This document shows, one piece after another, positions 1 through 64,000 of a stretch of 64,000 nucleotides of DNA. Source of the stretch: Candidatus Lustribacter sp. (GTDB lineage: Bacteria; Vulcanimicrobiota; Vulcanimicrobiia; Vulcanimicrobiales; Vulcanimicrobiaceae); NCBI GenBank assembly GCA_965277805.1, contig OZ255842.1, positions 2,400,001-2,464,000 of the forward strand, in the 5' to 3' direction. A program made the position numbers and the translations under genes. The notes under the pieces are model-generated. The model was not told where the DNA came from. It searched no databases and saw only the letters and a program-made list of their open reading frames with translations. The stretch's first letter is position 1, and each line of letters opens with the position of its first letter.

Positions 1-915
1 CACAACGCCGAATTGCACCTGATACTTGCCGACCGTTTGGATGGAGGGGATCGAAAGCTTGAGATTGGGATTGAACGCTTTCCATTTGCCGAAATCGACG
101 TCCCACGCGGCGTTGGCGATCGCCGGATCGACCTTCGTCTTGTCGACCAGGACGGCCACCGAGCCGGCCTTGTTCGCATAGCCGTATTGAATCGCTTTAC
201 GCACGGCGCGCAAGAACTTCACGACCGTCGAGCGGTTCTTCGCGGCCCAGTCGTTGTTCGCCGCGATGCACGTGAAGGCCCAATCCTTGATCGTATCGCT
301 GGCGGTTGCCAAGATCACGTCGCCCTTAGATTGGGCGAGCAGATCGAAGGGCTGGCCCAGCATCGAACCCTGCACCTGACCGCTTTGCAAGCCGGCGTAG
401 CGTGCGGTGCTGTTGCCGCCGATCACGATCTGAAAATCGTCGAGCGTCATCTTATGCGCCGCAGCAAGGGAGCCGAGCGCGATCGCCGTTACGTCTTGCT
501 TCGTACCGAGCATGACCGATTTGCCCTTGAGGTCGGCCCACGATTTGATACTCGGCAGCACGACCAGCGAGTAGGGGTTCACCCCGAACATCGGGGCCAC
601 GATCTTGAGCGGCAGGCTGTGGGACACGGCGGCAATCTCGCTATCGCATCCGTTGTCGACCATGTTGGCCCCGTTGGTCGCCACCAAGTTGATGACGTTG
701 GGCGGCGAGTTGCCCTCGATGATCGAGACCTTCAGGCCCTCATCCTTATAAAAGCCCTCGGCCTCGGCGATGTAAACGGGCCACTCCGATGCGGTCGGCG
801 TCAAAATACCGAAGTTCAGCTCGATCAGCCCGTTCTGGGCGGCGACCGGCGGCGGCGCGATGAGCAGCGTCAGCGCTGCCAGCAACGCGAGCGAGACAAA
901 CCTTGGTACGTTCAT
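1..915 (-). CDS. ABC transporter substrate-binding protein (SsuA/NMT1-like), truncated by the window edge
   Basis: Not in the ORF track; manual translation gives MNVPRFVSLALLAALTLLIAPPPVAAQNGLIELNFGILTPTASEWPVYIAEAEGFYKDEGL, i.e. a signal peptide plus SsuA-like N-terminus; GGAG upstream; divergent from the ATPase/permease. Confidence 0.85.
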   Translation of the reverse strand, partial: MNVPRFVSLALLAALTLLIAPPPVAAQNGLIELNFGILTPTASEWPVYIAEAEGFYKDEGLKVSIIEGNSPPNVINLVATNGANMVDNGCDSEIAAVSHSLPLKIVAPMFGVNPYSLVVLPSIKSWADLKGKSVMLGTKQDVTAIALGSLAAAHKMTLDDFQIVIGGNSTARYAGLQSGQVQGSMLGQPFDLLAQSKGDVILATASDTIKDWAFTCIAANNDWAAKNRSTVVKFLRAVRKAIQYGYANKAGSVAVLVDKTKVDPAIANAAWDVDFGKWKAFNPNLKLSIPSIQTVGKYQVQFGVV

Positions 916-1010
916 TCGACATTCTCCGTAGCGTCGTGCGTTCGTGAAAACGGGAGCCGAAACGGAATTTAGCGCGAGGAGACGGCTTCCCCCCGCCGTA
1001 CCGTCCTTCC

Positions 1011-1793
1011 GTGGCCCTCATTGAGTTCGTCGACGTCGGCATGACGTACCAGCGTCGCGGCGGTGGCGAAACCGTCGCGCTCGAGCGAACCTCCCTGACC
1101 ATCGCGCCGGGGGAGTTCATCTGCATCGTCGGCCCCAGCGGCTGCGGCAAGACGACGCTGCTGCACTGCCTCGACGGCCTGCAGACGCCGACGAGCGGCC
1201 GCATCCTGATCGACGGCCGCGAAATCACCGGTCCCGGCCGCGACCGCGCGATGGTCTTCCAAAGCGCGTCGCTGATGCCATGGCGCACGGTCTCCCGCAA
1301 CGTCACCTACGGCCTCGAGCTGCACGGCGTCCCGCTGCGCGAAGCGCTCCCGCGCGCGCAGAAGATGATCGACCTCGTGGGGTTGAGCGGATTCGAGGAT
1401 CGTCATCCGGGCGAACTCTCGGGCGGCATGCAGCAGCGCGTCAACCTGGCGCGCGCGCTCGTCATCGATCCCGAAGTGATCCTGCTCGACGAACCGTTTG
1501 CCGCGCTCGACGCGCAAACGCGGGAGGGCATGCAAACCGAGCTCTTGCGCGTGTGGGATGAAACGAAGAAGACCGCGGTTTTCATCACGCACCAGATCAG
1601 CGAAGCGGTCTACCTCGCCGACCGCGTCATCGTGATGTCGGCGCGGCCCGGTCACGTAAAGGCGATCGTGCCGGTGCCGATCTCGCGGCCGCGTCCCGCC
1701 AGCGCACGGCGCGATCCGCAGATGTACGAGATCGAGTCGGAGATCGCCGCCTTGATCGACGGCAGCCACACGGAAGTGGTGGTCGAAGCATGA
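1011..1793 (+). CDS. NitT/TauT-family ABC transporter ATP-binding protein
   Basis: Walker A GPSGCGKT, signature LSGGMQQR, Walker B ILLDEPF. Confidence 0.95.
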   Translation: MALIEFVDVGMTYQRRGGGETVALERTSLTIAPGEFICIVGPSGCGKTTLLHCLDGLQTPTSGRILIDGREITGPGRDRAMVFQSASLMPWRTVSRNVTYGLELHGVPLREALPRAQKMIDLVGLSGFEDRHPGELSGGMQQRVNLARALVIDPEVILLDEPFAALDAQTREGMQTELLRVWDETKKTAVFITHQISEAVYLADRVIVMSARPGHVKAIVPVPISRPRPASARRDPQMYEIESEIAALIDGSHTEVVVEA

Positions 1794-2629
1794 CGCAGTT
1801 GACGCAAACGTCGAGCGGCCTCGTCACCGACGACATCCCCGTTCCGCGCCGCAAGACCGTCGCGCGCGCCGGCTTCTTCTCCCAGCGCGCGATCACGCAG
1901 ATCATTTCGGTTATCGGCGGGCTCGCGCTGTGGGAGCTGCTCGCGCGCTACGCCGTGCACAACACCGCGTTTCTAGCACCGCCGTCGATCGTCGCGGTTC
2001 GCTTCTACCAAATGCTGCGCGACGGTTCGCTGCTCTACAACGGCTGGGTCAGTTTCCAGGAACTGATCGGCGGCTTCGTGCTCGGCGTCGCGGCCGGCAT
2101 CATCATCGGCGCCGCCATGGTGCAGTGGAAACGCGTCGACGACGCGCTCGAAGTCTGGATTGCCGCGCTCTACGCCGCGCCGATCGTCGCGCTCGCACCG
2201 ATCCTGATCATCTGGTTCGGCTTCGGCCCGTGGTCGAAGGTCGCCGTGGTCTTCATCATGGTCGTCTTCCCGATGGTGATCTGCACGCAGGCCGGGCTCG
2301 AATCGGTCGACCGCCGCCTACTGCTCGTGTCGCGCTCGTTCTGCGGTTCGCGCTGGAAGACGTTCGTCACCGTGGCGCTGCCGTCGGCGGCGCCGTTCAT
2401 CGTTTCCGGCATGCGGCAATCGGTCGGCCGCGGACTCGTCGGCGTCGTGATCGGCGAGCTCTTCGGCGCCAAAGCGGGCCTCGGCAACATCATCACGACC
2501 GCCAGCAGCGTGTTCGACATGCCGACGCTCTTCGTCGCCGTCGTGACGCTCGCGCTCGCCGGCATCATCCTCACCGGCATTCTCCGCTCGTTCGAACTGC
2601 GTCTCGCCGCCTGGCGCGACGTCGCCTAA
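1790..2629 (+). CDS. NitT/TauT-family ABC transporter permease
   Basis: Multiple TM segments, EAA-like loop region, VIGELFGAKAGLG motif; ATGA overlap with the ATPase. Confidence 0.93.
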   Translation: MTQLTQTSSGLVTDDIPVPRRKTVARAGFFSQRAITQIISVIGGLALWELLARYAVHNTAFLAPPSIVAVRFYQMLRDGSLLYNGWVSFQELIGGFVLGVAAGIIIGAAMVQWKRVDDALEVWIAALYAAPIVALAPILIIWFGFGPWSKVAVVFIMVVFPMVICTQAGLESVDRRLLLVSRSFCGSRWKTFVTVALPSAAPFIVSGMRQSVGRGLVGVVIGELFGAKAGLGNIITTASSVFDMPTLFVAVVTLALAGIILTGILRSFELRLAAWRDVA

Positions 2630-2640
2630 GGAAGCCAGCT

Positions 2641-3159
2641 ATGTCCGAAACCGCCACGCAGACCCAAACGACGCCGATCAAGGTCCGTAAACTCGGTCAT
2701 CTCGTGTATGAAGTCAGCGACATCGAACGCTCGACGAAGTTCTGGACGGAAATCATGGGCTTCTCCGTCTCCGATACCAACGAGTTCGGCATGGTGTTCT
2801 TGCACAGCACGGGCGATCATCATTCGATCGCGCTCGTGCCGTCGAAGAAGAAAGAGCGCCCGCCCGCGAACGCCGGCTTGCGTTTCCACCATTTGGCGAT
2901 GGAAGTCGACAACGTCGAAACGCTGTTCAAAGCCCGCGAATTTTTACAGGCGCGCGGCGTGCCGATCGACTTCGAAGGCCGGCGCGGACCCGGCGGTAAC
3001 ACCGGCGTCGAGTTTCAGGACCCCGACGGCTACACGTTCGAGATCTACGCCGACATGGACCAAATCGGTCCCGACGGCAAGACGCGCCCCCCGGAACAAT
3101 TCGATCGCGTCAAAACGCTCGAAGACGCCGTCGCCCGCCCCCTCCCCGACAAGTACTAG
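2641..3159 (+). CDS. VOC/glyoxalase (extradiol dioxygenase-like) family protein
   Basis: KLGHLVYEVSD, HHSIAL, FHHLAMEV, EFQDPDGYTFEIY; start reassigned to ATG 2641 after AAGGAAG. Confidence 0.88.
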   Translation: MSETATQTQTTPIKVRKLGHLVYEVSDIERSTKFWTEIMGFSVSDTNEFGMVFLHSTGDHHSIALVPSKKKERPPANAGLRFHHLAMEVDNVETLFKAREFLQARGVPIDFEGRRGPGGNTGVEFQDPDGYTFEIYADMDQIGPDGKTRPPEQFDRVKTLEDAVARPLPDKY

Positions 3160-3167
3160 CCATGCCC

Positions 3168-3200
3168 TGTCATCCCGAGCTTGTCGAGGGACCGCCACAA
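3168..3200 (+). repeat. REP-like repeat, short form
   Basis: TGTCATCCCGAGCTTGTCGAGGGACCGCCACAA; matches copies at 9121, 12170, 16490, 25321, 50930. Confidence 0.8.
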
Positions 3201-3202
3201 CC

Positions 3203-4261
3203 GTGAAAGCCGTGATCTTCGAGCGCTTCGGTGGACCCGAGGTGATGGAATACCGCGACGTGCCGACGCCCGAAGTCGGCCCCGGCGACGTGCTCGTCGA
3301 GGTGCATGCGGTCACCGTCAATCGCGCGCTCGACATTCACGTGCGCGAGTCCGGCGACGGGCGCAATCCCGTGCTGCCGCTCGTCCTCGGCGTCGATCCC
3401 GTCGGCGTGATCGTCAAGGCCGGTGCGAACGTTCCGCAGTCACGCATCGGCGAACGCGTTGCTGTAGCCTCATCGGTGCGCTGCGGAAAATGCGGCGCGT
3501 GCCTCGACGGCCGCGGACCCGATTGCGTCGCCACGCAGCATCTCGGCATTCACCGCTGGGGCGGCTACGCCGAATACCTCAGCATCCCCGCCGATGCGAC
3601 GATGCCGATTCCGGACAACATGAATTTCCCCGAGGCGGCCGTCGTGTTCCGCCACTTTCCCACCGCCTTTCATCTGCTCGACTGCAAAGCCGGCATCAAA
3701 GCCGGCGAAACCGTGTTGATCATGGGCGCGGCGGGCGGCCTGGGCAATGCCGGGATTCAAGTTGCGAAGTATCGCGGCGCGCGCGTGATCGCGGGCGCCG
3801 GCACCGATGCGGGCGTTGCGCTCGCGCGCGAAACGGGCGCCGACGAAGCGGTCAATTACCGCACCGAAAACCTCGAAGCGCGCGTCAACGAACTCACCGG
3901 CGCTAAGGGCGTCGACGTCGTGTTCGAAAATATCGGCGCACCGGATCTGTGGCCGGCAGCCTTCAACTCGCTCGGCGGCGGGGGACGGCTCGTGACCGCG
4001 GGCGCGCATGGCGGCGGCACGGTGACGCTCGACGTGAAGCGGCTTTATCGCCGCAAACTGCGCTTGATCGGCGGTGCGGGCTCCGATCCGTGGGACGTCG
4101 AGGCAACGATCGAGGGCGCGGCGAGCGGCAAACTGCACGGTGCGATCGACCGCATCTTGCCGCTCTCGGAAGTCGCGGAAGCGCATCGGCTCGTCAGCGA
4201 GCGTGAAGTCACCGGTAAAGTCGTGCTGATCCCCGAGCGCGTGCTCGCGCTAACGAACTAG
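3203..4261 (+). CDS. Zinc-binding medium-chain dehydrogenase/quinone oxidoreductase
   Basis: (M)KAVIFERFGGPEV start, structural Zn motif CGKCGAC...C, GAAGGLG nucleotide-binding motif; start reassigned to GTG 3203. Confidence 0.9.
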   Translation: MKAVIFERFGGPEVMEYRDVPTPEVGPGDVLVEVHAVTVNRALDIHVRESGDGRNPVLPLVLGVDPVGVIVKAGANVPQSRIGERVAVASSVRCGKCGACLDGRGPDCVATQHLGIHRWGGYAEYLSIPADATMPIPDNMNFPEAAVVFRHFPTAFHLLDCKAGIKAGETVLIMGAAGGLGNAGIQVAKYRGARVIAGAGTDAGVALARETGADEAVNYRTENLEARVNELTGAKGVDVVFENIGAPDLWPAAFNSLGGGGRLVTAGAHGGGTVTLDVKRLYRRKLRLIGGAGSDPWDVEATIEGAASGKLHGAIDRILPLSEVAEAHRLVSEREVTGKVVLIPERVLALTN

Positions 4262-4834
4262 ACGATCGCCCGGCTCCGGCGGCGGCTCGGGCGGCGCAGG
4301 CACCGTCGGCATCTCGTGATTGGCGTAGAGCGCTATGCGTTCGATGCGCCCATTGTTACCGCTGATGATCGCGATGCCGTGCTGCCAACGCGCTTGATAC
4401 GCGTGCTGGTAGACGATCGAACGCGCCCCGCCTTCGCGGCCGGCCTGCGAGATGAAGTACTCCGGCAACGACGTGATCACGTTGCCGATGCCGATGCTGC
4501 CCGGTTCCACTTTGAAGATACCGTTCGCCGGCGGCGTGTCGCGCGGTAAGTTTTCGGTCTTCGCAAGGTAGTGCTCGATGCCGATCAGCACTTGGCCGCG
4601 ATAGATCGCCGAGAGCACCCAACGCTGGTTGTGCAAACCGGCCGCGGCCCACGTGCGCCAGCCCGGCGCCGGATACTCGATCGCGGGGCCCATGCGGCGT
4701 TCGATCGCGCGGCGCGTGGTGAAGCCCGGCACGAAACTCAAGAGCCCGCTCTCGAGCGTCATCGGCGGTGCCGGCGCCGGTTTCGCGGGGGCGGCCGGAG
4801 GCTTCTTCTTATTTCCGAACAGGCCGGCGAACAT
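4250..4834 (-). CDS. Hypothetical protein with Pro-rich termini
   Basis: 194-aa ORF filling the gap between genes with natural composition; no motif recognised. Confidence 0.65.
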   Translation of the reverse strand: MFAGLFGNKKKPPAAPAKPAPAPPMTLESGLLSFVPGFTTRRAIERRMGPAIEYPAPGWRTWAAAGLHNQRWVLSAIYRGQVLIGIEHYLAKTENLPRDTPPANGIFKVEPGSIGIGNVITSLPEYFISQAGREGGARSIVYQHAYQARWQHGIAIISGNNGRIERIALYANHEMPTVPAPPEPPPEPGDRLVR

Positions 4835-4881
4835 CGGCCAAAACTTCTCGCCCGCGGCAACGAAGGCCGCTTTTCGCCCCG

Positions 4882-5310
4882 TCAGTCGAGCGCGATGCGC
4901 GCCAAAAGCGCCATTAAGTGATCGCGCTCCGCAGGCGCGAGCGGCGCGAGCGTTTCGGTTTGCGCGCGCGCGCTGAGCTCCGCAATTTCGCCGGCCTGGC
5001 GCTCCCCGCCGGCCGAGAGACGCACGCGCAGCTGACGCTGATCGGTCGGATGCGGCTCAACCACGATCAAGTCTTGTTTTTTGAGGCGTGCGACCAGGCC
5101 GTGCACGTTCGCCGGTTCCATGCCGATCGCGCGGCCGAGTTCGGCTTGCGAGAGCGGGCCGCGGGCGTGCAAGGTCATCACCGTTGCCGCCTGCATCGGC
5201 GTGATGCCGACGTCCTTGAGCAGATGGCTGGTGTTGTTCTTAGCGCGGTAGTAGGCGCGGCGGAGCAGATGGCCGACACGGTGCTCCGCTTCGTAGTCGA
5301 ATTCGTCCAG
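4882..5310 (-). CDS. MarR-family transcriptional regulator (probable CTG start)
   Basis: wHTH LSQAELGRAIGMEPANVHGLVARL, DQR wing motif; the frame extends upstream of ATG 5196 through a MarR-like helix RVGHLLRRAYY to CTG 5310. Confidence 0.85.
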   Translation of the reverse strand: MDEFDYEAEHRVGHLLRRAYYRAKNNTSHLLKDVGITPMQAATVMTLHARGPLSQAELGRAIGMEPANVHGLVARLKKQDLIVVEPHPTDQRQLRVRLSAGGERQAGEIAELSARAQTETLAPLAPAERDHLMALLARIALD

Positions 5311-5315
5311 AGCGG

Positions 5316-6197
5316 CTAGCGTGCCAGAGCGACGGCTTCTTCGAAGCGGCCCGCGCCGATCTTATCGGCGTCAAAGATGCCGCGCTCTGCCACCCACGAG
5401 TGGGTGTCTTCATACATCGTCTTCGAGTACGGTTCGAAGATCAGCCGCTCGCCGGGACCGAAGCGGCGCACGTCGACCAGCGGACGGAAGCGTTCCTGCA
5501 ACTCGTTCTGATAGTAGTGCACGTACTTCTGATGCCGCACGTCGATGTCGGCCTGCGCGCGGCGCAGCGCGGCGTAGTATTTCTTCACGTCGTCGAGGTC
5601 GGCGTCTTTCGCGACCATGCCGGCGATCATGAACGTCGTGTCGGTGATGACGCGGAAGCCGAGCTGCTCGAGGATGTAACGCTGCATGCCGAACACGTTC
5701 GCAGCCTTTGCTTCGCGCGCGATCATCGCGTCGACGCGCTCGTCGGGCAAACCGCCGAAGCGCAGTTTGATCGCATCGGCCGGCAGATATTCTTCGAGCG
5801 ACTGGATCGTCGCGTAGTGGCTGCCGGAATGGTAGCCGACGTAGACCTCGACGCCCGCCAGCTGCTCGGGTTTGGTGATCGCCGACTCCGGCGGCACCAT
5901 GATCGCGCCGGGCGAGATCGAGTAGCATTCGCCCCACAGCGTGCCGTGGTCGGCGGAGGCGGCCATGTTCACGGTCCAATGGCACGCGCAGCTCACGGTC
6001 GCATCGCGGCCGGTTTCGTACGACTCGTACGCGCCGTGCTTCTTGCCCTCGGCGGTCATGACGTCGGCTGGGTCGGGCTGGCCCAAATCATTTTTCTTGA
6101 GGACGTAGTCCGTCAGGCCCTCAGCCGCGTAGTAGCCCTTTTCTTCCGCGACCCATTCCTGGAGACGCCCGTGCGTGTGGATGACGAAGGTGCTCAT
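5316..6197 (-). CDS. Type II periplasmic-binding-protein-fold protein lacking a signal peptide
   Basis: VAEEKGYYAAEGL and IMVPPESAITKPEQLAG resemble SsuA/THI5 family; no hydrophobic N-terminus; SCACHW motif. Confidence 0.75.
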   Translation of the reverse strand: MSTFVIHTHGRLQEWVAEEKGYYAAEGLTDYVLKKNDLGQPDPADVMTAEGKKHGAYESYETGRDATVSCACHWTVNMAASADHGTLWGECYSISPGAIMVPPESAITKPEQLAGVEVYVGYHSGSHYATIQSLEEYLPADAIKLRFGGLPDERVDAMIAREAKAANVFGMQRYILEQLGFRVITDTTFMIAGMVAKDADLDDVKKYYAALRRAQADIDVRHQKYVHYYQNELQERFRPLVDVRRFGPGERLIFEPYSKTMYEDTHSWVAERGIFDADKIGAGRFEEAVALAR

Positions 6198-6200
6198 ATC

Positions 6201-6214
6201 GTTATGATAATAAC
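6201..6214. promoter_or_regulatory. Palindromic operator (MarR-type) overlapping a -10 box
   Basis: GTTATGATAATAAC (GTTAT-N4-ATAAC), AT-rich in a GC-rich context; minus strand reads TATCAT-6 nt-ATG. Confidence 0.55.
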
Positions 6215-6219
6215 ATTAT

Positions 6220-6942
6220 TTAGCCGGCGTCAAGCCCCGCCCGCCCGGCCGCCGCGAGCAGGGCGGCGGTGAGTTCGGCGGGAGCGTCGAGCATCACGTC
6301 GTGGCCGCTTGGGATCGCATCGACGAACCAGCCGCCCTCGGCGGTTACCCGCGCTCGGGCTTCATCGAAGCCGGGTGAGCGGTAATTGCCGGCGCGCAAG
6401 TACGTCTTGTGCGCGCAGCGTTCGCGCGCGCCTGTGAGCGCGAGCCCTTCGGTAAACGTCTTGAGCGGCTGCGGCACGCATTGCGCATCGACATATGCGC
6501 GGTCGCGTTCGTTCACGCCGAAGCTCGCTGCCGCAATCGGCGGCAAGTAGCCCGAGTCCGCGGCGGCTTCGAATCGCGCCCGCACGGCGGCCAGTGCGTT
6601 GTCCATCATCGACTCACCGTCGCGCGGAACGAACGCATCGAGGAACACGAGCGCGGCGATGCGTTCGGGCACGGCTTCCACGACGCCGGTGATCACGTTG
6701 CCGCCGTAGGAGTGACCGCACAGCACGACGTCGTGCAAGTCTTCGAACTTCAGCACGTTGACGATGTCGGTGACGTGCGTACTGAGCGTGATGTCGGGAC
6801 TGCTGAGATGCACCCGCTCGCCGAGTCCGGTCAGCGTCGGCGTAAACACGCGGTGCCCGCGCGCCCGCAGCGCGTCGGCTACGCGCGCGTAACACCACCC
6901 GCCGTGCCACGCTCCGTGAACGAGAACGAAGGTCGTCGGCAT
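6220..6942 (-). CDS. Alpha/beta hydrolase (esterase, SABP2-like)
   Basis: FVLVHGAWHGGWC, GHSYGG nucleophile elbow, GHDVM catalytic His. Confidence 0.92.
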   Translation of the reverse strand: MPTTFVLVHGAWHGGWCYARVADALRARGHRVFTPTLTGLGERVHLSSPDITLSTHVTDIVNVLKFEDLHDVVLCGHSYGGNVITGVVEAVPERIAALVFLDAFVPRDGESMMDNALAAVRARFEAAADSGYLPPIAAASFGVNERDRAYVDAQCVPQPLKTFTEGLALTGARERCAHKTYLRAGNYRSPGFDEARARVTAEGGWFVDAIPSGHDVMLDAPAELTAALLAAAGRAGLDAG

Positions 6943-6954
6943 GTGGGTCTCTCC

Positions 6955-7830
6955 TCAGCCGACCTGCGGTCCACCGAAGAACTGCATCAGAATCGGCTTG
7001 AGCGGGCGATTAGGTTTGTAATCGGCGGGCGGCGGCTGCAACGGAACGCGACGATCGCCGCGGGCGAACGGATCGTCATGAATCGGATAGTGGAATAACC
7101 ACGGAATATCGTCTTCCTCAACGTGCCCGTCGCCGTACATGTATTCGTAGTGCGTCCAATAGTAGATGGTGTTGCCGCGCCGGATTCCCTCTCCGATCAC
7201 GCTGATGATGCCGTCGCCCGGATTCATTCCCTCGTGAATGCCGTTGAACGACATCTGGAAATGTTTGGTCGTGATCGTCGGCGCCGTATCCATCGCGGCA
7301 TTGGCTTGGGCGAGCGTCTGATGCGACGACGCAATCGATTGCGCGAACTGATTGTTGAGCTGATCGAGCTGCGCTTGCGAGTAGGCCTGACGCTTGGGTT
7401 CGGGCGGCGCGGCGGCAGGCCGGACCTCGTGCGGGATCTCCGCCACGCCCTCGCCGCGCGACGGCGCGGTCTGGCGCGGCGCGTGCACCTTGATGTGCGC
7501 GAGTTCGTGGTGCTGCTCGACGGGCGCGACGATCGGCTGCGGCTCGACGCGCGGCGCAGGCGGTGGCGGCGGCGGCGGTTTCGGCGGCTGCTTGGGCTTC
7601 GGCAACACGACGGCCACCGGCCGTTGTTGCGGTTCGGCCTTTTCCAAGCGAATGATGTCGGACTTCGGCAGCTGCGGCGATTGCAGGCTTGCGAGTTGCG
7701 GCAGCGCCTTCACCACGGCGCGCGAAAGCAGACCGTACAACGAGCCACCGGCGAGGTGGACCATTAACGACAGCATGAGCCCGATGAGGAGATAGCGCCG
7801 CGTTCGCGCGCGGCCTCGCGCGCTGATCAT
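6955..7830 (-). CDS. Membrane-anchored Pro-rich (TonB-like architecture) hypothetical protein
   Basis: N-terminal TM with SLMVH, long Pro-rich linker, C-terminal domain shared with 9082..10245. Confidence 0.75.
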   Translation of the reverse strand: MISARGRARTRRYLLIGLMLSLMVHLAGGSLYGLLSRAVVKALPQLASLQSPQLPKSDIIRLEKAEPQQRPVAVVLPKPKQPPKPPPPPPPAPRVEPQPIVAPVEQHHELAHIKVHAPRQTAPSRGEGVAEIPHEVRPAAAPPEPKRQAYSQAQLDQLNNQFAQSIASSHQTLAQANAAMDTAPTITTKHFQMSFNGIHEGMNPGDGIISVIGEGIRRGNTIYYWTHYEYMYGDGHVEEDDIPWLFHYPIHDDPFARGDRRVPLQPPPADYKPNRPLKPILMQFFGGPQVG

Positions 7831-7929
7831 GTCCTGGGGGATAACGTTCCTCGGACTACGGTAGTCCCATGAGATTCAACGGCCATCGTAGGGGGCCCGG
7901 CTTGGAGTCCCCTGGGCCGCGGCCCCACG

Positions 7930-7956
7930 AAAAAAGCACCCCGCGGACGGGGTGCT
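7930..7956 (-). terminator. Rho-independent terminator after rplL
   Basis: Minus strand AGCACCCCG-TCCG-CGGGGTGCT followed by a T run. Confidence 0.85.
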
Positions 7957-7978
7957 CGTTCTGCTTACCAGCGATCGG

Positions 7979-8353
7979 TTACTTGATCTCGACCTTGGCG
8001 CCGGCTTCTTCGACTTTCTTCTTGATCGATTCGGCTTCGTCTTTGGTGACGCCGGTCTTGATCGCCTTGGGGGCGCTCTCGACGAACGACTTCGCTTCGG
8101 TCAGGCCGAGCGAGGTGACTTCGCGGACGGCCTTGATGACCTTGATCTTCTCGGCGCCGATTTCGCTGAGAATGACGTCGAATTCCGTCTGGGCTTCGGC
8201 CGGGCCGGCGGCCGCGGCGGCACCCGGGGCTGCCGCAACGGCAACCGGGGCAGCGGCGCTAACGCCGTATTTTTCTTCGAGGGTCTTCACCAGCTCGGAG
8301 AGCTCGAGGACCGTGAGTTTGTCGATTTGATCGATGAGTTCGGCTACTGCCAT
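7979..8353 (-). CDS. rplL: 50S ribosomal protein L7/L12
   Basis: [50 protein letters not shown]. Confidence 0.99.
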
Positions 8354-8369
8354 GTTGTTCGATTATCTC

Positions 8370-8909
8370 CTAAGCTGCTGATCCGGCGGCTTCTTTTTGC
8401 TCGCGGATCGAATTGAGGACGCGGACGAGACCGCCTTGATTGCCCGAGAGCACGGTCACCAGACCGTATAGCGGGCTCTTGAGCGACCCAACCAGGCGGC
8501 CAAGAAGCTCGATTTTCGGAGGGAGGGAGGCGAGTTGGGCTACGCCCTTGGCATCGACGATCTGGCCGTCGATGTACGCCGCCTTGATTTCGACGGGCTT
8601 GTTGGCCTCGCCGAAGGGCATTTTGAGCGCTTTCGCGGGTGCGACCGGATCGTCGCCGGCGAAAACGATGGCCGTCGGACCGGCCAGGTAGGATTCAAAT
8701 TTAGCGGCGAGATCGCTACCCGCGGCGCGCGAGAACAGGGTGTTCTTCACGACGCCATACGTGCTGACGCCGTCTTTGCGCAGCTCGTTGCGGAGTTTCG
8801 TGATGTCTCCGACGGTCAGCCCGGCGTAATTCGTGAAGAACAAGTTCTTCGACGCGCCCAGCTTCTGCCGGAGTTCTTCGATCGTCGCTTCTTTTTTCGC
8901 GGTCGGCAT
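8370..8909 (-). CDS. rplJ: 50S ribosomal protein L10
   Basis: MPTAKKEATIEEL, YAGLTV, VVKNTL, GPTAIVF, LASLP; start reassigned to ATG 8909. Confidence 0.97.
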   Translation of the reverse strand: MPTAKKEATIEELRQKLGASKNLFFTNYAGLTVGDITKLRNELRKDGVSTYGVVKNTLFSRAAGSDLAAKFESYLAGPTAIVFAGDDPVAPAKALKMPFGEANKPVEIKAAYIDGQIVDAKGVAQLASLPPKIELLGRLVGSLKSPLYGLVTVLSGNQGGLVRVLNSIREQKEAAGSAA

Positions 8910-8928
8910 GGTGGCTTTCTTGAGAACG

Positions 8929-9068
8929 AAAAAGCGCCTCCGCCAACCCAGGCGAGGCGCATCGAAAGCCAAATGCCCGCAGGCACTAGGAGTCTCGTTC
9001 GCATCCTCGGTAGGCGCCTAGCGCTCGCACGCTCAGCATTATCCCCTCACGGGGACCCACGGTCATTG
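8929..9068 (-). promoter_or_regulatory. L10 leader with attenuator-like hairpin
   Basis: GACCGTGGG...TAA...CCTACCGAGG resembles the L10_leader; GCGCCTCGCC...GGCGGAGGCGC-TTTTT lies just before rplJ. Confidence 0.7.
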
Positions 9069-9080
9069 GAGCCATTGCGT

Positions 9081-9110
9081 ATCATACCTCAGGCGGCCCC
9101 TGAGGGTCAA
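9081..9110 (-). promoter_or_regulatory. Sigma70-type promoter for rplJL
   Basis: TTGACC-18 nt-TATGAT immediately upstream of the L10 leader. Confidence 0.7.
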
Positions 9111-10245
9111 GTTGGCCAATTGTCATCCCGAGCAAAGCACCGAAGGTGCGTCGTCGAGGGACCGCCACAATCGCGGCCACCTGCAGCCCCGGGAAATACT
9201 CCAAGAGCAGCGGCTTGAGGGGCCGGTCGGGCTTGAACCCCTTGGGCGGCGGCTGCAGCGGTATGACCGAGTCGCCGCGAGCGAACGGGTCGTTTCCGGT
9301 CGGAAAAAAGAACGGCCAGGGAATGTCGTCTTCTTCGACGTGTCCGTCGGGATAGCGGTAGATGTAATGCACCCAATACTTCGTCACCGGACCGTCGGGC
9401 TCGTAGCTGTTGTAGGTCATCGCCCCCTGGCCGGGCGTCAGCGCATCGAGCAACCCCCGGAACCCACGTTTGCTGAACGTCGCCTCTGCCGGGTCGGACA
9501 GCAAAAACGCTTGCAGTTGCTGCGCCTCTGCCGGCGCGTTCTTGCGCGTGACGAGATCGAGCGGGATCTGCACGTTCAGACTCGCCGGCAGTAAATCCAG
9601 CCGCAGCGTTCCCGGCGCGACCGCCGCAATCGCCGTCGCAAACGAGCAGTACGTGAGAAATGCCGCCTTTCCGGACGCGAGCGTTGCGGCCGCCGCCGCC
9701 GCATCGAAGCCCGCGGCGCTATCGTGCGCTTTCGAACGCAGATCGATGCTCATGCCCGGCGCGAGACGCGCGAAGCCTTTGAGCACTTGATCGACGTAGG
9801 CGGTGACGTAACGCTCTTGCACCTGTTTGATCAACCCGATCTTCGGATCGGTGAGCACATCCAAGAACGGACGTCCTTGCGCGAGTGCGGTCGGCGTTAG
9901 CAAACACAGCGCCGTGCGCGCGACCACGTGAATGTCCCCGTATTTGCTCGTATCGCGGAGCTCGAACGCCGCCGGCAGGTCGAGCGTGACGAACAGATCC
10001 GGCGTATCGGGCATGAGCTTGCCCAGCAGCGCGGCGTTGGAGTCGTAGGTGACGTCGACCGCGATACCGGTCTGACGCGTGAACGCAGCGACGGCCTCAT
10101 CGAGCGGAGCCTTGACCAGCGCGTTGGCAAACAGGGAGACGTGATGCTGCGCCCCGCGCTGCTGCGCAACTGCGGGAGACGCGGCGAAAAAAGACAGCGC
10201 CGCCGCCACCGCAAGAGCTACGGCCGGCGACCAGCGCTGCTTCAT
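9082..10245 (-). CDS. ModA-like substrate-binding protein fused to an unknown C-terminal domain
   Basis: Signal peptide; AFTRQTGIAVDVTYDSNAALL, PDLFVT and AQQLQAFLLSDPAEATFSKRGF are ModA-like; extra GHVEEDDIPW domain; tail runs through a REP copy. Confidence 0.75.
   Translation of the reverse strand: MKQRWSPAVALAVAAALSFFAASPAVAQQRGAQHHVSLFANALVKAPLDEAVAAFTRQTGIAVDVTYDSNAALLGKLMPDTPDLFVTLDLPAAFELRDTSKYGDIHVVARTALCLLTPTALAQGRPFLDVLTDPKIGLIKQVQERYVTAYVDQVLKGFARLAPGMSIDLRSKAHDSAAGFDAAAAAATLASGKAAFLTYCSFATAIAAVAPGTLRLDLLPASLNVQIPLDLVTRKNAPAEAQQLQAFLLSDPAEATFSKRGFRGLLDALTPGQGAMTYNSYEPDGPVTKYWVHYIYRYPDGHVEEDDIPWPFFFPTGNDPFARGDSVIPLQPPPKGFKPDRPLKPLLLEYFPGLQVAAIVAVPRRRTFGALLGMTIGQLDPQGPPEV
9121..9170 (+). 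repeat. REP-like repeat, long form with inner hairpin
   Basis: TGTCATCCCGAGCAAA-GCACC-GAA-GGTGC-GTCGTCGAGGGACCGCCACAA. Confidence 0.8.
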
Positions 10246-10258
10246 GCTAGGGAGCGGG

Positions 10259-11461
10259 TTACGGACCAGTTTCGTTCGGGTCCTTGACGCCGACGTAGCG
10301 GTCGAACTCGTAGTTGCCGAGCACGCCGTTGCGACGTTCGACTTTGCGGAAGTAGACGTTCTGCACGATATCGCGCGTGGCGGGGTCGATCGAGATCGGT
10401 CCGCGCGGGCTCTCGAACTGCATGCCCTTGACGATATCCATCGTCTTGTCGGGATCGATGTGACCCTTCTGCGCGATCAGCACCTTGTACGCCGCGGCGA
10501 TCGCGTCGTAGGCCTGGACCGCTTCGAACGTCGGGAGCTGGTCGCTGCCGTACGCAGCCTTGAACGCCTTGACGAAGTCGCGATTCATCTTCGAGTCGTG
10601 CATCGCCGAGTAGTCGAACGTCGTCGTGATACCGAGCGCGGTGTCGCCCTCGGTCGGGAGGATCGCTTCGTCGACGAGATCGCCCGTCGCGAGAAACTTG
10701 ATCCCGGTGCGATCGAAGCCTGCCGACTTGAGCGCCTTGATGAAGTCGACGCCGCCGCCGGTCGCGTTGATGAACAGGAACATCACGTCAGGCTTCGCGT
10801 CTTTCACCTTTTGAATGTAGGCCGAGAAGTCTTTAGTGTCGACCGGCATGCGCGATTCGCCGAGCACCTTACCGCCCGCAGCGGTGAACGTTTTCTCGAA
10901 GGCCGTGCCGGCGTCGATGCCCGGACCGTAGTCCTGGAACACCGCGTACGCCGTTTTGGCGTGCTGGAAGTTGAAGGCCCACTTCGCGAACGGCACGGAA
11001 ATCTGCCCGGTCGTAAAGCCGAAGCGCGCGGTATAGGGGTTGGTCTTGAAGATGTTCGACGTCGCCGCGTTGACGATGAAGTACGGCACCTTCGCTTGAG
11101 TCGAGACTTTGCCCATTGCGATCGCGTTGGGCGTATACGATGCGCCGATCAGCAAGTCCACGTGTTCTTGCACGATCAGTTCTTGCGCGAGCCGCGCCGC
11201 CACGTCGGGGGCGATGCCCGTGTCGTCGCGCTTGATCAGCACGACCTTGCGCCCGGCGATCGTATCGCCGTGCTGCTTCATGTAGGCATCGAACGCCGCG
11301 TTCGCCATCTTCCCGAGCGTGACGTTGTCACCACCCGAGTAGGACAGCACGACGCCGATCTTGATCGGGTCTTTGGTTTGCGCGAGCGCCGGCACGGACG
11401 CCGTCACCAGGACGACGGCCAGCAACGCTAATAGGGAACGTTGAATAGAGCGAATGATCAA
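10259..11461 (-). CDS. LivJ/LivK-like (type I) ABC substrate-binding protein
   Basis: PIKIGVVLSYSG, RDDTG, DFSAYIQKVKDAKPD, FESPRGPISIDPATRD; TTG start after GAGGAG. Confidence 0.92.
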   Translation of the reverse strand: MIIRSIQRSLLALLAVVLVTASVPALAQTKDPIKIGVVLSYSGGDNVTLGKMANAAFDAYMKQHGDTIAGRKVVLIKRDDTGIAPDVAARLAQELIVQEHVDLLIGASYTPNAIAMGKVSTQAKVPYFIVNAATSNIFKTNPYTARFGFTTGQISVPFAKWAFNFQHAKTAYAVFQDYGPGIDAGTAFEKTFTAAGGKVLGESRMPVDTKDFSAYIQKVKDAKPDVMFLFINATGGGVDFIKALKSAGFDRTGIKFLATGDLVDEAILPTEGDTALGITTTFDYSAMHDSKMNRDFVKAFKAAYGSDQLPTFEAVQAYDAIAAAYKVLIAQKGHIDPDKTMDIVKGMQFESPRGPISIDPATRDIVQNVYFRKVERRNGVLGNYEFDRYVGVKDPNETGP

Positions 11462-11534
11462 AGCACGTCTCCTCGGAAAATAACTTTCAGTCGATACCGA
11501 TGAGAACGCGAACATTCCTCCGAACGTTAGCACC

Positions 11535-12194
11535 GTGACCTCGGGCTTCATCGCGACGGCTTTTGCCACGGCGTTCACGATCATCGACCCGGTCGGAATG
11601 ATTCCGCTCGCCCTGTCGGTGACCGTCGATGCGTCCCCGCAGCGCCGCGCACAGATCGTCAATCAGGCGATCCTGGTGGCGGCCGCCGTTATTCTGCTCA
11701 TGGGACTCGTCGGGAAGCCGCTGCTCGAGTCGCTCGGCATCACCCTGCCGGCGTTCACGATCGCCGGCGGCGCGTTGCTCTTCCTTATCGCCGTCGACAT
11801 GCTCTTCGGACGCAAGCCGGGCACGAAGCAGACCCCGGAAGAGGAGCGCGTGGACGCCGACAGCGCCAACCCGGCGGTCTTTCCGCTGGCCGTCCCGATG
11901 ATCGCCGGACCCGGCACGATTGCGACCGTCCTCGTCTTGGTGACGCTGGCCGGCGGCGACCGCGAAAAAGACGCGATCGTCTTTGCCGCGTTCGCCAGCG
12001 CCATGGTCGTCACGTGGATCTGCATGCGCCTATCCACCCAACTGCTCCGCGTCATCGGCACCACCGGCATCCATGTCGTCACGCGCCTCTTCGGCATCCT
12101 GCTCTCCGCCCTCGCCGTCCAATTCATCCTAAACGGCCTATCCCAAACCCCCCTCCTCCACACCGTCACTGTCACCCCGAGCGGAGTGCCGTAA
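11535..12194 (+). CDS. MarC-family membrane protein
   Basis: IIDPVGMIP, FTIAGGALLF, VFPLAVPMIAGPGTI, TRLFGILLSALAVQFI. Confidence 0.93.
   Translation: MTSGFIATAFATAFTIIDPVGMIPLALSVTVDASPQRRAQIVNQAILVAAAVILLMGLVGKPLLESLGITLPAFTIAGGALLFLIAVDMLFGRKPGTKQTPEEERVDADSANPAVFPLAVPMIAGPGTIATVLVLVTLAGGDREKDAIVFAAFASAMVVTWICMRLSTQLLRVIGTTGIHVVTRLFGILLSALAVQFILNGLSQTPLLHTVTVTPSGVP
12170..12190 (+). repeat. Truncated REP-like copy in the MarC 3' end
   Basis: TGTCACCCCGAGCGGAGTGCC, nearly identical to the start of the 50930 copy. Confidence 0.6.
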
Positions 12195-12206
12195 CCCACA
12201 TTGGGG

Positions 12207-13478
12207 CTAGGTGAAGCCGTTCCAGCAGGCGTCGTAGTCGGACTGCATCGCGGGTGTTGCGAGAGCGAATGCCGTGGGCGCAAGCACGTAGCACGTTTCA
12301 AACATGAACGCGAGGCCGTCTTTGATGTAACGCGGCTTCAGTTCGGCCGCAACGGCTTGCTCGTAGGCGGCGAGGTCGGGGCCATGCGCCGACATGCAAT
12401 TGTGCAAGCTCGCCCCGCCCGGCACGAAGCCGCCCGATTTCGCCTCGTACGCGCCGTCGATCAGGCCCATGTATTCGTTCATCACGTTGCGATGAAACCA
12501 CGGCGGCCGGAACGTGTGCTCGGCAACGGCCCAGCGCGGCGGAAAGATCACGAAGTCGAGGTTCGCCGTGCCTGGTGTCGTCGACGGAGACGTGAGCACG
12601 GTGAAGATCGACGGATCGGGATGATCGAAGCTCACGCTGTTGATCGTGTTGAAGCGCGCCAGGTCGTATTTATAGGGAACGTAGTTGCCGTGCCAAGCGA
12701 CCACGTCGAACGGCGAGCGGTCGAGTTGCGTTGACCACAGCCCGCCCATGAACTTTTGCACGATCTCGGTCGGCTCGGCGTCCTCGAACGCGGGAACCGG
12801 GGTGAGGAAGTCGCGCGCGTTCGCGAGGCCGTTCGAACCGATCGGTCCGAGTTCGGGCAGCCGCAGCAGCGCGCCGTAGTTTTCGCACACGTAGCCGCGC
12901 GCCGTTGCGTCGAGCAACTCCACCCGGAAACGCAGGCCGCGCGGAATCACCGTGATCTCGCCCGGCGCAACGGTCAGCCGGCCGAGCTCCGTCACGATCA
13001 GCAGCGCGCCTTGCTGCGGAACGAACAACAGCTCACCGTCGGAGTTGAAGAACGCGCGCCCGCGCATCGAGCGATTCGCAACGTAGATGTGGATCGCAAT
13101 CCCGGCGCGCAATCCCACGTCGCCGTTTCCGGCCATCGTGTGCAGCCCATCGATGAAGTCCTGGGGCTCTGCGGGGACCGGTAACGGGTCCCAGCGCAGC
13201 CGGTTCGGCGACGGCGCAATCTCGGCGAACGGTCCGCTGCGAATCGCTTTCGCATCGATGCGCGCGTAGGCGCGATGATCGGCCGAGGGCCGCTTGCGGT
13301 ACATCCAGGTGCGCCGGTTTTCCGCGCGCGGGGCCGTGAACGGGGTGCCGGAGATGATCTCGGCGATCAGGCCGTGCGGAACGTGCTGCGGCGAGTTTTG
13401 GCCGACGGGCAGCGCGCCGGCAACCGCTTCGCCGGCGAACTCGTTGCCGAAACCGCCGGCGTAGGTGAGCTGCTCCAC
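12207..13478 (-). CDS. hmgA: Homogentisate 1,2-dioxygenase
   Basis: [63 protein letters not shown] start at 13478. Confidence 0.97.
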
Positions 13479-13541
13479 GGCGGCCGGGTTCGCGCCGCAC
13501 GGCGGGCGGCCCCGTGCTGCGAAGCGAATCAATTCGGCCAC

Positions 13542-14237
13542 ATGTCGAGCACGATTTCCATTACCAGCAGCGACGGCCGGCCCTTCGAGGCCTACCTCGC
13601 GTTGCCGCCGTCCGGTCCCGCGCCGGCGATCGTCATCGTGCCCTCGATCTTCGGCGTCACCGACGGGTTCAAGACGTCCCTGGAGCGTTACGCGAGCAAG
13701 GGCTTCATTGTGATCGCGCCCGACGTGTTCTGGCGCACGCATCCCGGCCCGTTGACGCCGGATCGCGCGCCCGAGGGCCAAGCGCGCATGAAGGCCTACA
13801 ACCTCGATGAAGGCCTCGACGATTTGCGCTGCACGGTCGACGCGCTGAAAAGCGTCCCGCAGTGGAACGGCAAGTGGGGCATTTTCGGTTTCTGTTTCGG
13901 CGGCAAACTTGCGTACCTCGGCATCACGCGGCTCGGCGCTGATGCCGCCGCTGCATTTCACGGCGTCATGATCCACACCGTCCTCGATGAAAAAGACAAG
14001 CTCGACAAACCGTTCAGTTTTCACTACGGCCGCCAAGATCACGTGATACCGATGGAACAGGTCGAGGAGATTCAAGCCGCGCTCGCCGGCAAAAACGGCG
14101 AGATCTATGTGTACGACGACGCCGGCCACAGCTTTGCGCTGCCCGACAATCCGTCGTATCACGCGGAGACCGCGCGGCTGTCGGAAGATCGCGCGCTCGC
14201 GGTGTTCGATACGATGAAAGATGCGGCGGTTGTCTAA
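13542..14237 (+). CDS. Dienelactone hydrolase family protein
   Basis: GFCFGG nucleophile motif, D..IP, AGHSF. Confidence 0.92.
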
Positions 14238-16563
14238 GTTCATCGGCGCCGCGCTCCCGCGGCTCGAAGACAAGCGCCTCATCACCGGTTCCGGCCGTTA
14301 CACCGACGACGTCCGCGCGGCGGGCTCCGCGCACGCCGCCTTCATCCGTTCGCCCCACGCGCATGCGCGCATCGGCACGATCGACGCCTCGGCCGCGCTC
14401 GCGGCACCGGGTGTGATCGCGGTGCTCACCGCTGCCGACTACCTTGCCGACGGCCATCGCCCGATCGCGCACGTACCGAATCCCGCCGACGCCGTCGACT
14501 GGCAGCGCCCCGGCTTCGTGGCGCCCGAAGGCGAACCGCCGGTGGCCGACATCCCGCAGCTGCCGCTCGCGTACGACCGCGCGCGGCACGCGGGCGAAGC
14601 GGTCGCCGTGATCATCGCCGAAACCGCGGCGCAAGCGCGCGACGCGATGGAACTCGTCGAGATCGATTACGAAGCACTGCGCGCCGTGGTCAACGCGCAA
14701 GATGCGCTCGCGCCCGAGGCGCCGCTGATCTGGGAGCAAGCGCCGGGGAACCGCTGCTTCGACCTCGCGTTCGGCGACGAAGCCGCTTCCGAGGCCGCGT
14801 TTGCGAACGCGCACCTCGTCGTCGAGCGCACGTTCGACAACCACCGCATCGTCACGTGTCACATGGAGCCCCGCGCGGCGATCGCGTCGTACGATGCCGA
14901 GAGCGGTGACTATGCGATCGTCGCCGGCAGCCAAGGCGTCTTCAAGTACCGCGTCTCGATCGCGCAGGCACTGGGCGTTGACGCAGGGCACGTGCACGTC
15001 AGTTCGCCCGATGTCGGGGGCGGATTCGGCTCGCGCACGAACCTGCATCCCGAACCGCTGGTGCTGGCGTGGGCCGCCAAACGCATCGGCCGTACCGTGC
15101 GCTGGACGAGCGATCGCAGCGAATCGTTCGTCACCGACTTCCAGGGCCGCGACATCACCGACAACGTCGCGCTCGCGTTCGATGCGTGCGGGCGTCTGCT
15201 CGCGATGCGCGCGACGATGACCGGCAACATTGGCGCCTACACCGTCGGCTACGCGCCGCTGCAGAACGCCTATCGCATCGCGACCGGCGTGTACGACGTT
15301 CCGCTCGCATTCGTCCGCGCGCGCGGCGCGATCACCAATACGACGCCGACCGCGCCGTTCCGCGGAGCGGGCCGGCCCGAAGCCACCCACGCGATCGAAC
15401 GTCTGCTCGACATCGCCGCATCAGAACTCGGGCTCGACCGCGTCGAGATCCGGCGCCGCAACATCGTGCGTACGACGCAGCTGCCGTACCGTACCGCCGT
15501 CGGGCTGACGCTCGATTCCGGCGACTTCGCCGACAACATGGACCGCGCGCTCGTGCACGCGGACTGGACCGGCTTCGACGCGCGCCGTAGTGCGAGCCTC
15601 GAGCAGCGCAAACTGCGCGGCATCGGCTTCGCCAACTACGTCGAGGCGCCGGTCGGCGCGCCGCGCGAACGCCTCATCCTTAACGTGCGCAGCGAAGGCG
15701 TCGTCGAAATCGTCACCGGGACGCAATCGACCGGGCAAGGCCACGAAACGACCTTCGCGCAGGTCGCAGCCGACCTGCTCGACGTGCCGATTGAATCGAT
15801 CCGGCTCGTGCAAGGCGAATCGCGCGCGATCACGATCGGCGGCGGAACGCACTCGAACCGCTCGATGCGCATCGTCGGCACGCTGCTCGTCGAAACGTGC
15901 GGCAAGCTGCGCGAACGCGCCGGCGTGATTGCCGCCGCGCATCCCGAAGCCGCCGGCGATATGTTCGCCATCGCGGCCATCGCCGAACGCGCGGGCGAAC
16001 CCCTAACCGCCGACGCGGACTTCGCCGGACGCATTCCGGCGCACCCGACCGGCTGCGCCGTGTGCGAACTCGAGATCGATCCCGCCACGGGCGTCGTGAC
16101 GATCGAACGCTACTCGCAAGTCGACGACGTCGGTCAGGCCATCAACCCGCTGATCCTCGATGGACAAACGCACGGCGGCATCGCGATGGGGATCGGACAG
16201 ACGCTCTACGAGCAGCTCTTCTTCGACCGCGAATCGGGGCAAGTCCGCGGCGGAACGTTCATGGAATACGCGGTCCCGCGCTCGTTCCAAGTGCCGAACT
16301 ACGACGTCGAGCTGCGCGAACACCCGACGGCCGGCAATCCGCTGCGCGTCAAAGGCGGCGGCGAAGGCGGCGTGACGCCGGCACCGGCCGCGATCATCAA
16401 TGCGATCTGCGATGCGTTACGCGGTTACGGCGTCGATCACATCGAAACGCCGGCCACGCCGGAAAAGATCTGGCGCGCGATGCGCTCGAGTCATCCCGAG
16501 CTTATCGAGGGACAGCCACTATCGATGTCGATGAGTGGCGGCCCCTCGACAAGCTCGGGGTGA
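14221..16563 (+). CDS. Xanthine dehydrogenase/CoxL-like molybdopterin-binding large subunit
   Basis: [57 protein letters not shown]. Confidence 0.93.
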
Positions 16564-16564
16564 T
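16490..16564. repeat. Inverted REP doublet (REPIN-like)
   Basis: GTCATCCCGAGCTTATCGAGGGAC ... GCCCCTCGACAAGCTCGGGGTGAT(A): two copies in inverted orientation forming a long hairpin between convergent genes. Confidence 0.8.
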
Positions 16565-16572
16565 ATAAGGGA

Positions 16573-16926
16573 CTACGCGGCGAGGACGCCTTCTTCGGCG
16601 TCTTGTTTGTCGAGCGATTCTTTTTTCTCGACGAGCACCCAGGTGTTGGCCGTTTCGCGCTGTGCGTCGGAAACATGCGCTTTGGCCCAGGCGAGGATGC
16701 CTTCGTCGGTGTCGATCGTCTTCAGTGCTTCGTCGAACTGCGCCGAGGTGATGCCCCAGCGTTCGAAGACGCCGCGATCCAACGGACACGGATAGATGTA
16801 ATCGAAGATCGTGTCGTCGCGCTTGGCACGCGCTTTGTCGAACACGCGGGCGAGCCAGTAGAAGTCGCCGATTTGGTCGCGCCCACGGCGCGGGAAGTCT
16901 TTGCCGCTGCGGAAGTCAGTCGCCAT
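16573..16926 (-). CDS. DUF5069-like small protein
   Basis: PRRGRDQIGDFYWLARVFDKARA...DYIYPCPLD pattern; AGGAG before ATG 16926. Confidence 0.75.
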   Translation of the reverse strand: MATDFRSGKDFPRRGRDQIGDFYWLARVFDKARAKRDDTIFDYIYPCPLDRGVFERWGITSAQFDEALKTIDTDEGILAWAKAHVSDAQRETANTWVLVEKKESLDKQDAEEGVLAA

Positions 16927-16972
16927 TTGTTCGTCTCTCCTGTCGGTGTGCTCGTATGAACCAAAGTCCCCG

Positions 16973-17827
16973 TCAGCCGGGTTGCAGCGCCTTGGCAACC
17001 GCCCGCCGGACGAACACGTCGGCCATGGCGGCGCGGTATTCACCCGAGGCGAACGTGTCGCCGCGCGCCTCGATTCCGGCCGCGGCATCCCGGCAGGCCG
17101 CATCGAGCGCGGCGGAATCGTCCGTCCACACGCCGGCCAGCGCCGCCTCGACGCCGGGCGCCCGGAATGCTGCGTCGCCGACCCCGGTGAACGCGACCCG
17201 CGCGGCGGCGATGCGGCCGGCAGCGAGGTCGAGCTTGACCGCCGCACCGACGACCGCGTAGCCCGACGCCGGGTGGTGAAATTTTTCGTACGCCGAGTTC
17301 GGCGCGGACGCGAACGCGATCGAGGTGAGCAACTCGAGCGGATCGAGCGCCGTTTCGAACATCCCTACAAAGAACGCATCGGCATCGACGTCGCGCGTAC
17401 CGGATTCGCCGGTGAGGGTGAAGGTTGCATCGAGCGCCAGCATCACGGCCGGATAGTCGGCCGACGGATCGCCGTGCGCGCACGCGCCGCCCACCGTGCC
17501 GCGGTTGCGGACTTGCGGATCGCCCAGCTCGTTCGCAGCTTGATACAGCACGGGCGCGTGCTGCTCGAGCTCGCGGCTCGACGCGAGCGCCGCGTGCGTC
17601 GTCAGCGCGCCGAGCTCGATGCGCTTGCCGTCGTGTTTGATACCGGCCAGATCCGGAATCGCACCGATGTCGATGATCGTCCCGGGTGCCGCGAGCCGCA
17701 GCTTCATCATCGGAATCAAGCTGTGTCCGCCGGCGAGAATCTTCCCGTCGTCGCCCGCTTCTTCGAGCAGGCGCAGCGCGTCGGGAACGTCGCGCGCGCG
17801 AACGTAGTTGAAGGCAACCGGAATCAT
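16973..17827 (-). CDS. Mo-hydroxylase FAD-binding medium subunit (CoxM-like)
   Basis: [37 protein letters not shown]. Confidence 0.95.
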
Positions 17828-18291
17828 TGGCCGCGCACCACGGCCGCCGCGACGGTGACCGCTTTCACGATGTTCTCATAGCCCGTGCAGCGGCAGATGT
17901 TGCCCTCGATGCCGAAGCGGATCTCTTCCTCGGTCGGGTTCGGATTGCGCTTGATCAAGTCGAGAGCGCTCATGATCATGCCGGGGGTGCAGAACCCGCA
18001 CTGCAAGCCGTGCTGCGTCCAGAACGCCTCTTGCATCGGATGCAGGTCTTCGCGCGTGCCGATGCCCTCGATCGTCGTTACCGTGCGGCCCTCGGCTTGC
18101 ACCGCGAACATCGTGCAGCTTTTCACGGAGACGCCGTCGAGCAGTACCGTGCACGCGCCGCAACTCGAGGTATCGCAGCCGACGTGGGTGCCGGTGAGTT
18201 CGAGCTCCTCGCGTAAGGCTTGCACGAGCAGGAGCCGCGGCTCGACATCGAGCGTGTGCTCGACGCCGTTAACGCGGAAGGTCACATTCAT
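17824..18291 (-). CDS. Mo-hydroxylase [2Fe-2S] small subunit (CoxS-like)
   Basis: [12 protein letters not shown]...[19 protein letters not shown]. Confidence 0.96.
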
Positions 18292-18354
18292 ACCCCTCCC
18301 GTTCTCCGCACCGGCGGCGGGATCATGGGTGTGCTACGCGAAGGCGGATTTGCT

Positions 18355-19908
18355 ATGCAAACCGCGCCCCGCCCCTCGCACCACGGTGTCGACACGGAAC
18401 GCTTCCGCCTGCGTTCGTTCATCGAATCGCTGGCCGGATCCGACGAGCTCGAGATCCACGATGCGCCGATCGACTTGGTCGACGTAGCCGCCAAGGTCGA
18501 CGGCAATCCGAAAGCCGTCCTCTTCCGCAACATGGGGCCCGAAGGCGCCGAGATGGTCGCGAGCGTCACCGCCAGCCGCGAACGCCTGGCCCGCGCGTTC
18601 GGCGTTCCCCAGAGCGAGCTGCGCGCCGAGGTCTCGCGCCGGCTGCGCAACGAGCCGGTGCTGGTCGACGTGAGCCGCGAGGACGCGCCCGTTCAGCAAG
18701 TCGTGCTCACCGGCGACGACGCCGATCTCACCAAGCTGCCGGTGCATTTGCAGCACGGCTACGACGGCGCACCATTCATCTCGGCGTCGATCGACTACGC
18801 GGTCGACAAACTGACCGGCCTCACCAACGTCGGCATCCGCCGCTTGATGCTGCGCGGCCGCCGCGAAACCGGGATCGATCTGCACACGCCGAGCGATCTC
18901 AAGGCAATTTATGAAGCGAGCCTCGCGCGCGGCGAACGGCTCCCGATCAGCTTCGTCGTCGGTGCGCATCCGATCGACTACGTCGCCTCGATGATGCGCC
19001 TGCCGGGCGACGAGCTCGGACTCGTGTCCTCGCTGCGCGGCGCGCCGGTTGCGGTCGTGAAGGGCGTCACCAACGACGTGCGCGTTCCGGCCGACGCCGA
19101 ATACGTGCTCGAAGGCTACCTCGACGAACGCGGCTTCATCGAACCCGAAGGCCCGTACGGCGAATTCCTCGGCTACTACGGCGGCGTGAAGAAGAACCCG
19201 GTCTTCACCCTCACCGCGATCACGCACCGCCGTGACGCACTCTTTCAGTCGGCGAGCATCAGCGGCAAACAGCTCGCCTACACCGACACGGCCCAACTGG
19301 GCGCGCTGCGCAGCGAGGTGATCATCTGGAACGCGCTGCAGACCGCGGTGCGCGAACCGCGTCAGATCTACGCGACCGCGTCGAGCGGCGGTAACTACAA
19401 CGTGCGCATCCAGATGCGGCAGCGCGTGCCGGGCGAGGCGCAAAACGCGATCTCGGCCGTCTTCGGCTGCCTCGCCAACGTGAAGAACGTGTTCGTCGTC
19501 GATCCCGACGTCGACATCTTCTCCGACGCCGAGATGGACTGGGCGCTCGCGACGCGTTTCCAAGCCGATCGCGATCTGGTCGTCCATCAGAACATGCGCG
19601 CGTTGCCGCTCGACCCCTCGCTCGATCCGGGCAAACGGATCGGCGCCAAGGCGGGCTTCGATCTCACCGTGGCGTTCGGCCGCAGCGGCATGGAATCGCT
19701 GATTCCCGAGGTCCCGACGTACGGCACGAAACGCTTTCCCTCGCTGCGCGCCGCCCTCGAAGACGGACCCAAGCGTTTCGAAGAACTGATCGCCGCCGCC
19801 GGCAGCCGCGACGGCCGCGAGATCGTGTTGGAACTCGCGAAGTTACGCCAGGAAGTTTCCATCGGGCGCGACGCGCTCGGGCGCTACACGATCGAAAAAC
19901 CAGCGTAG
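18355..19908 (+). CDS. UbiD-family (prenyl-FMN) decarboxylase
   Basis: EPEGPYGEFLGYY (E-x-x-x-x-E), VVDPDVDIF...WALATR, LDPS; start ATG 18355 chosen. Confidence 0.92.
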   Translation: MQTAPRPSHHGVDTERFRLRSFIESLAGSDELEIHDAPIDLVDVAAKVDGNPKAVLFRNMGPEGAEMVASVTASRERLARAFGVPQSELRAEVSRRLRNEPVLVDVSREDAPVQQVVLTGDDADLTKLPVHLQHGYDGAPFISASIDYAVDKLTGLTNVGIRRLMLRGRRETGIDLHTPSDLKAIYEASLARGERLPISFVVGAHPIDYVASMMRLPGDELGLVSSLRGAPVAVVKGVTNDVRVPADAEYVLEGYLDERGFIEPEGPYGEFLGYYGGVKKNPVFTLTAITHRRDALFQSASISGKQLAYTDTAQLGALRSEVIIWNALQTAVREPRQIYATASSGGNYNVRIQMRQRVPGEAQNAISAVFGCLANVKNVFVVDPDVDIFSDAEMDWALATRFQADRDLVVHQNMRALPLDPSLDPGKRIGAKAGFDLTVAFGRSGMESLIPEVPTYGTKRFPSLRAALEDGPKRFEELIAAAGSRDGREIVLELAKLRQEVSIGRDALGRYTIEKPA

Positions 19909-19941
19909 CCTCACACCACTCGCTTAGCCGGGAGTTTTCGG

Positions 19942-21120
19942 ATGACGCACTTACGGAAGATAATTGTTGCAGCATTCGTTGCGATGTTTGCGCTCACGGC
20001 CGCCGGCGCGGCCGACTTGCCGCCGGTCAAGATCGGCATCGTGTACTCGTACACCGGTTCGTCGGCCGACGCCGGCCCGGTCGTCGATGCGGCGATCGCA
20101 GCGTGGCTCGCCCAGCACCACGGCATGATGTCGGGCCGCAAAGTCGAGATGATCAAGCGCGATGACACCGGCCCTGCGCCCGACGTCGCGCGCCGTCTTT
20201 CAACCGAACTCGTCGTGCAAGATCACGTCGACTTCCTCATGGGCAGCACGTACACGCCGAACGCCGTGGCGATGGCGACCGCATCGACGCAATCGAAGAC
20301 GCCGTACTGCATGGTCAACGCGGCCGGTTCCGGTCTGCTTGCGAAGGCGCCGTACTCGACGCGGCTCGGCGTCACGATGGCGCAGATCACCGTTCCGCTC
20401 GCGAACTGGGCCTGGAAAAACGGCGTGAAGACGGTCTACAACGTGCTCGCCAACTACCAGCCCGGCATCGACGGCGGCAAGGCGTTCGCCGACACGTTCA
20501 CCGCGGCCGGCGGCAAGATGGTCGGCGAAGTGCTCGTGCCGATCAACAACACGGAATTCAGCGCGTACATCCAGCGCGTGAAAGATGCCAAGCCCGATGC
20601 GGTATTCGTTTTCGTCGGCGCGGGCACGCCGGCGGTTGCATTCTTCAAAGCCTTTCATCAAGCCGGACTCGACAAAATGGGTATTCGCATTCTCGCCTCG
20701 GGCGACGCGCTCGAAGAGGATGCCCTGCCGCAGATGGGCGACGAGCCCAATGGCGTGATCAGCTCGCTGAACTACGCTGCCGTGCACGATTCGAAGCTCA
20801 ACCGCGACTTCGTCAGCGCGTTTCACGCAGCCGATTCGACCAAAACGCTCGAGCCGGATTTCTTCGCGGTGGCCGCCTACGATTGCATGACGGCGTTCGA
20901 CCGGGCCGTCGCCGCGCAGAAGGGCACGATCGATCCCGACAAGACGATGGCGATCTGGAGCGGCTTGAAGTGGGAGAGCCCGCGCGGTCCGATCCAGATC
21001 GATCCGCAAACGCGCGACATCACGCAAGACATGTACATGCGCAAGGTGACGAAACAGGGACCAAAATATCAGGACGTCGAGTTTTCGACGACGCCCAATG
21101 TTAAGGCCGACGGCACCTAA
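19942..21120 (+). CDS. LivJ/LivK-like ABC substrate-binding protein
   Basis: Signal peptide, VKIGIVYSYTG, RDDTG, WESPRGPIQIDPQTRD; paralog of 10259..11461. Confidence 0.92.
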   Translation: MTHLRKIIVAAFVAMFALTAAGAADLPPVKIGIVYSYTGSSADAGPVVDAAIAAWLAQHHGMMSGRKVEMIKRDDTGPAPDVARRLSTELVVQDHVDFLMGSTYTPNAVAMATASTQSKTPYCMVNAAGSGLLAKAPYSTRLGVTMAQITVPLANWAWKNGVKTVYNVLANYQPGIDGGKAFADTFTAAGGKMVGEVLVPINNTEFSAYIQRVKDAKPDAVFVFVGAGTPAVAFFKAFHQAGLDKMGIRILASGDALEEDALPQMGDEPNGVISSLNYAAVHDSKLNRDFVSAFHAADSTKTLEPDFFAVAAYDCMTAFDRAVAAQKGTIDPDKTMAIWSGLKWESPRGPIQIDPQTRDITQDMYMRKVTKQGPKYQDVEFSTTPNVKADGT

Positions 21121-21180
21121 CGTGTAAGCGAGCGCTATTACGCATTGCGTCGCGCGCTCTTTTTTGGGTAGACTGCGGTC

Positions 21181-21786
21181 ATGACGACCGCAACGCAACA
21201 AGCGTACACCGCTAAGAAGTGGGACCTTAAGGGTCTCCAAGGTATTTCCGACAACACGCTGACGGTGCACTTTGGCCTTTACGAAGGCTACGTGACGAAC
21301 ACCAACAAGCTCAACGACCAGATCGCCGCCCTCGTGCAAGCCGGCAAAGGGTCAGCCGCTGAACCGGCGTTCGCCGAACTGACGCGCCGTCTCGGCTTCG
21401 AGTACAACGGCATGGTTCTGCACGAGTACTACTTCGACAACCTGACCTCGAGCGGCAGCACCGCGCCGTCGTCGGGCAAACTCGTTACCGCCGTAAACGA
21501 GAGCTTCGGAGACTTCGAAACTTGGAAGAAAAGTTTCGCGGCGACCGGCGCTCTGCGCGGCGTGGGTTGGGCCATCATGTATCAGGATCCGAAGAGCGGG
21601 CGTCTCTCCAACCACTGGGTGACGCTGCACGAAGACGGCAATGTTGCCGGCTTCACGCCGATCCTCGTGATGGACGTGTGGGAACACGCCTTCCTGCTCG
21701 ACTACAAACCGGCCGAGCGCCCCAAGTACATCGAAGCGTTCTTCAGCAACGTCGACTGGACCGCAGTCGAAAAGCGCCTGAAGTAA
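21181..21786 (+). CDS. Fe/Mn superoxide dismutase family (ChrC-like type)
   Basis: VHFGLYEGYV, NGMVLHEYYFDNL, MDVWEHAF metal-ligand motif. Confidence 0.93.
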   Translation: MTTATQQAYTAKKWDLKGLQGISDNTLTVHFGLYEGYVTNTNKLNDQIAALVQAGKGSAAEPAFAELTRRLGFEYNGMVLHEYYFDNLTSSGSTAPSSGKLVTAVNESFGDFETWKKSFAATGALRGVGWAIMYQDPKSGRLSNHWVTLHEDGNVAGFTPILVMDVWEHAFLLDYKPAERPKYIEAFFSNVDWTAVEKRLK

Positions 21787-21789
21787 CCG

Positions 21790-22134
21790 TTACGTGCGTT
21801 GGCGTCCCGGCACCAGCGGCCGGGGCGCCGACGCGACGTAGATCTCGGCATCGCGAATTTCGACGGGAAACGTCGCCACCGACTGGCGGCCGTATTCCTC
21901 GGTGCCGTCGACGAGGCTGAACTCGCGGAAATGCAGCGGACATTGCACCGTGCAGGCAGTGGGGTTGACCTTGCCGCCGTGCAGCGGTCCGTCGACGTGC
22001 GGGCAGACGTTGTTGATCGCATAGATCGTTCCGTCAACGTTGAACACGCCGACGTCGTACTCACCGACCTGCGTTACGCGCGCCGTGCCCGGCGCCACCT
22101 CCCCGAGCGAAAAGACCCGCACAAAATCATCCAT
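21790..22134 (-). CDS. Rieske [2Fe-2S] ferredoxin
   Basis: CPH...CPLH motif in a ~114-aa protein. Confidence 0.9.
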   Translation of the reverse strand: MDDFVRVFSLGEVAPGTARVTQVGEYDVGVFNVDGTIYAINNVCPHVDGPLHGGKVNPTACTVQCPLHFREFSLVDGTEEYGRQSVATFPVEIRDAEIYVASAPRPLVPGRQRT

Positions 22135-23614
22135 TCGTGACCTTTTCGGCAAGGCGCTCGCGGAGGTCTTTCTTGAGCGCCTTCCCTTGCGCGTTCTTCG
22201 GGAAGGGTTCGAAGAAGACGTACTTGGGCTTCTTGTAGCTGGCGATCAGCGCACGGCAGTGTTCGATGATCTCGGCTTCCGTGACGTGCGCGCCCGGCGT
22301 CAGTTCCACGAAGGCCACCACGGCTTCGCCAAATTGGGCATCCGGCGTGCCGACGACGGCGGCATCGGCCACTGCGGGATGCGAGAGGATCGCGTTCTCG
22401 ACTTCCTTGGAATAGATGTTCAGGCCGCCGCTGAGGATCATGTCCTTCTTGCGGTCGACCATGTAGAGATAACCGTCGGGATCGAAGCGCCCCATGTCGC
22501 CGGTGAGAAACCAGCCGTCGCGAAAGGCCTCGGCCGTTTCCTTCGGCCGGTTCCAGTACGCGCGCATCATCAGCTCGGCGCCCGGCACGCCCGAACGCAC
22601 GAGGATCTCGCCGATCTCCCCGTTCGGCACGGCCTTGCCCGCATCGTCGGCCAGCATCACTTCAACGCCGGGCACCGGCCGGCCGGCCGAACCGGCATGC
22701 GTGATCTGATCCTCCGACTTCAGCACGGCCGCGCCGAACGTTTCGGTCATCGCCAGTGCTGAGGAGAGCTTGATGTTCGGCAGCGTCGCGAAGAGGCGCT
22801 TCTTCAGCTCGACCGGGAACGCTTCGCCGACCGAGATCATCATGCGCAGCGCGGCGTACGGCTTCGCATCGCCCTCGAACGCATCGAGGATCATGCGCGC
22901 CACGGTCGGCACGAGGCCGGTGACGCTGACGCGCTCGCGCACGATCGTCGCTAAGGTCTCGGCCGCATCGAAGCGCGGCATGATGATCAGCGTCGCGCCC
23001 AGCGTGAGCGTGTTGTACAGGCGCGCGATCGCGGTGCGGTGCGCGAACGGGGTCGTAACGAGTACGCGGTCGTGCTCGGTCAAGCCGTAATCGTAGTTGT
23101 TGATCATCGCGGTGAGCACGAGGTTGTTGTGCGTCGTGATCGCGCCTTTCGGCGTGCCCGACGTGCCCGACGTGTAGCCGATCATGCAATCGTCGGAGTC
23201 GTGCGGCACGGGCCACGGTGCATCGCTGGCGCCGGCTGCCGCGGCCTCGAGTTCGCCGACCGTCACCACCGGGCCCGACGGAATATCACGCAGCTCGTCG
23301 GACGCGACGACGACGCGCGGCTCCGCGTCGCCCACGAGGAACGCGACTTCGTGTGCGGTGAGCCGCGTGCTCACCGGCACGACGAGCGCACCGAGTTTCA
23401 TCACCGCGAGGCACAAGAGCGGCCAAGCGATGCCGTTGTTGACGAACAGCAGTACGCGATCGCCCTTGACGACGCCGCGCCCGTGCAGCACGGCCGCCAG
23501 CTGGTTCGTTCGCCGTTCGAACTCGGCATAGGTCACGCGCGTGTTCTCGCACACGAGCGCTTCGCGGCCGGGAACGCGACGCGCGAAGGTGTCGAGAAAG
23601 ACCTGGGTCTTCAT
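22127..23614 (-). CDS. Acyl/aryl-CoA ligase (AMP-binding)
   Basis: YTSGTSGTPKG, TGDMG, DRKKDMILSGG, terminal GK lysine. Confidence 0.93.
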   Translation of the reverse strand: MKTQVFLDTFARRVPGREALVCENTRVTYAEFERRTNQLAAVLHGRGVVKGDRVLLFVNNGIAWPLLCLAVMKLGALVVPVSTRLTAHEVAFLVGDAEPRVVVASDELRDIPSGPVVTVGELEAAAAGASDAPWPVPHDSDDCMIGYTSGTSGTPKGAITTHNNLVLTAMINNYDYGLTEHDRVLVTTPFAHRTAIARLYNTLTLGATLIIMPRFDAAETLATIVRERVSVTGLVPTVARMILDAFEGDAKPYAALRMMISVGEAFPVELKKRLFATLPNIKLSSALAMTETFGAAVLKSEDQITHAGSAGRPVPGVEVMLADDAGKAVPNGEIGEILVRSGVPGAELMMRAYWNRPKETAEAFRDGWFLTGDMGRFDPDGYLYMVDRKKDMILSGGLNIYSKEVENAILSHPAVADAAVVGTPDAQFGEAVVAFVELTPGAHVTEAEIIEHCRALIASYKKPKYVFFEPFPKNAQGKALKKDLRERLAEKVTNG

Positions 23615-23623
23615 CCGCCCTCG

Positions 23624-24472
23624 TTAGCTTTTCTTGTACGCGCCGAGACCCGGCTTGAACGACTTGTCGTCGAGGAATTGCTTCATGCCTTGCCCGCGCC
23701 CATCGGCTTTGTCCAAGAACGACACTTGATCCATCTTCGCCCCCAGGTAGTCGGACGCGTCCTCCCAGCTCATGTCGCGGACGTGTTTGTAGGCGCGTTT
23801 GGCAGCGCTCAAGACCACCGGATTCTTCTCGAGCAGCGTGTTTGCGAGCTTACGCACGCGGTCGCGCAGCTGATCCTTCGGCACGGCGTCGTTGACGAGC
23901 CCCATCTCCTTCGCTCGCTTTCCATCGAACGTCTCGCCCGTCATGATGTAGTACAGGCAGTCGCGCTGGTTCATCACCTGCGCCACGGCCTTCGTGACGA
24001 TGCCCGCCGGGATGATGCCCCAGTTGATCTCAGAGAGTCCGAACGTGGCTTCTTCGGCGGCAATCGCGAGGTCGCACGAGATCAAGGGCGTGAAGGCGCC
24101 GCCGAAACACCAGCCGTTGACCATCGCGATCGTCGGCTTCGGAAAAGGCGCCAGCAGCCGCCATTGCCACATCGCGTTCGTGCGGTAGACGCGCAACCGT
24201 TCGAGCGTCGGCATCCCGTCGGTCGCGCGGAAGTAGTCCTTGAGATCCATGCCGGCCGAAAACGCGTCGCCCGTGCCGGTCAGCACGAGCACGCCGGCGC
24301 GGTCGTCGATCTCGAGCGCTTCGAGAACTTCGAGCATCTCGTATGCGAGCGCCACGCTCATCGCGTTCCGCTTTTCGGGCCGGTTCAGCGACACCCACGC
24401 GATGCCGTCCTCGAACTCGACTAAGACGTTTTTTCCGCCCGGGACGGGCTTGCCGTTTGCTGATGCGCTCAT
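23624..24472 (-). CDS. ech: p-Hydroxycinnamoyl/feruloyl-CoA hydratase-lyase (crotonase family)
   Basis: AGMDLKDYFR, WQWRLL, NGWCFGGAF, LSEINWGIIP, QFLDDKSFKPGLGAYK are characteristic of HCHL. Confidence 0.93.
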   Translation of the reverse strand: MSASANGKPVPGGKNVLVEFEDGIAWVSLNRPEKRNAMSVALAYEMLEVLEALEIDDRAGVLVLTGTGDAFSAGMDLKDYFRATDGMPTLERLRVYRTNAMWQWRLLAPFPKPTIAMVNGWCFGGAFTPLISCDLAIAAEEATFGLSEINWGIIPAGIVTKAVAQVMNQRDCLYYIMTGETFDGKRAKEMGLVNDAVPKDQLRDRVRKLANTLLEKNPVVLSAAKRAYKHVRDMSWEDASDYLGAKMDQVSFLDKADGRGQGMKQFLDDKSFKPGLGAYKKS

Positions 24473-24485
24473 GTTTCGATACTCC

Positions 24486-25292
24486 TCAGGAATGACGTCC
24501 GCTAATCAGGGCGGGAAGGGAGACGGGCGGCCCTGCGATTTCGGTCAGCACCGGCAAGATCCGGTCGCGAATCCCATCGCTGCCGAACTCGCTCATCGGG
24601 CCGATCACGTTCATCGCGGCGACGACGCGACCGTCGGCATCGCGCAACGGGACGGCCACCGACGCCGTTGCGCTCTCGATCATGCCGTACGAGAACGCGT
24701 ATTTCTTCTTGCGAATCTCGCGCAGATCGTCGAGCAGCGTCGGCATCGCGGTGATCGTCGTGTTGGTGTAGGGCGTGAGATCGTGATCCGCATAGCGCCG
24801 GATCACGTTCGCTTCCGACTCGAACGCGAGCAGCACGCGGCCGAGCGACGTTGCGTGCGCGGGCAGCGCCGAGCCGACCTCGATGTTGAACGGGCTGTAG
24901 CGCCCGACGTTGCGCGCGACGTGCAGCACGAGCCGGCCGTCGAGTACGCCGACATTCGCCGTAAACCCGATCGTCCGAAGGACTTGATTCAAGCGCCCGT
25001 CGAGATCCGGATTGTCGAGCGCCGCGCGCACGCGCATCCCGGTCCACAGCAGCTTCAACCCGGCCCGATAGACCTTGCGCTCGGCGTCGAAATTCAAATA
25101 GTGCAGCGCGGTCCACGTTTGCAAGATACGGTGCGCTACGGTATGGCCGAGGCCGAGCTGGCGCTGCACGTCCTTGAGCGTCGTCGAGCCGGAACTGATC
25201 ACGAGTTCGAGGACATCGGCCGACCGCTTGACGGTCCGGAGCGAATCGTCGCTCTTCCCGCTTATCGGACTATCTTTCCCGGAAAATGCCAC
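24486..25292 (-). CDS. IclR-family transcriptional regulator
   Basis: N-terminal HTH (VAHRILQT), PAHATSLGRVLLA, SVAVPL. Confidence 0.92.
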   Translation of the reverse strand: MAFSGKDSPISGKSDDSLRTVKRSADVLELVISSGSTTLKDVQRQLGLGHTVAHRILQTWTALHYLNFDAERKVYRAGLKLLWTGMRVRAALDNPDLDGRLNQVLRTIGFTANVGVLDGRLVLHVARNVGRYSPFNIEVGSALPAHATSLGRVLLAFESEANVIRRYADHDLTPYTNTTITAMPTLLDDLREIRKKKYAFSYGMIESATASVAVPLRDADGRVVAAMNVIGPMSEFGSDGIRDRILPVLTEIAGPPVSLPALISGRHS

Positions 25293-25320
25293 ACAGGTCT
25301 CTTTAGCACGCTTTCGCCTT

Positions 25321-25363
25321 TGTCATCCCGAGCAAAGCGCCCGCGAGCGCGTCGTCGAGGGAC
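25321..25363 (+). repeat. REP-like repeat, long form
   Basis: TGTCATCCCGAGCAAA-GCGC-CCGCGA-GCGC-GTCGTCGAGGGAC. Confidence 0.8.
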
Positions 25364-25380
25364 AGCGAGCATCGCGCCCA

Positions 25381-26145
25381 TCACCCCCGGAACGCCCGAA
25401 TCACGAGACCCACCGCGGCGCAGGCCAGCATCACGAGCACGGCCCGTTTGAAGATCAGATCGTCGATGCGCTTTTGGATCGCAAACCCCACGCCCATTCC
25501 GGCAAAGGCGAGCACGACGACCACGAGCGCGGAGGCCCAAATCGCCGGCGTCGTGAGGTGGAGTTGCTGCAGCGACGTGAACTGCGTCCAGTCGAGCACA
25601 AAGAAAATCAGGTTGATCGAGAACAAAAAGCCGTCGCGCGTCAGCTGCGAGCTGACGAGGTACGTCGTCACGATCGGACCCGACGCGCCCGCGCTGCCCT
25701 GTATGATGCCGCACGCGAAGCCGATCAACGGTCCAACCCGTGAGGCAACCGCGCGGCTCATGGTCGGCACTTTGCCGAACCACGACACGATGATGAAGGC
25801 GATGACGACCGCGGCGAGCACCGCACTCAAAATCGACACCTTGACGAAGAGCAAGATCCGCGTGCCGATCACGATCCCGATCAGCCCGCAGATCAGGAAA
25901 CCCACCAGAATCGACGCTTCACGATAGTTTTTGCGGAACCGGTAGAGCATGGGGATGTCGGACAGCGCGGTGGCCAAGATCGTCGTCAGCAGCACGAGGC
26001 GCAGATCGCCGTAGAGCGCAACCAGAATCGGCACGCCGGCGACGGGCAAGCCCATGCCGGTTACGCCCTTCGCCACGCCGGCGATGAAGATCGTCGCAAT
26101 CGCGAGCACGAGCCGGATATCGATGGGAATGGGGCCGTCAATCAT
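25381..26145 (-). CDS. TauE/SafE-family membrane protein
   Basis: AGVAKGVTGMG and QGSAGASGP repeat motifs, about 8 TM segments. Confidence 0.9.
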   Translation of the reverse strand: MIDGPIPIDIRLVLAIATIFIAGVAKGVTGMGLPVAGVPILVALYGDLRLVLLTTILATALSDIPMLYRFRKNYREASILVGFLICGLIGIVIGTRILLFVKVSILSAVLAAVVIAFIIVSWFGKVPTMSRAVASRVGPLIGFACGIIQGSAGASGPIVTTYLVSSQLTRDGFLFSINLIFFVLDWTQFTSLQQLHLTTPAIWASALVVVVLAFAGMGVGFAIQKRIDDLIFKRAVLVMLACAAVGLVIRAFRG

Positions 26146-26159
26146 CGTAGTCCTCCGAT

Positions 26160-26378
26160 ATGGCAGATGTAACGATCAAAATCCGTCCCAACGGCCCCTA
26201 TCTGGTCAGCGGACCCATCGATCTCACCGACGCCGACGGCAATCCGGTACCGATTCCGGAAGGCAAAACAAACATCGCGCTGTGCCGCTGCGGCGCCTCG
26301 GTCACCAAGCCGTTTTGCGACGGCACGCACAGCAAAATCGGTTTCGACGCCGCGGCTAAGGCCGTTCCCGGGGCGTAA
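26160..26378 (+). CDS. CDGSH iron-sulfur domain protein
   Basis: NGPYLVSG, ALCRCGASVTKPFCDGTH. Confidence 0.93.
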   Translation: MADVTIKIRPNGPYLVSGPIDLTDADGNPVPIPEGKTNIALCRCGASVTKPFCDGTHSKIGFDAAAKAVPGA

Positions 26379-26778
26379 CTCGAAAGAGGGGTAACGAGAC
26401 GCCTTCGGTGCTGTCGTCGAAGGTAACTTCGACGCGCATTCCTACGCGCACGTCTTCCCACGGGATGTCGATGACGTTGCTCAAGAGCGAGAGATCTTTC
26501 GGCGCTTCATCGAGGCTGATGAACGCGACCGTGTAGGGCACCGCATCGGCGAACGCCGGATGCATCGGCTGATGTTGCACGACGAACGACGTGATCGTGC
26601 CGGTGCCGCGCACGTCCACCCACGTCGCGCCGAGTTTGCGGCAGTGCGGGCAGACCTCGGCCGGCGGCCAACGGCGCTTCCCGCAGCTGTTGCATTGCTG
26701 CGCGGTGAGACGATGTTCGCGGCACGCCGCCCAGAACGGCGCACTGTCGGCATCGGGGACCGGAATCGGGCGCGGCAC
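26356..26778 (-). CDS. Zn-ribbon/OB-fold (DUF35, ChsH2-like) protein
   Basis: PFWAACREHRL, CNSC...CPHC, VGMRVEVTF. Confidence 0.9.
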   Translation of the reverse strand: MPRPIPVPDADSAPFWAACREHRLTAQQCNSCGKRRWPPAEVCPHCRKLGATWVDVRGTGTITSFVVQHQPMHPAFADAVPYTVAFISLDEAPKDLSLLSNVIDIPWEDVRVGMRVEVTFDDSTEGVSLPLFRVTPRERP

Positions 26779-26779
26779 G

Positions 26780-27958
26780 TCAGGCGCTCCGCAAGATCAG
26801 CGAGGCTGCGCCGCATTCGCCGCACACCAACCCGACGTGCGGATCGCGCACCTGGCGGCAATGCGTGCGGTCGTAATCGTGCTCGCCCGTGCAGAGATCG
26901 TCGACGACGCCGCCGGGGCGCAGCTGCTGCACCGCTTCGACAACGTGGTTGAGGCCTTGCATGTACGTTTCGGACAAGAGCCCCCCGTGCGTGTTGATCG
27001 GCATCGCGCCGTCGAGGCCCGCACCGCCGCTGCGAAACAATTCCGGCGCGCCGCCCTGCGGTGCGAGTCCGAAGGCCTCGGCGTGCAGCAGCGTCATGCC
27101 GGTGAAGGGATCGTAGAGTTCGGCGAAATCGACGTCTTGCGGCGTAAGGCCGGCGCGCTCGTAGAGGATCGGCGCGGCCCGGAGGCCTTCGATTTCCCAC
27201 TCCGGACTCGGTTGCGGCGGATACGTGCCGCCCATGAACGAGGTGATCAGCACCGGTGCCTGCCGCAGCGTGCGCGCGCGCTCGGTCGTCGTCACGATCA
27301 CCGCCATCGCGCCGTCGGATTGCAAGCAGCAGTCGAAGAGCCGGAACGGATAGATGACCCACGGCGAGTTTTGATGTTCTTCCACCGTCATCGGAGCGCG
27401 CATCTGGGCTTTCGTGTTCAGCGCGGCGTGCGCGCGCGTGTTGACGGCGACGTACGCCAAGTCTTCGGTCGTCGCGCCGTAGCGCGCCATGTATGCGGTA
27501 TAGTACGGTCCGAAAATCGATGCCGCGTGCGTCGCACCGAACGGCACCATCCACTGCCCCGGTCCTTCGGGCAACCGCGCCGCGCCCGTGCGCCGCGCGC
27601 TGCGGCCGTTGAGCGACCGGTAGATCAGCACGTTCTTGCATAGTCCGGAATGGACGGCCATCGCAGCCGCTGCGACGAGCGAACACGCCGACGTGCCGCC
27701 GTGCTGATCGAAGAGCTGGAAGTTGCACGCTTTGAGCCCGAGCGCAACGTGCAAGTCGCGCGGATACACCGTGTCGACCGTGTTGTACTGCCACGTCATG
27801 ATGCCGTCGATGTCGTCGACCTCGAGCCCGGCGTCGGCGATCGCGTTGAGCGCCGCCTCGGCCGTCAAGCTCACGACGCTCGTGCCGGAGGCTTTGGAGA
27901 ATTTCGTCCAGCCCACGCCGGCGATGGCCGTTTGATCCGCGATCGAAGGTATCGACAT
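26780..27958 (-). CDS. Thiolase-superfamily Ltp2-like protein (probable retro-aldolase)
   Basis: AIAGVGWT, DCCLQSDG, ELYDPFT, NTHGGLLSETY; paired with DUF35. Confidence 0.88.
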   Translation of the reverse strand: MSIPSIADQTAIAGVGWTKFSKASGTSVVSLTAEAALNAIADAGLEVDDIDGIMTWQYNTVDTVYPRDLHVALGLKACNFQLFDQHGGTSACSLVAAAAMAVHSGLCKNVLIYRSLNGRSARRTGAARLPEGPGQWMVPFGATHAASIFGPYYTAYMARYGATTEDLAYVAVNTRAHAALNTKAQMRAPMTVEEHQNSPWVIYPFRLFDCCLQSDGAMAVIVTTTERARTLRQAPVLITSFMGGTYPPQPSPEWEIEGLRAAPILYERAGLTPQDVDFAELYDPFTGMTLLHAEAFGLAPQGGAPELFRSGGAGLDGAMPINTHGGLLSETYMQGLNHVVEAVQQLRPGGVVDDLCTGEHDYDRTHCRQVRDPHVGLVCGECGAASLILRSA

Positions 27959-28051
27959 CGCCTCCTATCTCCGGCGCTGAAGGTAGGGCTCCTCCCGGCG
28001 CCGGATATTACGAGTTCGAAACTCTTTTTGCCCTCTCCCGGGACCACAGCC

Positions 28052-29101
28052 ATGCAATTCGGCGTCCAGTTTTTCCCCGACGTCAAGCCCGAAGAAAAAT
28101 CGGCGGCGGATTATTTCCGCGACAGCCTGGCGATCGCCGAAGCGGCCGATCGCATCGGCTACACGCACGTGCGCATCGTCGAACATTACTTCCATTATTA
28201 CGGCGGCTACAGTCCCAACCCGATCGTCTTTCTGTCCGCCGCCGCGATGCGCACGACGAACGCGCGGCTCATCACCGGCGCAGTGCTGCCGATCTTCAAC
28301 AACCCGCTCAAACTCGCCGGCGAGATCGCGATGCTCGACGGCATCAGCGGCGGCCGCCTCGACGTCGGCTTCGCGCGCGCGTTTCTGCCGCACGAATTTC
28401 GGCGCTTCGGAATCTCACCGGACGAATCGGTCGCGCGTTTCCGCGAGGGCGTCGAGCAGATCGAACTGCTGCTCACGCAGGAGAACGTCACGCATCGCGG
28501 CCGCTTTCATACGATCGTCGACACGACGTCGCTGCCGCGCCCGACGCAACAGCCGCGGCCGAAGTTTTACGTCGCGGCGACCGGCAACGCCGAGTCGTTC
28601 GAATTCGCCGGCCGCAACGGCTACTCGATCATGGCGATTCCGCTGGCCGGGCCGAAGATGCGGGAAACCTTGGCGATCTACCGCGACGCTTGGCGAGCAG
28701 CCGGGCACCCCGGCAACGGCGAGGTGATGCTGGCGTTCCAGATGTTCGTCGACGCCGACGGCGACCGCGCGCGGCGCATTGCCAAGCCCAAGGTCGAAGC
28801 ATACCTGCACTCGCTGGTCGAGGCGTCGTCCGACTGGGCCGAGGGCACGAGTTCCGCCGACTATCCCGGGTATGATAAAATGGTCGAGAAACTGCGTACG
28901 GAAACGATGGAGTCCCAGATTGCCAGCGGCTCGGCCTGGATAGGCACGCCGGAGGAAATCCGAGCCTCCATCGCGCGTGTTCAAGAGGCATTCGGCGGAT
29001 TCGAGCACGCGTCGCTCCAGATCAACTTCAACACGATGCCGCAAGACGAAGCGATGCGGTCGCTGCACATGTTTGCAACCGAGGTCATTCCGAAATGTTG
29101 A
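28052..29101 (+). CDS. LLM-class flavin-dependent oxidoreductase
   Basis: MQFGVQFF, VEHYF, YSPNP, MLDGISGGRLDVGFAR, PRPTQQPRP. Confidence 0.92.
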   Translation: MQFGVQFFPDVKPEEKSAADYFRDSLAIAEAADRIGYTHVRIVEHYFHYYGGYSPNPIVFLSAAAMRTTNARLITGAVLPIFNNPLKLAGEIAMLDGISGGRLDVGFARAFLPHEFRRFGISPDESVARFREGVEQIELLLTQENVTHRGRFHTIVDTTSLPRPTQQPRPKFYVAATGNAESFEFAGRNGYSIMAIPLAGPKMRETLAIYRDAWRAAGHPGNGEVMLAFQMFVDADGDRARRIAKPKVEAYLHSLVEASSDWAEGTSSADYPGYDKMVEKLRTETMESQIASGSAWIGTPEEIRASIARVQEAFGGFEHASLQINFNTMPQDEAMRSLHMFATEVIPKC

Positions 29102-30366
29102 AACCCGAAGAGAACGAACGGCTGGTTAGAATCGGACCGGGCACGCCGGCCGGTGAAGTCTTCCGACGGTACTGGCAGCCGGCCGCGCTCTCGATGGAGC
29201 TGCCCGAGCCCGATTGCCCGCCCATTCGCGTGCGGCTCCTCGGCGAAGATCTGATCGCGTTCCGCGCGACCGACGGCAGCGTCGGCCTCGTCGACGCGTT
29301 CTGTCCGCACCGCCGCGCGCCGATGTTCTTCGGCCGCAATGAAGAATGCGGCTTGCGCTGCGTCTACCACGGCTGGAAGTTCGACGCAACCGGCACCTGC
29401 GTCGACATGCCCTCGGAACCGCCCGACAGTTTGTTCAAGACCAAGGTCACGATCAAGGCTTACCCGACATTCGAAGCGGGCGACGTAATCTGGACGTACA
29501 TGGGGCCGCCCGAAGCGATGCCCGCGCGTCCCGACTACGAATGGATGCGCGCCCCGCGCACGCACCGCATTCTCTCGAAGACGTACGAAGCGGCAAATTA
29601 TCTGCAGGGGCTCGAAGGCGGGCTCGATACCGCCCACTCGTCGTTCGCTCACAACGAGCGCCTCGGCGACCGCAATTGGATTCGCAATCGCGACGGCGCA
29701 CCGCGCTTGGACGTCGAGCGTACCGACTACGGCTATACCTACGTCTCCACCCGCAACGTCGGCGAAGACGGCCAATACATCCGCGTGTATCACTACGTGA
29801 TGCCGGCGCAGCAGATGCGCGGCAGCGTCACCTCGCTCATGGGCGGACGCGCCGAGGTTCCGAAGCTCGACGGGCACATCTGGGTGCCGATCGACGACGA
29901 GCAAACCTACGTCTACAATTGGGCCTGCTCGTATTCGAGCGACGACCCGATCACGCCCGAGTATGCGGAAGAGTGGGAAGCCATGAACGGCCGCGGCAAA
30001 GACGATCTCGTCCCCGGCACGTTCAAGCTGAAGAAAACGCTCGCCAACGACTACATGATCGACCGCGAGCGCCAGAAGACCAAGACGTTCACCGGCATCA
30101 TCGGCATCAACACCCAAGACTTCGCCTTGCAAGAAGGCATGGGCCGCATCACCGATCGCTCGCTCGAACACTTGGGCACCACCGACAAAGCGATCATCGT
30201 GACGCGTCAGCTCATGCTCGAAGCCACCGACCGCGTCGAATCCGGCGAGACGCTGCGCGCGATCGAACCCGCGACCTATCGCAACATTCGCCCCTACGAC
30301 GACTACGTGCCCGAGGGCGGCGACTGGCGCGTGCAATTCGCACCGGAGCTCGTGGCGAAATGGTAA
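29095..30366 (+). CDS. Rieske non-heme iron oxygenase alpha subunit (phthalate 4,5-dioxygenase/LigX-like)
   Basis: CPHR...CVYHGW Rieske ligands; DTAHSSFAH and QD mononuclear-Fe ligands. Confidence 0.93.
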   Translation: MLKPEENERLVRIGPGTPAGEVFRRYWQPAALSMELPEPDCPPIRVRLLGEDLIAFRATDGSVGLVDAFCPHRRAPMFFGRNEECGLRCVYHGWKFDATGTCVDMPSEPPDSLFKTKVTIKAYPTFEAGDVIWTYMGPPEAMPARPDYEWMRAPRTHRILSKTYEAANYLQGLEGGLDTAHSSFAHNERLGDRNWIRNRDGAPRLDVERTDYGYTYVSTRNVGEDGQYIRVYHYVMPAQQMRGSVTSLMGGRAEVPKLDGHIWVPIDDEQTYVYNWACSYSSDDPITPEYAEEWEAMNGRGKDDLVPGTFKLKKTLANDYMIDRERQKTKTFTGIIGINTQDFALQEGMGRITDRSLEHLGTTDKAIIVTRQLMLEATDRVESGETLRAIEPATYRNIRPYDDYVPEGGDWRVQFAPELVAKW

Positions 30367-31370
30367 CGGCGACGACCGAAACGCAGCTCTCACCCGAGGA
30401 GCTGCAGCAAGGCTGGCGCGACGCGCACGTCAAGCCGCTGTGGGAGATCGCGCAGGCCCACGCGCCCGACGGCGAACTCGGCAAACCCGTGCTATGGTCG
30501 TGGGAAACGATGCAGCCGCTCGTGCAGCGCGCGATCGCGCTGACCTCACCGGCCGTCGCCGAGCGCCGCGTGCTCTCGTTCATCGATCCCGACGCCCGCG
30601 AAGGCGAGTTCCACACGATCAGCAACCTCAACGCTGCGTTGCAGATTTTGCTGCCGGGTGAGGTTGCGCGACCGCACCGTCATTCGCCCGATGCGCTGCG
30701 GTTCGTGCTGCAAGGCGGCGGCGCCGTCACCAAGGTCGACGGCACGCTGGCCCGCATGGAATTCGGCGATCTCGTGCTCACGCCCGGCTGGTGCTGGCAC
30801 GAGCATTGGCACGAAGGCACGGAGCCGATGGTGTGGCTCGACGTGCTCAACGTACACGCGCACATCCACATGGGCACGTTCTCGTTCGAACCGGGCCCGC
30901 CGCACGACGTGCCCGCTGCCATCGATAGCTCTGCGTTCTCCAGCGCCAACGTCATCCCGGACGTGCCCGCCTCCAAAGTCTCGCCTGTATTCCGCTACCC
31001 GTTCGAGGAAGCGAAGCGCGCCCTCGACGCGAGCGCACCAACCCGCGACGGCGCGCGCCGCGTGCGGTACGTGAATCCGCTGACGGCCGGTCCCGTGATG
31101 CCGTTGCTCGACTGCTACCTCGTACGCCTCGATCCCGGCGTGACGACGCTGCCGTTCCGCACCAGCGCGCACAACATCTGCACGGTCGTCGAAGGCAGCG
31201 GCTCGACCACAGCCGGCAGCGGAACCGTGAAGTGGGGACCGCGCGACATCTTCACCTTACCGCACCGTGCCGCGGTCACGCACACGGCCGACACGACCTC
31301 GTACCTCTTCGTCGTCACCGATCGCGAAATTCTCCAGCGTCTAGACCTACTCGAAGAAAAAGTAGGCTAG
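30360..31370 (+). CDS. Gentisate 1,2-dioxygenase-like bicupin
   Basis: AERRVLSF, LLPGEVARPHRH, RFVLQG, TPGWCWHEH, RYVNPLTAG. Confidence 0.88.
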   Translation: MVTATTETQLSPEELQQGWRDAHVKPLWEIAQAHAPDGELGKPVLWSWETMQPLVQRAIALTSPAVAERRVLSFIDPDAREGEFHTISNLNAALQILLPGEVARPHRHSPDALRFVLQGGGAVTKVDGTLARMEFGDLVLTPGWCWHEHWHEGTEPMVWLDVLNVHAHIHMGTFSFEPGPPHDVPAAIDSSAFSSANVIPDVPASKVSPVFRYPFEEAKRALDASAPTRDGARRVRYVNPLTAGPVMPLLDCYLVRLDPGVTTLPFRTSAHNICTVVEGSGSTTAGSGTVKWGPRDIFTLPHRAAVTHTADTTSYLFVVTDREILQRLDLLEEKVG

Positions 31371-32242
31371 ATTTCCCCGCGAGAACGCCAAAACCGTTCC
31401 GCAGCCGGATGCAGCGGAACATCGTACGGCGCATCTGCCGTATTTCGGGCCGTCACCGTGGCTTTGCGCTCCAGAAGCGCCGCGCAAATCATCTCGACGA
31501 GATCATCGGATGCTTCGGCATGGACGAAAATCGCCCAACCGCTGAAGTCCAGCGTAAGGATGCCGCCGTCCAGAACGCGCCGCCGATAACCGAGCGCTTC
31601 GAGCCGCGCGATCGCCGTCTCACCGATGCCGAAAACGTTCATCCCGGCTTCGAGCACGTCAGCCATCCACTCATCCGCGCCCTCATCGAAGATCCCGTCG
31701 ATCTTTCCGGCGACCAATTCGCGGAACTTCGGCGAGACCGGGTACGGAATGCCGCCACGCAGCTCGAGATTGATGCCGCGCGCTTCGAGCGACGCGCGCG
31801 ACTGCCCGTTCGCCGCGAGCACGTCGTCCATCATGAACTGGAGCGAATGCTCGGGCTCGCCGCGCAATACGATCGTCAACGGGCCCCTCGCTGCGGCCAA
31901 GTCTTCCAGCGACTGCACGCCGGTGCGCGGATGCATCGCGAACACGAGGCCGTCGGCTGACGGCATGACCGCGATCGTGCGCACCGGCTGCGGCGTGCCG
32001 AAGGGCGGATGTCCGCGATAGGCGATCGTGAGCGCGGCCGACGGATTGATCGTCGCGAGCGTCACCGCACCCGAAGCCACATCCGTAATGCCGTCGGGCG
32101 TGCTCGAATTCGAGAGCACCACTTCCGGAACGGCGCTTGCGAAGCGCACGGTCATCTTGCGCTTGAACGGATCGGCCGCGGCCAGCTCAGCTGCGATGTC
32201 GAGCACGAGCCGCGCGCGCAGTGTCGGTGGTTGAATGTCCAC
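31367..32242 (-). CDS. TAXI-like binding-protein-fold protein lacking a signal peptide
   Basis: YRGHPPF..PVRTIAV, GVQSLEDL and VPLHPAAERFW resemble TAXI receptors; no signal peptide. Confidence 0.65.
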   Translation of the reverse strand: MDIQPPTLRARLVLDIAAELAAADPFKRKMTVRFASAVPEVVLSNSSTPDGITDVASGAVTLATINPSAALTIAYRGHPPFGTPQPVRTIAVMPSADGLVFAMHPRTGVQSLEDLAAARGPLTIVLRGEPEHSLQFMMDDVLAANGQSRASLEARGINLELRGGIPYPVSPKFRELVAGKIDGIFDEGADEWMADVLEAGMNVFGIGETAIARLEALGYRRRVLDGGILTLDFSGWAIFVHAEASDDLVEMICAALLERKATVTARNTADAPYDVPLHPAAERFWRSRGEI

Positions 32243-32282
32243 GAAAAGGCGTTCGCCGCGCCGCTCTGAAAATCAGCCACGA

Positions 32283-32792
32283 ATGGCCCGCAAACGCCCG
32301 CGGACGCTGGTGATTCCCAAAGACCATCTCGATGCGCTCGCGCGGGATTTCGGCAAGGACTTCAATCCGGCCAACGCGCGGCTCTTCTTTGCCATCCGGG
32401 CCCTCGCCCAGCGCATCAACGATCGCGCTAACGACTGGCTTGCGCCGCTCGGAACGACTGCGACCAAGTTTAACTACCTCGTCACGCTCTACGCAAAGCG
32501 CGACGAGGGCCTGACCCTGAACGACTTGAGCACCTTCGTGCACACCTCGAACGCGACCGTCACGTCGATGGTCGATGCGCTCGAGCGCGACGGCCTCGTC
32601 GCGCGCAATCAGAACCCGGCCGACCGGCGCAGCACGGTCGTGACGCTGACCCCAAAGGGAGTTGCATTGATCAAGAAAGCCTTTCTTCGTCACCACGCCG
32701 GGATCGATGCCTCGATGAAGCCGTTTTCGGCGAGCGAGCGGCGCGCGTTGCTCGATCTCATCGTCCGCCTCGGCGCGAGCCTCGAGGCGTAG
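32283..32792 (+). CDS. MarR-family transcriptional regulator
   Basis: ATVTSMVDALERDGLVAR...DRRS...LTPKG; start could be 32235. Confidence 0.92.
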   Translation: MARKRPRTLVIPKDHLDALARDFGKDFNPANARLFFAIRALAQRINDRANDWLAPLGTTATKFNYLVTLYAKRDEGLTLNDLSTFVHTSNATVTSMVDALERDGLVARNQNPADRRSTVVTLTPKGVALIKKAFLRHHAGIDASMKPFSASERRALLDLIVRLGASLEA

Positions 32793-32799
32793 CGGCGTC

Positions 32800-33750
32800 A
32801 TGCACCGGATCGACGTTCACAACCACATCTTCCCGACGCAATACCTCGCCGCGGCGAAGGCCAAGGGCAAGATCGGTGAGGTACTGTCCTCGCAGCCCGG
32901 CATGATCGATTGGACGCCGGCGACGTCGCTCGAGGCGATGGACCGCAACGACGTGCAGAAAGCGATCACGTCGGTTTCAACGCCCGGCGTGTGGTGGGGC
33001 GATCTCGAGCTTGCGCGCACGCTCGCGCGCCAGTGCAACGAATTCTCGGCCGAGATGGCGCGCAATTACCCGAGCCGCTTCGGCTTCTTCGCGTCGCTGC
33101 CGCTGCCCGACGTCGAAGCGAGCCTGGCCGAGATCGCTTATGCGCTGGATGAGCTGGGCGCAACGGGCATTCTCTTGATGACGAGTTACGGCGATCGCTG
33201 GCCCGGCGACGTTGCGTTCGAACCGGTCTTTCGCGAGCTCAACCGGCGCAAAGCGACCGTGTTCTTTCACCCGACCGTGGCGGATTGCTGCCGCGGCCTG
33301 ATCCCCGACGTCGGGCCGTCGATGATCGAGTATCCGATGGACTCGACCCGCGCGATCGTGAGCCTCCTCACGAGCGGCACGTTCTCCGCGTGTCCCAACG
33401 TCAAATGCATCTTCTCGCACGGCGGCGGCGTGCTGCCGATGCTGGCCGCGCGCATCGCGCGCGTCGCCGACCGTTCGCCCGTGAGCGGCCCGCGCTTACC
33501 GCACGGTGCGATGCACGAGCTGCAGCAGCTGCGGTTCGACATCGCGTCGGCCACGAGCCCGCCGGCGCTCGACGCGCTGCTGCGCTTCGCGCCGATCGAG
33601 CACATCCTCTTCGGGAGCGATTTCCCCTATCAGGACTTCGAGTCGGCGATCGACGGTCTGCGCGACGGCGGCGTTACCGGCGCGCGCCTCGCGGCGATCG
33701 AATCGGGCAACATCCAGTCGCTGCTTACGCGTTCGGCGGCGTCCAGATGA
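32800..33750 (+). CDS. Amidohydrolase_2 family (aromatic acid decarboxylase-like)
   Basis: IDVHNH, FFHP, SHGGG, LFGSDFP. Confidence 0.9.
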   Translation: MHRIDVHNHIFPTQYLAAAKAKGKIGEVLSSQPGMIDWTPATSLEAMDRNDVQKAITSVSTPGVWWGDLELARTLARQCNEFSAEMARNYPSRFGFFASLPLPDVEASLAEIAYALDELGATGILLMTSYGDRWPGDVAFEPVFRELNRRKATVFFHPTVADCCRGLIPDVGPSMIEYPMDSTRAIVSLLTSGTFSACPNVKCIFSHGGGVLPMLAARIARVADRSPVSGPRLPHGAMHELQQLRFDIASATSPPALDALLRFAPIEHILFGSDFPYQDFESAIDGLRDGGVTGARLAAIESGNIQSLLTRSAASR

Positions 33751-34693
33751 CGTCGCTTGCCGGGAACGGTTTGAGATTGCCGTACTTCGCCATCACATTG
33801 ATCACCGGCTGAATCTCGCTCACGTCCACGCGCACGGCCTCGTCGTAGTGCGAACGTGCCATCGTGGCCATGACCTCGGGCGCGATCTTCGTGTAGCGCT
33901 GCAGAATGACGCCGGACTCTTTCTGATGGGTGTTCGCCCATTGCGCGCTGCGCTGCATTGCGACGAAGAAACGCCGGGCGGCCTCACCGTTGCGCGCGAG
34001 CCAGCCGCTCTCGGCGCACCAGCCGGAAAGCAGATAGTGATTTGATACCGCATCGTTGAGGTTGCCGGCGATTTGGGCCACGCCTTTCGCACCGGTGATG
34101 AACGGTTCGATGATGCCGACCGCGTCGACGCGGTTTTGCTCGAGTCCCACGGCCATCGCCGCATACGGCAACTCGACGAATTGCACGCTTTTGGAGTCGC
34201 CGCCGCCGCGGTCGATCCAGGCTTGAATGCTGTACGACGTCATGTCGTGCAAGCCGCCGACGCCGATCCGTTTGCCGTTGAAGTCGGCGCCCGAGCGCAG
34301 CGGAGAATTCTTGAGCACCATCAGCGCGGCGTTGACGACGGCGCCGGCATACACCACGCCGGTCGCGATGAACTTCATCGCGATGCCCTGCTGGTGCGCG
34401 AGCAACACGGGCCCGGGGCTGCCGCTGGCGATGTCGAGTGCCCCCGACGCGGTAGCGGCGATCACCGAGGCACCGTTGCCGAGCACCGTGAGCGTCACGT
34501 CGAGCCCGGCTTCTTTGAACATGCCGAGATCTTGCGCGTAGAAGCACTGCGCCGACGGATCGATCGGAATGCCGCCGACGCGTAACGGGATGAGATCCGC
34601 CGCGCGCCCCGCTTTGCGCGCTATCGTGCCCGCTGCAACGGTCGCGCCCAGACCCGCGATGACCGACGAGCGCCGAAGGTTCGGGCCGCTCAT
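33725..34693 (-). CDS. SsuA/NMT1-like substrate-binding protein with Tat-like signal
   Basis: LRRSSVIAG, YAQDLGMFKEAGLDV, WIDRGGGDS..VQFVELPY, EPF. Confidence 0.88.
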   Translation of the reverse strand: MSGPNLRRSSVIAGLGATVAAGTIARKAGRAADLIPLRVGGIPIDPSAQCFYAQDLGMFKEAGLDVTLTVLGNGASVIAATASGALDIASGSPGPVLLAHQQGIAMKFIATGVVYAGAVVNAALMVLKNSPLRSGADFNGKRIGVGGLHDMTSYSIQAWIDRGGGDSKSVQFVELPYAAMAVGLEQNRVDAVGIIEPFITGAKGVAQIAGNLNDAVSNHYLLSGWCAESGWLARNGEAARRFFVAMQRSAQWANTHQKESGVILQRYTKIAPEVMATMARSHYDEAVRVDVSEIQPVINVMAKYGNLKPFPASDVIWTPPNA

Positions 34694-35841
34694 GAGACGG
34701 GTTCCAGACGTTGCATCACCGCCGGCGCTTCGATCTTGGTCCATCGCTTGGGCGGCGCGCCGGCGCGAATGGCGTCGAGTTCGCGGAAGAGGATCCGGCG
34801 CAACAGGGCGATGCCGGCATCCGACGCTCCCAGCCGCTCTTTCGAGCGGTCGTGAATGACGCCTTGGCCGCGTACCGCGGCGTAGTCTTGCGCGGTGATG
34901 CGATCGCCCACGCCGACGTCGGGCAATTGATGGTCTTCGAAGAGCACCTTCGCGTAATCCAAGACGCGGCCGGTGCTGATGCCGCCGTTGCGGCGCAGAC
35001 GTTCACCGGTTTCGCCGCCGGGATAGGCCGCGGCGATGAAACGCAGCGTGTTCTCATCGTCGATCGGTACCGCCCAGCCGCTGACGTTGATCCAGGGATC
35101 GGTGGGCTCCGGCGGCGCGGCCAGCACGTTGTTGTTGTTCGGAAACGTCCAATTGCTGATGCGCACGCCGTTGGGGCGGATCGCCGTCTGCCGGATGCCC
35201 GCCGCCGTTTCGACATATTCGAGTTCCGGCGGCGTCGCGCCGATCTCCGCACCGAGCCGAGTCGGCGTCGGCCAGCGGTGCACGTAGCTGACGTGCGTGG
35301 CATCGAGCGAGTTTTCGCATTGCTGCAGCCAGTTACAATCCCACACGTCCTCGCGCAACGAGATGTCCATGCCGGGAGCCTCGAGCGCGTCCTTGCGCGG
35401 CAGATCGAACGGCGGCGCTTCGCCCTCACCCAGGTACGCGAAGATCAAGCCCGCGTATTCATGGGTCGGATACCCCGCGATGCGAACCAGCTCCGGTTTG
35501 CCGTTCTTTTCGGCCGGCATCTCGGTGCACTGCCCGGTTCCGTCGTAGCGCCAGCCGTGGTACATGCAGCGGATCTGGTCGTCCTGGATCCAGCCGGTTT
35601 GAAGCACCGTGCAACGGTGCGCGCATTGACCGCCGACGAGATACGCGGTACCGCTCTCGCCGCGATAGAGCGTCAGGTCCTCGCATAAGATGCGGATCGC
35701 ACGCGCGGTACCCGGCGCGAGCTTGCTCGCGGTTGCAATCGGGTGCCAAAACTGCCGTAACAGCTTGCCCATCAACGTATCCGGGCCCGTTTGCGTCAAG
35801 AGCTTGAGCTGCTCCACGTGCCGTTGATCGTGACGTTCCAT
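34690..35841 (-). CDS. Rieske oxygenase alpha subunit (paralog A)
   Basis: CAHRC...CMYHGW; ENSLDATHVSYVH; QDYAAVRGQG. Confidence 0.92.
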   Translation of the reverse strand: MERHDQRHVEQLKLLTQTGPDTLMGKLLRQFWHPIATASKLAPGTARAIRILCEDLTLYRGESGTAYLVGGQCAHRCTVLQTGWIQDDQIRCMYHGWRYDGTGQCTEMPAEKNGKPELVRIAGYPTHEYAGLIFAYLGEGEAPPFDLPRKDALEAPGMDISLREDVWDCNWLQQCENSLDATHVSYVHRWPTPTRLGAEIGATPPELEYVETAAGIRQTAIRPNGVRISNWTFPNNNNVLAAPPEPTDPWINVSGWAVPIDDENTLRFIAAAYPGGETGERLRRNGGISTGRVLDYAKVLFEDHQLPDVGVGDRITAQDYAAVRGQGVIHDRSKERLGASDAGIALLRRILFRELDAIRAGAPPKRWTKIEAPAVMQRLEPVS

Positions 35842-35937
35842 GCATCGCTCCGTTTCGCACCAACGAGGTCCCCGCGACGAGACTCGTCGAACGGCGTTCG
35901 AGCAAAAATTTTCTATCGCCTTTGCGGGAGTCGCACG

Positions 35938-37095
35938 ATGGACGATCACCAAGCTCGGCGGGCAGAACGGCTGCGGCAGTTGACCCAGACGGGTCCCGGC
36001 ACGCCGATGGGGACGCTACTGCGCCAGTTCTGGCAGCCGGTCGCCATCGCGAGCAAGCTCGCACCGGGAACGGCGCGCGCGCTGCGCATCATGTGCGAGG
36101 ATCTCACGCTCTACCGTGGTGAGAGCGGAGCGCCGCACCTTATCGGCGGCCGGTGTGCGCACCGCTGCACGGTCCTGCACACAGGTTGGGTCGAAGCCGA
36201 TCAAATCCGCTGCATGTACCACGGCTGGCGCTACGACGCAACCGGAGCGTGCACCGAGATGCCCGCCGAGCGGCAGTTGCTGCCCGACGTCGCGGTGCCG
36301 GCCTATCCGGTACACGAGTACGGCGGCCTGATCTTCGCCTACATGGGTGCGGGCGCGCCGCCCGAGTTCGATCTGCCGCGCCGCGAGGACTTCGAGCGCC
36401 CCGACTACGACATCTCGAACCACGCCGATGTGTGGGATTGCAACTGGCTGCAGCAGTCCGAAAACTCGCTCGACGCCACCCACTTGAGTTTCGTGCATCA
36501 GTGGCCGACGCCGACGCGGCTCGGCGAAGAGATCGGACCGTCCATTCCCGAGCTGAGCTACGAAGAAACGACGGCCGGCATTCGTCAGACCGCGACGCGC
36601 GGTGCCGATAACGTGCGGATCAGCAACTGGACGTTTCCGAACAACAACTTCATTAACTCCGCTCCGCCCTACAAAGGCGCCCCGTGGATACGCGTTAGCG
36701 CCTACCAAGTGCCGATCGACGACGAGCGGACGCTGCGCATCTCGATCATGGCGTATCCGGGCGGTGAGGTCGGCGAAGCCGTGCGCAACAGCGGCGGCGT
36801 GCTGAGCCTCTTCTCGCAAGATTATAGCAAAATACTCTTTGAGGAGCACCGCGTGCCCGACATCCGGCCCGCCGATGCGATCATGTCGCAAGACTACGCC
36901 GCCGTACGCGGACAAGGCACGATCCAAGACCGCACGCGCGAGCAACTCGGCGCATCGGACGCGGGCATCGCGCTGCTGCGCAAGATCATCTTTCGCGAAC
37001 TCGATGCGATCGAGAACGGTGCGCCGCCCAAACGGTGGCGACGTGTGGAAGGTCCGCTCCCAATGCCCGAGCCGGTCGGCGCGGCCTCACCGTAG
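35938..37095 (+). CDS. Rieske oxygenase alpha subunit (paralog B)
   Basis: CAHRC...CMYHGW; ENSLDATHLSFVH; QDYAAVRGQG. Confidence 0.92.
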   Translation: MDDHQARRAERLRQLTQTGPGTPMGTLLRQFWQPVAIASKLAPGTARALRIMCEDLTLYRGESGAPHLIGGRCAHRCTVLHTGWVEADQIRCMYHGWRYDATGACTEMPAERQLLPDVAVPAYPVHEYGGLIFAYMGAGAPPEFDLPRREDFERPDYDISNHADVWDCNWLQQSENSLDATHLSFVHQWPTPTRLGEEIGPSIPELSYEETTAGIRQTATRGADNVRISNWTFPNNNFINSAPPYKGAPWIRVSAYQVPIDDERTLRISIMAYPGGEVGEAVRNSGGVLSLFSQDYSKILFEEHRVPDIRPADAIMSQDYAAVRGQGTIQDRTREQLGASDAGIALLRKIIFRELDAIENGAPPKRWRRVEGPLPMPEPVGAASP

Positions 37096-38267
37096 TGAGC
37101 GCCGTCGCGCGCTCGATCGCGCTGTTTCTCGCCGCCGCCCTCCTGGCACCGGCTCCCGCCCGAGCGGCCGATCCGTTCGAGTTGTATGCGATTTCGGAGC
37201 TGACCGGCAGCGCAGGCTTCGTCGGCAAGAACGAAGTCATCGCGTTGCAAGCTTTCGAGAACAAACTCAACGCAAGCGGCGGCATCGAAGGCCGGCCGTT
37301 GAAGTTCATCATCCAGGACGCGGCCTCGGATCCGCGCGTGGCCGTGCAGCTGACCACCGCACTCGTTGCGAAGAAAGTCAACCTGATTCTCGGCGCATCG
37401 CTGGCGGCGACGTGTTCGGCCGAACAACCGCTGGTCAATAACGGACCGCTCGCATTTTGTCTTTCGAACGCGGTGATTCCGAAACCGGGAAGTTTCATGT
37501 TTGCCGCATCGGTCACCACCGGCAACCACGTTGCCGCCGGCCTGCGTTTTGCGCGGCTCAAGGGAATGCGGCGCATCGCCGCCATCGTAACGACCGACAC
37601 CAGCGGCCAAAACGGCGAAGACGCGATCAACCAAGCCATCGCCGATCCGTCGAACAAAGCGCTGAAGCTCGTCGATATGGAACACTTCAACCCCACCGAT
37701 TTGTCGGTGGCCGCGCAACTCGCGCGCATCAAAGCCGCCGATCCCGATCTGATCGTGCTGTGGACGACCGGAGTCGCCGCCGGTACCGTGCTGCGCGGCC
37801 TGCCCGAAGCCGGTCTCGAGAAGCTCCCGGTGCTGATCAGCCCCGGCAACGCGACGTACGCGCAGATGGCCCAATATGCGACGTTCCTTCCGGCCCAACT
37901 CTATTTCACGCTGCCCGCAGCAATGATCGCCGGCGACGCGCCGGACCCGGCTGTCCGGCCCTTGATCAAGGAGTTGCGCGATGCGATGGCGCCGCTGAAC
38001 GGACAGATCGACATCTCGGTAACCGCGGCGTGGGACGCTTCGCTCATCGCAGCGAGCGCGCTGAAGAAACTTGGTGTGGGCGCGACGCCGGAGCAACTGC
38101 GCGCCTACGTGGCCGGACTGCGGAACTTCGAAGGCGTTGCCGGCCGCTACGACTTCGTAAAGTACCCGCAACGCGGGATCAGCGAAGATAGCGAATACAT
38201 CGGCCGCTGGGACGGGACCAAAAACGCCTGGATCGGCGTGAGCAAGGCCGGCGGAACCCCGCTGTAA
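37095..38267 (+). CDS. LivJ-like (type I) ABC substrate-binding protein
   Basis: Signal peptide ending ARA; ELTGSAGFVG, NASGGIEGRPL, FEGVAGRYDF; GTG start overlaps the previous stop. Confidence 0.88.
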   Translation: MSAVARSIALFLAAALLAPAPARAADPFELYAISELTGSAGFVGKNEVIALQAFENKLNASGGIEGRPLKFIIQDAASDPRVAVQLTTALVAKKVNLILGASLAATCSAEQPLVNNGPLAFCLSNAVIPKPGSFMFAASVTTGNHVAAGLRFARLKGMRRIAAIVTTDTSGQNGEDAINQAIADPSNKALKLVDMEHFNPTDLSVAAQLARIKAADPDLIVLWTTGVAAGTVLRGLPEAGLEKLPVLISPGNATYAQMAQYATFLPAQLYFTLPAAMIAGDAPDPAVRPLIKELRDAMAPLNGQIDISVTAAWDASLIAASALKKLGVGATPEQLRAYVAGLRNFEGVAGRYDFVKYPQRGISEDSEYIGRWDGTKNAWIGVSKAGGTPL

Positions 38268-38279
38268 CATTACCGAGGC

Positions 38280-39926
38280 ATGATACCGGCAAGCATCGCT
38301 CTCGCACGCATTCTCAAAGCGGAGGGAACGGAGTACCTCTTCTGCTTCCCGACCACCGAGATCATCGAGGCGGCAGCGATCGAAGGCATCCGCGTGATAA
38401 CGTGCCGCACCGAACGGACCGTCGGGCACATGGCCGACGCGTATACGCGCGTGCAGAACGGCAAGAAAATCGGCGTGTGTGCGGTGCAGGCCGGGCCTGG
38501 TACCGAAAGCGCCTTCGTCGGTTTCGCTCAGGCCTACGCCGATTCATCGCCCATCCTCATGATTACCGACGCGGCGAAACGCAATCGCGTCGGGCTGCCG
38601 TCGCTCTCGGATACGGTCGGCAACTATCACGGGATCACGAAGTGGGCCGATACGATCAACACACCCGATCGCGTGGCGTCGATGGCGTCGCGCGCGTTCA
38701 CGAAACTGCGCAACGGCCGGCGCCGTCCGGTCTTGCTCGGGCTTCCGGGCGACGTCGCCGACGAGCAGATCGACGAAACCAAAATGCGCTACGTGCCGGT
38801 GCGTTCGTATGCGAGCGCGGGCGATACGCACGACGTTGCCAAGGCGATCGAGTTGCTGCAAAAGGCGCGCAAGCCGATGTTTTATGTCGGCCAGGGCGTG
38901 CTATGGGCCGATGCCGCTCCGGAATTACTCGAACTCGCGGAACTGCTCCACGTTCCGGTCATGACGACCAACCTTGCCAAAGGCGTCTTTCCCGAAGAAC
39001 ATCCGCTCTCGCTCGGCAGTGCCGGCGCTGAAGTCACCGGGATGAACGATCACTTCCTGCGCGAGAGCGACCTCGCGTTTTGCCTCGGCGCGAGCCTAAC
39101 GCAATCGCTGGCTGCGATCGCAATCCCGCGCGGCAAGACGATCGTGCACTGCACCGACGACGCGAGCGACCTCAATACCGAATATCACAACACCGAGCAT
39201 GCCGTCATCGGCGACATGAAGATCGTGTTGCGTCAGCTCATCGACGAGGCCCGTGAACGCGGCGGACGGCCGGACGACGGTGCTGCCGCGGAAATCGCCA
39301 AACTGCGCGAGTCTTGGATGGCGCAATGGATGCCGAAGCTGACGTCGGACGAAAACCCGATCGGACCGTACCGCGTCATTTGGGACCTCATGAACACGAT
39401 CGACCGCAGCAAGTCGATCGTCACCCATGATTCCGGCACACCCCGCTCGCACCTCACGCCGTTCTACAACGCTCCGCTGCCGCGCACGTTCTTGGGTTGG
39501 GGCAACGCGCACCAGTTGGGTTCGTCGCTTCCGCTGATCATGGGCGCGAAGATGGCCGCGCCGGAAAAGCTGGCCGTTGCGTTCATGGGGGATGCGGCCT
39601 TCGGCATGTCCGCGATGGACATGGAAACGGCCGTTCGCGAGGGCGTTCCCGTGTTGGCGATCGTGATGAACAACTCGTGGATGTCGACCTATTCCAAACG
39701 CATCCCGGAAGCGACGAAGCGCTATAAGGTCGGCTACATGTGCGCAAATTACACGGATGTGGCGCGGGGCTTGGGCTGCCACGGCGAACGCGTCGAACAG
39801 CCGGCGGACATCATTCCGGCGCTCAAACGGGCGATTGCTGCCACCGAGAACGGTCAGCCCGCCGTGCTCGAGGTCATGTCAAAAGTGGAATACTCCTCGT
39901 CGCGTTTCGGCGCTACCGGCCCGTAG
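38280..39926 (+). CDS. ThDP-dependent enzyme (acetolactate synthase-like family)
   Basis: RTERTVGHMADAY catalytic Glu region, QAGPG, GDAAFGM...NN ThDP motif. Confidence 0.92.
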   Translation: MIPASIALARILKAEGTEYLFCFPTTEIIEAAAIEGIRVITCRTERTVGHMADAYTRVQNGKKIGVCAVQAGPGTESAFVGFAQAYADSSPILMITDAAKRNRVGLPSLSDTVGNYHGITKWADTINTPDRVASMASRAFTKLRNGRRRPVLLGLPGDVADEQIDETKMRYVPVRSYASAGDTHDVAKAIELLQKARKPMFYVGQGVLWADAAPELLELAELLHVPVMTTNLAKGVFPEEHPLSLGSAGAEVTGMNDHFLRESDLAFCLGASLTQSLAAIAIPRGKTIVHCTDDASDLNTEYHNTEHAVIGDMKIVLRQLIDEARERGGRPDDGAAAEIAKLRESWMAQWMPKLTSDENPIGPYRVIWDLMNTIDRSKSIVTHDSGTPRSHLTPFYNAPLPRTFLGWGNAHQLGSSLPLIMGAKMAAPEKLAVAFMGDAAFGMSAMDMETAVREGVPVLAIVMNNSWMSTYSKRIPEATKRYKVGYMCANYTDVARGLGCHGERVEQPADIIPALKRAIAATENGQPAVLEVMSKVEYSSSRFGATGP

Positions 39927-40872
39927 ACGCGACGAGGTAATTCGCAAAGAGGTCGGCCGCCGGTACGGCCGACGATAAGACACCGTACTTGGCGGCGGCA
40001 TTAATCAGCGGCTGCGCGAGCGGAATTGCATTTCGCCGCTCGGGATAGGGAGCGTGCGACATCGCGCGTATTGTGGCAACCTCCATCTTGAGATAGGGGG
40101 CCGTAATCGCCGCCGCTTTGGCGCTGTTGCGATCGCACCATTCTTCTGCTTGGATGAGCGCCTCGTTGAAGCGTTGGCCCACGTCGCGGTTTTGCTCGGC
40201 CCACGATGTCGTTGCCGCCCAGCCGCTGATGAGGACTGTATCCCCGATGGCGTTGTACGCATAACCGAGGTTTTGCGATGTCGGCCACGCCCGCTGCATC
40301 GCCGGCTCGGCGATCATCGCCGCATCGACTTGACGTGTCTGCAGCATCGCCGGCATCAAGTCGAACGACATTTCAATGAATCGTGCCGTGCTCGAATCGC
40401 CGCCGTTCGCATCGATCCAAAGCCGCGCACCGATATAGCCCAATCCCTTGAGATTGCTCGTTGCGATGGTTTTCCCGTTCAAATCGCGTGCGGTCTTGAT
40501 CGCCGATCCCTTCGGAACGAGCAGCGCATCGGCCGGCGAGGACGATGAATAGAATGAACTCAGCGCAACGAAGACCAGCGGAATGCCTTTCTCACGGGCC
40601 TGCGCCATCGAGACGATATTGACCGACACGATGTCGAGCGCACCCGCCACGAGTCCGGCCGTCGCCGCCGAGCCGCCGTTCGCTACTTGAGGAACGACCG
40701 TCAGGTTGCTCTTTTGAAAAAAGCCCTGTTCCTGAGCGACGTAAAACGGTTGCAGCGTGTTGACCGGCTCGAACGACACGCGCAAGGTTCGCGTGTCGGC
40801 CCTCGCCACGCCGCGGGCCAATCCGCCCAGAGCGACTGCGGCAAGACTGCGAACGGCGGTAACGCGTTTCAT
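39913..40872 (-). CDS. SsuA/NMT1-like substrate-binding protein
   Basis: Signal peptide, VAQEQGFF, WIDANGGDS, IAEP. Confidence 0.88.
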   Translation of the reverse strand: MKRVTAVRSLAAVALGGLARGVARADTRTLRVSFEPVNTLQPFYVAQEQGFFQKSNLTVVPQVANGGSAATAGLVAGALDIVSVNIVSMAQAREKGIPLVFVALSSFYSSSSPADALLVPKGSAIKTARDLNGKTIATSNLKGLGYIGARLWIDANGGDSSTARFIEMSFDLMPAMLQTRQVDAAMIAEPAMQRAWPTSQNLGYAYNAIGDTVLISGWAATTSWAEQNRDVGQRFNEALIQAEEWCDRNSAKAAAITAPYLKMEVATIRAMSHAPYPERRNAIPLAQPLINAAAKYGVLSSAVPAADLFANYLVASTGR

Positions 40873-40925
40873 GGGTTGCCGTTAATTGCTTGCGCCGCTT
40901 TCACCTACTGCGGTAAAATCAACCG

Positions 40926-42062
40926 ATGAAGCAGCATGACGAGCAGCATCAGTCACGGCTCGATCTTCTCGTCCAGACCGGGCCGGAAACGCTGATGGGG
41001 AAGCTGCTGCGGACATTTTGGCATCCCGTCGCCATCGCCGGCACGTTGGCCGCCGGCCAAGCCCGTCCGCTGCGAATTCTGTCCGAGGACCTGACGCTGT
41101 TTCGCGGCGCGAGCGGCACTCCGTTTCTGATCGGCGCCCGCTGTGCGCACCGCTGCACGCAACTCCACACCGGTTGGGTCGAAGACGATCAGATCCGCTG
41201 CATGTATCATGGTTGGCGTTACGACGGTGACGGGCAATGTACGGAAATGCCCGCCGAAGCGCACGCGAAACCGGAAGCCGTGAAAATCGAAGGCTATCCC
41301 GTGCGCGAGTATGCCGGCTTGATCTTCGCCTACATGGGCGACTCGCCGGCACCGTCGTTCGAGCTCGTTCGAAATCCGGTTCTCGAAGACCCGGCCCTGG
41401 ACACCTCGCCCCACGAAGAGGTCTGGGACTGCAACTGGTTTCAGCAAATCGAGAACTCGCTCGATTCAACCCACTTGAGCTTCGTTCATCAATGGCCGAA
41501 CGCCACGCGGCTCGGCGCGGAAATCGGTGCGGCGATTCCCGAACTCCATTACGAGGAAACCTCATCGGGCATCCGTCAAACGGCAATTCGCCCGTCCGGC
41601 GTCCGCATCAGCAATTGGACGTTTCCCAATTGCAACAACGTGCTCGGAGCCCCGGCACGACCGGGCGATCCTTGGTCGACGACCGTGGCGTGGCAAGTAC
41701 CGATCGACGATGAAAACACACTTCGTATCACGATGAAGTCATATCCCGGCGGCGAGACCGGCGCGGGCATCCGCGCCAACGGCGGCGTGTTTGAAAGCAA
41801 GGTGATGGAGTCCGCCGATATTCTCTTCAACGAACACCGCCTGCCGAATCATGGGCCGGCCGATCTCGTGCGCGACCAAGACTACGCCGCCGTCCGCGGA
41901 CAGTCACGAATTCACGACCGCAAACAAGAACATCTCGGCGCGTCAGACGCCGGAATCGCGCTCGCACGCCGCATCTTCTTTCGCGAAATGGAAGCCATCC
42001 GAACCGGTTCCGCGACGAAGCAATGGACGAAGTCGCAAGAGCCGGTGGTGCTGAGCCGCTAG
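40926..42062 (+). CDS. Rieske oxygenase alpha subunit (paralog C)
   Basis: CAHRC...CMYHGW; ENSLDSTHLSFVH; QDYAAVRGQ. Confidence 0.92.
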   Translation: MKQHDEQHQSRLDLLVQTGPETLMGKLLRTFWHPVAIAGTLAAGQARPLRILSEDLTLFRGASGTPFLIGARCAHRCTQLHTGWVEDDQIRCMYHGWRYDGDGQCTEMPAEAHAKPEAVKIEGYPVREYAGLIFAYMGDSPAPSFELVRNPVLEDPALDTSPHEEVWDCNWFQQIENSLDSTHLSFVHQWPNATRLGAEIGAAIPELHYEETSSGIRQTAIRPSGVRISNWTFPNCNNVLGAPARPGDPWSTTVAWQVPIDDENTLRITMKSYPGGETGAGIRANGGVFESKVMESADILFNEHRLPNHGPADLVRDQDYAAVRGQSRIHDRKQEHLGASDAGIALARRIFFREMEAIRTGSATKQWTKSQEPVVLSR

Positions 42063-43009
42063 AACTTTGCGATCAGATCGCTCGCCTTGAGCTGGCGGCC
42101 GATGTATTTGTATTTGTAGCCGAGGTCGAGATAGGGCTGCAGCATGTCGGGCGTGAGCGTGGTTCCATACGGTGCGCGGCCCATCGTGCGCACGACGTCC
42201 GGATCGAGCTTCGCATATTTGGCCAAGCTCGCGGCACTCTCGTCGGGATGACCGTTCGCCCACACGGCGGTGGAGTAGATCGTCGTGCGCAGCCGCCGCA
42301 TCAGCGCTGCATTTGCCGTGAGGTATTCCGGCCGCGCAAACCAGCCGCCCACCATGAAATGCTTGCCGTACACGTCCATCGGATGACCGATGATGCGCAG
42401 GCCGCCTTCTTTCATCACCGTGCTGAGCGTCGGCTCGGCGATCGGAACCGCGGCGACCGTGCCGCGTTTGAGCGCCGGCGCCATCGCCGAGAACGGCAGC
42501 TCGACCAAATGCACCGTCGATGAATCGCCGCCGTTCTGATCGATCCACGCTACGACGTGCAGCGAATTCGAATCGCGGATTGCCGTCGTGCCGATCGTCT
42601 TGCCGTTGAGGTCTTTGGCTTGCTGGATCGGGGAATCGGCCGCGACGCACAACGCCACTTCAGCCGGATTATAGGTGGCCGCGACGGCGAAGAATACGAA
42701 CGGCACGCCGTGTTCGTACGCATTGGCGAGCGAGATCGCGTTCGTGATGCCGACGTCGATCGCATTGCCGGCGAGCGCCGCCGTCACGCCGGCCCCGGTC
42801 GCAAACGGCTCGACGGTCACATTGAGCCCGTCGCGCGTGAAAAACCCGCGGTCTTCGGCATAGAACGGCTCGGCGTATGAGTCGTTCGGGGTTGACCCGA
42901 TGCGAATCAAGGGCGCCCCGGGCGTTTGCGCGTTCGCAGCCGCGCCGAGCGAGAGCTGCGCGGCGATCATCGCCAAGAATGACGAGCGGGCATGCTTCAC
43001 GATTGACAA
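42059..43009 (-). CDS. SsuA/NMT1-like substrate-binding protein
   Basis: Signal peptide, YAEDRGFF, WIDQNGGDS..VHLVELPF, IAEP; start may be the GTG three codons in. Confidence 0.88.
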   Translation of the reverse strand: MSIVKHARSSFLAMIAAQLSLGAAANAQTPGAPLIRIGSTPNDSYAEPFYAEDRGFFTRDGLNVTVEPFATGAGVTAALAGNAIDVGITNAISLANAYEHGVPFVFFAVAATYNPAEVALCVAADSPIQQAKDLNGKTIGTTAIRDSNSLHVVAWIDQNGGDSSTVHLVELPFSAMAPALKRGTVAAVPIAEPTLSTVMKEGGLRIIGHPMDVYGKHFMVGGWFARPEYLTANAALMRRLRTTIYSTAVWANGHPDESAASLAKYAKLDPDVVRTMGRAPYGTTLTPDMLQPYLDLGYKYKYIGRQLKASDLIAKF

Positions 43010-43037
43010 GACCTCCGTGCTCCGGCATTCTGAACCC

Positions 43038-43757
43038 GTGATACAAACGGTTCGGGTTGATGTGAGCGACGGAACGGAGATGATCCTTCACGTTGCAAAG
43101 CCGGCCTCCGGCGCGACGGGCAGCGGCATTCTGGTGCTGCAAGAAGCGTACGGCGTCAATGGCTGGTTGATTTCAGTGGCTGAACGCTTCGCTGGACTCG
43201 GCTTCGTCGCGGTCGCACCCGAACTCTATCACCGCAGTGGCCACGGCAGCGTGCTCTCGTACGACGCAACCAGCGAAGATCGCTTGCCGTTCCGCAAAGC
43301 AGTAACGGCCGAGGGCCTAGGACTCGACATGCGCGCGGCTTACGACTGGCTCGCAAGCGCAAGCGGCGGCGGGGTAGATCCGAAACGCCTCGGCGCGGTC
43401 GGGTTCTGCATGGGCGGACGGACGGCATTTCTGGCCAACGCGCACGTGCCGCTCGCCGCCGCGATCTCGTTCTACGGCGGCAATATCCCGCAGTGGTTCG
43501 ATCTCGTGCCGCGCCAGCACGGGCCGCTCTTGATGTTTTGGGGCGAGAAAGACGAAAATATCTCGCGCGAACAGCGGCGCCAGGTTGCCGACACGCTCAA
43601 CGCGGCCGGTATCGTGCACACCCAAGCGGTTTTCTCGGAGGCCGGTCACGGATTTTTCCGCGACGTGCGCGACGATGCGTACGAGCCGCGGGCCGCAGGA
43701 CAGGCTTGGGCGATGAGTGTAGAGTTTCTCCGTCAGAACGGTTTGCTCGCAAACTAG
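43038..43757 (+). CDS. Dienelactone hydrolase family protein
   Basis: LQEAYGV, GFCMGG, AGHGF; GTG start at 43038. Confidence 0.92.
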   Translation: MIQTVRVDVSDGTEMILHVAKPASGATGSGILVLQEAYGVNGWLISVAERFAGLGFVAVAPELYHRSGHGSVLSYDATSEDRLPFRKAVTAEGLGLDMRAAYDWLASASGGGVDPKRLGAVGFCMGGRTAFLANAHVPLAAAISFYGGNIPQWFDLVPRQHGPLLMFWGEKDENISREQRRQVADTLNAAGIVHTQAVFSEAGHGFFRDVRDDAYEPRAAGQAWAMSVEFLRQNGLLAN

Positions 43758-43769
43758 TGGAGAAGTGAT

Positions 43770-44303
43770 ATGCCCAGCTTTACGTGGAGTCCCGAACAAA
43801 TCGAAGCGTTTGAGAAGAAACTGGCGACGCGCCCGCACTTCTGCCGCTTCAACCACGTGAGCTTGTACGTGAAGGACGTCGAGCTGTCGACGAAGTTCTA
43901 CGCCGAAGTTCTCGGCGGCCGCATCGTCAACCAGGGCACCCCGAACTTTGCCGAAGTCGACGTCGCCGGAACGGTCATCGGTTTGAGCGACGTGCGCGGC
44001 GCCGTCGCCGCCGCCGATGCTGAATTTCCGCACATCGCCTTCCAGGTCGAGTCGGAGCACTTTCTCCCGATGAAGAAATGGCTCGAAGATCACGGCGTGA
44101 AGACGCACGCGCCCTGGACCCGCCACCACGTCGAAGGCTTGATGTACTTCAAAGACCCCTCCGGCAACCTTATCGAGATGTACTGCCCAAAATTCGCGGG
44201 CGCCAAGGACTTGCAGAAGTCCGGCACGATCATCGGCGTCGCCGATCTCACGCAACTCGACTACGAGTGGGATCCGAAGTTCGTCGACGCCGTGCTCTCG
44301 TGA
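43770..44303 (+). CDS. VOC/glyoxalase family protein
   Basis: FNHVSLYVKD, PHIAF, YFKDPSGNLIEM. Confidence 0.88.
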   Translation: MPSFTWSPEQIEAFEKKLATRPHFCRFNHVSLYVKDVELSTKFYAEVLGGRIVNQGTPNFAEVDVAGTVIGLSDVRGAVAAADAEFPHIAFQVESEHFLPMKKWLEDHGVKTHAPWTRHHVEGLMYFKDPSGNLIEMYCPKFAGAKDLQKSGTIIGVADLTQLDYEWDPKFVDAVLS

Positions 44304-45235
44304 ACCGCCGGGGTCTGATCGGCGCGGGCAGCGCGGCCCTGCTTGCGGGATCGCGCACGCCCGTCCGCGCGCAAACGCCGTCGTCGATTCGCATCGGCAT
44401 CAACCTCAACGATTCGAGCTTGGGGCCCGCCTACGCGGTCGAGCAAGGCCTCTTTCAAAAGGCCGGCCTGAACGTCGAGCTGCAGAACTTCTCGAACACC
44501 AACACCACGGCCCAAGCGATCGTCGCCGGCGCGCTTGACGTCGGCGTCGTTGACTGCGTCGCGGTTGCCAACGCCTTCATTCACGGCTTTCCGCTGGCGG
44601 CGTTTGCCGGCGGCTGCCTGTTCGCGAAGTCGAGCCCCACGCTGGTGATGGTCACCGCGAAGAGCAGCGCCGTCCACGGCCCACGCGATCTGGAGAATCA
44701 GACCGTCGCCGTACCCGCCCTCAAGGGCCTTAGCGCGAGCATGGCGATCGAATGGCTGCGCGTCAACGGTGCCGATCCGGCCAAGGTGAAGTTTCTCGAG
44801 CTGCCCTTTCCCGACATGAACACCGGCCTCGAACGGGGCACGATCGCGGCAGCGCTGCAAGGCGAGCCGTTCTTGAGCAACGCGAAAGCCGAGCAACGCG
44901 CGCTCGGCGTGCCGTTCGAAGCGATGGGCAAGCCGTTCTACATCAACGTCTACGCCGCGTCGCGCGACTGGCTCGCCGGCAACACCGCGACCGCACACAA
45001 GCTGGTAGGCATCCTCTACGACGTCGCGCGCTGGGTCAACACGCACCGCCCGGAATCGGCCACGATCGAGAGCCGCCTGACGAAGTTGCCGCTCGACGTT
45101 GCGCAAACGATGGCCCGCAACGTCTTCGCCACATCGTTCGACCCCCAACTCCTCGACCCGATCCTCAACGTCGCCGTCCGCTACCAGCTCACCTCACGCG
45201 CCGTGCACGCGCAAGAGATCGCCTTCCCCGTCTAG
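44300..45235 (+). CDS. SsuA/NMT1-like substrate-binding protein with Tat-like signal
   Basis: (M)NRRGLIG, YAVEQGLFQKAGL, VKFLELPF, GEPF. Confidence 0.88.
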   Translation: MNRRGLIGAGSAALLAGSRTPVRAQTPSSIRIGINLNDSSLGPAYAVEQGLFQKAGLNVELQNFSNTNTTAQAIVAGALDVGVVDCVAVANAFIHGFPLAAFAGGCLFAKSSPTLVMVTAKSSAVHGPRDLENQTVAVPALKGLSASMAIEWLRVNGADPAKVKFLELPFPDMNTGLERGTIAAALQGEPFLSNAKAEQRALGVPFEAMGKPFYINVYAASRDWLAGNTATAHKLVGILYDVARWVNTHRPESATIESRLTKLPLDVAQTMARNVFATSFDPQLLDPILNVAVRYQLTSRAVHAQEIAFPV

Positions 45236-45238
45236 CGC

Positions 45239-46504
45239 TTAGGGCGTGACGGGCGTGCGCCAGACGTCGTGCGGGTTTTCGCCCGCGGGCACGCGCGCGC
45301 TGCGCACGACGAGATCGCGACACGGGTTCGCCGTTTGCGAATCGGTCATGAGCGGAAGGCCGCCGTTGCTCACGATCTCGATGTTCGCCAGCATCTGGCG
45401 GCGCATCGCGATCAAGCCCTTATCGGTCGTCGCCAGATGTTCGGTCGTGCGGTCGAGCACGCTTCCCTGGCTCTCGACGGCAAAGCGGTCGTGGTCCTGA
45501 AAATTCCGGCCCATGCCGGTGAACGTACGCGAGTGCTGTTCGTCGCGGTTTTGCATATAGCGATTGCGCGCGGCGCGCGGCCGCTCGTACGATGATTCCG
45601 AGGTGAAGTCGTTCTGCGAGCGCTCGAGAAACGCCACGTCGACCGGGCCGTCGAGGCGAAACATGATGCGGTACTTCCAATGCGTGACGTCGTCGATCGG
45701 AATGTGAAAGTGCAGGCTGTAGTGCAGGTTCTCATCGAGCTGCTGCACCTTCGGATCGACGACGTGTCCGGCCGGAAATGCCGACCCGTTTGGCATGATG
45801 AAGTTGCTGACGCGCACGTACTTCTCACCCTCGCCCGTATCGCGAATCGCATACAGACGTAGGCCGTATGGCGTTTCCTCGACGTCGATCTGCGGCGCGG
45901 CATCGATGCTCGTGAGCACATGGCTCTGGCGCGGCGGACCGTCGAACTCGAAGGTGCGGTGCAAGAACGAGAGATGCTGCGGGTCGACGTTGCCTTCGTT
46001 ACCCTGCAGGTAGTTGCACTCGTGCAGAAGTTTCGTTGCCCAGCTCTGCTCGCGCGGCGCAACGAGCCACGGGAGATCGGGAAGCGGCGGCGGTTCGCCG
46101 GGACCAAGATACGCCCAGATGATGCCGCCGGCATCGCGCGCCGGATAGGCCGGCTGCTTGATGCGCGCGCGATACGTGCTCTCGGCCGGCTCGCCGGGCT
46201 GTTCCAAGCACGTGCCGTCGCCGCCGAAGCGCCAGCCGTGATAGAGGCAGCGCAGCGTCCCGTTCTCGACGCGCCCGTAACTCAGATCGGCTTTGCGATG
46301 CGTGCAGTGCAGATCGAGCATCGCCGGCGCGCCGTTCGCATCGCGAAAGAGCACGAAGTCTTCGGAGAGCAAGCGCGTGTAGATCGGATCGGCGCCGAGT
46401 TCGTTCGAAAGCGCGGCGGGTTGCCAGTAGCGGCGCATGAACGCTCCGCCCGGCGTACCCGGACCGGTTTGCGTCAGCAGCGCATTTTCTTCAGCGGTAA
46501 GCAC
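45239..46504 (-). CDS. Rieske oxygenase alpha subunit (LigX/phthalate dioxygenase-like)
   Basis: (M)LTAEENALLTQTGPGTP, CTHR...CLYHGW, EGNVDPQHLSFLH. Confidence 0.92.
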   Translation of the reverse strand: MLTAEENALLTQTGPGTPGGAFMRRYWQPAALSNELGADPIYTRLLSEDFVLFRDANGAPAMLDLHCTHRKADLSYGRVENGTLRCLYHGWRFGGDGTCLEQPGEPAESTYRARIKQPAYPARDAGGIIWAYLGPGEPPPLPDLPWLVAPREQSWATKLLHECNYLQGNEGNVDPQHLSFLHRTFEFDGPPRQSHVLTSIDAAPQIDVEETPYGLRLYAIRDTGEGEKYVRVSNFIMPNGSAFPAGHVVDPKVQQLDENLHYSLHFHIPIDDVTHWKYRIMFRLDGPVDVAFLERSQNDFTSESSYERPRAARNRYMQNRDEQHSRTFTGMGRNFQDHDRFAVESQGSVLDRTTEHLATTDKGLIAMRRQMLANIEIVSNGGLPLMTDSQTANPCRDLVVRSARVPAGENPHDVWRTPVTP

Positions 46505-46563
46505 AGCGTTTATTGCTTGAAGCGGACCGGGCACGGCACCTGCCCGCGGCGAAGGCAGCCGCG

Positions 46564-47502
46564 ATGATTCGCATGAACCGCCGCCACGCACTGGCCTTGG
46601 GGACGACGGCGCTCGCGCTCGGCTTCACACGCACCGCCGGCGCGCAAACCCCCGCGCCGGTGCGCGTGGGCGTGGCCCTCAACGACCCCTACATGGAGGC
46701 GTACTATGCCCGCGACCGCAGCTTCTTCAGCAACGCCGGCGTAACCGTCGACATCCAACCGCTCGCTAACGGCGGCCGGATTCTGCAAGCCGTCGCGGGC
46801 AATGCGATCGACGTCGGCGTCGGCGAACTCACCCAAATCGCCAACGCGATCGAACACGGCGTACCGCTGGCCGTCTTCGCCGGCGGCGCGGTCCAGCGGC
46901 CCGAAGATCCGACGCTGATCTTGTGCGTCGCGAAAGACGCACCCATTCGCAGCGCCAAGGATCTCGAAGGCAAAACAGTTGCGGTGAGCACGCTGAATTC
47001 GCTGCCGGCCGCAGCGACGATGTTGTGGCTCGAGAAGGGCGGCGCTGACCTCTCCAAAGTGAAGCTGTTCGAATTACCGCTCGGCGAAATGGGCTCGGCG
47101 CTCGCGCGCGGCACCGTAGCCGCCGCGCTGATGGGCGAGCCGTTCATCACCGACAACAAAGACGCGATCAAGCATCTCTCCGTGCCGTTCGACAGCGTCG
47201 CGCCGAGCTTCTACATCGGCTGCTGGTATGCGCAGCGCGATTGGCTGACGAAAAACGCGGATACGGCGAAGCGCTTCGCATCCGCGATCTACGCGGCCGG
47301 CGGCTGGGCGAACGCGCATCGTCCCGACTCCGCAGCGATCGAAGCCAACTACGTCAAGCTCGACCTGGCGCGTCTGACCGCGATGCCGCGCAACACGTTC
47401 TCAACCGCGCTCGATCCGAAACTAATGCAGCCGGTGCTCGACCTGGCGCTGCGTTATAAGATGTTGGCGACCCCGCTCTTAGCCGCCAACATCATCGCCT
47501 AA
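46564..47502 (+). CDS. SsuA/NMT1-like substrate-binding protein with Tat signal
   Basis: MNRRHALALG, WLEKGGAD..VKLFELPL, GEPF; start may be 46573. Confidence 0.88.
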   Translation: MIRMNRRHALALGTTALALGFTRTAGAQTPAPVRVGVALNDPYMEAYYARDRSFFSNAGVTVDIQPLANGGRILQAVAGNAIDVGVGELTQIANAIEHGVPLAVFAGGAVQRPEDPTLILCVAKDAPIRSAKDLEGKTVAVSTLNSLPAAATMLWLEKGGADLSKVKLFELPLGEMGSALARGTVAAALMGEPFITDNKDAIKHLSVPFDSVAPSFYIGCWYAQRDWLTKNADTAKRFASAIYAAGGWANAHRPDSAAIEANYVKLDLARLTAMPRNTFSTALDPKLMQPVLDLALRYKMLATPLLAANIIA

Positions 47503-47504
47503 CG

Positions 47505-48047
47505 CTATTTCGCGGGAATGGCCTGAATTTCGAGCGTGACGTCGACGTCGTCGGCGAGCATGAAGCCGCCGTTTGCCAGCGGCTGGTTGAACGTGATGCC
47601 GAAATCGACGCGGTTGATGCGCGTGGTCGCACTCCAGCCGATGCGGTCGTTGCCCCACGGATCGGTGACGTGACCGGCAGCGGTGCCGTTCAGCGTTACG
47701 CTCTTCGTCACGCCGCGCAGCGTGAGGTCGCCCGCAACGGTGAACGTCGAGCCGCTGCCGGTGACCGACGTGCTGACGAACGTCATCTTGCCGTGTTCGC
47801 CGCTGTTGAAAAAGTCGGGCGCTTGCAAGTGACCGTCGCGCTTGGGCTCTTGGGTGTCGACCGACGTCACGTCGATCTCGGCCACGATCTTCGTTGGGAT
47901 GTCGCCGGTCTCGCCGAGCGTGATCGTCCCGGTCAGACCGTGGAACGTGCCGCGGATATTGCTGAGCATCAGATGCCGGATGGCGAAGCTGACGTCCGAG
48001 TGAGCCGGATCGATTGCATACGTCCGGGTCGTGGTGGTGGTTTGCAT
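47505..48047 (-). CDS. YceI-family protein
   Basis: YAIDPAHSDVSFAIRH, RDGHL..PDFF, GDLTLRGVTK, INRVDFGI. Confidence 0.93.
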   Translation of the reverse strand: MQTTTTTRTYAIDPAHSDVSFAIRHLMLSNIRGTFHGLTGTITLGETGDIPTKIVAEIDVTSVDTQEPKRDGHLQAPDFFNSGEHGKMTFVSTSVTGSGSTFTVAGDLTLRGVTKSVTLNGTAAGHVTDPWGNDRIGWSATTRINRVDFGITFNQPLANGGFMLADDVDVTLEIQAIPAK

Positions 48048-48942
48048 GGTTGAAGTGTCGCAGACGATCGATACCCCAGCTAGCCGGGCCGTTATCCCCG
48101 GGATAGGGCCCACCACGCTAACTCCGAGCGGCGACTTCGAGACCGAACGCCGTCACGAGCTCCGGCGCTTCCTAATGAGTCGGCGCGCTCGCTTGCAGCC
48201 GGCCGACGTCGGCCTGCCCGAAACGGCCCGCCGCCGCACCCCGGGTCTGCGCCGCGAGGAAGTGGCTCAGTTGGCGGGCCTCAGCGCCGAATGGTACACG
48301 CTCTTCGAGATGGCCAAGGACTTGCGTGTGTCGACGCGCACGGTCGACGCGGTCGCTAAAGCCCTGCGGCTAAGCGAGCCGGAGACGCGCCACTTGCACG
48401 GCCTCGTGAGCGGGGATCTGCCGCGACAGACGCCGACGGCCACCGGTGAGGACGTCGCTCCCGCGTTACTTGCCGTCCTCGACGGCTACACGGCCGGACC
48501 GGCGATGCTCCTGAACACGCGCATGGACGTCATCGCCGCAAACCGGCTTGCGGGCGCGGTCTTCGGCGACCTGATCCAAGCCGCCGGCGAGCGTAAAAAT
48601 TGGCTTTGGTACCTCTACGCGAACCACGAGCGGATCAGCGAATGGGAGACGCAAGCGCGTCAAGTCGCCGCGACGTTTCGCGGCGTGTTCTGCGAGCACG
48701 CAACCGACCAAAGCTACGTCGAACTCGTGCGCAGCTTATCGGAGGCGAGCGAACCGTTCCGCACGCACTGGGAATCTCACGACGTGAGCCGGCTTGACGG
48801 AGCGCTGCCGTTGACGATCGAGCACACGGCCTACGGCACGCTGCGCTTCACGATGCAGGTGCTCGGGCAACCCGGCAGCGCTGCGACCTATTGCTGCTTT
48901 CTCGTTCCCGATGCCGAGTCGGCGCGCGCGTTATCCGGCTAA
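48046..48942 (+). CDS. XRE-HTH + MmyB-like ligand-binding transcriptional regulator
   Basis: ELRRFLMSRRARLQPADVGLP..RRTPGLRREEVAQLAG; start codon uncertain; divergent from yceI. Confidence 0.88.
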   Translation: MVEVSQTIDTPASRAVIPGIGPTTLTPSGDFETERRHELRRFLMSRRARLQPADVGLPETARRRTPGLRREEVAQLAGLSAEWYTLFEMAKDLRVSTRTVDAVAKALRLSEPETRHLHGLVSGDLPRQTPTATGEDVAPALLAVLDGYTAGPAMLLNTRMDVIAANRLAGAVFGDLIQAAGERKNWLWYLYANHERISEWETQARQVAATFRGVFCEHATDQSYVELVRSLSEASEPFRTHWESHDVSRLDGALPLTIEHTAYGTLRFTMQVLGQPGSAATYCCFLVPDAESARALSG

Positions 48943-49625
48943 CGCGACGCCGTTTTCATCGCCGCGTGAATCTTCTCGGTGTTGCCTTCTTGCCCGGCCT
49001 GGGCGATGGCGCTGGTTTGCGGCGCCATCGTGAACACTTCGCTGATGCTCGTGTAATCGTGGTAGCCCATCCGCGCTAGCGGCCGCATCCGTTCGATATC
49101 GAGCCGCCCGTCGGTGCGAATGTAGCCGTCGGCGATGTGCACGGCAACGACGCGTCCGATGATCAGCGTGAAGCTGCCCATCGGTGAGTCGCCCGGGATG
49201 AACACGGTCGTATGCAGTTTGCACTCGAAGTTCACCGGAGATTCGGCCACGCGCGGCGGCTTCACCAAGCGCGAAGCCGCTTTCGTCAGTCCGGTGACCT
49301 CGAACTCGTCGATCTCCGGGCCGTACTCGCGCGATGAGACGACGACCGCCTCGCGCAGCTCGTAGGTCGCCATGTTCCACACGAACTCGCCGGTGCGCTC
49401 GATGTTGACGACCGTGTCTTTTTCGCGCCCGTCGAAGTTCGCATTGCACGCCGCCATCACGTAGGGCGGGTCGAACGTGGCGTTGTTGAACTGACTGAAG
49501 GGCGCGAGGTTTGCGACGCCGTCGAGCGAGACCGTCGAGAGCCAGCCGATCGGCCGGGGCACGACGCACGATTTGAACGGATCGAAGGGCAAGCCGTGAT
49601 GCGACGTGCCCGGTTCGTAATACAT
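48939..49625 (-). CDS. Flavin reductase family (FMN-binding split barrel) protein
   Basis: VVPRPIGWLST, NLAPFS.FN, KDT..NIERTGEFV, PLARMG. Confidence 0.92.
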   Translation of the reverse strand: MYYEPGTSHHGLPFDPFKSCVVPRPIGWLSTVSLDGVANLAPFSQFNNATFDPPYVMAACNANFDGREKDTVVNIERTGEFVWNMATYELREAVVVSSREYGPEIDEFEVTGLTKAASRLVKPPRVAESPVNFECKLHTTVFIPGDSPMGSFTLIIGRVVAVHIADGYIRTDGRLDIERMRPLARMGYHDYTSISEVFTMAPQTSAIAQAGQEGNTEKIHAAMKTASR

Positions 49626-49671
49626 TCGCAACCCCTGACCTGCGACGGCTTCGCCGCAGGTCGGGACGCTA

Positions 49672-50379
49672 CTATGCCGTGGAGGCCGTGGCCTTTACGC
49701 GGGTCGGGTCGATCTTCACGCCGGGGCCCATCGTGCTGGCGAGCGTGATGGAGCGCAGGTAGGTGCCCTTGGCCGCGGACGGCTTGGCGCGCACGATCGC
49801 GTCGATCAGCGTGTCAATGTTCTCGGTCAGCGCCTTCTCTTCGAAGTTCGCCTTGCCGATGAGCGTATGCACGATCGCCGTCTTGTCGAGGCGATACTCG
49901 ACCTTACCGGCCTTGATGTCGCGGATCGCGTTGCCGATATTCGGCGTCACGGTACCCGACTTGGGGTTCGGCATCTTCTGCGCGAGGATACGGCCGAGTT
50001 CTTTACCGATCGTCGCCATCATATCGGGCGTCGCCACGGCGACGTCGAAATCGCTGAAACCGGCTTTGACCTTCTCGACCAAATCGTTTTCGCCGACCAC
50101 ATCGGCGCCGGCCGCCTCAGCCTCTTTGAGTTTGTCGCCGCGTGCAAACGCGATCACGCGCACCGACCGGCCCGTGCCGTGCGGCAGGCTGACCGTGCCG
50201 CGCACGTTCTGATCGGACTTCTTCGGATCGACGCCCAGCCGGACGTGGATCTCGATCGTCTCGTTGAATTTCGCGTTGGCGTTCTTCTTCACGAGCGCGA
50301 CCGCTTCGTTCGTCGGGAACAGCGCTTCGGCATCGAAGGCCGCGAGGAGGTTCTTGAACCGCTTACCGTGCTTCTTCAT
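49672..50379 (-). CDS. rplA: 50S ribosomal protein L1
   Basis: [37 protein letters not shown]. Confidence 0.99.
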
Positions 50380-50380
50380 G

Positions 50381-50803
50381 CTAAGCGACCTCGACGCCCA
50401 TCGAACGGGCCGTGCCGGCGATGATCTTCTTCGCGTGTTCGATGTCGTTCGCGTTGAGGTCGGGCATCTTCGTCGTCGCGATCTCGGTGATCTGCGCTTG
50501 CGTCAGCTTGCCGACTTTATTGCGGTTGGGTTCTTTCGATCCGGATTCGAGTCCGAGCGCGCGCTTGATCAAGAACGACGCCGGCGGCGTCTTCGTGATG
50601 AACGTGAACGTGCGGTCTTCGAACACCGTGATCTCGACCGGGATGATCATCCCGGGCTGGCTCGCAGTACGTTCGTTGTACTGCTTGCAGAAATCCATGA
50701 TGTTGAGCGAGTAGGGCCCGAGTGCGGGGCCGACCGGCGGTGCCGGGGTCGCTTTGCCGGCCGGCAAGGCTAAGCCGATTTTGCCGACGACTTTCTTCGC
50801 CAT
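50381..50803 (-). CDS. rplK: 50S ribosomal protein L11
   Basis: [35 protein letters not shown]. Confidence 0.99.
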
Positions 50804-50847
50804 ATTGTACTCCTAACGAACCGCTCTCGCGATTCTGCCCCCTTGGG

Positions 50848-50879
50848 TCGGTCCGGCGGCGGGGTCGCCCTCCGGATCG
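50848..50879 (-). promoter_or_regulatory. Putative L1-binding leader hairpin upstream of rplK
   Basis: CCGGAGGG-CGAC-CCCGCCGCCGG: stem with a GGAG asymmetric internal loop, as in L1 operator sites. Confidence 0.45.
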
Positions 50880-50905
50880 GCGCGCCCGAAGCGCGCAACC
50901 TGTCA

Positions 50906-50935
50906 ATTATACCGTACCGGGTCTTACTTTGTCAC
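50906..50935 (-). promoter_or_regulatory. Sigma70-type promoter for rplKA
   Basis: GTGACA-18 nt-TATAAT. Confidence 0.6.
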
Positions 50936-51265
50936 CCCGAGCGGAGCGCCGAACGGCGCGGAGCCGAGGGGCGTGCCACGACCGGTGCGTGCGGGGACCA
51001 AGTCGCCCTCGATCGTGGCGAGGGCCGCATGCCGGGCCGCCGCACTCACGAACCACCCGGCAAGCAAGCTCAAAAGCGCCACATCGTCGAGCAAGCCAAG
51101 AAACGGGATATCCCCAAGGATGTTCACCGGAGAGACGATCAGCAGGGCCAGCACCCCGGCGATGAGCTTGAGATGCAGCGGCACCAGGGGGCTCCGCATC
51201 AGCCGGAACGCGTCCTGAAACTTATGCCAAACCCGGAACAGACGAAAAAACCGCAACATTCTCAT
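50924..51265 (-). CDS. YkvA/DUF1232-family small membrane protein
   Basis: VPLHLKLI...VSPVNILGDIPFLGLLDD. Confidence 0.8.
   Translation of the reverse strand: MRMLRFFRLFRVWHKFQDAFRLMRSPLVPLHLKLIAGVLALLIVSPVNILGDIPFLGLLDDVALLSLLAGWFVSAAARHAALATIEGDLVPARTGRGTPLGSAPFGAPLGVTK
50930..50972 (+). repeat. REP-like repeat, long form
   Basis: TGTCACCCCGAGCGGA-GCGCCG-AA-CGGCGC-GGAGCCGAGGGGC. Confidence 0.75.
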
Positions 51266-51300
51266 GCTGCGGTTCTACCCATTCGGGGCCCGAAAGTTGC

Positions 51301-51945
51301 CTAGACTTTTTCGATTTGGTAGAACTCGAGTTCGACCGGGGTTTCGCGGCCGAAGATCGAGATGAGCGCGCGGACCTTTTCTTTTTCCGGCTGGATGTCG
51401 TCGACGATGCCGGTGAAATCGAAGAACGGGCCCGAGGTGACCTTGATGCGGTCGCCCTTGGCGAAGTCGATCTTGAGCTTGGGCGTCTCGATGCCCATCT
51501 GCTTGAGGATCGTTTTGACTTCTTTTTCTTGCAGCGGAACGGGCTTCTCACCCGAACCAGGCGAGCCCACGAATCCGGTTACGCCGCTCGTGTTGCGCAC
51601 GACGTACCAAGACGCGTCGTCCATGTCCATCTCGACGAGCACGTAGCCCGGGAAGACTTTCTTCGGCGTGATCTTGCGCTTGCCGTCCTTGAACTCGACT
51701 TCGTCTTCCATCGGAACGAGCACGCGGAAGATCTTGTCCTGCATGTTCATCGAGTGGATGCGGCGCTCGAGGTTCGCCTTCACCTTGTTCTCGTAACCCG
51801 AGTAGGTGTGAATGACGAACCAGTTCTTATTGGTTTTCGCCTTCGCTGCGGGCGCCGTCGTGTCGACGTTCGCGTCGACGACGGCATCGCCGGCGTCTTC
51901 GACGATCGCGACGTTTTCGGCGTTTTCGACCGTAGTCTGATCCAT
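51301..51945 (-). CDS. nusG: Transcription antitermination factor NusG
   Basis: WFVIHTYSGYENKVK, FPGYVLVEM, KOW GPFFDFTG, IFGRETPVEL; start ATG 51945. Confidence 0.98.
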   Translation of the reverse strand: MDQTTVENAENVAIVEDAGDAVVDANVDTTAPAAKAKTNKNWFVIHTYSGYENKVKANLERRIHSMNMQDKIFRVLVPMEDEVEFKDGKRKITPKKVFPGYVLVEMDMDDASWYVVRNTSGVTGFVGSPGSGEKPVPLQEKEVKTILKQMGIETPKLKIDFAKGDRIKVTSGPFFDFTGIVDDIQPEKEKVRALISIFGRETPVELEFYQIEKV

Positions 51946-52238
51946 TAGCGTGTTCCGCCCGTGAGGAAGCTGAAGATCGCGCCGAACGCGAGATCGCAGA
52001 GATAGGTGAAGACGCCGACGCCGATGACCAGCATCACGGTCAGGATCGTCGCCGCGACCCACTCTTCGCGCGACGGCCACGTGACGCGCTTCATCTCCGA
52101 GATGATGCCGCGGAAAAACTCTTGCGTGGCGCGCGCGTTTTTCGCTCGAGCCGCGGTTGCGGCCGGGCGAGCGGCCGGCGTGCGGTTCGAGGCACCGGCG
52201 CGTGCCGGGGTTCCCGGACCTTTAGGAGTCGATTTCAT
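51945..52238 (-). CDS. secE: Preprotein translocase subunit SecE
   Basis: SEMKRVTWPSR followed by one TM; located between tRNA-Trp and nusG. Confidence 0.95.
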   Translation of the reverse strand: MKSTPKGPGTPARAGASNRTPAARPAATAARAKNARATQEFFRGIISEMKRVTWPSREEWVAATILTVMLVIGVGVFTYLCDLAFGAIFSFLTGGTR

Positions 52239-52264
52239 GGTGTGCTCTTATACCGCAAAAAATC

Positions 52265-52340
52265 TGGCAGGGCGGACAGGACTCGAACCTGCAACCGACG
52301 GTTTTGGAGACCGCAACTCTACCAATTGAGCTACCGCCCT
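52265..52340 (-). tRNA. tRNA-Trp(CCA)
   Basis: AGGGCGG...CTCCAAA...GTTCGAGTC...CCGCCCTGCCA cloverleaf with encoded CCA. Confidence 0.97.
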
Positions 52341-52353
52341 CAGCTGGGTCGTT

Positions 52354-52518
52354 TTACTTGGTTTCCCGGTGGGGTTTGTGGCAGCGGCAAAAGCGGCAGT
52401 ACTTGCTCAGCTCGAGCCGGTCGGTGGTGTTCTGCTTGTTCTTGAACGTGTTGTAGTTCCGGCGCTTGCACTCGGTGCAGGCCATCGTTACCATCACGCG
52501 GTTCTCTTTTTTTGCCAT
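52354..52518 (-). CDS. rpmG: 50S ribosomal protein L33 (Zn-binding type)
   Basis: Below the ORF-track cutoff: [54 protein letters not shown]. Confidence 0.97.
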
Positions 52519-52685
52519 CGTTCAATCCGTAAGGGTGTCTAGCGCCGGACATAAAGAAAACGGGGCCGGGCCCGTTCCAGGCGTTCATGATAGCATACCG
52601 CCAAGCTCCCCCACAAGGGCGGGCCGCTTGCCGCGAGCTCGCTGAGAAAGGTGACCATGCCAGCCGCTCGAGCCGGGATTGACCG

Positions 52686-53078
52686 ATGACCGACCTGCGA
52701 ACCATCCTCGCCGTGGGGGTGGGGGCGGCCGCCGGCGGGATCGCACGCTTGCTCGTGACCCAGCTCGTGCTGGCCCGAGCGGGCGACGGGACCGGACCGT
52801 ACGCGACGATGTTTATCAATATCAGCGGATCGTTCCTGATCGGGATCGTCATCCAGCTCGCGCAATCGCAGCCGGGCCTGCCGCTGATCTGGCGCTACTT
52901 CCTCGCCACCGGCATCCTCGGCGGCTACACGACGTTCTCGACCTTCTCGTTCGAAGCGTTGGCGTATTGGACGGCCGGCTCCGCGCTCAAAGCGCTGCTC
53001 TACGTGGCCGGCAGCGTCGTGCTCGGCATCGCCGGGGCCGCCGCCGGTATCCTGACCGCCCGCACGTTCGCGCACTGA
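52686..53078 (+). CDS. crcB: Fluoride channel FluC/CrcB
   Basis: GGIAR, NISGSFLIG, GILGGYTTFSTFSFE. Confidence 0.95.
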   Translation: MTDLRTILAVGVGAAAGGIARLLVTQLVLARAGDGTGPYATMFINISGSFLIGIVIQLAQSQPGLPLIWRYFLATGILGGYTTFSTFSFEALAYWTAGSALKALLYVAGSVVLGIAGAAAGILTARTFAH

Positions 53079-53269
53079 TGCCGCTCGATCTCGACGTGCT
53101 CTACGCGTGCCCGTCCTGTGGGGAAGAAAATGCGGTCGGCGTCGATCCAACCGGCGGACGACGGCAACGCATTCTCGAGGATTGCCCCGTATGTTGCCGC
53201 CCGCTCGTGTTTCACATCGTGATCGATCGCGACGGCGACGCGATCGTCGAACGCGTGGAGCGCGAGTAG
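53078..53269 (+). CDS. CPXCG-motif cysteine-rich small protein
   Basis: MPLDLDVLYACPSCGEENAVGVDP...EDCPVCCRP; start overlaps the crcB stop. Confidence 0.85.
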   Translation: MPLDLDVLYACPSCGEENAVGVDPTGGRRQRILEDCPVCCRPLVFHIVIDRDGDAIVERVERE

Positions 53270-53277
53270 AAAACGGA

Positions 53278-53355
53278 TGGTGCGACCGGTCAGAATCGAA
53301 CTGACAACCTTGGCCTTAGGAGTGCCCTGCTCTATCCAGATTGAGCTACGGCCGC
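53278..53355 (-). tRNA. tRNA-Arg(CCT)
   Basis: GCGGCCG acceptor, A20 in the D-loop, CT-CCT-AA loop, GTTCGATTC, ACCA end; anticodon stem imperfect. Confidence 0.88.
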
Positions 53356-53425
53356 GCACCTGATCGCACACGTTCGCGAACCGGAAGGGGACCTCCCGGA
53401 ACGAACGAAGGCCCCTCGCTCCGAT

Positions 53426-54949
53426 ATGATGCCGGCGAAGACACAGCACATCCCGCCGATGAGTTCGGCGCCCGACGGCTTTTCAATCGAGCGCGAATTA
53501 CCATCGCGCTTCGCCGCGTTCTACAAGCCGCTGCACGACGCGCTCACGCCGCGCCAGCAGCAGATCATCGCCAACCGCAAAGCGGTGCTCAAAGCCTCGC
53601 TCGACGGCAAGCGCCCGAGTTACCTCGGCCTGTCCGAAGCCGGCAGCGATTGGCGCATCGAATTGCCGGCGTGGTGCGCCGATCAGCGCAATCAGATGAC
53701 GGGGCCGGCCGACGATCACGAGCTGGTCGTGAAGATGCTCAACTCCGGCGCGCCCGGCGTGATGATCGACCTCGAAGATTCGATGGCCAACATCTTCAGC
53801 CACACGCTCAAGGGCATCGACAACGCGGTGGCCGCGTATCACGGCGACCTGACGTACACCGATGCAAGAGGCAGCGGCAAGATCGTGTCGATCGCCGACG
53901 GCCCGGCGGTGTTGTGGACGCGTCCGCGCGGATTGCATCTTTCACAAGCCGGTGTCTACAAAGGTGTGACGTCGGCTTCGCTGTTCGACCTGGCGCTGCT
54001 CGCGTACAAGATCGACTTCTCGCGCCTGAAGCATCCGCTCGCGATCTACATCCCGAAGACCGAATCGGCCGAAGAAGCGCTGTGGTGGCGCGATGCGTTC
54101 GCCGCGATCGCCGTCGCGAAAGGCCAGCCGGCGGATGCCATCAAGTGCATGGCGCTGGTCGAGTCGCATCCGTTCGCCTACCAGATCGAAGAATTTGCCT
54201 ACACGCTGCGCGATCATATCCTTGGGTTGAATCTCGGCCGCTGGGATTACATGGCGAGCCTGATTCACTTCAACCTCGACGATCCGGAGTGGGTGCTGCC
54301 CGACCGCAACACGATCCCGACCGACGTGCCGTTCTTCCAAGCGCTGCGCGAACGGATTCCCGAAGTGTGCCATCATCACGGCCTGCTCGCGATCGGCGGC
54401 ATGACCGCGCTCTTTCCGGATCGCAACAATTTCGAGCTCAACACACGAGCGCTCGAAGCGCTCGAAGCCGACAAGAAAAACGAAGCCGCGTGCCTCTTCG
54501 ACGGCGCGTGGACCGGGCATCCGGATCAGAACGCGATCGCGATCGCGCAATTCCCCCAACCGAATCAGGGGATGAAGCGCAGCCCGATCGCGAACGCCAC
54601 GCCCGACCTGCGGCCCACGCTCGGAAACGTGGGCGCGAAAACGGTGAACGGAACGCGCGCGGCGGTGCGCACCGTCATCCGTTACCGGCACGGCTATCTG
54701 ATGGGCCGCGGTGCATCGCTGCTCGACGGCTACATGGAAGATCTCGCCACCGACCGCATCTACCGCTTGATGATCGCGCAGCGCTATCTCCACGGGATGC
54801 ATAGCGCCGCCGACGTGTCGCGCTTCTTCGATGAGGAACTCGCGCGGCTCTTGGTCGATCCGAACAACGCCAAAGATTCGAAAGTTTTCCGTGAGGCGCG
54901 CCGCCAGAGCGAAGAGATGATCCGCCAGGGGTTCCACGACCCGATCTAG
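53426..54949 (+). CDS. aceB: Malate synthase (A-like)
   Basis: MTGP, DLEDS, RPRGLHL, YIPKTES, GLNLGRWDY, AIGGM, DGAWTGHP, MEDLAT; start uncertain. Confidence 0.92.
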   Translation: MMPAKTQHIPPMSSAPDGFSIERELPSRFAAFYKPLHDALTPRQQQIIANRKAVLKASLDGKRPSYLGLSEAGSDWRIELPAWCADQRNQMTGPADDHELVVKMLNSGAPGVMIDLEDSMANIFSHTLKGIDNAVAAYHGDLTYTDARGSGKIVSIADGPAVLWTRPRGLHLSQAGVYKGVTSASLFDLALLAYKIDFSRLKHPLAIYIPKTESAEEALWWRDAFAAIAVAKGQPADAIKCMALVESHPFAYQIEEFAYTLRDHILGLNLGRWDYMASLIHFNLDDPEWVLPDRNTIPTDVPFFQALRERIPEVCHHHGLLAIGGMTALFPDRNNFELNTRALEALEADKKNEAACLFDGAWTGHPDQNAIAIAQFPQPNQGMKRSPIANATPDLRPTLGNVGAKTVNGTRAAVRTVIRYRHGYLMGRGASLLDGYMEDLATDRIYRLMIAQRYLHGMHSAADVSRFFDEELARLLVDPNNAKDSKVFREARRQSEEMIRQGFHDPI

Positions 54950-54959
54950 CGGATTCCGC

Positions 54960-56201
54960 CTACGCTAGTACGGTGCCGCGGACTTCGCCGAAGTCGACGC
55001 GGTGCGGTCCGGTTCCGGCGACCGCGTGCAAGATCACGGTGTCGCCGTTCTCGAGGAATGCGCGCGTTTCGCCGGACGGTAACGAGACCGGGTTTGCGCC
55101 GCGCCAGCTCAACTCGAGAAAACTGCCGTAGGTGCCGGGCTCGCTGCCGGAAACGGTACCGGTACCGAACAGATCGCCGGCACGGACGCGCGAGCCGTTC
55201 GAGGTCATGTGCGCGAGTTGCTGGGCGACGTTCCAGTACATCTCGCGGAAGTTCGTATGGGAGATGACAGCGGGCGCGATGTTTTGCGCGCGCATCCGCT
55301 CGGTTTGCAGCAAAACCTCGAGCGCGATGTCGTAGGCGTAGTTCTCGCTTACGCGCAGATACGGGAGCGGCGCGGGGTCGAGGACGCGATTGGGGACGCG
55401 GAACGGTTCGAGCGCGTCGAGCGAGACGAGCCAGGGCGAAATCGACGTTGCGAATGACTTGCCGAGGAATGGGCCCAGCGGCACGTATTCCCACGCTTGA
55501 ATGTCGCGCGCGCTCCAGTCGTTGAGCACTACGTAGCCGTAAACGTGATCGCGCACGGCGTCAGCGGGAATCGATTCACCGAGCTTATTGCCGGGGCCGG
55601 TAATCCACGCCATCTCCAATTCGATATCGAGCATCTGCGTCGGGCCGAACATCGGTGCCGGCGCGTCGGGCGCTTTGCGTTGCCCGTGCGGACGGCGGAT
55701 CGGCGTATCGCTTACGACGACGGAACTTGCGCGGCCGTGATAGCCGATCGGGACGTAGCGGTAATTCGGCTGGAGCGGTTCGGTGCCCGGACGTAGGATT
55801 TTTCCCGCGTTCGTGGCGTGCTCGATGCCGGAGAAAAAGTCGACGTAATCTTGCACTTCGATGGGGAGCAACATCGTCGCCGCGCTGCGCGGCACAAGTG
55901 CGCGCATTACGGCTTCTCGTTCGTCCGACGTCGCGGCTTCGCCGAAGAGACGCTGCAGCGTCGCACGCAGCGAACGCCACGCACCGGGACCGTGCGCGAG
56001 AAATGCATTCAGGGTGCGTGCATCAAGCAGCGTTTCGTCATCGAGTAGGCGCTCGCGGATCAACGTCGACAGGTCGACGATCGATGGTCCGATCGCGACG
56101 CCCGGACGCGGAGCGTCGTCCGTGGTAAAGATACCAAGCGGCAGGTTCTCAATACCGAAGCCGCTGCCGTCCGCACCGTTAATCCAAGCTGACATCGCCA
56201 T
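54960..56201 (-). CDS. fahA: Fumarylacetoacetase
   Basis: NLPLGIF, DYVDFF...HA.NAG, YHGRASSVVVS, LDIELE, NDWSARDIQAWEYVPLGPF. Confidence 0.96.
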   Translation of the reverse strand: MAMSAWINGADGSGFGIENLPLGIFTTDDAPRPGVAIGPSIVDLSTLIRERLLDDETLLDARTLNAFLAHGPGAWRSLRATLQRLFGEAATSDEREAVMRALVPRSAATMLLPIEVQDYVDFFSGIEHATNAGKILRPGTEPLQPNYRYVPIGYHGRASSVVVSDTPIRRPHGQRKAPDAPAPMFGPTQMLDIELEMAWITGPGNKLGESIPADAVRDHVYGYVVLNDWSARDIQAWEYVPLGPFLGKSFATSISPWLVSLDALEPFRVPNRVLDPAPLPYLRVSENYAYDIALEVLLQTERMRAQNIAPAVISHTNFREMYWNVAQQLAHMTSNGSRVRAGDLFGTGTVSGSEPGTYGSFLELSWRGANPVSLPSGETRAFLENGDTVILHAVAGTGPHRVDFGEVRGTVLA

Positions 56202-56225
56202 CGCGAATCGCCACCTCTAGGAATG

Positions 56226-56253
56226 AAAAGACCCCTCGCTTCCGAGGGATCTT
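56226..56253 (-). terminator. Rho-independent terminator after tRNA-Thr
   Basis: AAGATCCCTCG-GAAG-CGAGGGGTCTT-TT. Confidence 0.7.
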
Positions 56254-56265
56254 CGTCAAGTGATC

Positions 56266-56340
56266 TGGAGCTGGCGGTCGGGATTGAACCGACGCTCTCG
56301 TCCTTACCAAGGACGTGCTTTACCACTAAGCTACGCCAGC
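56266..56340 (-). tRNA. tRNA-Thr(GGT)
   Basis: GCTGGCG...CGTCC-TTGGTAA-GGACG...GGTTCAATC...CGCCAGCTCCA; intact, no intron. Confidence 0.97.
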
Positions 56341-56822
56341 TCGTACTCGGCCGCCCACCGAATCTTTCGAGCCTGCCGGTTAAGGCACGGGGCCACGCGC
56401 AAATGCCCCTTAGTCGCGACCAGTTCGGACTCAGGGACGAGGTAAACCTTCCCATTGTCCGGGCAGAAGACGGCGAGATATTCGACTTGACCGAAATACG
56501 GCCGACTCGCGGTCGGTCCGGATCGGCGATGCTGATGGGAGCTACTGCATATAAAATCGATCACTCCGCCTCGCATGCGCCCCGTCTTCACCTGAATACG
56601 CAAGAGTTGAAGCCCGTCATCAGCGATCACATCATATCGATGATTTTCACCGAACGGTATCGACACAAGATAGCCAGCTCGAATGAGTGCCGAAATCACC
56701 ATCACTTCTGACAGATCACCGATCGCCTTCGTGTTTCGCTTTGGTTTCTCAGCACTTGGACCCGCCGCAATTGCGACTAGATTTTCGCCATCTTCCGGCG
56801 GGAACAAATACGAAACGCTCAT
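56331..56822 (-). CDS. Group I intron-associated-type PD-(D/E)XK endonuclease (I-Ssp6803I-like), free-standing
   Basis: TKAIGDLSE, PFGENHRYDVI and RIQVKTG match the I-Ssp6803I-type pattern as I recall it; stop codon lies within tRNA-Thr. Confidence 0.88.
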   Translation of the reverse strand: MSVSYLFPPEDGENLVAIAAGPSAEKPKRNTKAIGDLSEVMVISALIRAGYLVSIPFGENHRYDVIADDGLQLLRIQVKTGRMRGGVIDFICSSSHQHRRSGPTASRPYFGQVEYLAVFCPDNGKVYLVPESELVATKGHLRVAPCLNRQARKIRWAAEYELA

Positions 56823-56963
56823 TGCAAATATTCTCGCAAATTGCTGTGCCTACTGGTTGGCACTCACGCGGTGCAATAGCGCTTTTCGCGCTTAAAGGAG
56901 TCCGACGTACCGACCGACTAGACCCCACTAACGGAAGAAACCACTACCGGAGACGGGGTTCGC

Positions 56964-58916
56964 ATGGCAAAGAAAGATTCGGGCGGCGTTGACAGACGCG
57001 CGTTTTTAGGCGGAATCGGTGCTGCGGGAGCCGCCGCAGCGGCGGTGGCGGGAGTAAAACCCACACCGGCCGAGGCCAAACCCACGGCCCTGCCGCCCGT
57101 CTCCCAGTCGTATGCGACGACGATCGCGCAACTGGAGCAGGCGCCCCCGATCGATCACGGCCCCGGCGCCGATGCGCAGCACATCACGAATCCCGGCTCG
57201 GACTACATGGTCGACGTCTTGATGGCGCTCGGCTACAAGTACGTCGCCGCAACGCCCGGCACCACGTTCCGCGGACTCCAAGAATCGGTCATCAATTACG
57301 CCCAAGGCAAGATGGAGTGGCTCTCGTGCGCGCACGAAGAGATCTCCGGATCGATGGCCCACGGCTACGCCAAAGCGGCCGGTAAGCCCATGATCATCAT
57401 GGTGCACAACACCGTCGGCCTGCAGCACGCGTCGATGGCGATGTACAACTGCTGGGCCGACCGCGTGCCGATGCTGGTAATGCTCGGGAACTACGCCGAC
57501 GGCGCGCTGCGCTCGAGCGCCGCCGACTGGGATCACGCCATGCTCGACAACGCCGCGATGGTCCGCGGCTACATCAAGTACGACGAGCAGCCGGGATCGC
57601 TGCAGCACTACAAAGAGTCGATGCTGCGCGGACACGGCTTGATGATGACCGCACCGAGCGGCCCGATCGTCATGGTCTGCGATCAGACGCTGCAAGAAGA
57701 CACCGCGTCGCGCAAGCCGCAGCCGGCGATGCCGGCCTACGTTGCGGCAACGCAGCCGGCGCCCGATCCGGGCGCGATCAAACAGATTGCCCAGATGCTG
57801 GTTACGGCGAAGAATCCCGTCATCGTCGCCGATCGCGCGACGCGCTCGCAAGCCGACGTCCAGAATCTCGTCAAACTCGCCGAGGCGCTGCAAGTTCCGG
57901 TGATCGACAAGCTGGGCCGGATGAACTTCCCGACCACGCACTACCTCAACGGCGCGGGCGGCCTGACCGCCGAAGCCGACTTGATCCTCGCACTCGATCC
58001 CGGCGACTTGTCGAGTTACGTCGAGCGCCTGCCCGAGTCGATCGCGCGCAGCACGATTCGCACCGCGCGCCCGGATTGCAAAGTCATCTCGATCGACTCC
58101 GAATTGCTGGCCGACGCCGGAAACTTTCAGGATAAGCAGCGCTTCTATCAGGCCGACCTTCCGGTCGCCGCCGACTCCGCGACGACGTTGCCGTTCCTCA
58201 TCGAAGCGGTGAACAGCGCGATGTCGACCGCGCGCCGCAACGAGAACCCGCAACGCGAAGCGCGTCAGCGCGAAGCCTACTACATCAAGCGTCAGGCCGA
58301 CGCGGCCTACGCCGCGGTCGCCTGGGATTCGCAGCCGATCAGCGTCGCGCGCATGTGCATGGAGATCTGGAATCAGATCAAGGGCGACCCGTGGTCGGTC
58401 GTCTCGTCGACGGGCTTCCAGAGTAACTGGCCGGCGCGCCTGTGGGACTTCACCGATTACAGCCAATACCACGGCGGCTCGGGCGCCGCGGGCATCGGGT
58501 ACATCGGCGGCGCCGCGATCGGCTGCGCGCTCGCACATAAAGACAACGGCGGGGCCGTGTGCGTCAGCTTCCAAGGCGACGGCGACTTCATGATGGGCCC
58601 CGGCGCGATGTGGACCGCTGCGCATCACCGCATTCCGCTCTTGATGGTGATCCACAACAATCGCGCTTGGTACCAAGAAACGATGTCGGTCCAAATTCTC
58701 GCATCGCGGCGCGACCGTCATCCCGATCGCGGGCGCATCGGCACCGAGATCGTCGATCCGAACATCAACTACGCCAAGGTCGCGGAAGGCTTCGGCGTTT
58801 ACGCCGAGCCGCAGATCACGCATCCGGACCAGCTTGCACCGGCGATCGCACGGGCGCTCAAAGTGGTCAAGAGCGGTCATCCTGCGTTGCTCGACATCGT
58901 GTCGCAAGGGAGATGA
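56964..58916 (+). CDS. ThDP-binding enzyme with twin-arginine signal peptide
   Basis: VDRRAFLGGIGAAGAAAAAVAG...AEA; CAHEE catalytic Glu; QGDGDFM...NN ThDP motif. Confidence 0.92.
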   Translation: MAKKDSGGVDRRAFLGGIGAAGAAAAAVAGVKPTPAEAKPTALPPVSQSYATTIAQLEQAPPIDHGPGADAQHITNPGSDYMVDVLMALGYKYVAATPGTTFRGLQESVINYAQGKMEWLSCAHEEISGSMAHGYAKAAGKPMIIMVHNTVGLQHASMAMYNCWADRVPMLVMLGNYADGALRSSAADWDHAMLDNAAMVRGYIKYDEQPGSLQHYKESMLRGHGLMMTAPSGPIVMVCDQTLQEDTASRKPQPAMPAYVAATQPAPDPGAIKQIAQMLVTAKNPVIVADRATRSQADVQNLVKLAEALQVPVIDKLGRMNFPTTHYLNGAGGLTAEADLILALDPGDLSSYVERLPESIARSTIRTARPDCKVISIDSELLADAGNFQDKQRFYQADLPVAADSATTLPFLIEAVNSAMSTARRNENPQREARQREAYYIKRQADAAYAAVAWDSQPISVARMCMEIWNQIKGDPWSVVSSTGFQSNWPARLWDFTDYSQYHGGSGAAGIGYIGGAAIGCALAHKDNGGAVCVSFQGDGDFMMGPGAMWTAAHHRIPLLMVIHNNRAWYQETMSVQILASRRDRHPDRGRIGTEIVDPNINYAKVAEGFGVYAEPQITHPDQLAPAIARALKVVKSGHPALLDIVSQGR

Positions 58917-59554
58917 GCATGTTGCGCTTCAAAACGCTCGCAATCGCCTCGTTCGTCGCCGCCGCGCTCGCCGGGGCGGGCGTGCTCTCGGCCCAGACGA
59001 CCGCCCCTGCCGGCGACGCCAAACACGGCTATCAGCTCTTCCAAGTGAACGGCTGTTATGAATGCCACAACACGCTCGGTCAAGGCACCGGCAGCCGCGC
59101 TCCCGGCGCGGGTCCGGGACCGAACCTCGCGCCCGGACCGATTCCGTACGCCGCGTTCGTGCGCCAAGTGCGCAACCCGCGTCAATCGATGCCGCCCTAC
59201 GATGCGAAACTGGTCAGCGATCAGGACCTGGCCGACATGTACGCCTTCCTGGCGTCGCAGCCGCCGGCGAAAGATCCGCACACCATCGCGGTGCTGAACA
59301 ACGTCACGGCCGGAACGGCAACGAGCACCCCGCACGGCGCCGTCCTCTACGCCGCCAACTGCGCAACCTGTCACGGCGCGAGCGGACAAGGCGGCGTGGG
59401 CCCGGCACTGCGCAACGAAAGCTCAAAGAAAGATGCAGCCGCGGTGGCAGCGTTCGTCCGCAACCCGTCCGGCATCATGCCCAAGCTCAGTCCCGGCATG
59501 CTCAGCGCCAGCGACGTTACCGCCGTATCAGCGTACGTCGAAACGCTGCACTAG
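58913..59554 (+). CDS. Diheme c-type cytochrome
   Basis: Sec signal peptide; CYECH and CATCH; distal Met candidates in SMPP and IMPK; ATGA overlap with the upstream gene. Confidence 0.92.
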   Translation: MSMLRFKTLAIASFVAAALAGAGVLSAQTTAPAGDAKHGYQLFQVNGCYECHNTLGQGTGSRAPGAGPGPNLAPGPIPYAAFVRQVRNPRQSMPPYDAKLVSDQDLADMYAFLASQPPAKDPHTIAVLNNVTAGTATSTPHGAVLYAANCATCHGASGQGGVGPALRNESSKKDAAAVAAFVRNPSGIMPKLSPGMLSASDVTAVSAYVETLH

Positions 59555-59566
59555 CGCCGGGTCCGT

Positions 59567-60127
59567 CTATTTCGCGACGGCTGTTTCCGGCTCATGAAGC
59601 GAACGCAGCAGGCCGCTGAGGACTGCTGCCTTCGATTCCTCCGGTGCCGCATGATAGACGGAATATGACGCATCCAGCGTGTGCTTTAGCCATTCGTCCT
59701 TCAGCCGGCGCGAATCATCCGAGACTTCGTTGGCCGTACCCGAGACCGGGCGCAAATAGCCGTCGATCTTTCCGAGATCGAGTAACCGCAAAATCGTGAA
59801 CTCGCAGGACGGCCGCTGGTAGACGTTGCGGCGCGAGTTCAACTCGGTCAATTTACGCCGCTCGCGCAGCAAGAACCCGTAACGTTCGAGGACCGAAATT
59901 GCGCCGAACACGATCGAAAGGCTCGAGAGCCGGAGGTCGTTGCGGATCTGCTTCGTCGTGGGGTGACAGACGTTCGTCTCACATGCCAGCATGGTCAGAT
60001 AAAGATAGATGCTGACTTGGCGCGGATTAAGGACGTGGTACAGAAAACCGCTCATCCACGCCGGCACTTCCGCATAGGGCTGACAATTCTCAAAGCAATT
60101 TTTGGAATCGATTAGCGGGACAGACAA
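59567..60127 (-). CDS. Winged-helix (HTH_36-like) hypothetical protein
   Basis: VSIYLYL...CHPTTKQI...AISVLERYGFL...RNVY pattern; TTG start. Confidence 0.6.
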   Translation of the reverse strand: MSVPLIDSKNCFENCQPYAEVPAWMSGFLYHVLNPRQVSIYLYLTMLACETNVCHPTTKQIRNDLRLSSLSIVFGAISVLERYGFLLRERRKLTELNSRRNVYQRPSCEFTILRLLDLGKIDGYLRPVSGTANEVSDDSRRLKDEWLKHTLDASYSVYHAAPEESKAAVLSGLLRSLHEPETAVAK

Positions 60128-60257
60128 TAGCGAACATTCCCTGACTGTCAGAGTGATTCAGGTCATCCTTTGGCACCTCACTACAATCGCCTTGCTGTAT
60201 GTGCTGCGTGCATAGTACCAAAATGTGTATGATACTGAAAAAGCAGCCATGCGACTG

Positions 60258-61196
60258 CTACCTGAAGAGAAAGTCTGCCGCGCTAAAACGATGATCGATT
60301 AGCGCGTACTTCGCCATTGCGTCGATCAAGGGTTGAATATCGCCCGTGTTGACCGACGTTGCGTTGAAGCTGATCCCCGTTTGCACAATCGACGCCGCTG
60401 AAACACCGCTGAATGTTGAAAGCAAGTCGGCCGTCTCATTCGCGTGCGCGTTGTTATATGCGGCAGCGGTGCCGATGATCTTACCGAAGCGTAAGACGAG
60501 GTCGCGGTTTTTACTCGCGTACGCACCGGTCGAGAACCAGGCGGTCTCCAAGAAACGCGGCGCGATCGCGGTGAACACATTTGCAAGAACTTTCACGGTT
60601 CCGTCGCCGACCGCGTGCGCGACGAACGGCGGCACGAGCGCTGCGGCAGCAACGCGGCCCTGCGCCACCGCCGCGGCGGCAGCACTCGACGGGATTTCGG
60701 TGAACGAGAGCGTGCGCGAGTCGCCGCCGTGCGTATCCACCCACGCCTTCACCGCCAGCGTATTCTGATCGCCGAGCGACGGAACGGAGATGATCTTCCC
60801 GTTGAGATCCTTGCCGTCCTTAATGGTTGCGCTCGGCAAGATGACGAGCATTACGTCGCCGCTGTCATGCGGCCCGAAGACCGCGCCGCCGGCGTGGATC
60901 TTGATGTCAACGTTGTGCGCGCGAGCCGCAATGAGGGAGCCCATGCTGGACTTACCGATATCGACTGCGCCGCCCACGACGGCAGCGATCGTCGCCGCGC
61001 CGCTATTGGCGCGCTCGTACGTCGTCTCGAACCCGGCGGCGCGAAAAAGACCGGCCTTTTGCGCGTAGAGTAACGGCGCTGCGTCGTCGGCACCGGTACC
61101 CGAACAGTGAACGGTCAGCGGCGCGGGCGTCTGGGCGAACGCCGGAGCGGAGGTCACGGCAGCGAGCCCGGCGGCGATAAAGTTCGTGCGTCTCAT
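60258..61196 (-). CDS. SsuA/NMT1-like substrate-binding protein with Tat-like signal
   Basis: MRRTNFIAAG, YAQKAGLF, WVDTHGGDS..FTEIP. Confidence 0.88.
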   Translation of the reverse strand: MRRTNFIAAGLAAVTSAPAFAQTPAPLTVHCSGTGADDAAPLLYAQKAGLFRAAGFETTYERANSGAATIAAVVGGAVDIGKSSMGSLIAARAHNVDIKIHAGGAVFGPHDSGDVMLVILPSATIKDGKDLNGKIISVPSLGDQNTLAVKAWVDTHGGDSRTLSFTEIPSSAAAAAVAQGRVAAAALVPPFVAHAVGDGTVKVLANVFTAIAPRFLETAWFSTGAYASKNRDLVLRFGKIIGTAAAYNNAHANETADLLSTFSGVSAASIVQTGISFNATSVNTGDIQPLIDAMAKYALIDHRFSAADFLFR

Positions 61197-61232
61197 CAGT
61201 GCTGATATCCGCCGTCGGACCCGGGACTCTTG

Positions 61233-62285
61233 CTACGACACGGGTCCACTCGGCGGTTGCGGCGTGGGCGTCGGTGAGGGCTTGGGCGTTGGAACCGGTG
61301 TCGGTTTCGGCGTAGGCGCGAGCGTCGGGACCGGGGTCGGCGCGGGCGCCGATGTCGGTGCGATCGACGGCGCAGCGGTAGGTGCCGGCGTTTTGCCGCC
61401 GCCGCCGGTCGGCGTCGGTACGGGCGTCGGGGCCGCGCTCGGCGCGCTTGTCGGTACGGTCGAAGGCGACGGCGTCGGTGCTTTGCCGGTTGCGATGGCA
61501 GACGGCGTCGGTGCGGGCGTCGGAACGAACGGCGGTTGCGAGGGCACGGGCACGGGCGCGCCGGCGCCGCTATTGCAATTTGCGGTGAACGACAGCGGCG
61601 AGCGATCGAGGGCGGCGAGCGGTTGGGTCGCGCCCGCAGCCGAGCCGTCCGTCGCCGGTTCGAGCGATGCGGTAACGACGGCACTGAGCTGCGGCGAACA
61701 ATGCAAGAGCGATGAAAGGTCGGGCGAGCGGTAAAACGGCATCGATCGGCTGAGCGTGTGGGTGCCTAACGCGGCCGCGCCGGGCAGCACGCCCGAGAAG
61801 TTGGCGCTGACTTCGGCCGTTACGACCGGGGCTTGCGTCAACAAAAGATATTCGCGCGTGTAACCGTTTGTGAGATCGACGCGCACGGGTGTCGTGCATG
61901 CAACCGTCACGCTCGTTGGTAAGAAAAACGCGCCGAATTCCGCCGGTGTCGACGCGGTACCCGGCACCGTAGCGATCGAGCCCCCTTTGAGGAAGCCGTT
62001 GTTCGGAATTGCGCACGGCTGCGTCGGTACGTTGCTCATACCGTTGAGATTATTATAAAGCGTGTACAGACTATAATCGAGATACGGGTTCTGCTGCTGT
62101 TGCAGAACGCCCGCGTATCGCACGACCTCCTCGCTGCGCTCGGTGACGACGCCCACGCGGATCCCCCACACGACCGCGTACAGCGCGCCGAGGAGCACGG
62201 GCAGGACGAGAGCGGTTTCCAGCAAGGCCGCGCCGCGTTGGCGGTGGTATCGCGATTTCACGTTAGCTGCATCCCAATTCGGCAT
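61233..62285 (-). CDS. TadE-family pseudopilin with Pro/Thr/Ala-rich C-terminal tail
   Basis: QRGAALLETALVLPVL prepilin cleavage motif (G|xxxxE); PTP repeats in the tail. Confidence 0.85.
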   Translation of the reverse strand: MPNWDAANVKSRYHRQRGAALLETALVLPVLLGALYAVVWGIRVGVVTERSEEVVRYAGVLQQQQNPYLDYSLYTLYNNLNGMSNVPTQPCAIPNNGFLKGGSIATVPGTASTPAEFGAFFLPTSVTVACTTPVRVDLTNGYTREYLLLTQAPVVTAEVSANFSGVLPGAAALGTHTLSRSMPFYRSPDLSSLLHCSPQLSAVVTASLEPATDGSAAGATQPLAALDRSPLSFTANCNSGAGAPVPVPSQPPFVPTPAPTPSAIATGKAPTPSPSTVPTSAPSAAPTPVPTPTGGGGKTPAPTAAPSIAPTSAPAPTPVPTLAPTPKPTPVPTPKPSPTPTPQPPSGPVS

Positions 62286-63315
62286 CGCTCTGCGGCCCGG
62301 TCCAGGGGTGAATCGGGACGGAATTCCACCAGCCTAATTGCGCGCTGAACTCGTCGGTGAACAAGCCGGCGCGATAGAAATTCAACGTGGCATTCGCCGC
62401 GGTTGCGTTACCGCCGAAGCTGAGGTTGTACCAGTCGTAATTGTCGGGATGCACCACGCCGTTGACGTTGGTCTCCGGCGGCTGGAACGGCAAACCGTTG
62501 CTGAACGGGTTGACGATCACGCCGGGCTGCAGCCAATCTTCTTCCATCATGACCGCGGTCGCGGCACCGCGCCCGATCGCATGATACGGCTTGGGCTGAT
62601 AACCGAAAAATCCCGGAATGACGGGCGCAACCGTGGTGCACACATCGACTTCAACCTTGAGCGGTGCGAAAAGCGACGGATTCACGCCCGATGGACCCGT
62701 GAGGCGCCCGAGCGAGGGCTTGAGGATGCCGAGGGCGTCCATCTCAACGGCTTGCGTATCGTCGCGCGTGCCGACGGTCACCTTATAGTGAAAGTTGCAA
62801 TCGCCGCCGGCAGCTCCGTTGCAATCGCTGCCGATCTGTCCGATCAGGGCCTGCGAGTCGGCGCTCAGGTTCGTGTAGTTGAGTGATGCGGTGATCCGGT
62901 TGAGCGTTGTGACGTCTTGCGTATAGCGAGCGACGGACTTGAAATAGTCATCGCGCAAGCCTGCATACACGGCGTCGCAGGCCGGAACATCCGTACCGGG
63001 TGCGGGTGCCGGATTGGGGGCGCAGCCGCCGGCGTTGTATTCGGCCAGCACGATGCCTTGCAGCAAGCGCCGCAGACGGTACTCCTCGACCGCCGACGCG
63101 TAGAGCACGGCGGTCATCTGGTTGAAATCTTCGGTCTGCAGTGAAAGCACGGCTTGAGCGGCCGAATCGGCTGCGTTTTGCGCCCGCAGCTGCCACCGGA
63201 TTCCGTTGCCGAAATCGAGGGCGAAATAGGCAAAGATCAGCATAACGATGATGCCGAACACCGATAGCGGTAACGCTTGGCCGCGCTGCGCGTGCTGGTT
63301 GTCACGGTCCGACAT
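62263..63315 (-). CDS. Tad-domain (TadG-like) pilus assembly protein
   Basis: QRGQALP, TM, DFG...RAQNAADSAA. Confidence 0.85.
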   Translation of the reverse strand: MSDRDNQHAQRGQALPLSVFGIIVMLIFAYFALDFGNGIRWQLRAQNAADSAAQAVLSLQTEDFNQMTAVLYASAVEEYRLRRLLQGIVLAEYNAGGCAPNPAPAPGTDVPACDAVYAGLRDDYFKSVARYTQDVTTLNRITASLNYTNLSADSQALIGQIGSDCNGAAGGDCNFHYKVTVGTRDDTQAVEMDALGILKPSLGRLTGPSGVNPSLFAPLKVEVDVCTTVAPVIPGFFGYQPKPYHAIGRGAATAVMMEEDWLQPGVIVNPFSNGLPFQPPETNVNGVVHPDNYDWYNLSFGGNATAANATLNFYRAGLFTDEFSAQLGWWNSVPIHPWTGPQSDAELGCS

Positions 63316-64000
63316 TGCAACTCGTATCCGGGTGCAGAGGGTATTGCCCGATCGCGGTATAGTTGTTGGGATAGCCGCCGGCTTGCCGCGAATCCCAGGT
63401 GTTGTAGATGCAGTCGAGTACGCCCTGATTCCATCGTAACGCGCCGGCCGCGTACAACGCCTGGGCAGTCGGCGCCGCCGCTAAGGCCAGCGAAATCTCG
63501 GCGTACGTGTTCTGATGCCCGAGCGCCGCCGTAAAGACGCCGTTGGAGACCGCTCCGTTGAATGCACGGCCCCAGTTGTCGACGTCGAGATACTCGGCGA
63601 GTCCGAGTGCGTCGTAGTCTTGTTCGTTCGTTGGGCACGCCGACCAGGAGGACGTATCCTCGCAGAACGTCAGGTAATGGAAGCCGACGAAATACGGCGG
63701 GGTATTCTCGCCTTGACTAAAGTAGTCGGCCCGCTCGTTGAAGGCGTTGAGCGAGTTGAAGGCATTGCCTTGAATGTCGCCGTGTGCACCGATCTCCTGA
63801 TAGGCGGGATCGATCGTGCTGCCGCTCAAGCTGAAGAGCGAGCCGGTGGCTCCGAGGACGATGCCGGGTATGTTGTTGCGCACAACCGTGCTGACGATCT
63901 GCACGGGCAACAGCATCGAAACGCCGCCGTGCCGGCCTTGCGTATTGGTGAGGTCGTAGTTCACGACTTCGCTCGTCGCCAGGGGCTTGCCGTTGGCCAA
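63302..64000 (-). CDS. C-terminal part of a probable Tad-cluster protein (start outside the window)
   Basis: Open frame to the window edge, overlaps the start of the Tad gene; secreted-protein-like composition with several Cys. Confidence 0.6.
   Translation of the reverse strand: MANGKPLATSEVVNYDLTNTQGRHGGVSMLLPVQIVSTVVRNNIPGIVLGATGSLFSLSGSTIDPAYQEIGAHGDIQGNAFNSLNAFNERADYFSQGENTPPYFVGFHYLTFCEDTSSWSACPTNEQDYDALGLAEYLDVDNWGRAFNGAVSNGVFTAALGHQNTYAEISLALAAAPTAQALYAAGALRWNQGVLDCIYNTWDSRQAGGYPNNYTAIGQYPLHPDTSCNVGP

What the first reader, a model, noticed from the sequence alone, without database searches (positions are those of the whole stretch)
56266..56822. Free-standing homing-endonuclease-like gene whose stop codon lies inside tRNA-Thr
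Seen: the PD-(D/E)XK ORF ends GAG CTG GCG TAG and tRNA-Thr(GGT) starts at GCTGGCGTAG, so the last 10 nt of the ORF, including the stop, are tRNA nt 1-10. The tRNA is intron-less and followed by a terminator. Established: the related I-Ssp6803I is encoded within a group I intron in a cyanobacterial tRNA-fMet gene, and RNase P cuts at tRNA +1. Inference: an intron-free, tRNA-targeting selfish element whose mRNA loses its stop codon on tRNA maturation (non-stop mRNA, tmRNA tagging), giving a built-in off-switch. Alternatively it is a domesticated tRNA-linked nuclease.
Basis: partly seen in the sequence, partly recalled or inferred. Interest (0 to 1): 0.72.

Follow-up and report, generated by a model that had tools for sequence, protein, structure and literature searches.

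The report
Homing nuclease gene ending inside tRNA-Thr
A small selfish nuclease gene sits directly in front of the cell's only tRNA-Thr(GGU) gene and borrows its stop codon from the tRNA, an arrangement shared by many relatives and not described in the papers searched.

Summary
A 163-aa ORF (56822→56331, minus strand) of Pfam PF11645, the I-Ssp6803I family, stops at a TAG that is nucleotides 8-10 of tRNA-Thr(GGT) (56340→56266).

This is not a chance overlap. 9 of 9 intact copies in related genomes use the same TAG. So do 47 of 80 loci from species-representative genomes, and 114 of 120 database homologues have C-termini consistent with it.

Comparative evidence supports a free-standing homing-type selfish element:
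- The gene fills the tRNA-Gly→tRNA-Thr spacer of the conserved Tyr-Gly-Thr tRNA operon (520-613 nt occupied, 3-58 nt empty).
- Frameshifted, truncated and tandem copies exist.
- Its GC is about 10 points below the flanks.
- Between two congeners a roughly 600-bp divergent tract covers the nuclease body and the tRNA, inside DNA that is 90-100% identical upstream of it and 83-92% downstream.

A conserved palindrome, a −10-like box 6-7 nt before the ATG, the absence of a Shine-Dalgarno sequence and a hairpin after the tRNA suggest one leaderless nuclease-tRNA transcript. RNase P cleavage would then remove the stop codon. RNase P RNA, tmRNA and SmpB are all present. Whether this limits expression is untested.

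Five of five phage and archaeal-virus homologues examined also lie beside tRNA genes.

Verdict: a new variant of a known kind.

The parts
56847..56862 (-). Conserved inverted repeat TGCC-N8-GGCA (here TGCCAACCAGTAGGCA), 24 nt upstream of the ATG. It may be an operator or a promoter-region element.
   Evidence: Found by pattern, one mismatch allowed, upstream of 44 of 47 homologous genes whose upstream region was examined. Three of the 44 (L049, L052, L058) are doubtful matches and were left out of the matrix. The spacing to the ATG is fixed. As an RNA hairpin it is weak (z -1.95). It does not resemble the tRNA or the empty junctions.
56830..56835 (-). -10-like hexamer GAGAAT, 7 nt upstream of the ATG. 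It predicts a leaderless mRNA.
   Evidence: Anchored on the palindrome, positions 12-17 read T-A-n-n-A-T (A at position 13 in 41 of 44 loci, T at position 17 in 40 of 44). ATG follows at positions 24-26 in 31-32 of 44. No Shine-Dalgarno sequence is visible. The two-hexamer sigma-70 scan found no promoter here.
56331..56822 (-). 163-aa PD-(D/E)XK nuclease gene of the PF11645 / I-Ssp6803I family. Its stop TAG is at 56333-56331.
   Evidence: ORF; Pfam match. The AlphaFold model has pLDDT 83.9. The best fold match is 2OST, E 6e-9, TM 0.66-0.72. D64, Q77 and K79 are conserved (D64 and K79 invariant, Q77 in at least 90%) across 88 family members. GC is 0.50-0.54 against 0.62-0.67 in the flanks.
56331..56340 (-). 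10-nt overlap. tRNA nt 1-10 (GCTGGCGTAG) encode the last base of Glu, then Leu, Ala and the stop codon.
   Evidence: The same overlap recurs across homologues.
56266..56340 (-). tRNA-Thr(GGT), the only gene for this tRNA in the genome. It carries the U13-A22-A46 allele.
   Evidence: Located by ARAGORN. The whole genome has 47 tRNAs and one Thr(GGT). The base-triple dimorphism is shown.
56224..56258 (-). Hairpin followed by a U-run, the likely terminator of the nuclease-tRNA unit.
   Evidence: Folding gives -21.3 kcal/mol, z -4.2, with 0 of 200 shuffles as stable. A similar hairpin sits at the same position in the congeneric loci and in most direct-overlap loci.

Best explanation
The gene is a free-standing homing-endonuclease gene of the PD-(D/E)XK I-Ssp6803I family. 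It occupies one specific chromosomal site: the spacer immediately 5' of tRNA-Thr(GGU), in what is ancestrally the tRNA-Tyr / tRNA-Gly(UCC) / tRNA-Thr(GGU) operon.

Inferred mode of spread: the nuclease cuts nuclease-less alleles in or next to the tRNA-Thr gene. Recombinational repair then copies the nuclease gene, together with flanking DNA that includes the tRNA, into the cut chromosome. Copies later decay and are lost or replaced.

Inferred expression: the element brings its own promoter region (a palindrome plus a -10 box 6-7 nt before the ATG, hence a leaderless mRNA with no Shine-Dalgarno sequence). It is transcribed as one unit with the tRNA, up to the hairpin behind it. In this genus the unit lies about 32 kb from the rest of the operon, so the element's promoter probably also drives the cell's only tRNA-Thr(GGU) gene. 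Translation ends on U8-A9-G10 of the still unprocessed tRNA.

Once RNase P cuts at tRNA +1, the upstream fragment has no stop codon. Ribosomes on it would be rescued by tmRNA-SmpB and the product tagged for degradation. Full-length nuclease would then come only from precursor that has not yet been processed.

Shown here: family and fold; the overlap and its generality; site-specific presence or absence; decay; tandem copies; the replacement tract; conserved upstream signals; presence of RNase P RNA, tmRNA and SmpB. Inferred: DNA cleavage and its target; co-transcription; the non-stop fate and any benefit from it.
For: Family and fold.
- PF11645 at 109.3 bits.
- 2OST is the best solved match by sequence (E 1.3e-3) and by fold (E 6e-9).
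- D64 and K79 are invariant and Q77 is present in at least 90% of 88 aligned members.

Site specificity.
- Of 80 loci kept from 406 in species-representative genomes, 61 sit directly before tRNA-Thr(GGT). Of these, 47 stop on tRNA nt 8-10, 9 have their own stop 6-61 nt earlier and 5 are frameshifted or read through.
- 11 more lie within 100 nt of another tRNA. 2 are first copies of tandem pairs. 6 have no tRNA nearby.

Presence or absence.
- The Gly-Thr spacer is 3-58 nt in 17 loci of the same family, 4 of them from unpublished genomes. It is 520-613 nt where occupied.
- Occupied and empty alleles occur within each of 3 genera: 537 vs 7, 520 vs 10 and 560 vs 12 nt.

Decay and turnover.
- Copies are frameshifted in G007 and G018; only remnants remain in G005, G020 and G030.
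- In the samples, 14 of 28 loci with a hit are broken.
- Tandem stacks occur. L051 has nuclease / HNH gene / nuclease / tRNA, and its first copy keeps tRNA nt 1-11. L074 has two copies.

Non-vertical history.
- Flanking proteins are 74-95% identical among congeners, but the nuclease only 56-65%.
- G000 vs G003 DNA is 90-100% identical up to about 30-90 nt into the gene. It is 56-70% over the gene body, 77-80% over the tRNA (12 of 75 nt differ) and 67-73% in the spacer. It returns to 83-92% in the next gene.
- GC is about 10 points below the flanks.
- The window's copy is not sister to the other congeneric copies.

Transcription unit.
- Palindrome, -10 box and ATG sit at fixed spacing.
- In the tail clade the palindrome starts within a few nt of the tRNA-Gly 3' end.
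- A hairpin follows the tRNA.
- There is a single tRNA-Thr(GGT) gene, and tRNA-Gly(TCC) lies 32.6 kb away.

Machinery.
- RNase P RNA scores 256 bits, tmRNA 120 bits and SmpB 185 bits.

Open frame.
- In the clade with a 56-92-nt spacer between domain end and tRNA, 21 of 31 loci are in phase with the tRNA TAG. All but one (L106) run open to it. Eight different spacer lengths are represented (binomial p 1.5e-4 on loci, 0.058 on length classes).
Against: - No cleavage assay and no RNA data exist. No RNA run holding the locus was listed.
- The sigma-70 scan found no canonical promoter. The -35 region is not recognisable, so the leaderless promoter is a reading of conservation only.
- 9 of 61 adjacent copies have their own stop before the tRNA, and 10 of 31 tail-clade copies are out of phase. 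A stop inside the tRNA is therefore not required.
- Tail substitutions are spread evenly over codon positions (132/114/141), so the tail peptide shows little constraint. The phase test on length classes is only marginal (p 0.058).
- All 7 genomes of the genus carry a copy or a remnant at the same site. That is also what long vertical residence would give.
- The link between nuclease presence and the tRNA allele is strong across genera (9 of 20 vs 1 of 30, p 5e-4). It is not significant within the one genus tested (12 of 29 vs 7 of 30, p 0.17). Intact copies also occur beside the canonical allele.
- The upstream palindrome does not resemble the tRNA or the empty junctions.
Confidence: 0.66

Rival explanations
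1. The identity is the same (a selfish nuclease gene at the tRNA), but the stop codon inside the tRNA has no regulatory role. It is a by-product of compaction. Any frame running into a tRNA in the right phase meets the near-universal U8-A9-G10, and deletions have removed the gene's own stop. Non-stop fragments are simply cleared.
For: 9 of 61 adjacent copies have their own stop, and 10 of 31 tail-clade copies are out of phase with the tRNA TAG, with nuclease domains that still look intact. Family members elsewhere end right after the conserved ...RWAxDYE(L/I) motif. In the direct-overlap clade the tRNA starts exactly there, which is what maximal compaction would give. Tail codons show no position bias in substitutions. 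Phage copies abut or overlap tRNAs at other offsets, 7 nt in My1 and 0 nt in Pylo.
Against: 21 of 31 tail-clade loci stay in phase, and all but one of them open, over 56-92 nt of otherwise unconstrained sequence with 8 different lengths. All 29 direct-clade copies beside the tRNA keep the overlap. For L073 the tool offset differs by one base.
Confidence: 0.4
2. The gene is a domesticated nuclease, or simply a promoter donor. The host keeps it because it now supplies transcription of, or some processing function for, the single tRNA-Thr(GGU) gene. It is no longer mobile.
For: In this genus the unit is separated from the tRNA operon by 32.6 kb and the upstream neighbour is divergent, so the tRNA probably depends on the element's promoter region. 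All 7 congeners keep a copy or a remnant. Synteny FAH / tRNA / nuclease / ThDP enzyme is conserved.
Against: Coding sequences are broken or reduced to remnants in 2 of 7 congeners and in many other genomes while the tRNA stays intact. Distribution is sporadic: 6 of the 29 other genera of family f1 sampled, with empty sites in the same genera. There is an allele-replacement tract and low GC. Promoter dependence would preserve the upstream region, not the ORF.
Confidence: 0.12
3. The gene is an anti-phage defence nuclease, or another cellular PD-(D/E)XK enzyme, that merely happens to lie near a tRNA gene.
For: A review table lists PF11645-type nucleases among candidate defence systems (PMC10952713, one passage read). 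PADLOC gives a weak match (19.8 bits), though to its 'homing endonuclease' model.
Against: The position relative to a tRNA is fixed across 72 of 80 loci and in phages and archaeal viruses. There is no conserved partner gene between tRNA-Gly and the nuclease in the 11 loci inspected. The gene is single-copy in the genome.
Confidence: 0.04

Closest known systems
I-Ssp6803I, a PD-(D/E)XK homing endonuclease encoded in the group I intron of the tRNA-fMet gene of Synechocystis PCC 6803
   Same: Same Pfam family. It is the best solved-structure match by sequence and by fold. The conserved Asp and Q-x-K motif align. Both are linked to a tRNA gene (PMC1995217, passages read).
   Different: About 20% identity. 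Here there is no intron at all. The gene stands free in the 5' spacer of an uninterrupted tRNA gene, has its own promoter-like signals and ends inside the tRNA. The tRNA is also different (Thr, not fMet). That I-Ssp6803I binds a pseudo-palindromic anticodon-arm site as a tetramer is recalled. The primary papers were not held.
Phage T4 SegB, a free-standing GIY-YIG homing endonuclease in the T4 tRNA gene cluster
   Same: Both are free-standing nuclease genes among tRNA genes. SegB recognises a conserved tRNA motif, and homing carries the neighbouring tRNA genes along (PMC2330249, abstract read). That parallels the replacement tract covering the tRNA here.
   Different: Different fold (GIY-YIG vs PD-(D/E)XK). 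SegB is in a phage, not a bacterial core tRNA operon. That abstract reports no overlap of the stop codon with a tRNA. Cleavage is not shown for the present protein.
HNH homing-endonuclease genes linked to long tRNA arrays in cyanobacteria
   Same: A nuclease gene is conserved next to, and co-regulated with, a tRNA operon, and is proposed to spread it (PMC8421152, passages read).
   Different: Different nuclease family. Those genes lie upstream of a large accessory array, not fused to the 5' end of a single essential tRNA gene.
tRNA punctuation of mitochondrial transcripts (recalled, not checked here)
   Same: Excision of a tRNA defines the 3' end of the upstream mRNA, and coding sequence can overlap the tRNA.
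   Different: There, polyadenylation completes the stop codon. Here, processing would remove a complete stop codon in a bacterium that has tmRNA.

Membership tests
PF11645 / I-Ssp6803I-type PD-(D/E)XK homing endonucleases | Match to the family profile above the curated threshold | tested here: met
   109.3 bits against a cut-off of 26.1; residues 30-162 cover profile positions 2-137 of 138.
PF11645 / I-Ssp6803I-type PD-(D/E)XK homing endonucleases | Restriction-endonuclease-like fold matching the solved enzyme | tested here: met
   The model has pLDDT 83.9. The top four Foldseek matches are the four chains of 2OST, with E from 6e-9 to 7e-7 and TM 0.54-0.72.
PF11645 / I-Ssp6803I-type PD-(D/E)XK homing endonucleases | Conserved active-site Asp and (D/E/Q)-x-K motif | tested here: met
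   D64 and K79 are invariant and Q77 is present in at least 90% of 88 sequences. They align with YD...QVK of 2OST. Their catalytic role is recalled, not tested.
PF11645 / I-Ssp6803I-type PD-(D/E)XK homing endonucleases | [quoted passage not shown] | tested here: not met
   The tRNA is 75 nt and uninterrupted. Rfam found only the tRNA between 56100 and 57000. The gene lies upstream of the tRNA.
PF11645 / I-Ssp6803I-type PD-(D/E)XK homing endonucleases | Site-specific double-strand cleavage of the element-free allele | not testable with these tools
   This needs purified protein and empty-allele DNA.
Homing (selfish) endonuclease genes in general | The same insertion site is occupied or empty among close relatives | tested here: met
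   17 short spacers against 3 occupied, one remnant and one other insert among family loci. Occupied and empty pairs occur in 3 genera.
Homing (selfish) endonuclease genes in general | A cycle of invasion, decay and loss | tested here: met
   Frameshifted, truncated and remnant copies. Tandem stacks.
Homing (selfish) endonuclease genes in general | Co-conversion of flanking markers and phylogeny discordant with the flanks | tested here: met
   A roughly 600-bp divergent tract lies within 83-100% identical DNA. The nuclease is 56-65% identical where the flanking proteins are 74-95%. A local rate increase is not formally excluded.
Free-standing tRNA-cluster endonucleases of the SegB type | GIY-YIG catalytic domain | tested here: not met
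   Pfam finds only PF11645 above its cut-off.
Genes controlled through non-stop mRNA and trans-translation | The mature mRNA lacks an in-frame stop codon, and rescue machinery is present | tested here: inconclusive
   The geometry is met: the stop lies 3' of the RNase P site. RNase P RNA, tmRNA and SmpB are present. Co-transcription, cleavage kinetics and tagging were not observable, because no RNA holder was listed.

The most novel reading that the evidence does not exclude
Two things may be happening together. First, a stop codon deliberately placed inside the tRNA would make tRNA maturation a timer for nuclease synthesis. Only unprocessed precursor yields untagged enzyme, so a gene riding on the strong transcription of an essential tRNA is expressed at trace level. 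Second, the element may drive evolution of the tRNA itself. tRNA-Thr(GGU) exists in this bacterial family as two discrete alleles that differ by a coordinated swap of the 13-22-46 base triple (C-G-G vs U-A-A, with no intermediates in 102 distinct sequences). The swapped allele is polymorphic within genera and, across genera, enriched next to the nuclease. That would fit cleavage-resistant or co-converted tRNA alleles spreading with the element.
Probability: 0.25. Interest if true: 0.85.

Novelty: new variant of a known kind. Interest (0 to 1): 0.68.

Why it matters
Homing endonucleases are thought to need an intron or intein to enter highly conserved genes without harming them. This element may show another route. 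It parks in the few bases between two tRNA genes, takes its stop codon from the tRNA, and lets the cell's tRNA-processing machinery separate the two products.

If the reading is right, four things follow:
- The PD-(D/E)XK homing family, known from one intron-encoded enzyme, becomes a large tRNA-linked family. There are 3,410 cluster representatives at E ≤ 0.001, and members occur in several bacterial phyla, in phages and in archaeal viruses.
- It offers a natural case in which RNase P cleavage turns an mRNA into a non-stop message.
- It gives a testable system for conflict between a selfish gene and an essential single-copy tRNA gene.
- It supplies many natural nuclease variants aimed at conserved tRNA sequence.

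It also has a practical side for annotation. Genes that run into a tRNA are easily trimmed or discarded by pipelines.

Tried and rejected
1. Upstream palindrome as a mimic of the cleavage target (autorepression as recalled for I-TevI). A weight matrix from 41 palindromes scores canonical and variant tRNA-Thr and 17 empty junctions at or below the shuffle mean. Rejected.
2. tRNA D-arm allele as a clean marker of nuclease presence. The link is strong across genera (9 of 20 vs 1 of 30) but not significant within genus g52 (12 of 29 vs 7 of 30, p 0.17). It is kept only as a lead.
3. Expression data. No RNA holder was listed. Read laying was not used, because the three strong holders are contig-only runs of unknown kind.
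4. Rfam search of 56100-57000 at E ≤ 1 found only the tRNA.
5. NCBIfam gave no match. PHROGs matched only a family of unknown function.
6. The sigma-70 promoter scan found none in 55900-57200, and its terminator scan missed the hairpin.
7. ARAGORN found no tmRNA in the genome. The Rfam model found one at 120 bits.
It was repeated with the 16-sequence alignment A2.
9. Cross-phylum labels inside the direct-overlap clade (L060 Limnocylindrales, L062 Actinomycetota) were not counted as transfer. Their downstream flanks look like the Vulcanimicrobiota loci, so mislabelling cannot be excluded.
10. No partner gene is conserved between tRNA-Gly and the nuclease in the 11 loci inspected.
11. Tail peptide function: substitutions show no codon-position bias.
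12. Earlier findings of this scan, looked up by sequence, returned nothing.
13. The primary I-Ssp6803I papers were not held. Supplementary files were not consulted.
14. Papers. Searches found no paper describing a PD-(D/E)XK nuclease gene fused to the 5' end of a bacterial tRNA gene, or a stop codon donated by a tRNA. This covers the held open-access library only.
Full report
**1. Observation**

On the minus strand of the window, ARAGORN finds tRNA-Thr(GGT) at 56340→56266. Rfam's tRNA model scores 72 bits there. The ORF list gives a 163-aa frame at 56822→56331. The sequence reads ...GAG CTG GCG TAG with the tRNA starting at GCTGGCGTAG. The last 10 nt of the ORF are therefore tRNA nt 1-10, and the stop codon is U8-A9-G10. 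The protein matches Pfam PF11645 (PDDEXK_5) at 109.3 bits against a cut-off of 26.1. NCBIfam has no model for it.

The tRNA has no intron. A hairpin of -21.3 kcal/mol (z -4.2) with a U-run follows it at 56258→56224. The simple terminator scan did not list this hairpin, probably because the stem extends into the U-run. The gene's GC is 0.50-0.54 against 0.62-0.67 on both sides. It is single-copy in a one-contig, 5.53-Mb genome. By the titles of related contigs, the genome belongs to Vulcanimicrobiota (Eremiobacterota/WPS-2).

**2. The overlap is a rule, not an accident**

- In loci from relatives, 9 of 9 intact copies stop on the same tRNA TAG (L001-L004, L006-L009, L011).
- Among the 120 closest database proteins, 114 end L-[A/P/V/T/S/L]. 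This is what G|CTG|NYG|TAG of the acceptor stem encodes. The rest are mostly truncated, and one is a frameshifted read-through of the tRNA.
- A scan of species-representative genomes found 406 loci encoding relatives, and the best 80 were kept. Their breakdown:
  - 47 stop on nt 8-10 of tRNA-Thr(GGT). L073 makes 48 if ARAGORN's one-base offset there is allowed for.
  - 9 have their own stop 6-61 nt before that tRNA.
  - 4 more are frameshifted or read through it.
  - 2 are first members of tandem pairs.
  - 9 lie 54-90 nt from tRNA-Thr(TGT); all carry Actinomycetota labels.
  - 1 overlaps tRNA-Thr(TGT) by the same 10 nt.
  - 1 lies 22 nt after tRNA-Asn.
  - 6 have no tRNA nearby, and one of these is cut by a contig end.
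- The own genome has 47 tRNA genes in 5.5 Mb. By inference, a random gene would have a tRNA within 100 nt about 1% of the time.

A tree of 78 copies separates three groups:
- a 'direct-overlap' clade, where the domain ends ...RWAxxYEL-A* and the tRNA acceptor stem starts GCTG (SH-aLRT support 92%);
- a 'tail' clade, with a 56-92-nt extension and a GCCG acceptor stem (SH-aLRT support 85%);
- the Actinomycetota clade (SH-aLRT support 99%).

**3. What the protein is**

The best solved-structure relative by sequence is 2OST, I-Ssp6803I (E 1.3e-3, residues 30-147). An AlphaFold model (pLDDT 83.9) matches the four 2OST chains first (E from 6e-9, TM 0.66-0.72). Archaeal Hjc resolvases and restriction enzymes follow.

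D64 and K79 are invariant and Q77 nearly so in 88 diverse members. They align with the YD...QVK of 2OST. I-Ssp6803I is the intron-encoded homing endonuclease of the tRNA-fMet gene of Synechocystis (PMC1995217, passages). A survey of the superfamily lists PF11645 as patchy, with signs of horizontal transfer (PMC3424549, table row).

The family is large: 3,410 cluster representatives at E ≤ 0.001. Several distant members carry C-terminal tails that read as translated tRNA sequence. I judged this by eye and did not count it.

**4. It is an insertion in a conserved tRNA operon, present or absent**

In other genera of the same family the order is tRNA-Tyr(GTA) / tRNA-Gly(TCC) / nuclease / tRNA-Thr(GGT).

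I fetched loci through the tRNA, not through the nuclease, and found the following:
- The Gly-Thr spacer is 3-22 nt in 16 loci and 58 nt in one. Four of these 17 loci (L017, L036, L038, L042) come from genomes flagged as unpublished.
- Occupied spacers are 520, 537 and 613 nt.
- One spacer of 177 nt holds a recognisable remnant (KRNTKGVG...VSIPF).
- One spacer of 656 nt holds an unrelated signal-peptide ORF.

Occupied and empty alleles occur within each of three genera: 537 vs 7, 520 vs 10 and 560 vs 12 nt. The insert replaces the short spacer, and no duplication is visible.

In the first sample of relatives, the nuclease was found in 13 of 36 genomes of the family, in 0 of 5 of a second family and in 0 of 19 of a third. 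These are samples, and many are incomplete assemblies.

**5. Decay, stacking and replacement**

- Copies are frameshifted in G007 and G018. Only remnants remain in G005 and G020.
- In the later samples, 3 of 9 loci with a hit and 11 of 19 are broken into frames or pieces.
- L051 carries nuclease / HNH-type ORF (PF01844, 21.9 bits) / nuclease / tRNA. Its first copy still ends ...ELA* on an 11-nt fragment of the tRNA 5' end. L074 carries two copies in tandem. New arrivals seem to insert next to the tRNA and push older copies away.
- Within the genus, the order FAH / tRNA / nuclease / ThDP enzyme is conserved and the flanking proteins are 74-95% identical. The nuclease is only 56-65% identical.
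- In the G000-G003 DNA comparison, identity is 90-100% up to about 30-90 nt into the gene. It is 56-70% over the rest of the gene, 77-80% over the tRNA and 67-73% in the spacer behind it. It returns to 83-92% in the next gene. The tRNAs differ at 12 of 75 positions.

A sharply bounded foreign tract that includes the tRNA is what homing with co-conversion would leave. A local rate increase is the alternative, and I could not exclude it formally.

**6. Signals around the gene**

A 16-nt inverted repeat, TGCC-N8-GGCA, was found by pattern (one mismatch allowed) upstream of 44 of 47 copies whose upstream region I extracted. Three of those matches are doubtful. Counting from its end:
- Positions 12-17 read like a -10 box (A at 13 in 41 of 44 loci, T at 17 in 40 of 44).
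- ATG occupies positions 24-26 in 31-32 of 44.
- The box therefore ends 6-7 nt before the start codon, and there is no Shine-Dalgarno sequence.

I read this as a promoter for a leaderless mRNA, with the palindrome over the -35 region. This rests on conservation only. No -35 hexamer is recognisable, and the two-hexamer scan found no promoter.

In the tail clade the palindrome starts within a few bases of the tRNA-Gly 3' end. Read-through from the tRNA operon is therefore also likely there. In the window's genus, tRNA-Gly(TCC) lies 32.6 kb away and the upstream neighbour is divergent. The element's promoter region is then the only visible source of transcription for the genome's single tRNA-Thr(GGT).

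**7. The stop codon and tRNA processing**

If the nuclease and the tRNA share a transcript, RNase P cleavage at +1 leaves an upstream fragment that ends two bases into a sense codon, with no stop codon. This follows from established knowledge of RNase P. The genome has RNase P RNA (256 bits), tmRNA (120 bits) and SmpB (185 bits). Whether this limits nuclease synthesis is untested.

For selection on the arrangement: in the tail clade, 21 of 31 loci keep the phase of the tRNA TAG over 56-92 nt. All but one of them run open to it, with eight different spacer lengths (p 1.5e-4 by loci, which are not independent; 0.058 by length classes). The tail sequence itself shows no codon-position bias in substitutions (132/114/141).

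Against selection:
- 10 of 31 tail-clade loci are out of phase.
- 9 of 61 adjacent copies end before the tRNA.
- Family members elsewhere end right after the conserved ...DYE(L/I).
- Phage copies meet tRNAs at other offsets.

I put the regulatory reading and the by-product reading at roughly equal odds.

**8. A dimorphic tRNA**

102 distinct tRNA-Thr(GGT) sequences from the fetched loci fall into two classes with no intermediates. 47 have C13-G22-G46, and 55 have U13-A22-A46, including 2 with A12-U13/A22-U23. These positions form the 13-22-46 base triple of the tRNA core (recalled).

The swapped allele was found in 117 of 401 genomes of the phylum sample. All are in one family: 116 of 296 there, against 0 of 104 in 20 other families. 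One of the 117 genomes is flagged unpublished.

I sampled loci by allele and then scored the nuclease:
- Across genera, 9 of 20 swapped-allele loci have a nuclease hit, and at least 5 more keep only a tail-like remnant. Among canonical loci the figure is 1 of 30 (Fisher p 5e-4, not corrected for phylogeny).
- Within genus g52, where both alleles occur, it is 12 of 29 against 7 of 30 (p 0.17).
- Intact nucleases also occur beside canonical tRNAs.

The link is therefore largely between lineages. That the element spreads or selects a resistant tRNA allele remains a lead. The within-genus polymorphism of a three-position swap in a single-copy essential tRNA is itself unexplained.

**9. Beyond this phylum**

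tblastn against phage records found 46 records with homologues of under 60% identity. I examined five loci, and all lie in or beside tRNA genes:
- Pectobacterium phage My1: the CDS overlaps tRNA-Ile by 7 nt.
- Vibrio phage Pylo: the gene lies 20 nt after tRNA-Asp and abuts tRNA-Pro.
- Salmonella phage SM5: the gene starts 23 nt after a tRNA.
- Haloarchaeal virus HSTV-4: the gene starts 2 nt after tRNA-Asn.
- Enterococcus phage EFP01: tRNA-Arg lies 138 nt downstream.

Linkage to tRNA genes thus looks like a property of the whole family. The intron-borne I-Ssp6803I would be one special case.

**10. Comparison and novelty**

The closest functional analogue is T4 SegB, a free-standing GIY-YIG endonuclease in a tRNA cluster. 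It recognises a tRNA motif and carries neighbouring tRNA genes with it (PMC2330249, abstract). HNH genes beside cyanobacterial tRNA arrays are another analogue (PMC8421152, passages).

Three things are new here:
- A PD-(D/E)XK homing-type gene stands free in a core bacterial tRNA operon.
- A population of such genes shows the whole invasion-decay cycle at one site.
- The stop codon is supplied by the tRNA.

Six literature searches found no description of this in the held open-access library. Subscription papers and supplements were not visible.

**11. Verdict**

The selfish-element reading is well supported by comparative evidence. Cleavage, co-transcription and the non-stop switch are inferred. 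I class this as a new variant of a known kind.

Noticed in passing
tRNA-Thr(GGT) genes of loci L001-L176 (window copy 56266-56340): The tRNA exists as two discrete alleles that differ by a coordinated swap of positions 13, 22 and 46 (C-G-G vs U-A-A). There are no intermediates among 102 distinct sequences. The alleles are polymorphic within genera, and the swapped one is confined to one family of the phylum sample.
   Followed up: partly
L051:2465-4047: Three nuclease genes stand in a row before tRNA-Thr: PDDEXK_5, an HNH-type ORF, then PDDEXK_5. The first copy ends on an 11-nt fragment of the tRNA 5' end. L074 has two PDDEXK_5 genes in tandem.
   Followed up: partly
G000:C1:2456823-2490824 (the window part is 56823-64000): In this genome about 32.6 kb lies between tRNA-Gly(TCC) and the nuclease/tRNA-Thr unit. 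A 1.49-kb segment with an NMT1-like substrate-binding-protein gene lies between tRNA-Tyr and tRNA-Gly. The old tRNA operon seems to be a hot spot for insertions. Apart from the ThDP-enzyme gene next to the nuclease, the content of the 32.6 kb was not examined.
   Followed up: partly
L098, L105, L108, L110, L111, L113, L120, L124, L125, L115: A separate clade in contigs labelled Actinomycetota lies 54-90 nt from tRNA-Thr(TGT), on either strand relative to the tRNA. One member (L115) overlaps tRNA-Thr(TGT) by the same 10 nt.
   Followed up: no
L186 (phage My1), L189 (phage Pylo), L188, L190, L187: Distant homologues in phages and a haloarchaeal virus sit inside tRNA gene clusters. One overlaps tRNA-Ile by 7 nt and one abuts tRNA-Pro.
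   Followed up: partly
L131, L134-L137 (about 30-60 nt upstream of tRNA-Thr): A short element matching the nuclease 'tail' (GTAGGGGC...GGCGGAGTA, read as VG...GV) persists in front of the tRNA where the nuclease domain is gone. It may be a remnant or a functional leader element of the tRNA.
   Followed up: no
L122, L131, L135-L137 (between tRNA-Gly and tRNA-Thr, opposite strand): Two small genes with apparent signal peptides, one ending ...NIVGGPLLNKMIDCDMMPGGM, recur between tRNA-Gly and the nuclease or its remnant in one genus.
   Followed up: no
L043 (G013), 656-nt Gly-Thr spacer: A different insert, an ORF with a signal-peptide-like N-terminus and no similarity to the nuclease, occupies the same spacer.
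   Followed up: no
window 56735-56822 (residues 1-29 of the ORF): The N-terminal extension has low model confidence, but many direct-clade copies share a conserved (P)GVS(F/Y)L motif. Its function is unknown.
   Followed up: no
L050 / L005 (G002): One congeneric copy has lost the tRNA behind it (the junction reads ...AAGTTGGTTAGG...). The ORF then runs on for 42 more codons. Where that genome keeps its tRNA-Thr(GGT) was not checked.
   Followed up: no
G000 whole genome: ARAGORN in tmRNA mode found no tmRNA, although the Rfam model finds one at C1:181324-181680 (120 bits).
   Followed up: yes

Follow-up and report, generated by a model that had tools for sequence, protein, structure and literature searches.

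A conserved gene pair for a putatively exported thiamine diphosphate enzyme and its dedicated c-type cytochrome

In a 64,000-nucleotide stretch of the genome of Candidatus Lustribacter sp. (hereafter called the window), a gene for a thiamine diphosphate (ThDP) enzyme bearing a twin-arginine signal is directly followed by a gene for a c-type cytochrome. This pair is a conserved two-gene module, and not a single occurrence. On balance, and with modest confidence, we believe that the pair functions as an extracytoplasmic ThDP-dependent 2-oxoacid (or aldehyde):cytochrome c oxidoreductase, which would feed the aerobic respiratory chain without using a flavin. Within this proposal, we infer the cofactor content, the class of substrate, an oxidative reaction, and the route along which the electrons flow. 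All of the window coordinates below are on the forward (+) strand.

How general is this gene arrangement? We selected 85 related loci, containing 91 ThDP genes, by the similarity of the ThDP enzyme alone. The original prediction had named the conservation of the cytochrome neighbor as a check on itself, and a homologous cytochrome c gene does adjoin the ThDP gene in 82 of the 84 cases in which the flanking sequence extends for 400 nt or more. The cytochrome gene lies directly 3′ on the same strand in 80 of these 84 ThDP genes, and the gap between the two genes is 31 nt or less in 79/84 pairs. Beyond the 80, locus L036 has a downstream cytochrome c gene and that of L031 is encoded on the other strand at a distance of about 500 nt, while no cytochrome was found within 2.2 kb in L053 or within 1.45 kb in L078. 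Since the twin-arginine signal (described below) and the cytochrome pairing are both conserved in the relatives, neither is a chance feature of the window. The clustering of 1731 neighboring frames from 86 sequences revealed no third conserved neighbor gene, as the largest cluster is present at only 7 of the 85 loci. The small neighbor families include an NMT1/THI5-like binding protein, Amidohydro_2, a PurK synteny, and a TonB-type barrel, and the neighbor clusters of the 85 loci provided no clue to the substrate. The context in Caballeronia (citrate synthase, porin, MFS, and LysR) is uninformative about the substrate as well. One 892-residue ThDP–cytochrome fusion protein (P0326) was set aside as an assembly artefact, rather than a Rosetta-stone fusion, because a short shared ALL...LS stretch joins the two genes and the source is a read-assembly catalogue; no proteins of fusion length were found among the best 120 or 150 matches.

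In the window, the ThDP gene (56964..58916; P0001, from the ORF translation and Pfam) is preceded by a Shine-Dalgarno-like GGAGA (56949..56953), read from the sequence 10 nt upstream of its start. The cytochrome gene (58913..59554; P0002, 213 amino acids, from the ORF and Pfam) begins at the earliest within the stop of the ThDP gene, where the two share an ATGA (58913..58916). A Shine-Dalgarno-like AAGGGAG (58906..58912) within the end of the ThDP gene is spaced 0 nt from this first ATG, and 6 nt from a second, in-frame ATG at 58919. The latter may be the true cytochrome start, and in that case the genes are 2 nt apart and do not overlap by 4. Therefore, the tight coupling read from the ATGA in the original prediction holds at the level of the sequence, whichever start is used, but its 4-nt overlap is not certain.

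The ThDP enzyme comprises 650 amino acids, with three Pfam domains that each score above the gathering cut-off: the PYR (N-terminal ThDP) domain (residues 78–183, 57195..57512; TPP_enzyme_N, PF02776, 74.8 bits), the middle domain (residues 272–409, 57777..58190; TPP_enzyme_M, PF00205, 36 bits), and the PP (C-terminal ThDP) domain (residues 484–645, 58413..58898; TPP_enzyme_C, PF02775, 82.8 bits). The PP domain contains the GDG...NN Mg-ThDP motif (residues 538–566, 58575–58661). H124-E125-E126 and G538-D539-G540...N565-N566 are invariant in 31/31 aligned homologues, as are H148, T100/T101, and E107 of the PYR domain, with E125 as the activating glutamate. The three domains, the activating glutamate, and the GDG-x(24–27)-NN spacing place the protein in the decarboxylase (POX/AHAS/BFD) fold, in agreement with the ThDP-family enzyme first recognized here from its HEE and GDG...NN motifs.

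The N-terminal 38 residues (56964..57077) form a twin-arginine signal peptide, assigned from the NCBI model TIGR01409 and the conserved motif, with the cleavage site placed by eye. R11-R12 (56994–56999, read from the sequence) lie in the n-region, and are followed by a Gly/Ala-rich h-region and a c-region running from K32 to A-E-A. This layout agrees with the pattern of Tat substrates, namely an (S/T)RRxFLK-like motif, an h-region of weak hydrophobicity, and a basic c-region. On TIGR01409 TAT_signal_seq, the N-terminal sequence MAKKDSGGVDRRAFLGGIGAAGAAAAAVAGVKPTPAEA reaches 24.8 bits, above the cut-off of 16.7, and on Pfam TAT_signal only 12.8 bits, below the cut-off of 22.7. A Pro-rich linker (residues 39–71, 57078..57176) connects the signal to the catalytic core. 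It was delimited by low pLDDT in the structure model (below 50 at residues 1–46 and 60–71) and by the start of the signal-less relatives, which aligns to about residue 75. The twin arginine is retained in 103 of the 119 homologues listed (the remainder being 7 single-Arg sequences, 2 unclear starts, and 7 truncated sequences), and in 78/79 complete N-termini among the 91 ThDP genes of the 85 loci. Thus the signal, judged clear in the original prediction, passes both the TIGR01409 model and the test of conservation proposed for it. In a minority of the homologues, a single arginine (RG, RS, RQ, or RW) replaces the expected pair, as in the fourth paralogue of this genome (GRGGFL) and locus L005 (SRSSFL), so the Tat targeting of the family may not be universal. 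This genome encodes TatC (168.3 bits, G000:C1:4666207-4666830), and with both the signal and the Tat machinery present, we infer that the enzyme is exported outside the cytoplasm.

Which known enzymes does the core resemble? The best NCBIfam match is to the NF006203/PRK08327 type, with 256.8 bits, below the cut-off of 456 for membership. These signal-less “thiamine pyrophosphate-requiring proteins” are the nearest relatives by sequence (30–38% identity, full-length from about residue 77), and share the PGxxFRGL insert and a long helix with the exported clade, but lack its signal and linker. To our knowledge, their function is uncharacterized. The best sequence and profile matches are the FAD-free enzymes related to benzoylformate decarboxylase (BFD), which have the same three-domain fold (PDB 4q9d and 1bfd; Foldseek TM 0.66–0.70 over the query and 0.8 over the target). 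In the alignment, E125 falls on E47 of BFD and H148 on H70, and the equivalents of E47, H70, S26, and E28 are conserved in the exported family. We take these four residues and H281 to have catalytic roles in BFD; the position of H281 is not histidine in the exported enzyme. The identity to BFD is only 16–20%, and the BFD model NF005485 gives 138.2 bits against a cut-off of 493, which leaves the enzyme outside the BFD family. Moreover, BFD itself is cytoplasmic, non-oxidative, and without a cytochrome partner, whereas the exported family adds the signal and linker, four inserted residues (FRGL) following PGS/T, and the long helix 422–451.

In comparison with the AHAS of the same genome, the middle domain has VADRAT in place of AGGGA and DPGDLSSY in place of RFDDR. 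The Gly-rich loop and RFDDR are presumably the FAD-contact motifs of AHAS, and both are replaced in the exported family and in its signal-less relatives; the AHAS model TIGR00118 yields 118.9 bits versus a cut-off of 538, and the enzyme is not an AHAS. Because these two motifs are missing and the enzyme resembles BFD, it probably lacks FAD. The ThDP motifs of the “ThDP/FAD” enzyme originally envisaged are thus present, but its flavin is probably absent. Could a flavin or another relay nevertheless operate in the middle domain, with the same architecture and electron flow (ThDP to FAD to heme), as in pyruvate oxidase/PoxB? The middle domain does exist (TPP_enzyme_M, 36 bits), the top structural matches include two enzymes that bind FAD, glyoxylate carboligase and AHAS, and all of the characterized non-Fe-S ThDP oxidases of this fold that we know of use FAD. 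However, the replacement of both contact motifs across the family and its signal-less relatives, the FAD-free nature of the best profile matches, and the AHAS and pyruvate oxidase scores far below their cut-offs (NF006377, 89.3 bits versus 742, with no FAD motifs, so that the enzyme is not a pyruvate oxidase/PoxB) make such a relay unlikely. Pyruvate oxidase/PoxB (pyruvate:quinone oxidoreductase) and other oxidative ThDP enzymes parallel the chemistry that we propose for the flavin-free pair, namely the oxidative decarboxylation of a 2-oxoacid via hydroxyalkyl-ThDP, with the electrons passing to the respiratory chain. In contrast to the pair, with its export signal, heme c as the proposed acceptor, and no FAD motifs, PoxB and POX are found in the cytoplasm or peripherally at the inner face, contain FAD, and deliver electrons to quinone or O2.

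The cytochrome has a putative Sec-type signal peptide (residues 1–27, 58913..58993), read by eye as ending in VLSA before a glutamine. Two CxxCH motifs (residues 48–52 and 150–154) and the Pfam matches (Cytochrome_CBB3, PF13442, 90.2 bits versus a cut-off of 27; PF00034, 65.9 bits) identify the protein; with CxxCH, a distal methionine, and the Sec signal read by eye, it has the features of a class I c-type cytochrome. Heme domain 1 (residues 33–130, 59009..59302) is the conserved partner domain, according to its invariant columns, the predicted interface, and its distribution in the genome. It contains C48-x-x-C51-H52 (59054–59068), the axial M93, and an I-x-x-L-N tail with the invariant L128; C48, C51, H52, and M93 are invariant across the 28 aligned partner cytochromes. 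Heme domain 2 (residues 138–213, 59324..59551), with C150-x-x-C153-H154 (59360–59374), is a lineage-specific extra domain. It is absent from the 21 monoheme members of the 28 aligned partners, and resembles the cytochrome c adjoining a COX1 gene in the same genome (G000:C1:3038338-3038646). Because 58 of the 81 complete partner cytochromes are monoheme, only one heme domain belongs to the conserved partner and the diheme state is a feature of the lineage; the secreted cytochrome with two CxxCH motifs described originally stands at this locus, but not family-wide.

No NCBIfam cytochrome model reached its cut-off, and the PedF, SorU, and c551 models matched weakly. These weak matches support a logic shared with the periplasmic pairs of PQQ alcohol dehydrogenase and cytochrome c550, the SorAB/SorU sulfite dehydrogenase, and the flavoprotein–cytochrome c sugar dehydrogenases, in which an extracytoplasmic, cofactor-loaded dehydrogenase passes electrons through an adjacent, dedicated class I cytochrome c to an oxidase. 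The catalytic cofactor here is ThDP, in contrast to PQQ, molybdopterin, or FAD in those pairs.

In order to examine the association of the two proteins, we ran a complex prediction together with controls. A single protomer of the enzyme was included, whereas enzymes of this type form dimers and have their active site where the two protomers meet. The prediction gave an ipSAE of 0.70 (0.72, 0.70, and 0.68 in the individual runs), as compared to 0.00 for the best control. The same mark was reached by 58/80 solved complexes and 2/110 mismatched pairs. The contacts agreed by at least 93% among the runs, and the pLDDT of the partner was at least 81. We know of no solved ThDP–cytochrome complex that the model could have memorized, and none is present among the PDB matches. 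In the predicted complex, heme domain 1 forms the interface, which includes the CxxCH loop, the Met93 loop, and the conserved tail, and sets the heme-binding face against the enzyme. The model thus supports the binding of the ThDP enzyme to its partner cytochrome. As a counterpoint, the long helix that serves as its docking surface on the enzyme is also present in the signal-less relatives.

These results also bear on the idea that the exported enzyme acts non-oxidatively, as a decarboxylase, lyase, or carboligase, and that the cytochrome is otherwise employed, in aldehyde oxidation via another enzyme, in redox regulation, or as a structural subunit. The closest relatives of known structure (BFD, benzaldehyde lyase, glyoxylate carboligase, and HKA synthase) are indeed non-oxidative, and the flavin motif is missing. 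Nevertheless, we consider this idea improbable: in this genome, matches to heme domain 1 with E ≤ 1e-5 occur only beside the four ThDP paralogues, and the heme domain partner is kept while the enzyme identity ranges from 42 to 96%. In addition, with the heme-binding loops against the enzyme in the predicted interface, electron transfer would fit better than a bystander role, and no conserved aldehyde dehydrogenase lies nearby at the 85 loci.

The genome of the window encodes four Tat-type ThDP paralogues, and a cytochrome c gene comes directly after every one of them. Together with the tandem pairs found elsewhere, these four pairs suggest that the family acts on several substrates. In the phylogenetic tree, the 19 rows with a signal group into one clade with an SH-aLRT of 100, and this clade lies within a set of 66 signal-less relatives, which shows a single origin of the putatively exported clade. 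The notion that the N-terminal region is a relic, or an anchor that stays uncleaved, and that a cytoplasmic enzyme is merely co-regulated with its neighbor, could draw on the single-Arg variants and the low Pfam TAT_signal score, but it is very hard to sustain, as TIGR01409 is passed, the signal and linker of about 70 residues are kept across phyla and define this one clade while the cytoplasmic relatives lack them, and an uncleaved anchor would place the enzyme outside all the same. Furthermore, the predicted complex needs an exported enzyme, because c-type cytochromes mature outside the cytoplasm. The family is large: relatives are encoded in at least 576 of the 600 candidate stretches listed from one metagenome scan. 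It is also common in soil phyla. Among 151 sampled genomes of the phylum of the window, with at most 8 candidates scored per genome, only 2 (including that of the window) have a Tat-type match with E ≤ 1e-120, so the distribution is patchy and not a trait of the phylum. Many database records name the exported family “acetolactate synthase large subunit”, an annotation that is almost certainly wrong.

Overall, the analysis supports the original prediction of a periplasmic ThDP-dependent dehydrogenase that would donate electrons to a dedicated c-type cytochrome. We propose the following mechanism for the pair as a flavin-free oxidoreductase. The ThDP enzyme would fold, dimerize, and bind Mg-ThDP in the cytoplasm, and then be exported in its folded form via Tat, while the cytochrome would be exported via Sec and acquire its heme outside the cytoplasm. 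The N-terminal heme domain would then dock at the side of the PP domain, with its heme-binding face toward the enzyme.

In the BFD-like active site, a 2-oxoacid (or, less likely, an aldehyde) would react with ThDP to yield CO2 and the hydroxyalkyl-ThDP enamine. This intermediate would not be protonated; rather, heme c would oxidize it in two one-electron steps, without a flavin, and the hydrolysis of the resulting acyl-ThDP would release the carboxylic acid. The electrons would flow to the second heme domain, or to a soluble cytochrome in the monoheme versions, and finally to cytochrome c oxidase. The genome has two COX1 genes, for heme-copper oxidases, and a gene for a protein of cytochrome c assembly.

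Our full-text searches of the literature found no description of an exported ThDP enzyme paired with a cytochrome c; the original prediction likewise knew of no characterized example. As far as we know, all characterized ThDP enzymes of this fold reside in the cytoplasm, or in the matrix or stroma of organelles, and its oxidative members donate electrons to FAD, lipoamide, or Fe-S clusters. The pair therefore looks like a new and widespread kind of respiratory dehydrogenase outside the cytoplasm, which is apparently unstudied. More tentatively, it could be the first extracytoplasmic class of ThDP enzymes and the first case of enamine oxidation directly by a c-type heme, without a flavin or iron-sulfur cluster. 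It might then allow soil and peat bacteria (Acidobacteriota, Pseudomonadota, Eremiobacterota, and Chloroflexota) to respire 2-oxoacids from their surroundings with no need for import, different acids being handled by specialized paralogues. The cultured carriers of the pair, in Caballeronia, Burkholderia, Rhizorhabdus, and Novosphingobium, are tractable and thus make a direct test of its function possible. Examples are LDZ23_RS29905 and LDZ23_RS29910 on plasmid p3 of Caballeronia zhejiangensis, and ABQ67889.1 and its neighbor in Rhizorhabdus wittichii RW1. If the proposal is true, then ThDP is a further cofactor that Tat is able to transport, the one-electron oxidation of the ThDP enamine gains a flavin-free system for its study, and the electrons of organic acids have a new entry point into aerobic respiratory chains.

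The ThDP enzyme is encoded by an open frame of 650 codons on the forward strand (56964-58916), and its product scores above the Pfam cut-offs for all three domains of the POX/AHAS/BFD type (AHAS, acetolactate synthase; BFD, benzoylformate decarboxylase). Across 31 aligned homologues there is no variation in the H124-E125 pair, with E125 as the cofactor-activating glutamate, or in the Mg-ThDP motif G538-D539-G540...N565-N566. Taken together with the domain matches, this conservation indicates that the protein is very probably a working ThDP enzyme. Residues 1-38 form a twin-arginine-like signal, MAKKDSGGVDRRAFLGGIGAAGAAAAAVAGVKPTPAEA, and the N-terminus passes the NCBI model TAT_signal_seq (24.8 bits, cut-off 16.7) and stays under the cut-off of Pfam's shorter TAT model. 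The original prediction of a Tat-type signal on a 650-residue ThDP-family enzyme is thus borne out. In the AlphaFold model (mean pLDDT 81), residues 1-46 and 60-71 are disordered, and the ordered core starts at about residue 75, the point at which signal-less relatives begin.

The TGA stop of this gene (58914-58916) shares bases with an ATG at 58913, from which 213 codons on the forward strand encode a cytochrome c with a Sec-like signal, two CxxCH motifs and passing matches to the Pfam cytochrome c models. The predicted stop/start overlap (ATGA) and the secreted-type cytochrome are therefore present, but the overlap itself is less certain: an in-frame ATG at 58919 is better spaced from the AAGGGAG element (58906-58912) than is the ATG at 58913, and translation may in fact begin there. 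The two genes are contiguous whichever ATG is used.

How might such an enzyme use a cytochrome? Among proteins of solved structure, BFD-like enzymes, glyoxylate carboligase and AHAS come closest (16-20% identity), and the top matches of a family-profile search are BFD-like, FAD-free enzymes. In the alignment with BFD, E125 falls on E47, the invariant H148 on H70, T100 on S26 and E107 on E28, while the position of H281 is occupied by a non-His residue; we take these BFD residues to be active-site positions. Compared with the AHAS of the same genome, the Gly-rich loop and RFDDR, presumably the FAD contacts, are replaced by VADRAT and DPGDLSSY, respectively, in both the signal-bearing family and its signal-less relatives. 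Because the profile matches are FAD-free and both FAD motifs are replaced, we favour an enzyme that lacks flavin and has a 2-oxoacid site like that of BFD, and consider a bound flavin of the kind used by the pyruvate oxidase PoxB improbable. We propose that the docked heme would take two electrons, one at a time, from the ThDP enamine intermediate, yielding acyl-ThDP and then the acid. One-electron acceptors can oxidise ThDP enamines, as in ferricyanide side reactions and the PFOR radical, and the thermodynamic drop to cytochrome c is large.

The conservation of signal and partner was examined in 85 loci (5 from species-representative genomes and 80 from metagenomes), chosen by similarity of the ThDP protein only (42-96% identity), with every frame screened by phmmer using both window proteins. 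The loci span, by record names, Eremiobacterota/Vulcanimicrobiota, Chloroflexota (Limnocylindria), Acidobacteriota and Pseudomonadota; they are mutually related, so the counts from the 91 ThDP gene matches (the frameshifted gene of locus L004 counted twice) are not independent trials. The RR pair, in the motif (V/I)(D/N/G/K)RRxF(L/I), occurs in 78 of 79 complete N-termini, the lone exception being SRSSFL in L005. An independent list, the best 119 database homologues, contains 103 with RR, 7 with only one Arg in that motif, 2 with doubtful starts and 7 truncated. A single Arg (RG, RS, RQ or RW) within an otherwise intact signal was seen in L005, in L090 (the fourth paralogous locus of the window's genome; 1692483-1694423 of the contig, reverse strand) and in the homologues P0041, P0050, P0051, P0056, P0061, P0081 and P0111. 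Of the 84 matches followed by 400 nt or more of sequence, 80 have a cytochrome c homologue directly 3' on the same strand; the gap is at most 31 nt in 79 of 84 pairs. In the remaining four, the gene is present but was missed by the script (L036), lies about 500 nt off on the opposite strand (L031), or is absent within 2.2 kb (L053) or 1.45 kb (L078). Locus L004 (6001-7954) belongs to a metagenome-assembled genome with 95% identity to the window; its ThDP gene is broken into overlapping frames of 583 and 187 aa, by either frameshift or assembly error, and its cytochrome gene is intact.

The partner was predicted to be diheme, which holds for the window protein but not generally: 58 of 81 complete partners are monoheme (about 111-193 aa) and 23 are diheme. 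The conserved unit is heme domain 1 (residues 33-130), with invariant G39, C48, C51, H52, G58, R87, M93, P94 and L128. Heme domain 2, which resembles a cytochrome c encoded next to a heme-copper oxidase gene in the same genome, is a lineage-specific addition.

We modelled mature enzyme (residues 72-650; a single protomer of the dimeric enzyme) with mature cytochrome (residues 29-213), each with its own alignment. Three runs gave ipSAE values of 0.72, 0.70 and 0.68, and all three controls gave 0.00; in a benchmark, 58 of 80 solved complexes attained the score mark, as did 2 of 110 mismatched pairs. At least 93% of contacts are common to the runs, with a partner pLDDT of at least 81. The predicted interface comprises cytochrome residues 45-61 (CxxCH loop), 91-100 (Met93 loop) and 116-137 (the conserved I-x-x-L-N tail), and enzyme residues 355-359, 433-470, 487-495, 570-588 and the C-terminus. 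To our knowledge no ThDP-cytochrome complex has been solved, and the PDB matches include none; template memory is therefore unlikely. The model supports binding of the two proteins to each other. As far as sequence analysis reaches, the original interpretation is supported, with a putative extracytoplasmic ThDP dehydrogenase that would pass electrons to a dedicated c-type cytochrome; a non-oxidative enzyme with the cytochrome as a bystander is an unlikely alternative reading of the pair.

Searching 1.84 billion representatives with the ThDP protein gave 8713 matches at E <= 1e-3. The best dozen or so bear the signal (at least 40% identity), and the next are signal-less proteins of 560-615 aa whose alignment begins only at about residue 77. 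A maximum-likelihood tree was built from 19 signal-bearing and 66 signal-less rows, with two distant paralogues from the same genome as outgroup, leaving out rows below 560 aa and eight partial rows (P0131, P0138, P0148, P0151, P0180, P0189, P0207 and P0211). Every signal-bearing protein falls in a single clade (SH-aLRT 100) nested inside the signal-less family, a topology that fits a single acquisition of export. A non-functional signal is the least likely of the three alternatives, and very improbable, because signal plus linker defines this clade, and only outside the cytoplasm can a c-type cytochrome meet its partner.

The gene is patchy within the window's phylum (2 of 151 sampled genomes, the window's own included). 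The window's genome (5.53 Mb, one contig) carries the Tat-type gene in four paralogous copies, every one with a cytochrome gene of this kind after it, and heme domain 1 finds matches at E <= 1e-5 only beside these four. It also encodes TatC (4666207-4666830 of the contig) and a cytochrome c assembly protein (4663784-4664548), on the same strand and less than 2 kb apart. The ThDP repertoire is unusually large: a ThDP-enzyme query matches 30 places, among them the four Tat-type copies and one signal-less close relative (2520473-2522140). Elsewhere, L014, L064, L067 and L077 contain tandem duplications of the pair, and L033 carries a truncated pair followed by a complete one. P0326 (892 aa, from a read-assembly catalogue), an apparent ThDP-cytochrome fusion, is probably chimeric, since its junction falls within a short shared stretch.

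There is no conserved third gene among the neighbours, the largest neighbour family occurring in 7 of 85 loci. About 700 nt 3' of the pair and convergent with it lies a gene for an NMT1/THI5-like periplasmic binding protein (PF09084; 60258-61196, reverse strand); in L090 a similar gene (105-1079 of that locus, reverse) comes after the cytochrome in the same orientation, separated from it by a short gap, and the family is present in 7 of the 85 loci. The protein might bind substrate or product, or reflect lineage synteny. Directly upstream of the module is a tRNA-Thr (GGT) gene (56266-56340, reverse), adjoined by a 163-aa PD-(D/E)XK endonuclease frame (PF11645; 56331-56822, reverse); directly downstream of the pair is a 186-aa frame without a Pfam match (59567-60127, reverse). 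The pair may occupy a small insertion-prone spot, against which the upstream context is common to the close relatives L001 and L004. Two 350-aa frames (61233-63315, reverse), one with a long Pro/Thr/Ala-rich tail as read by eye, have N-termini that, also by eye, we take to resemble TadE/TadG-type pilus assembly proteins.

The ThDP enzyme falls below the curated cut-off of every named NCBIfam family (PRK08327-type, 257 bits against 456; BFD, 138 against 493; AHAS, 119 against 538; pyruvate oxidase, 89 against 742), and public records name its homologues generically or as 'acetolactate synthase'. A full-text literature search, with most subscription journals and supplements outside its coverage, retrieved no publication describing a ThDP enzyme that is exported or linked to a cytochrome; the joining of ThDP oxidoreductase chemistry to the logic of a periplasmic dehydrogenase and its cytochrome c is not described in the literature found. 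Cultured carriers include Rhizorhabdus wittichii RW1, Burkholderia sp. SFA1, Novosphingobium and Caballeronia zhejiangensis, on whose plasmid p3 the pair is annotated as 'thiamine pyrophosphate-binding protein' and 'c-type cytochrome'. These cultured carriers make the proposed exported ThDP-cytochrome system testable.
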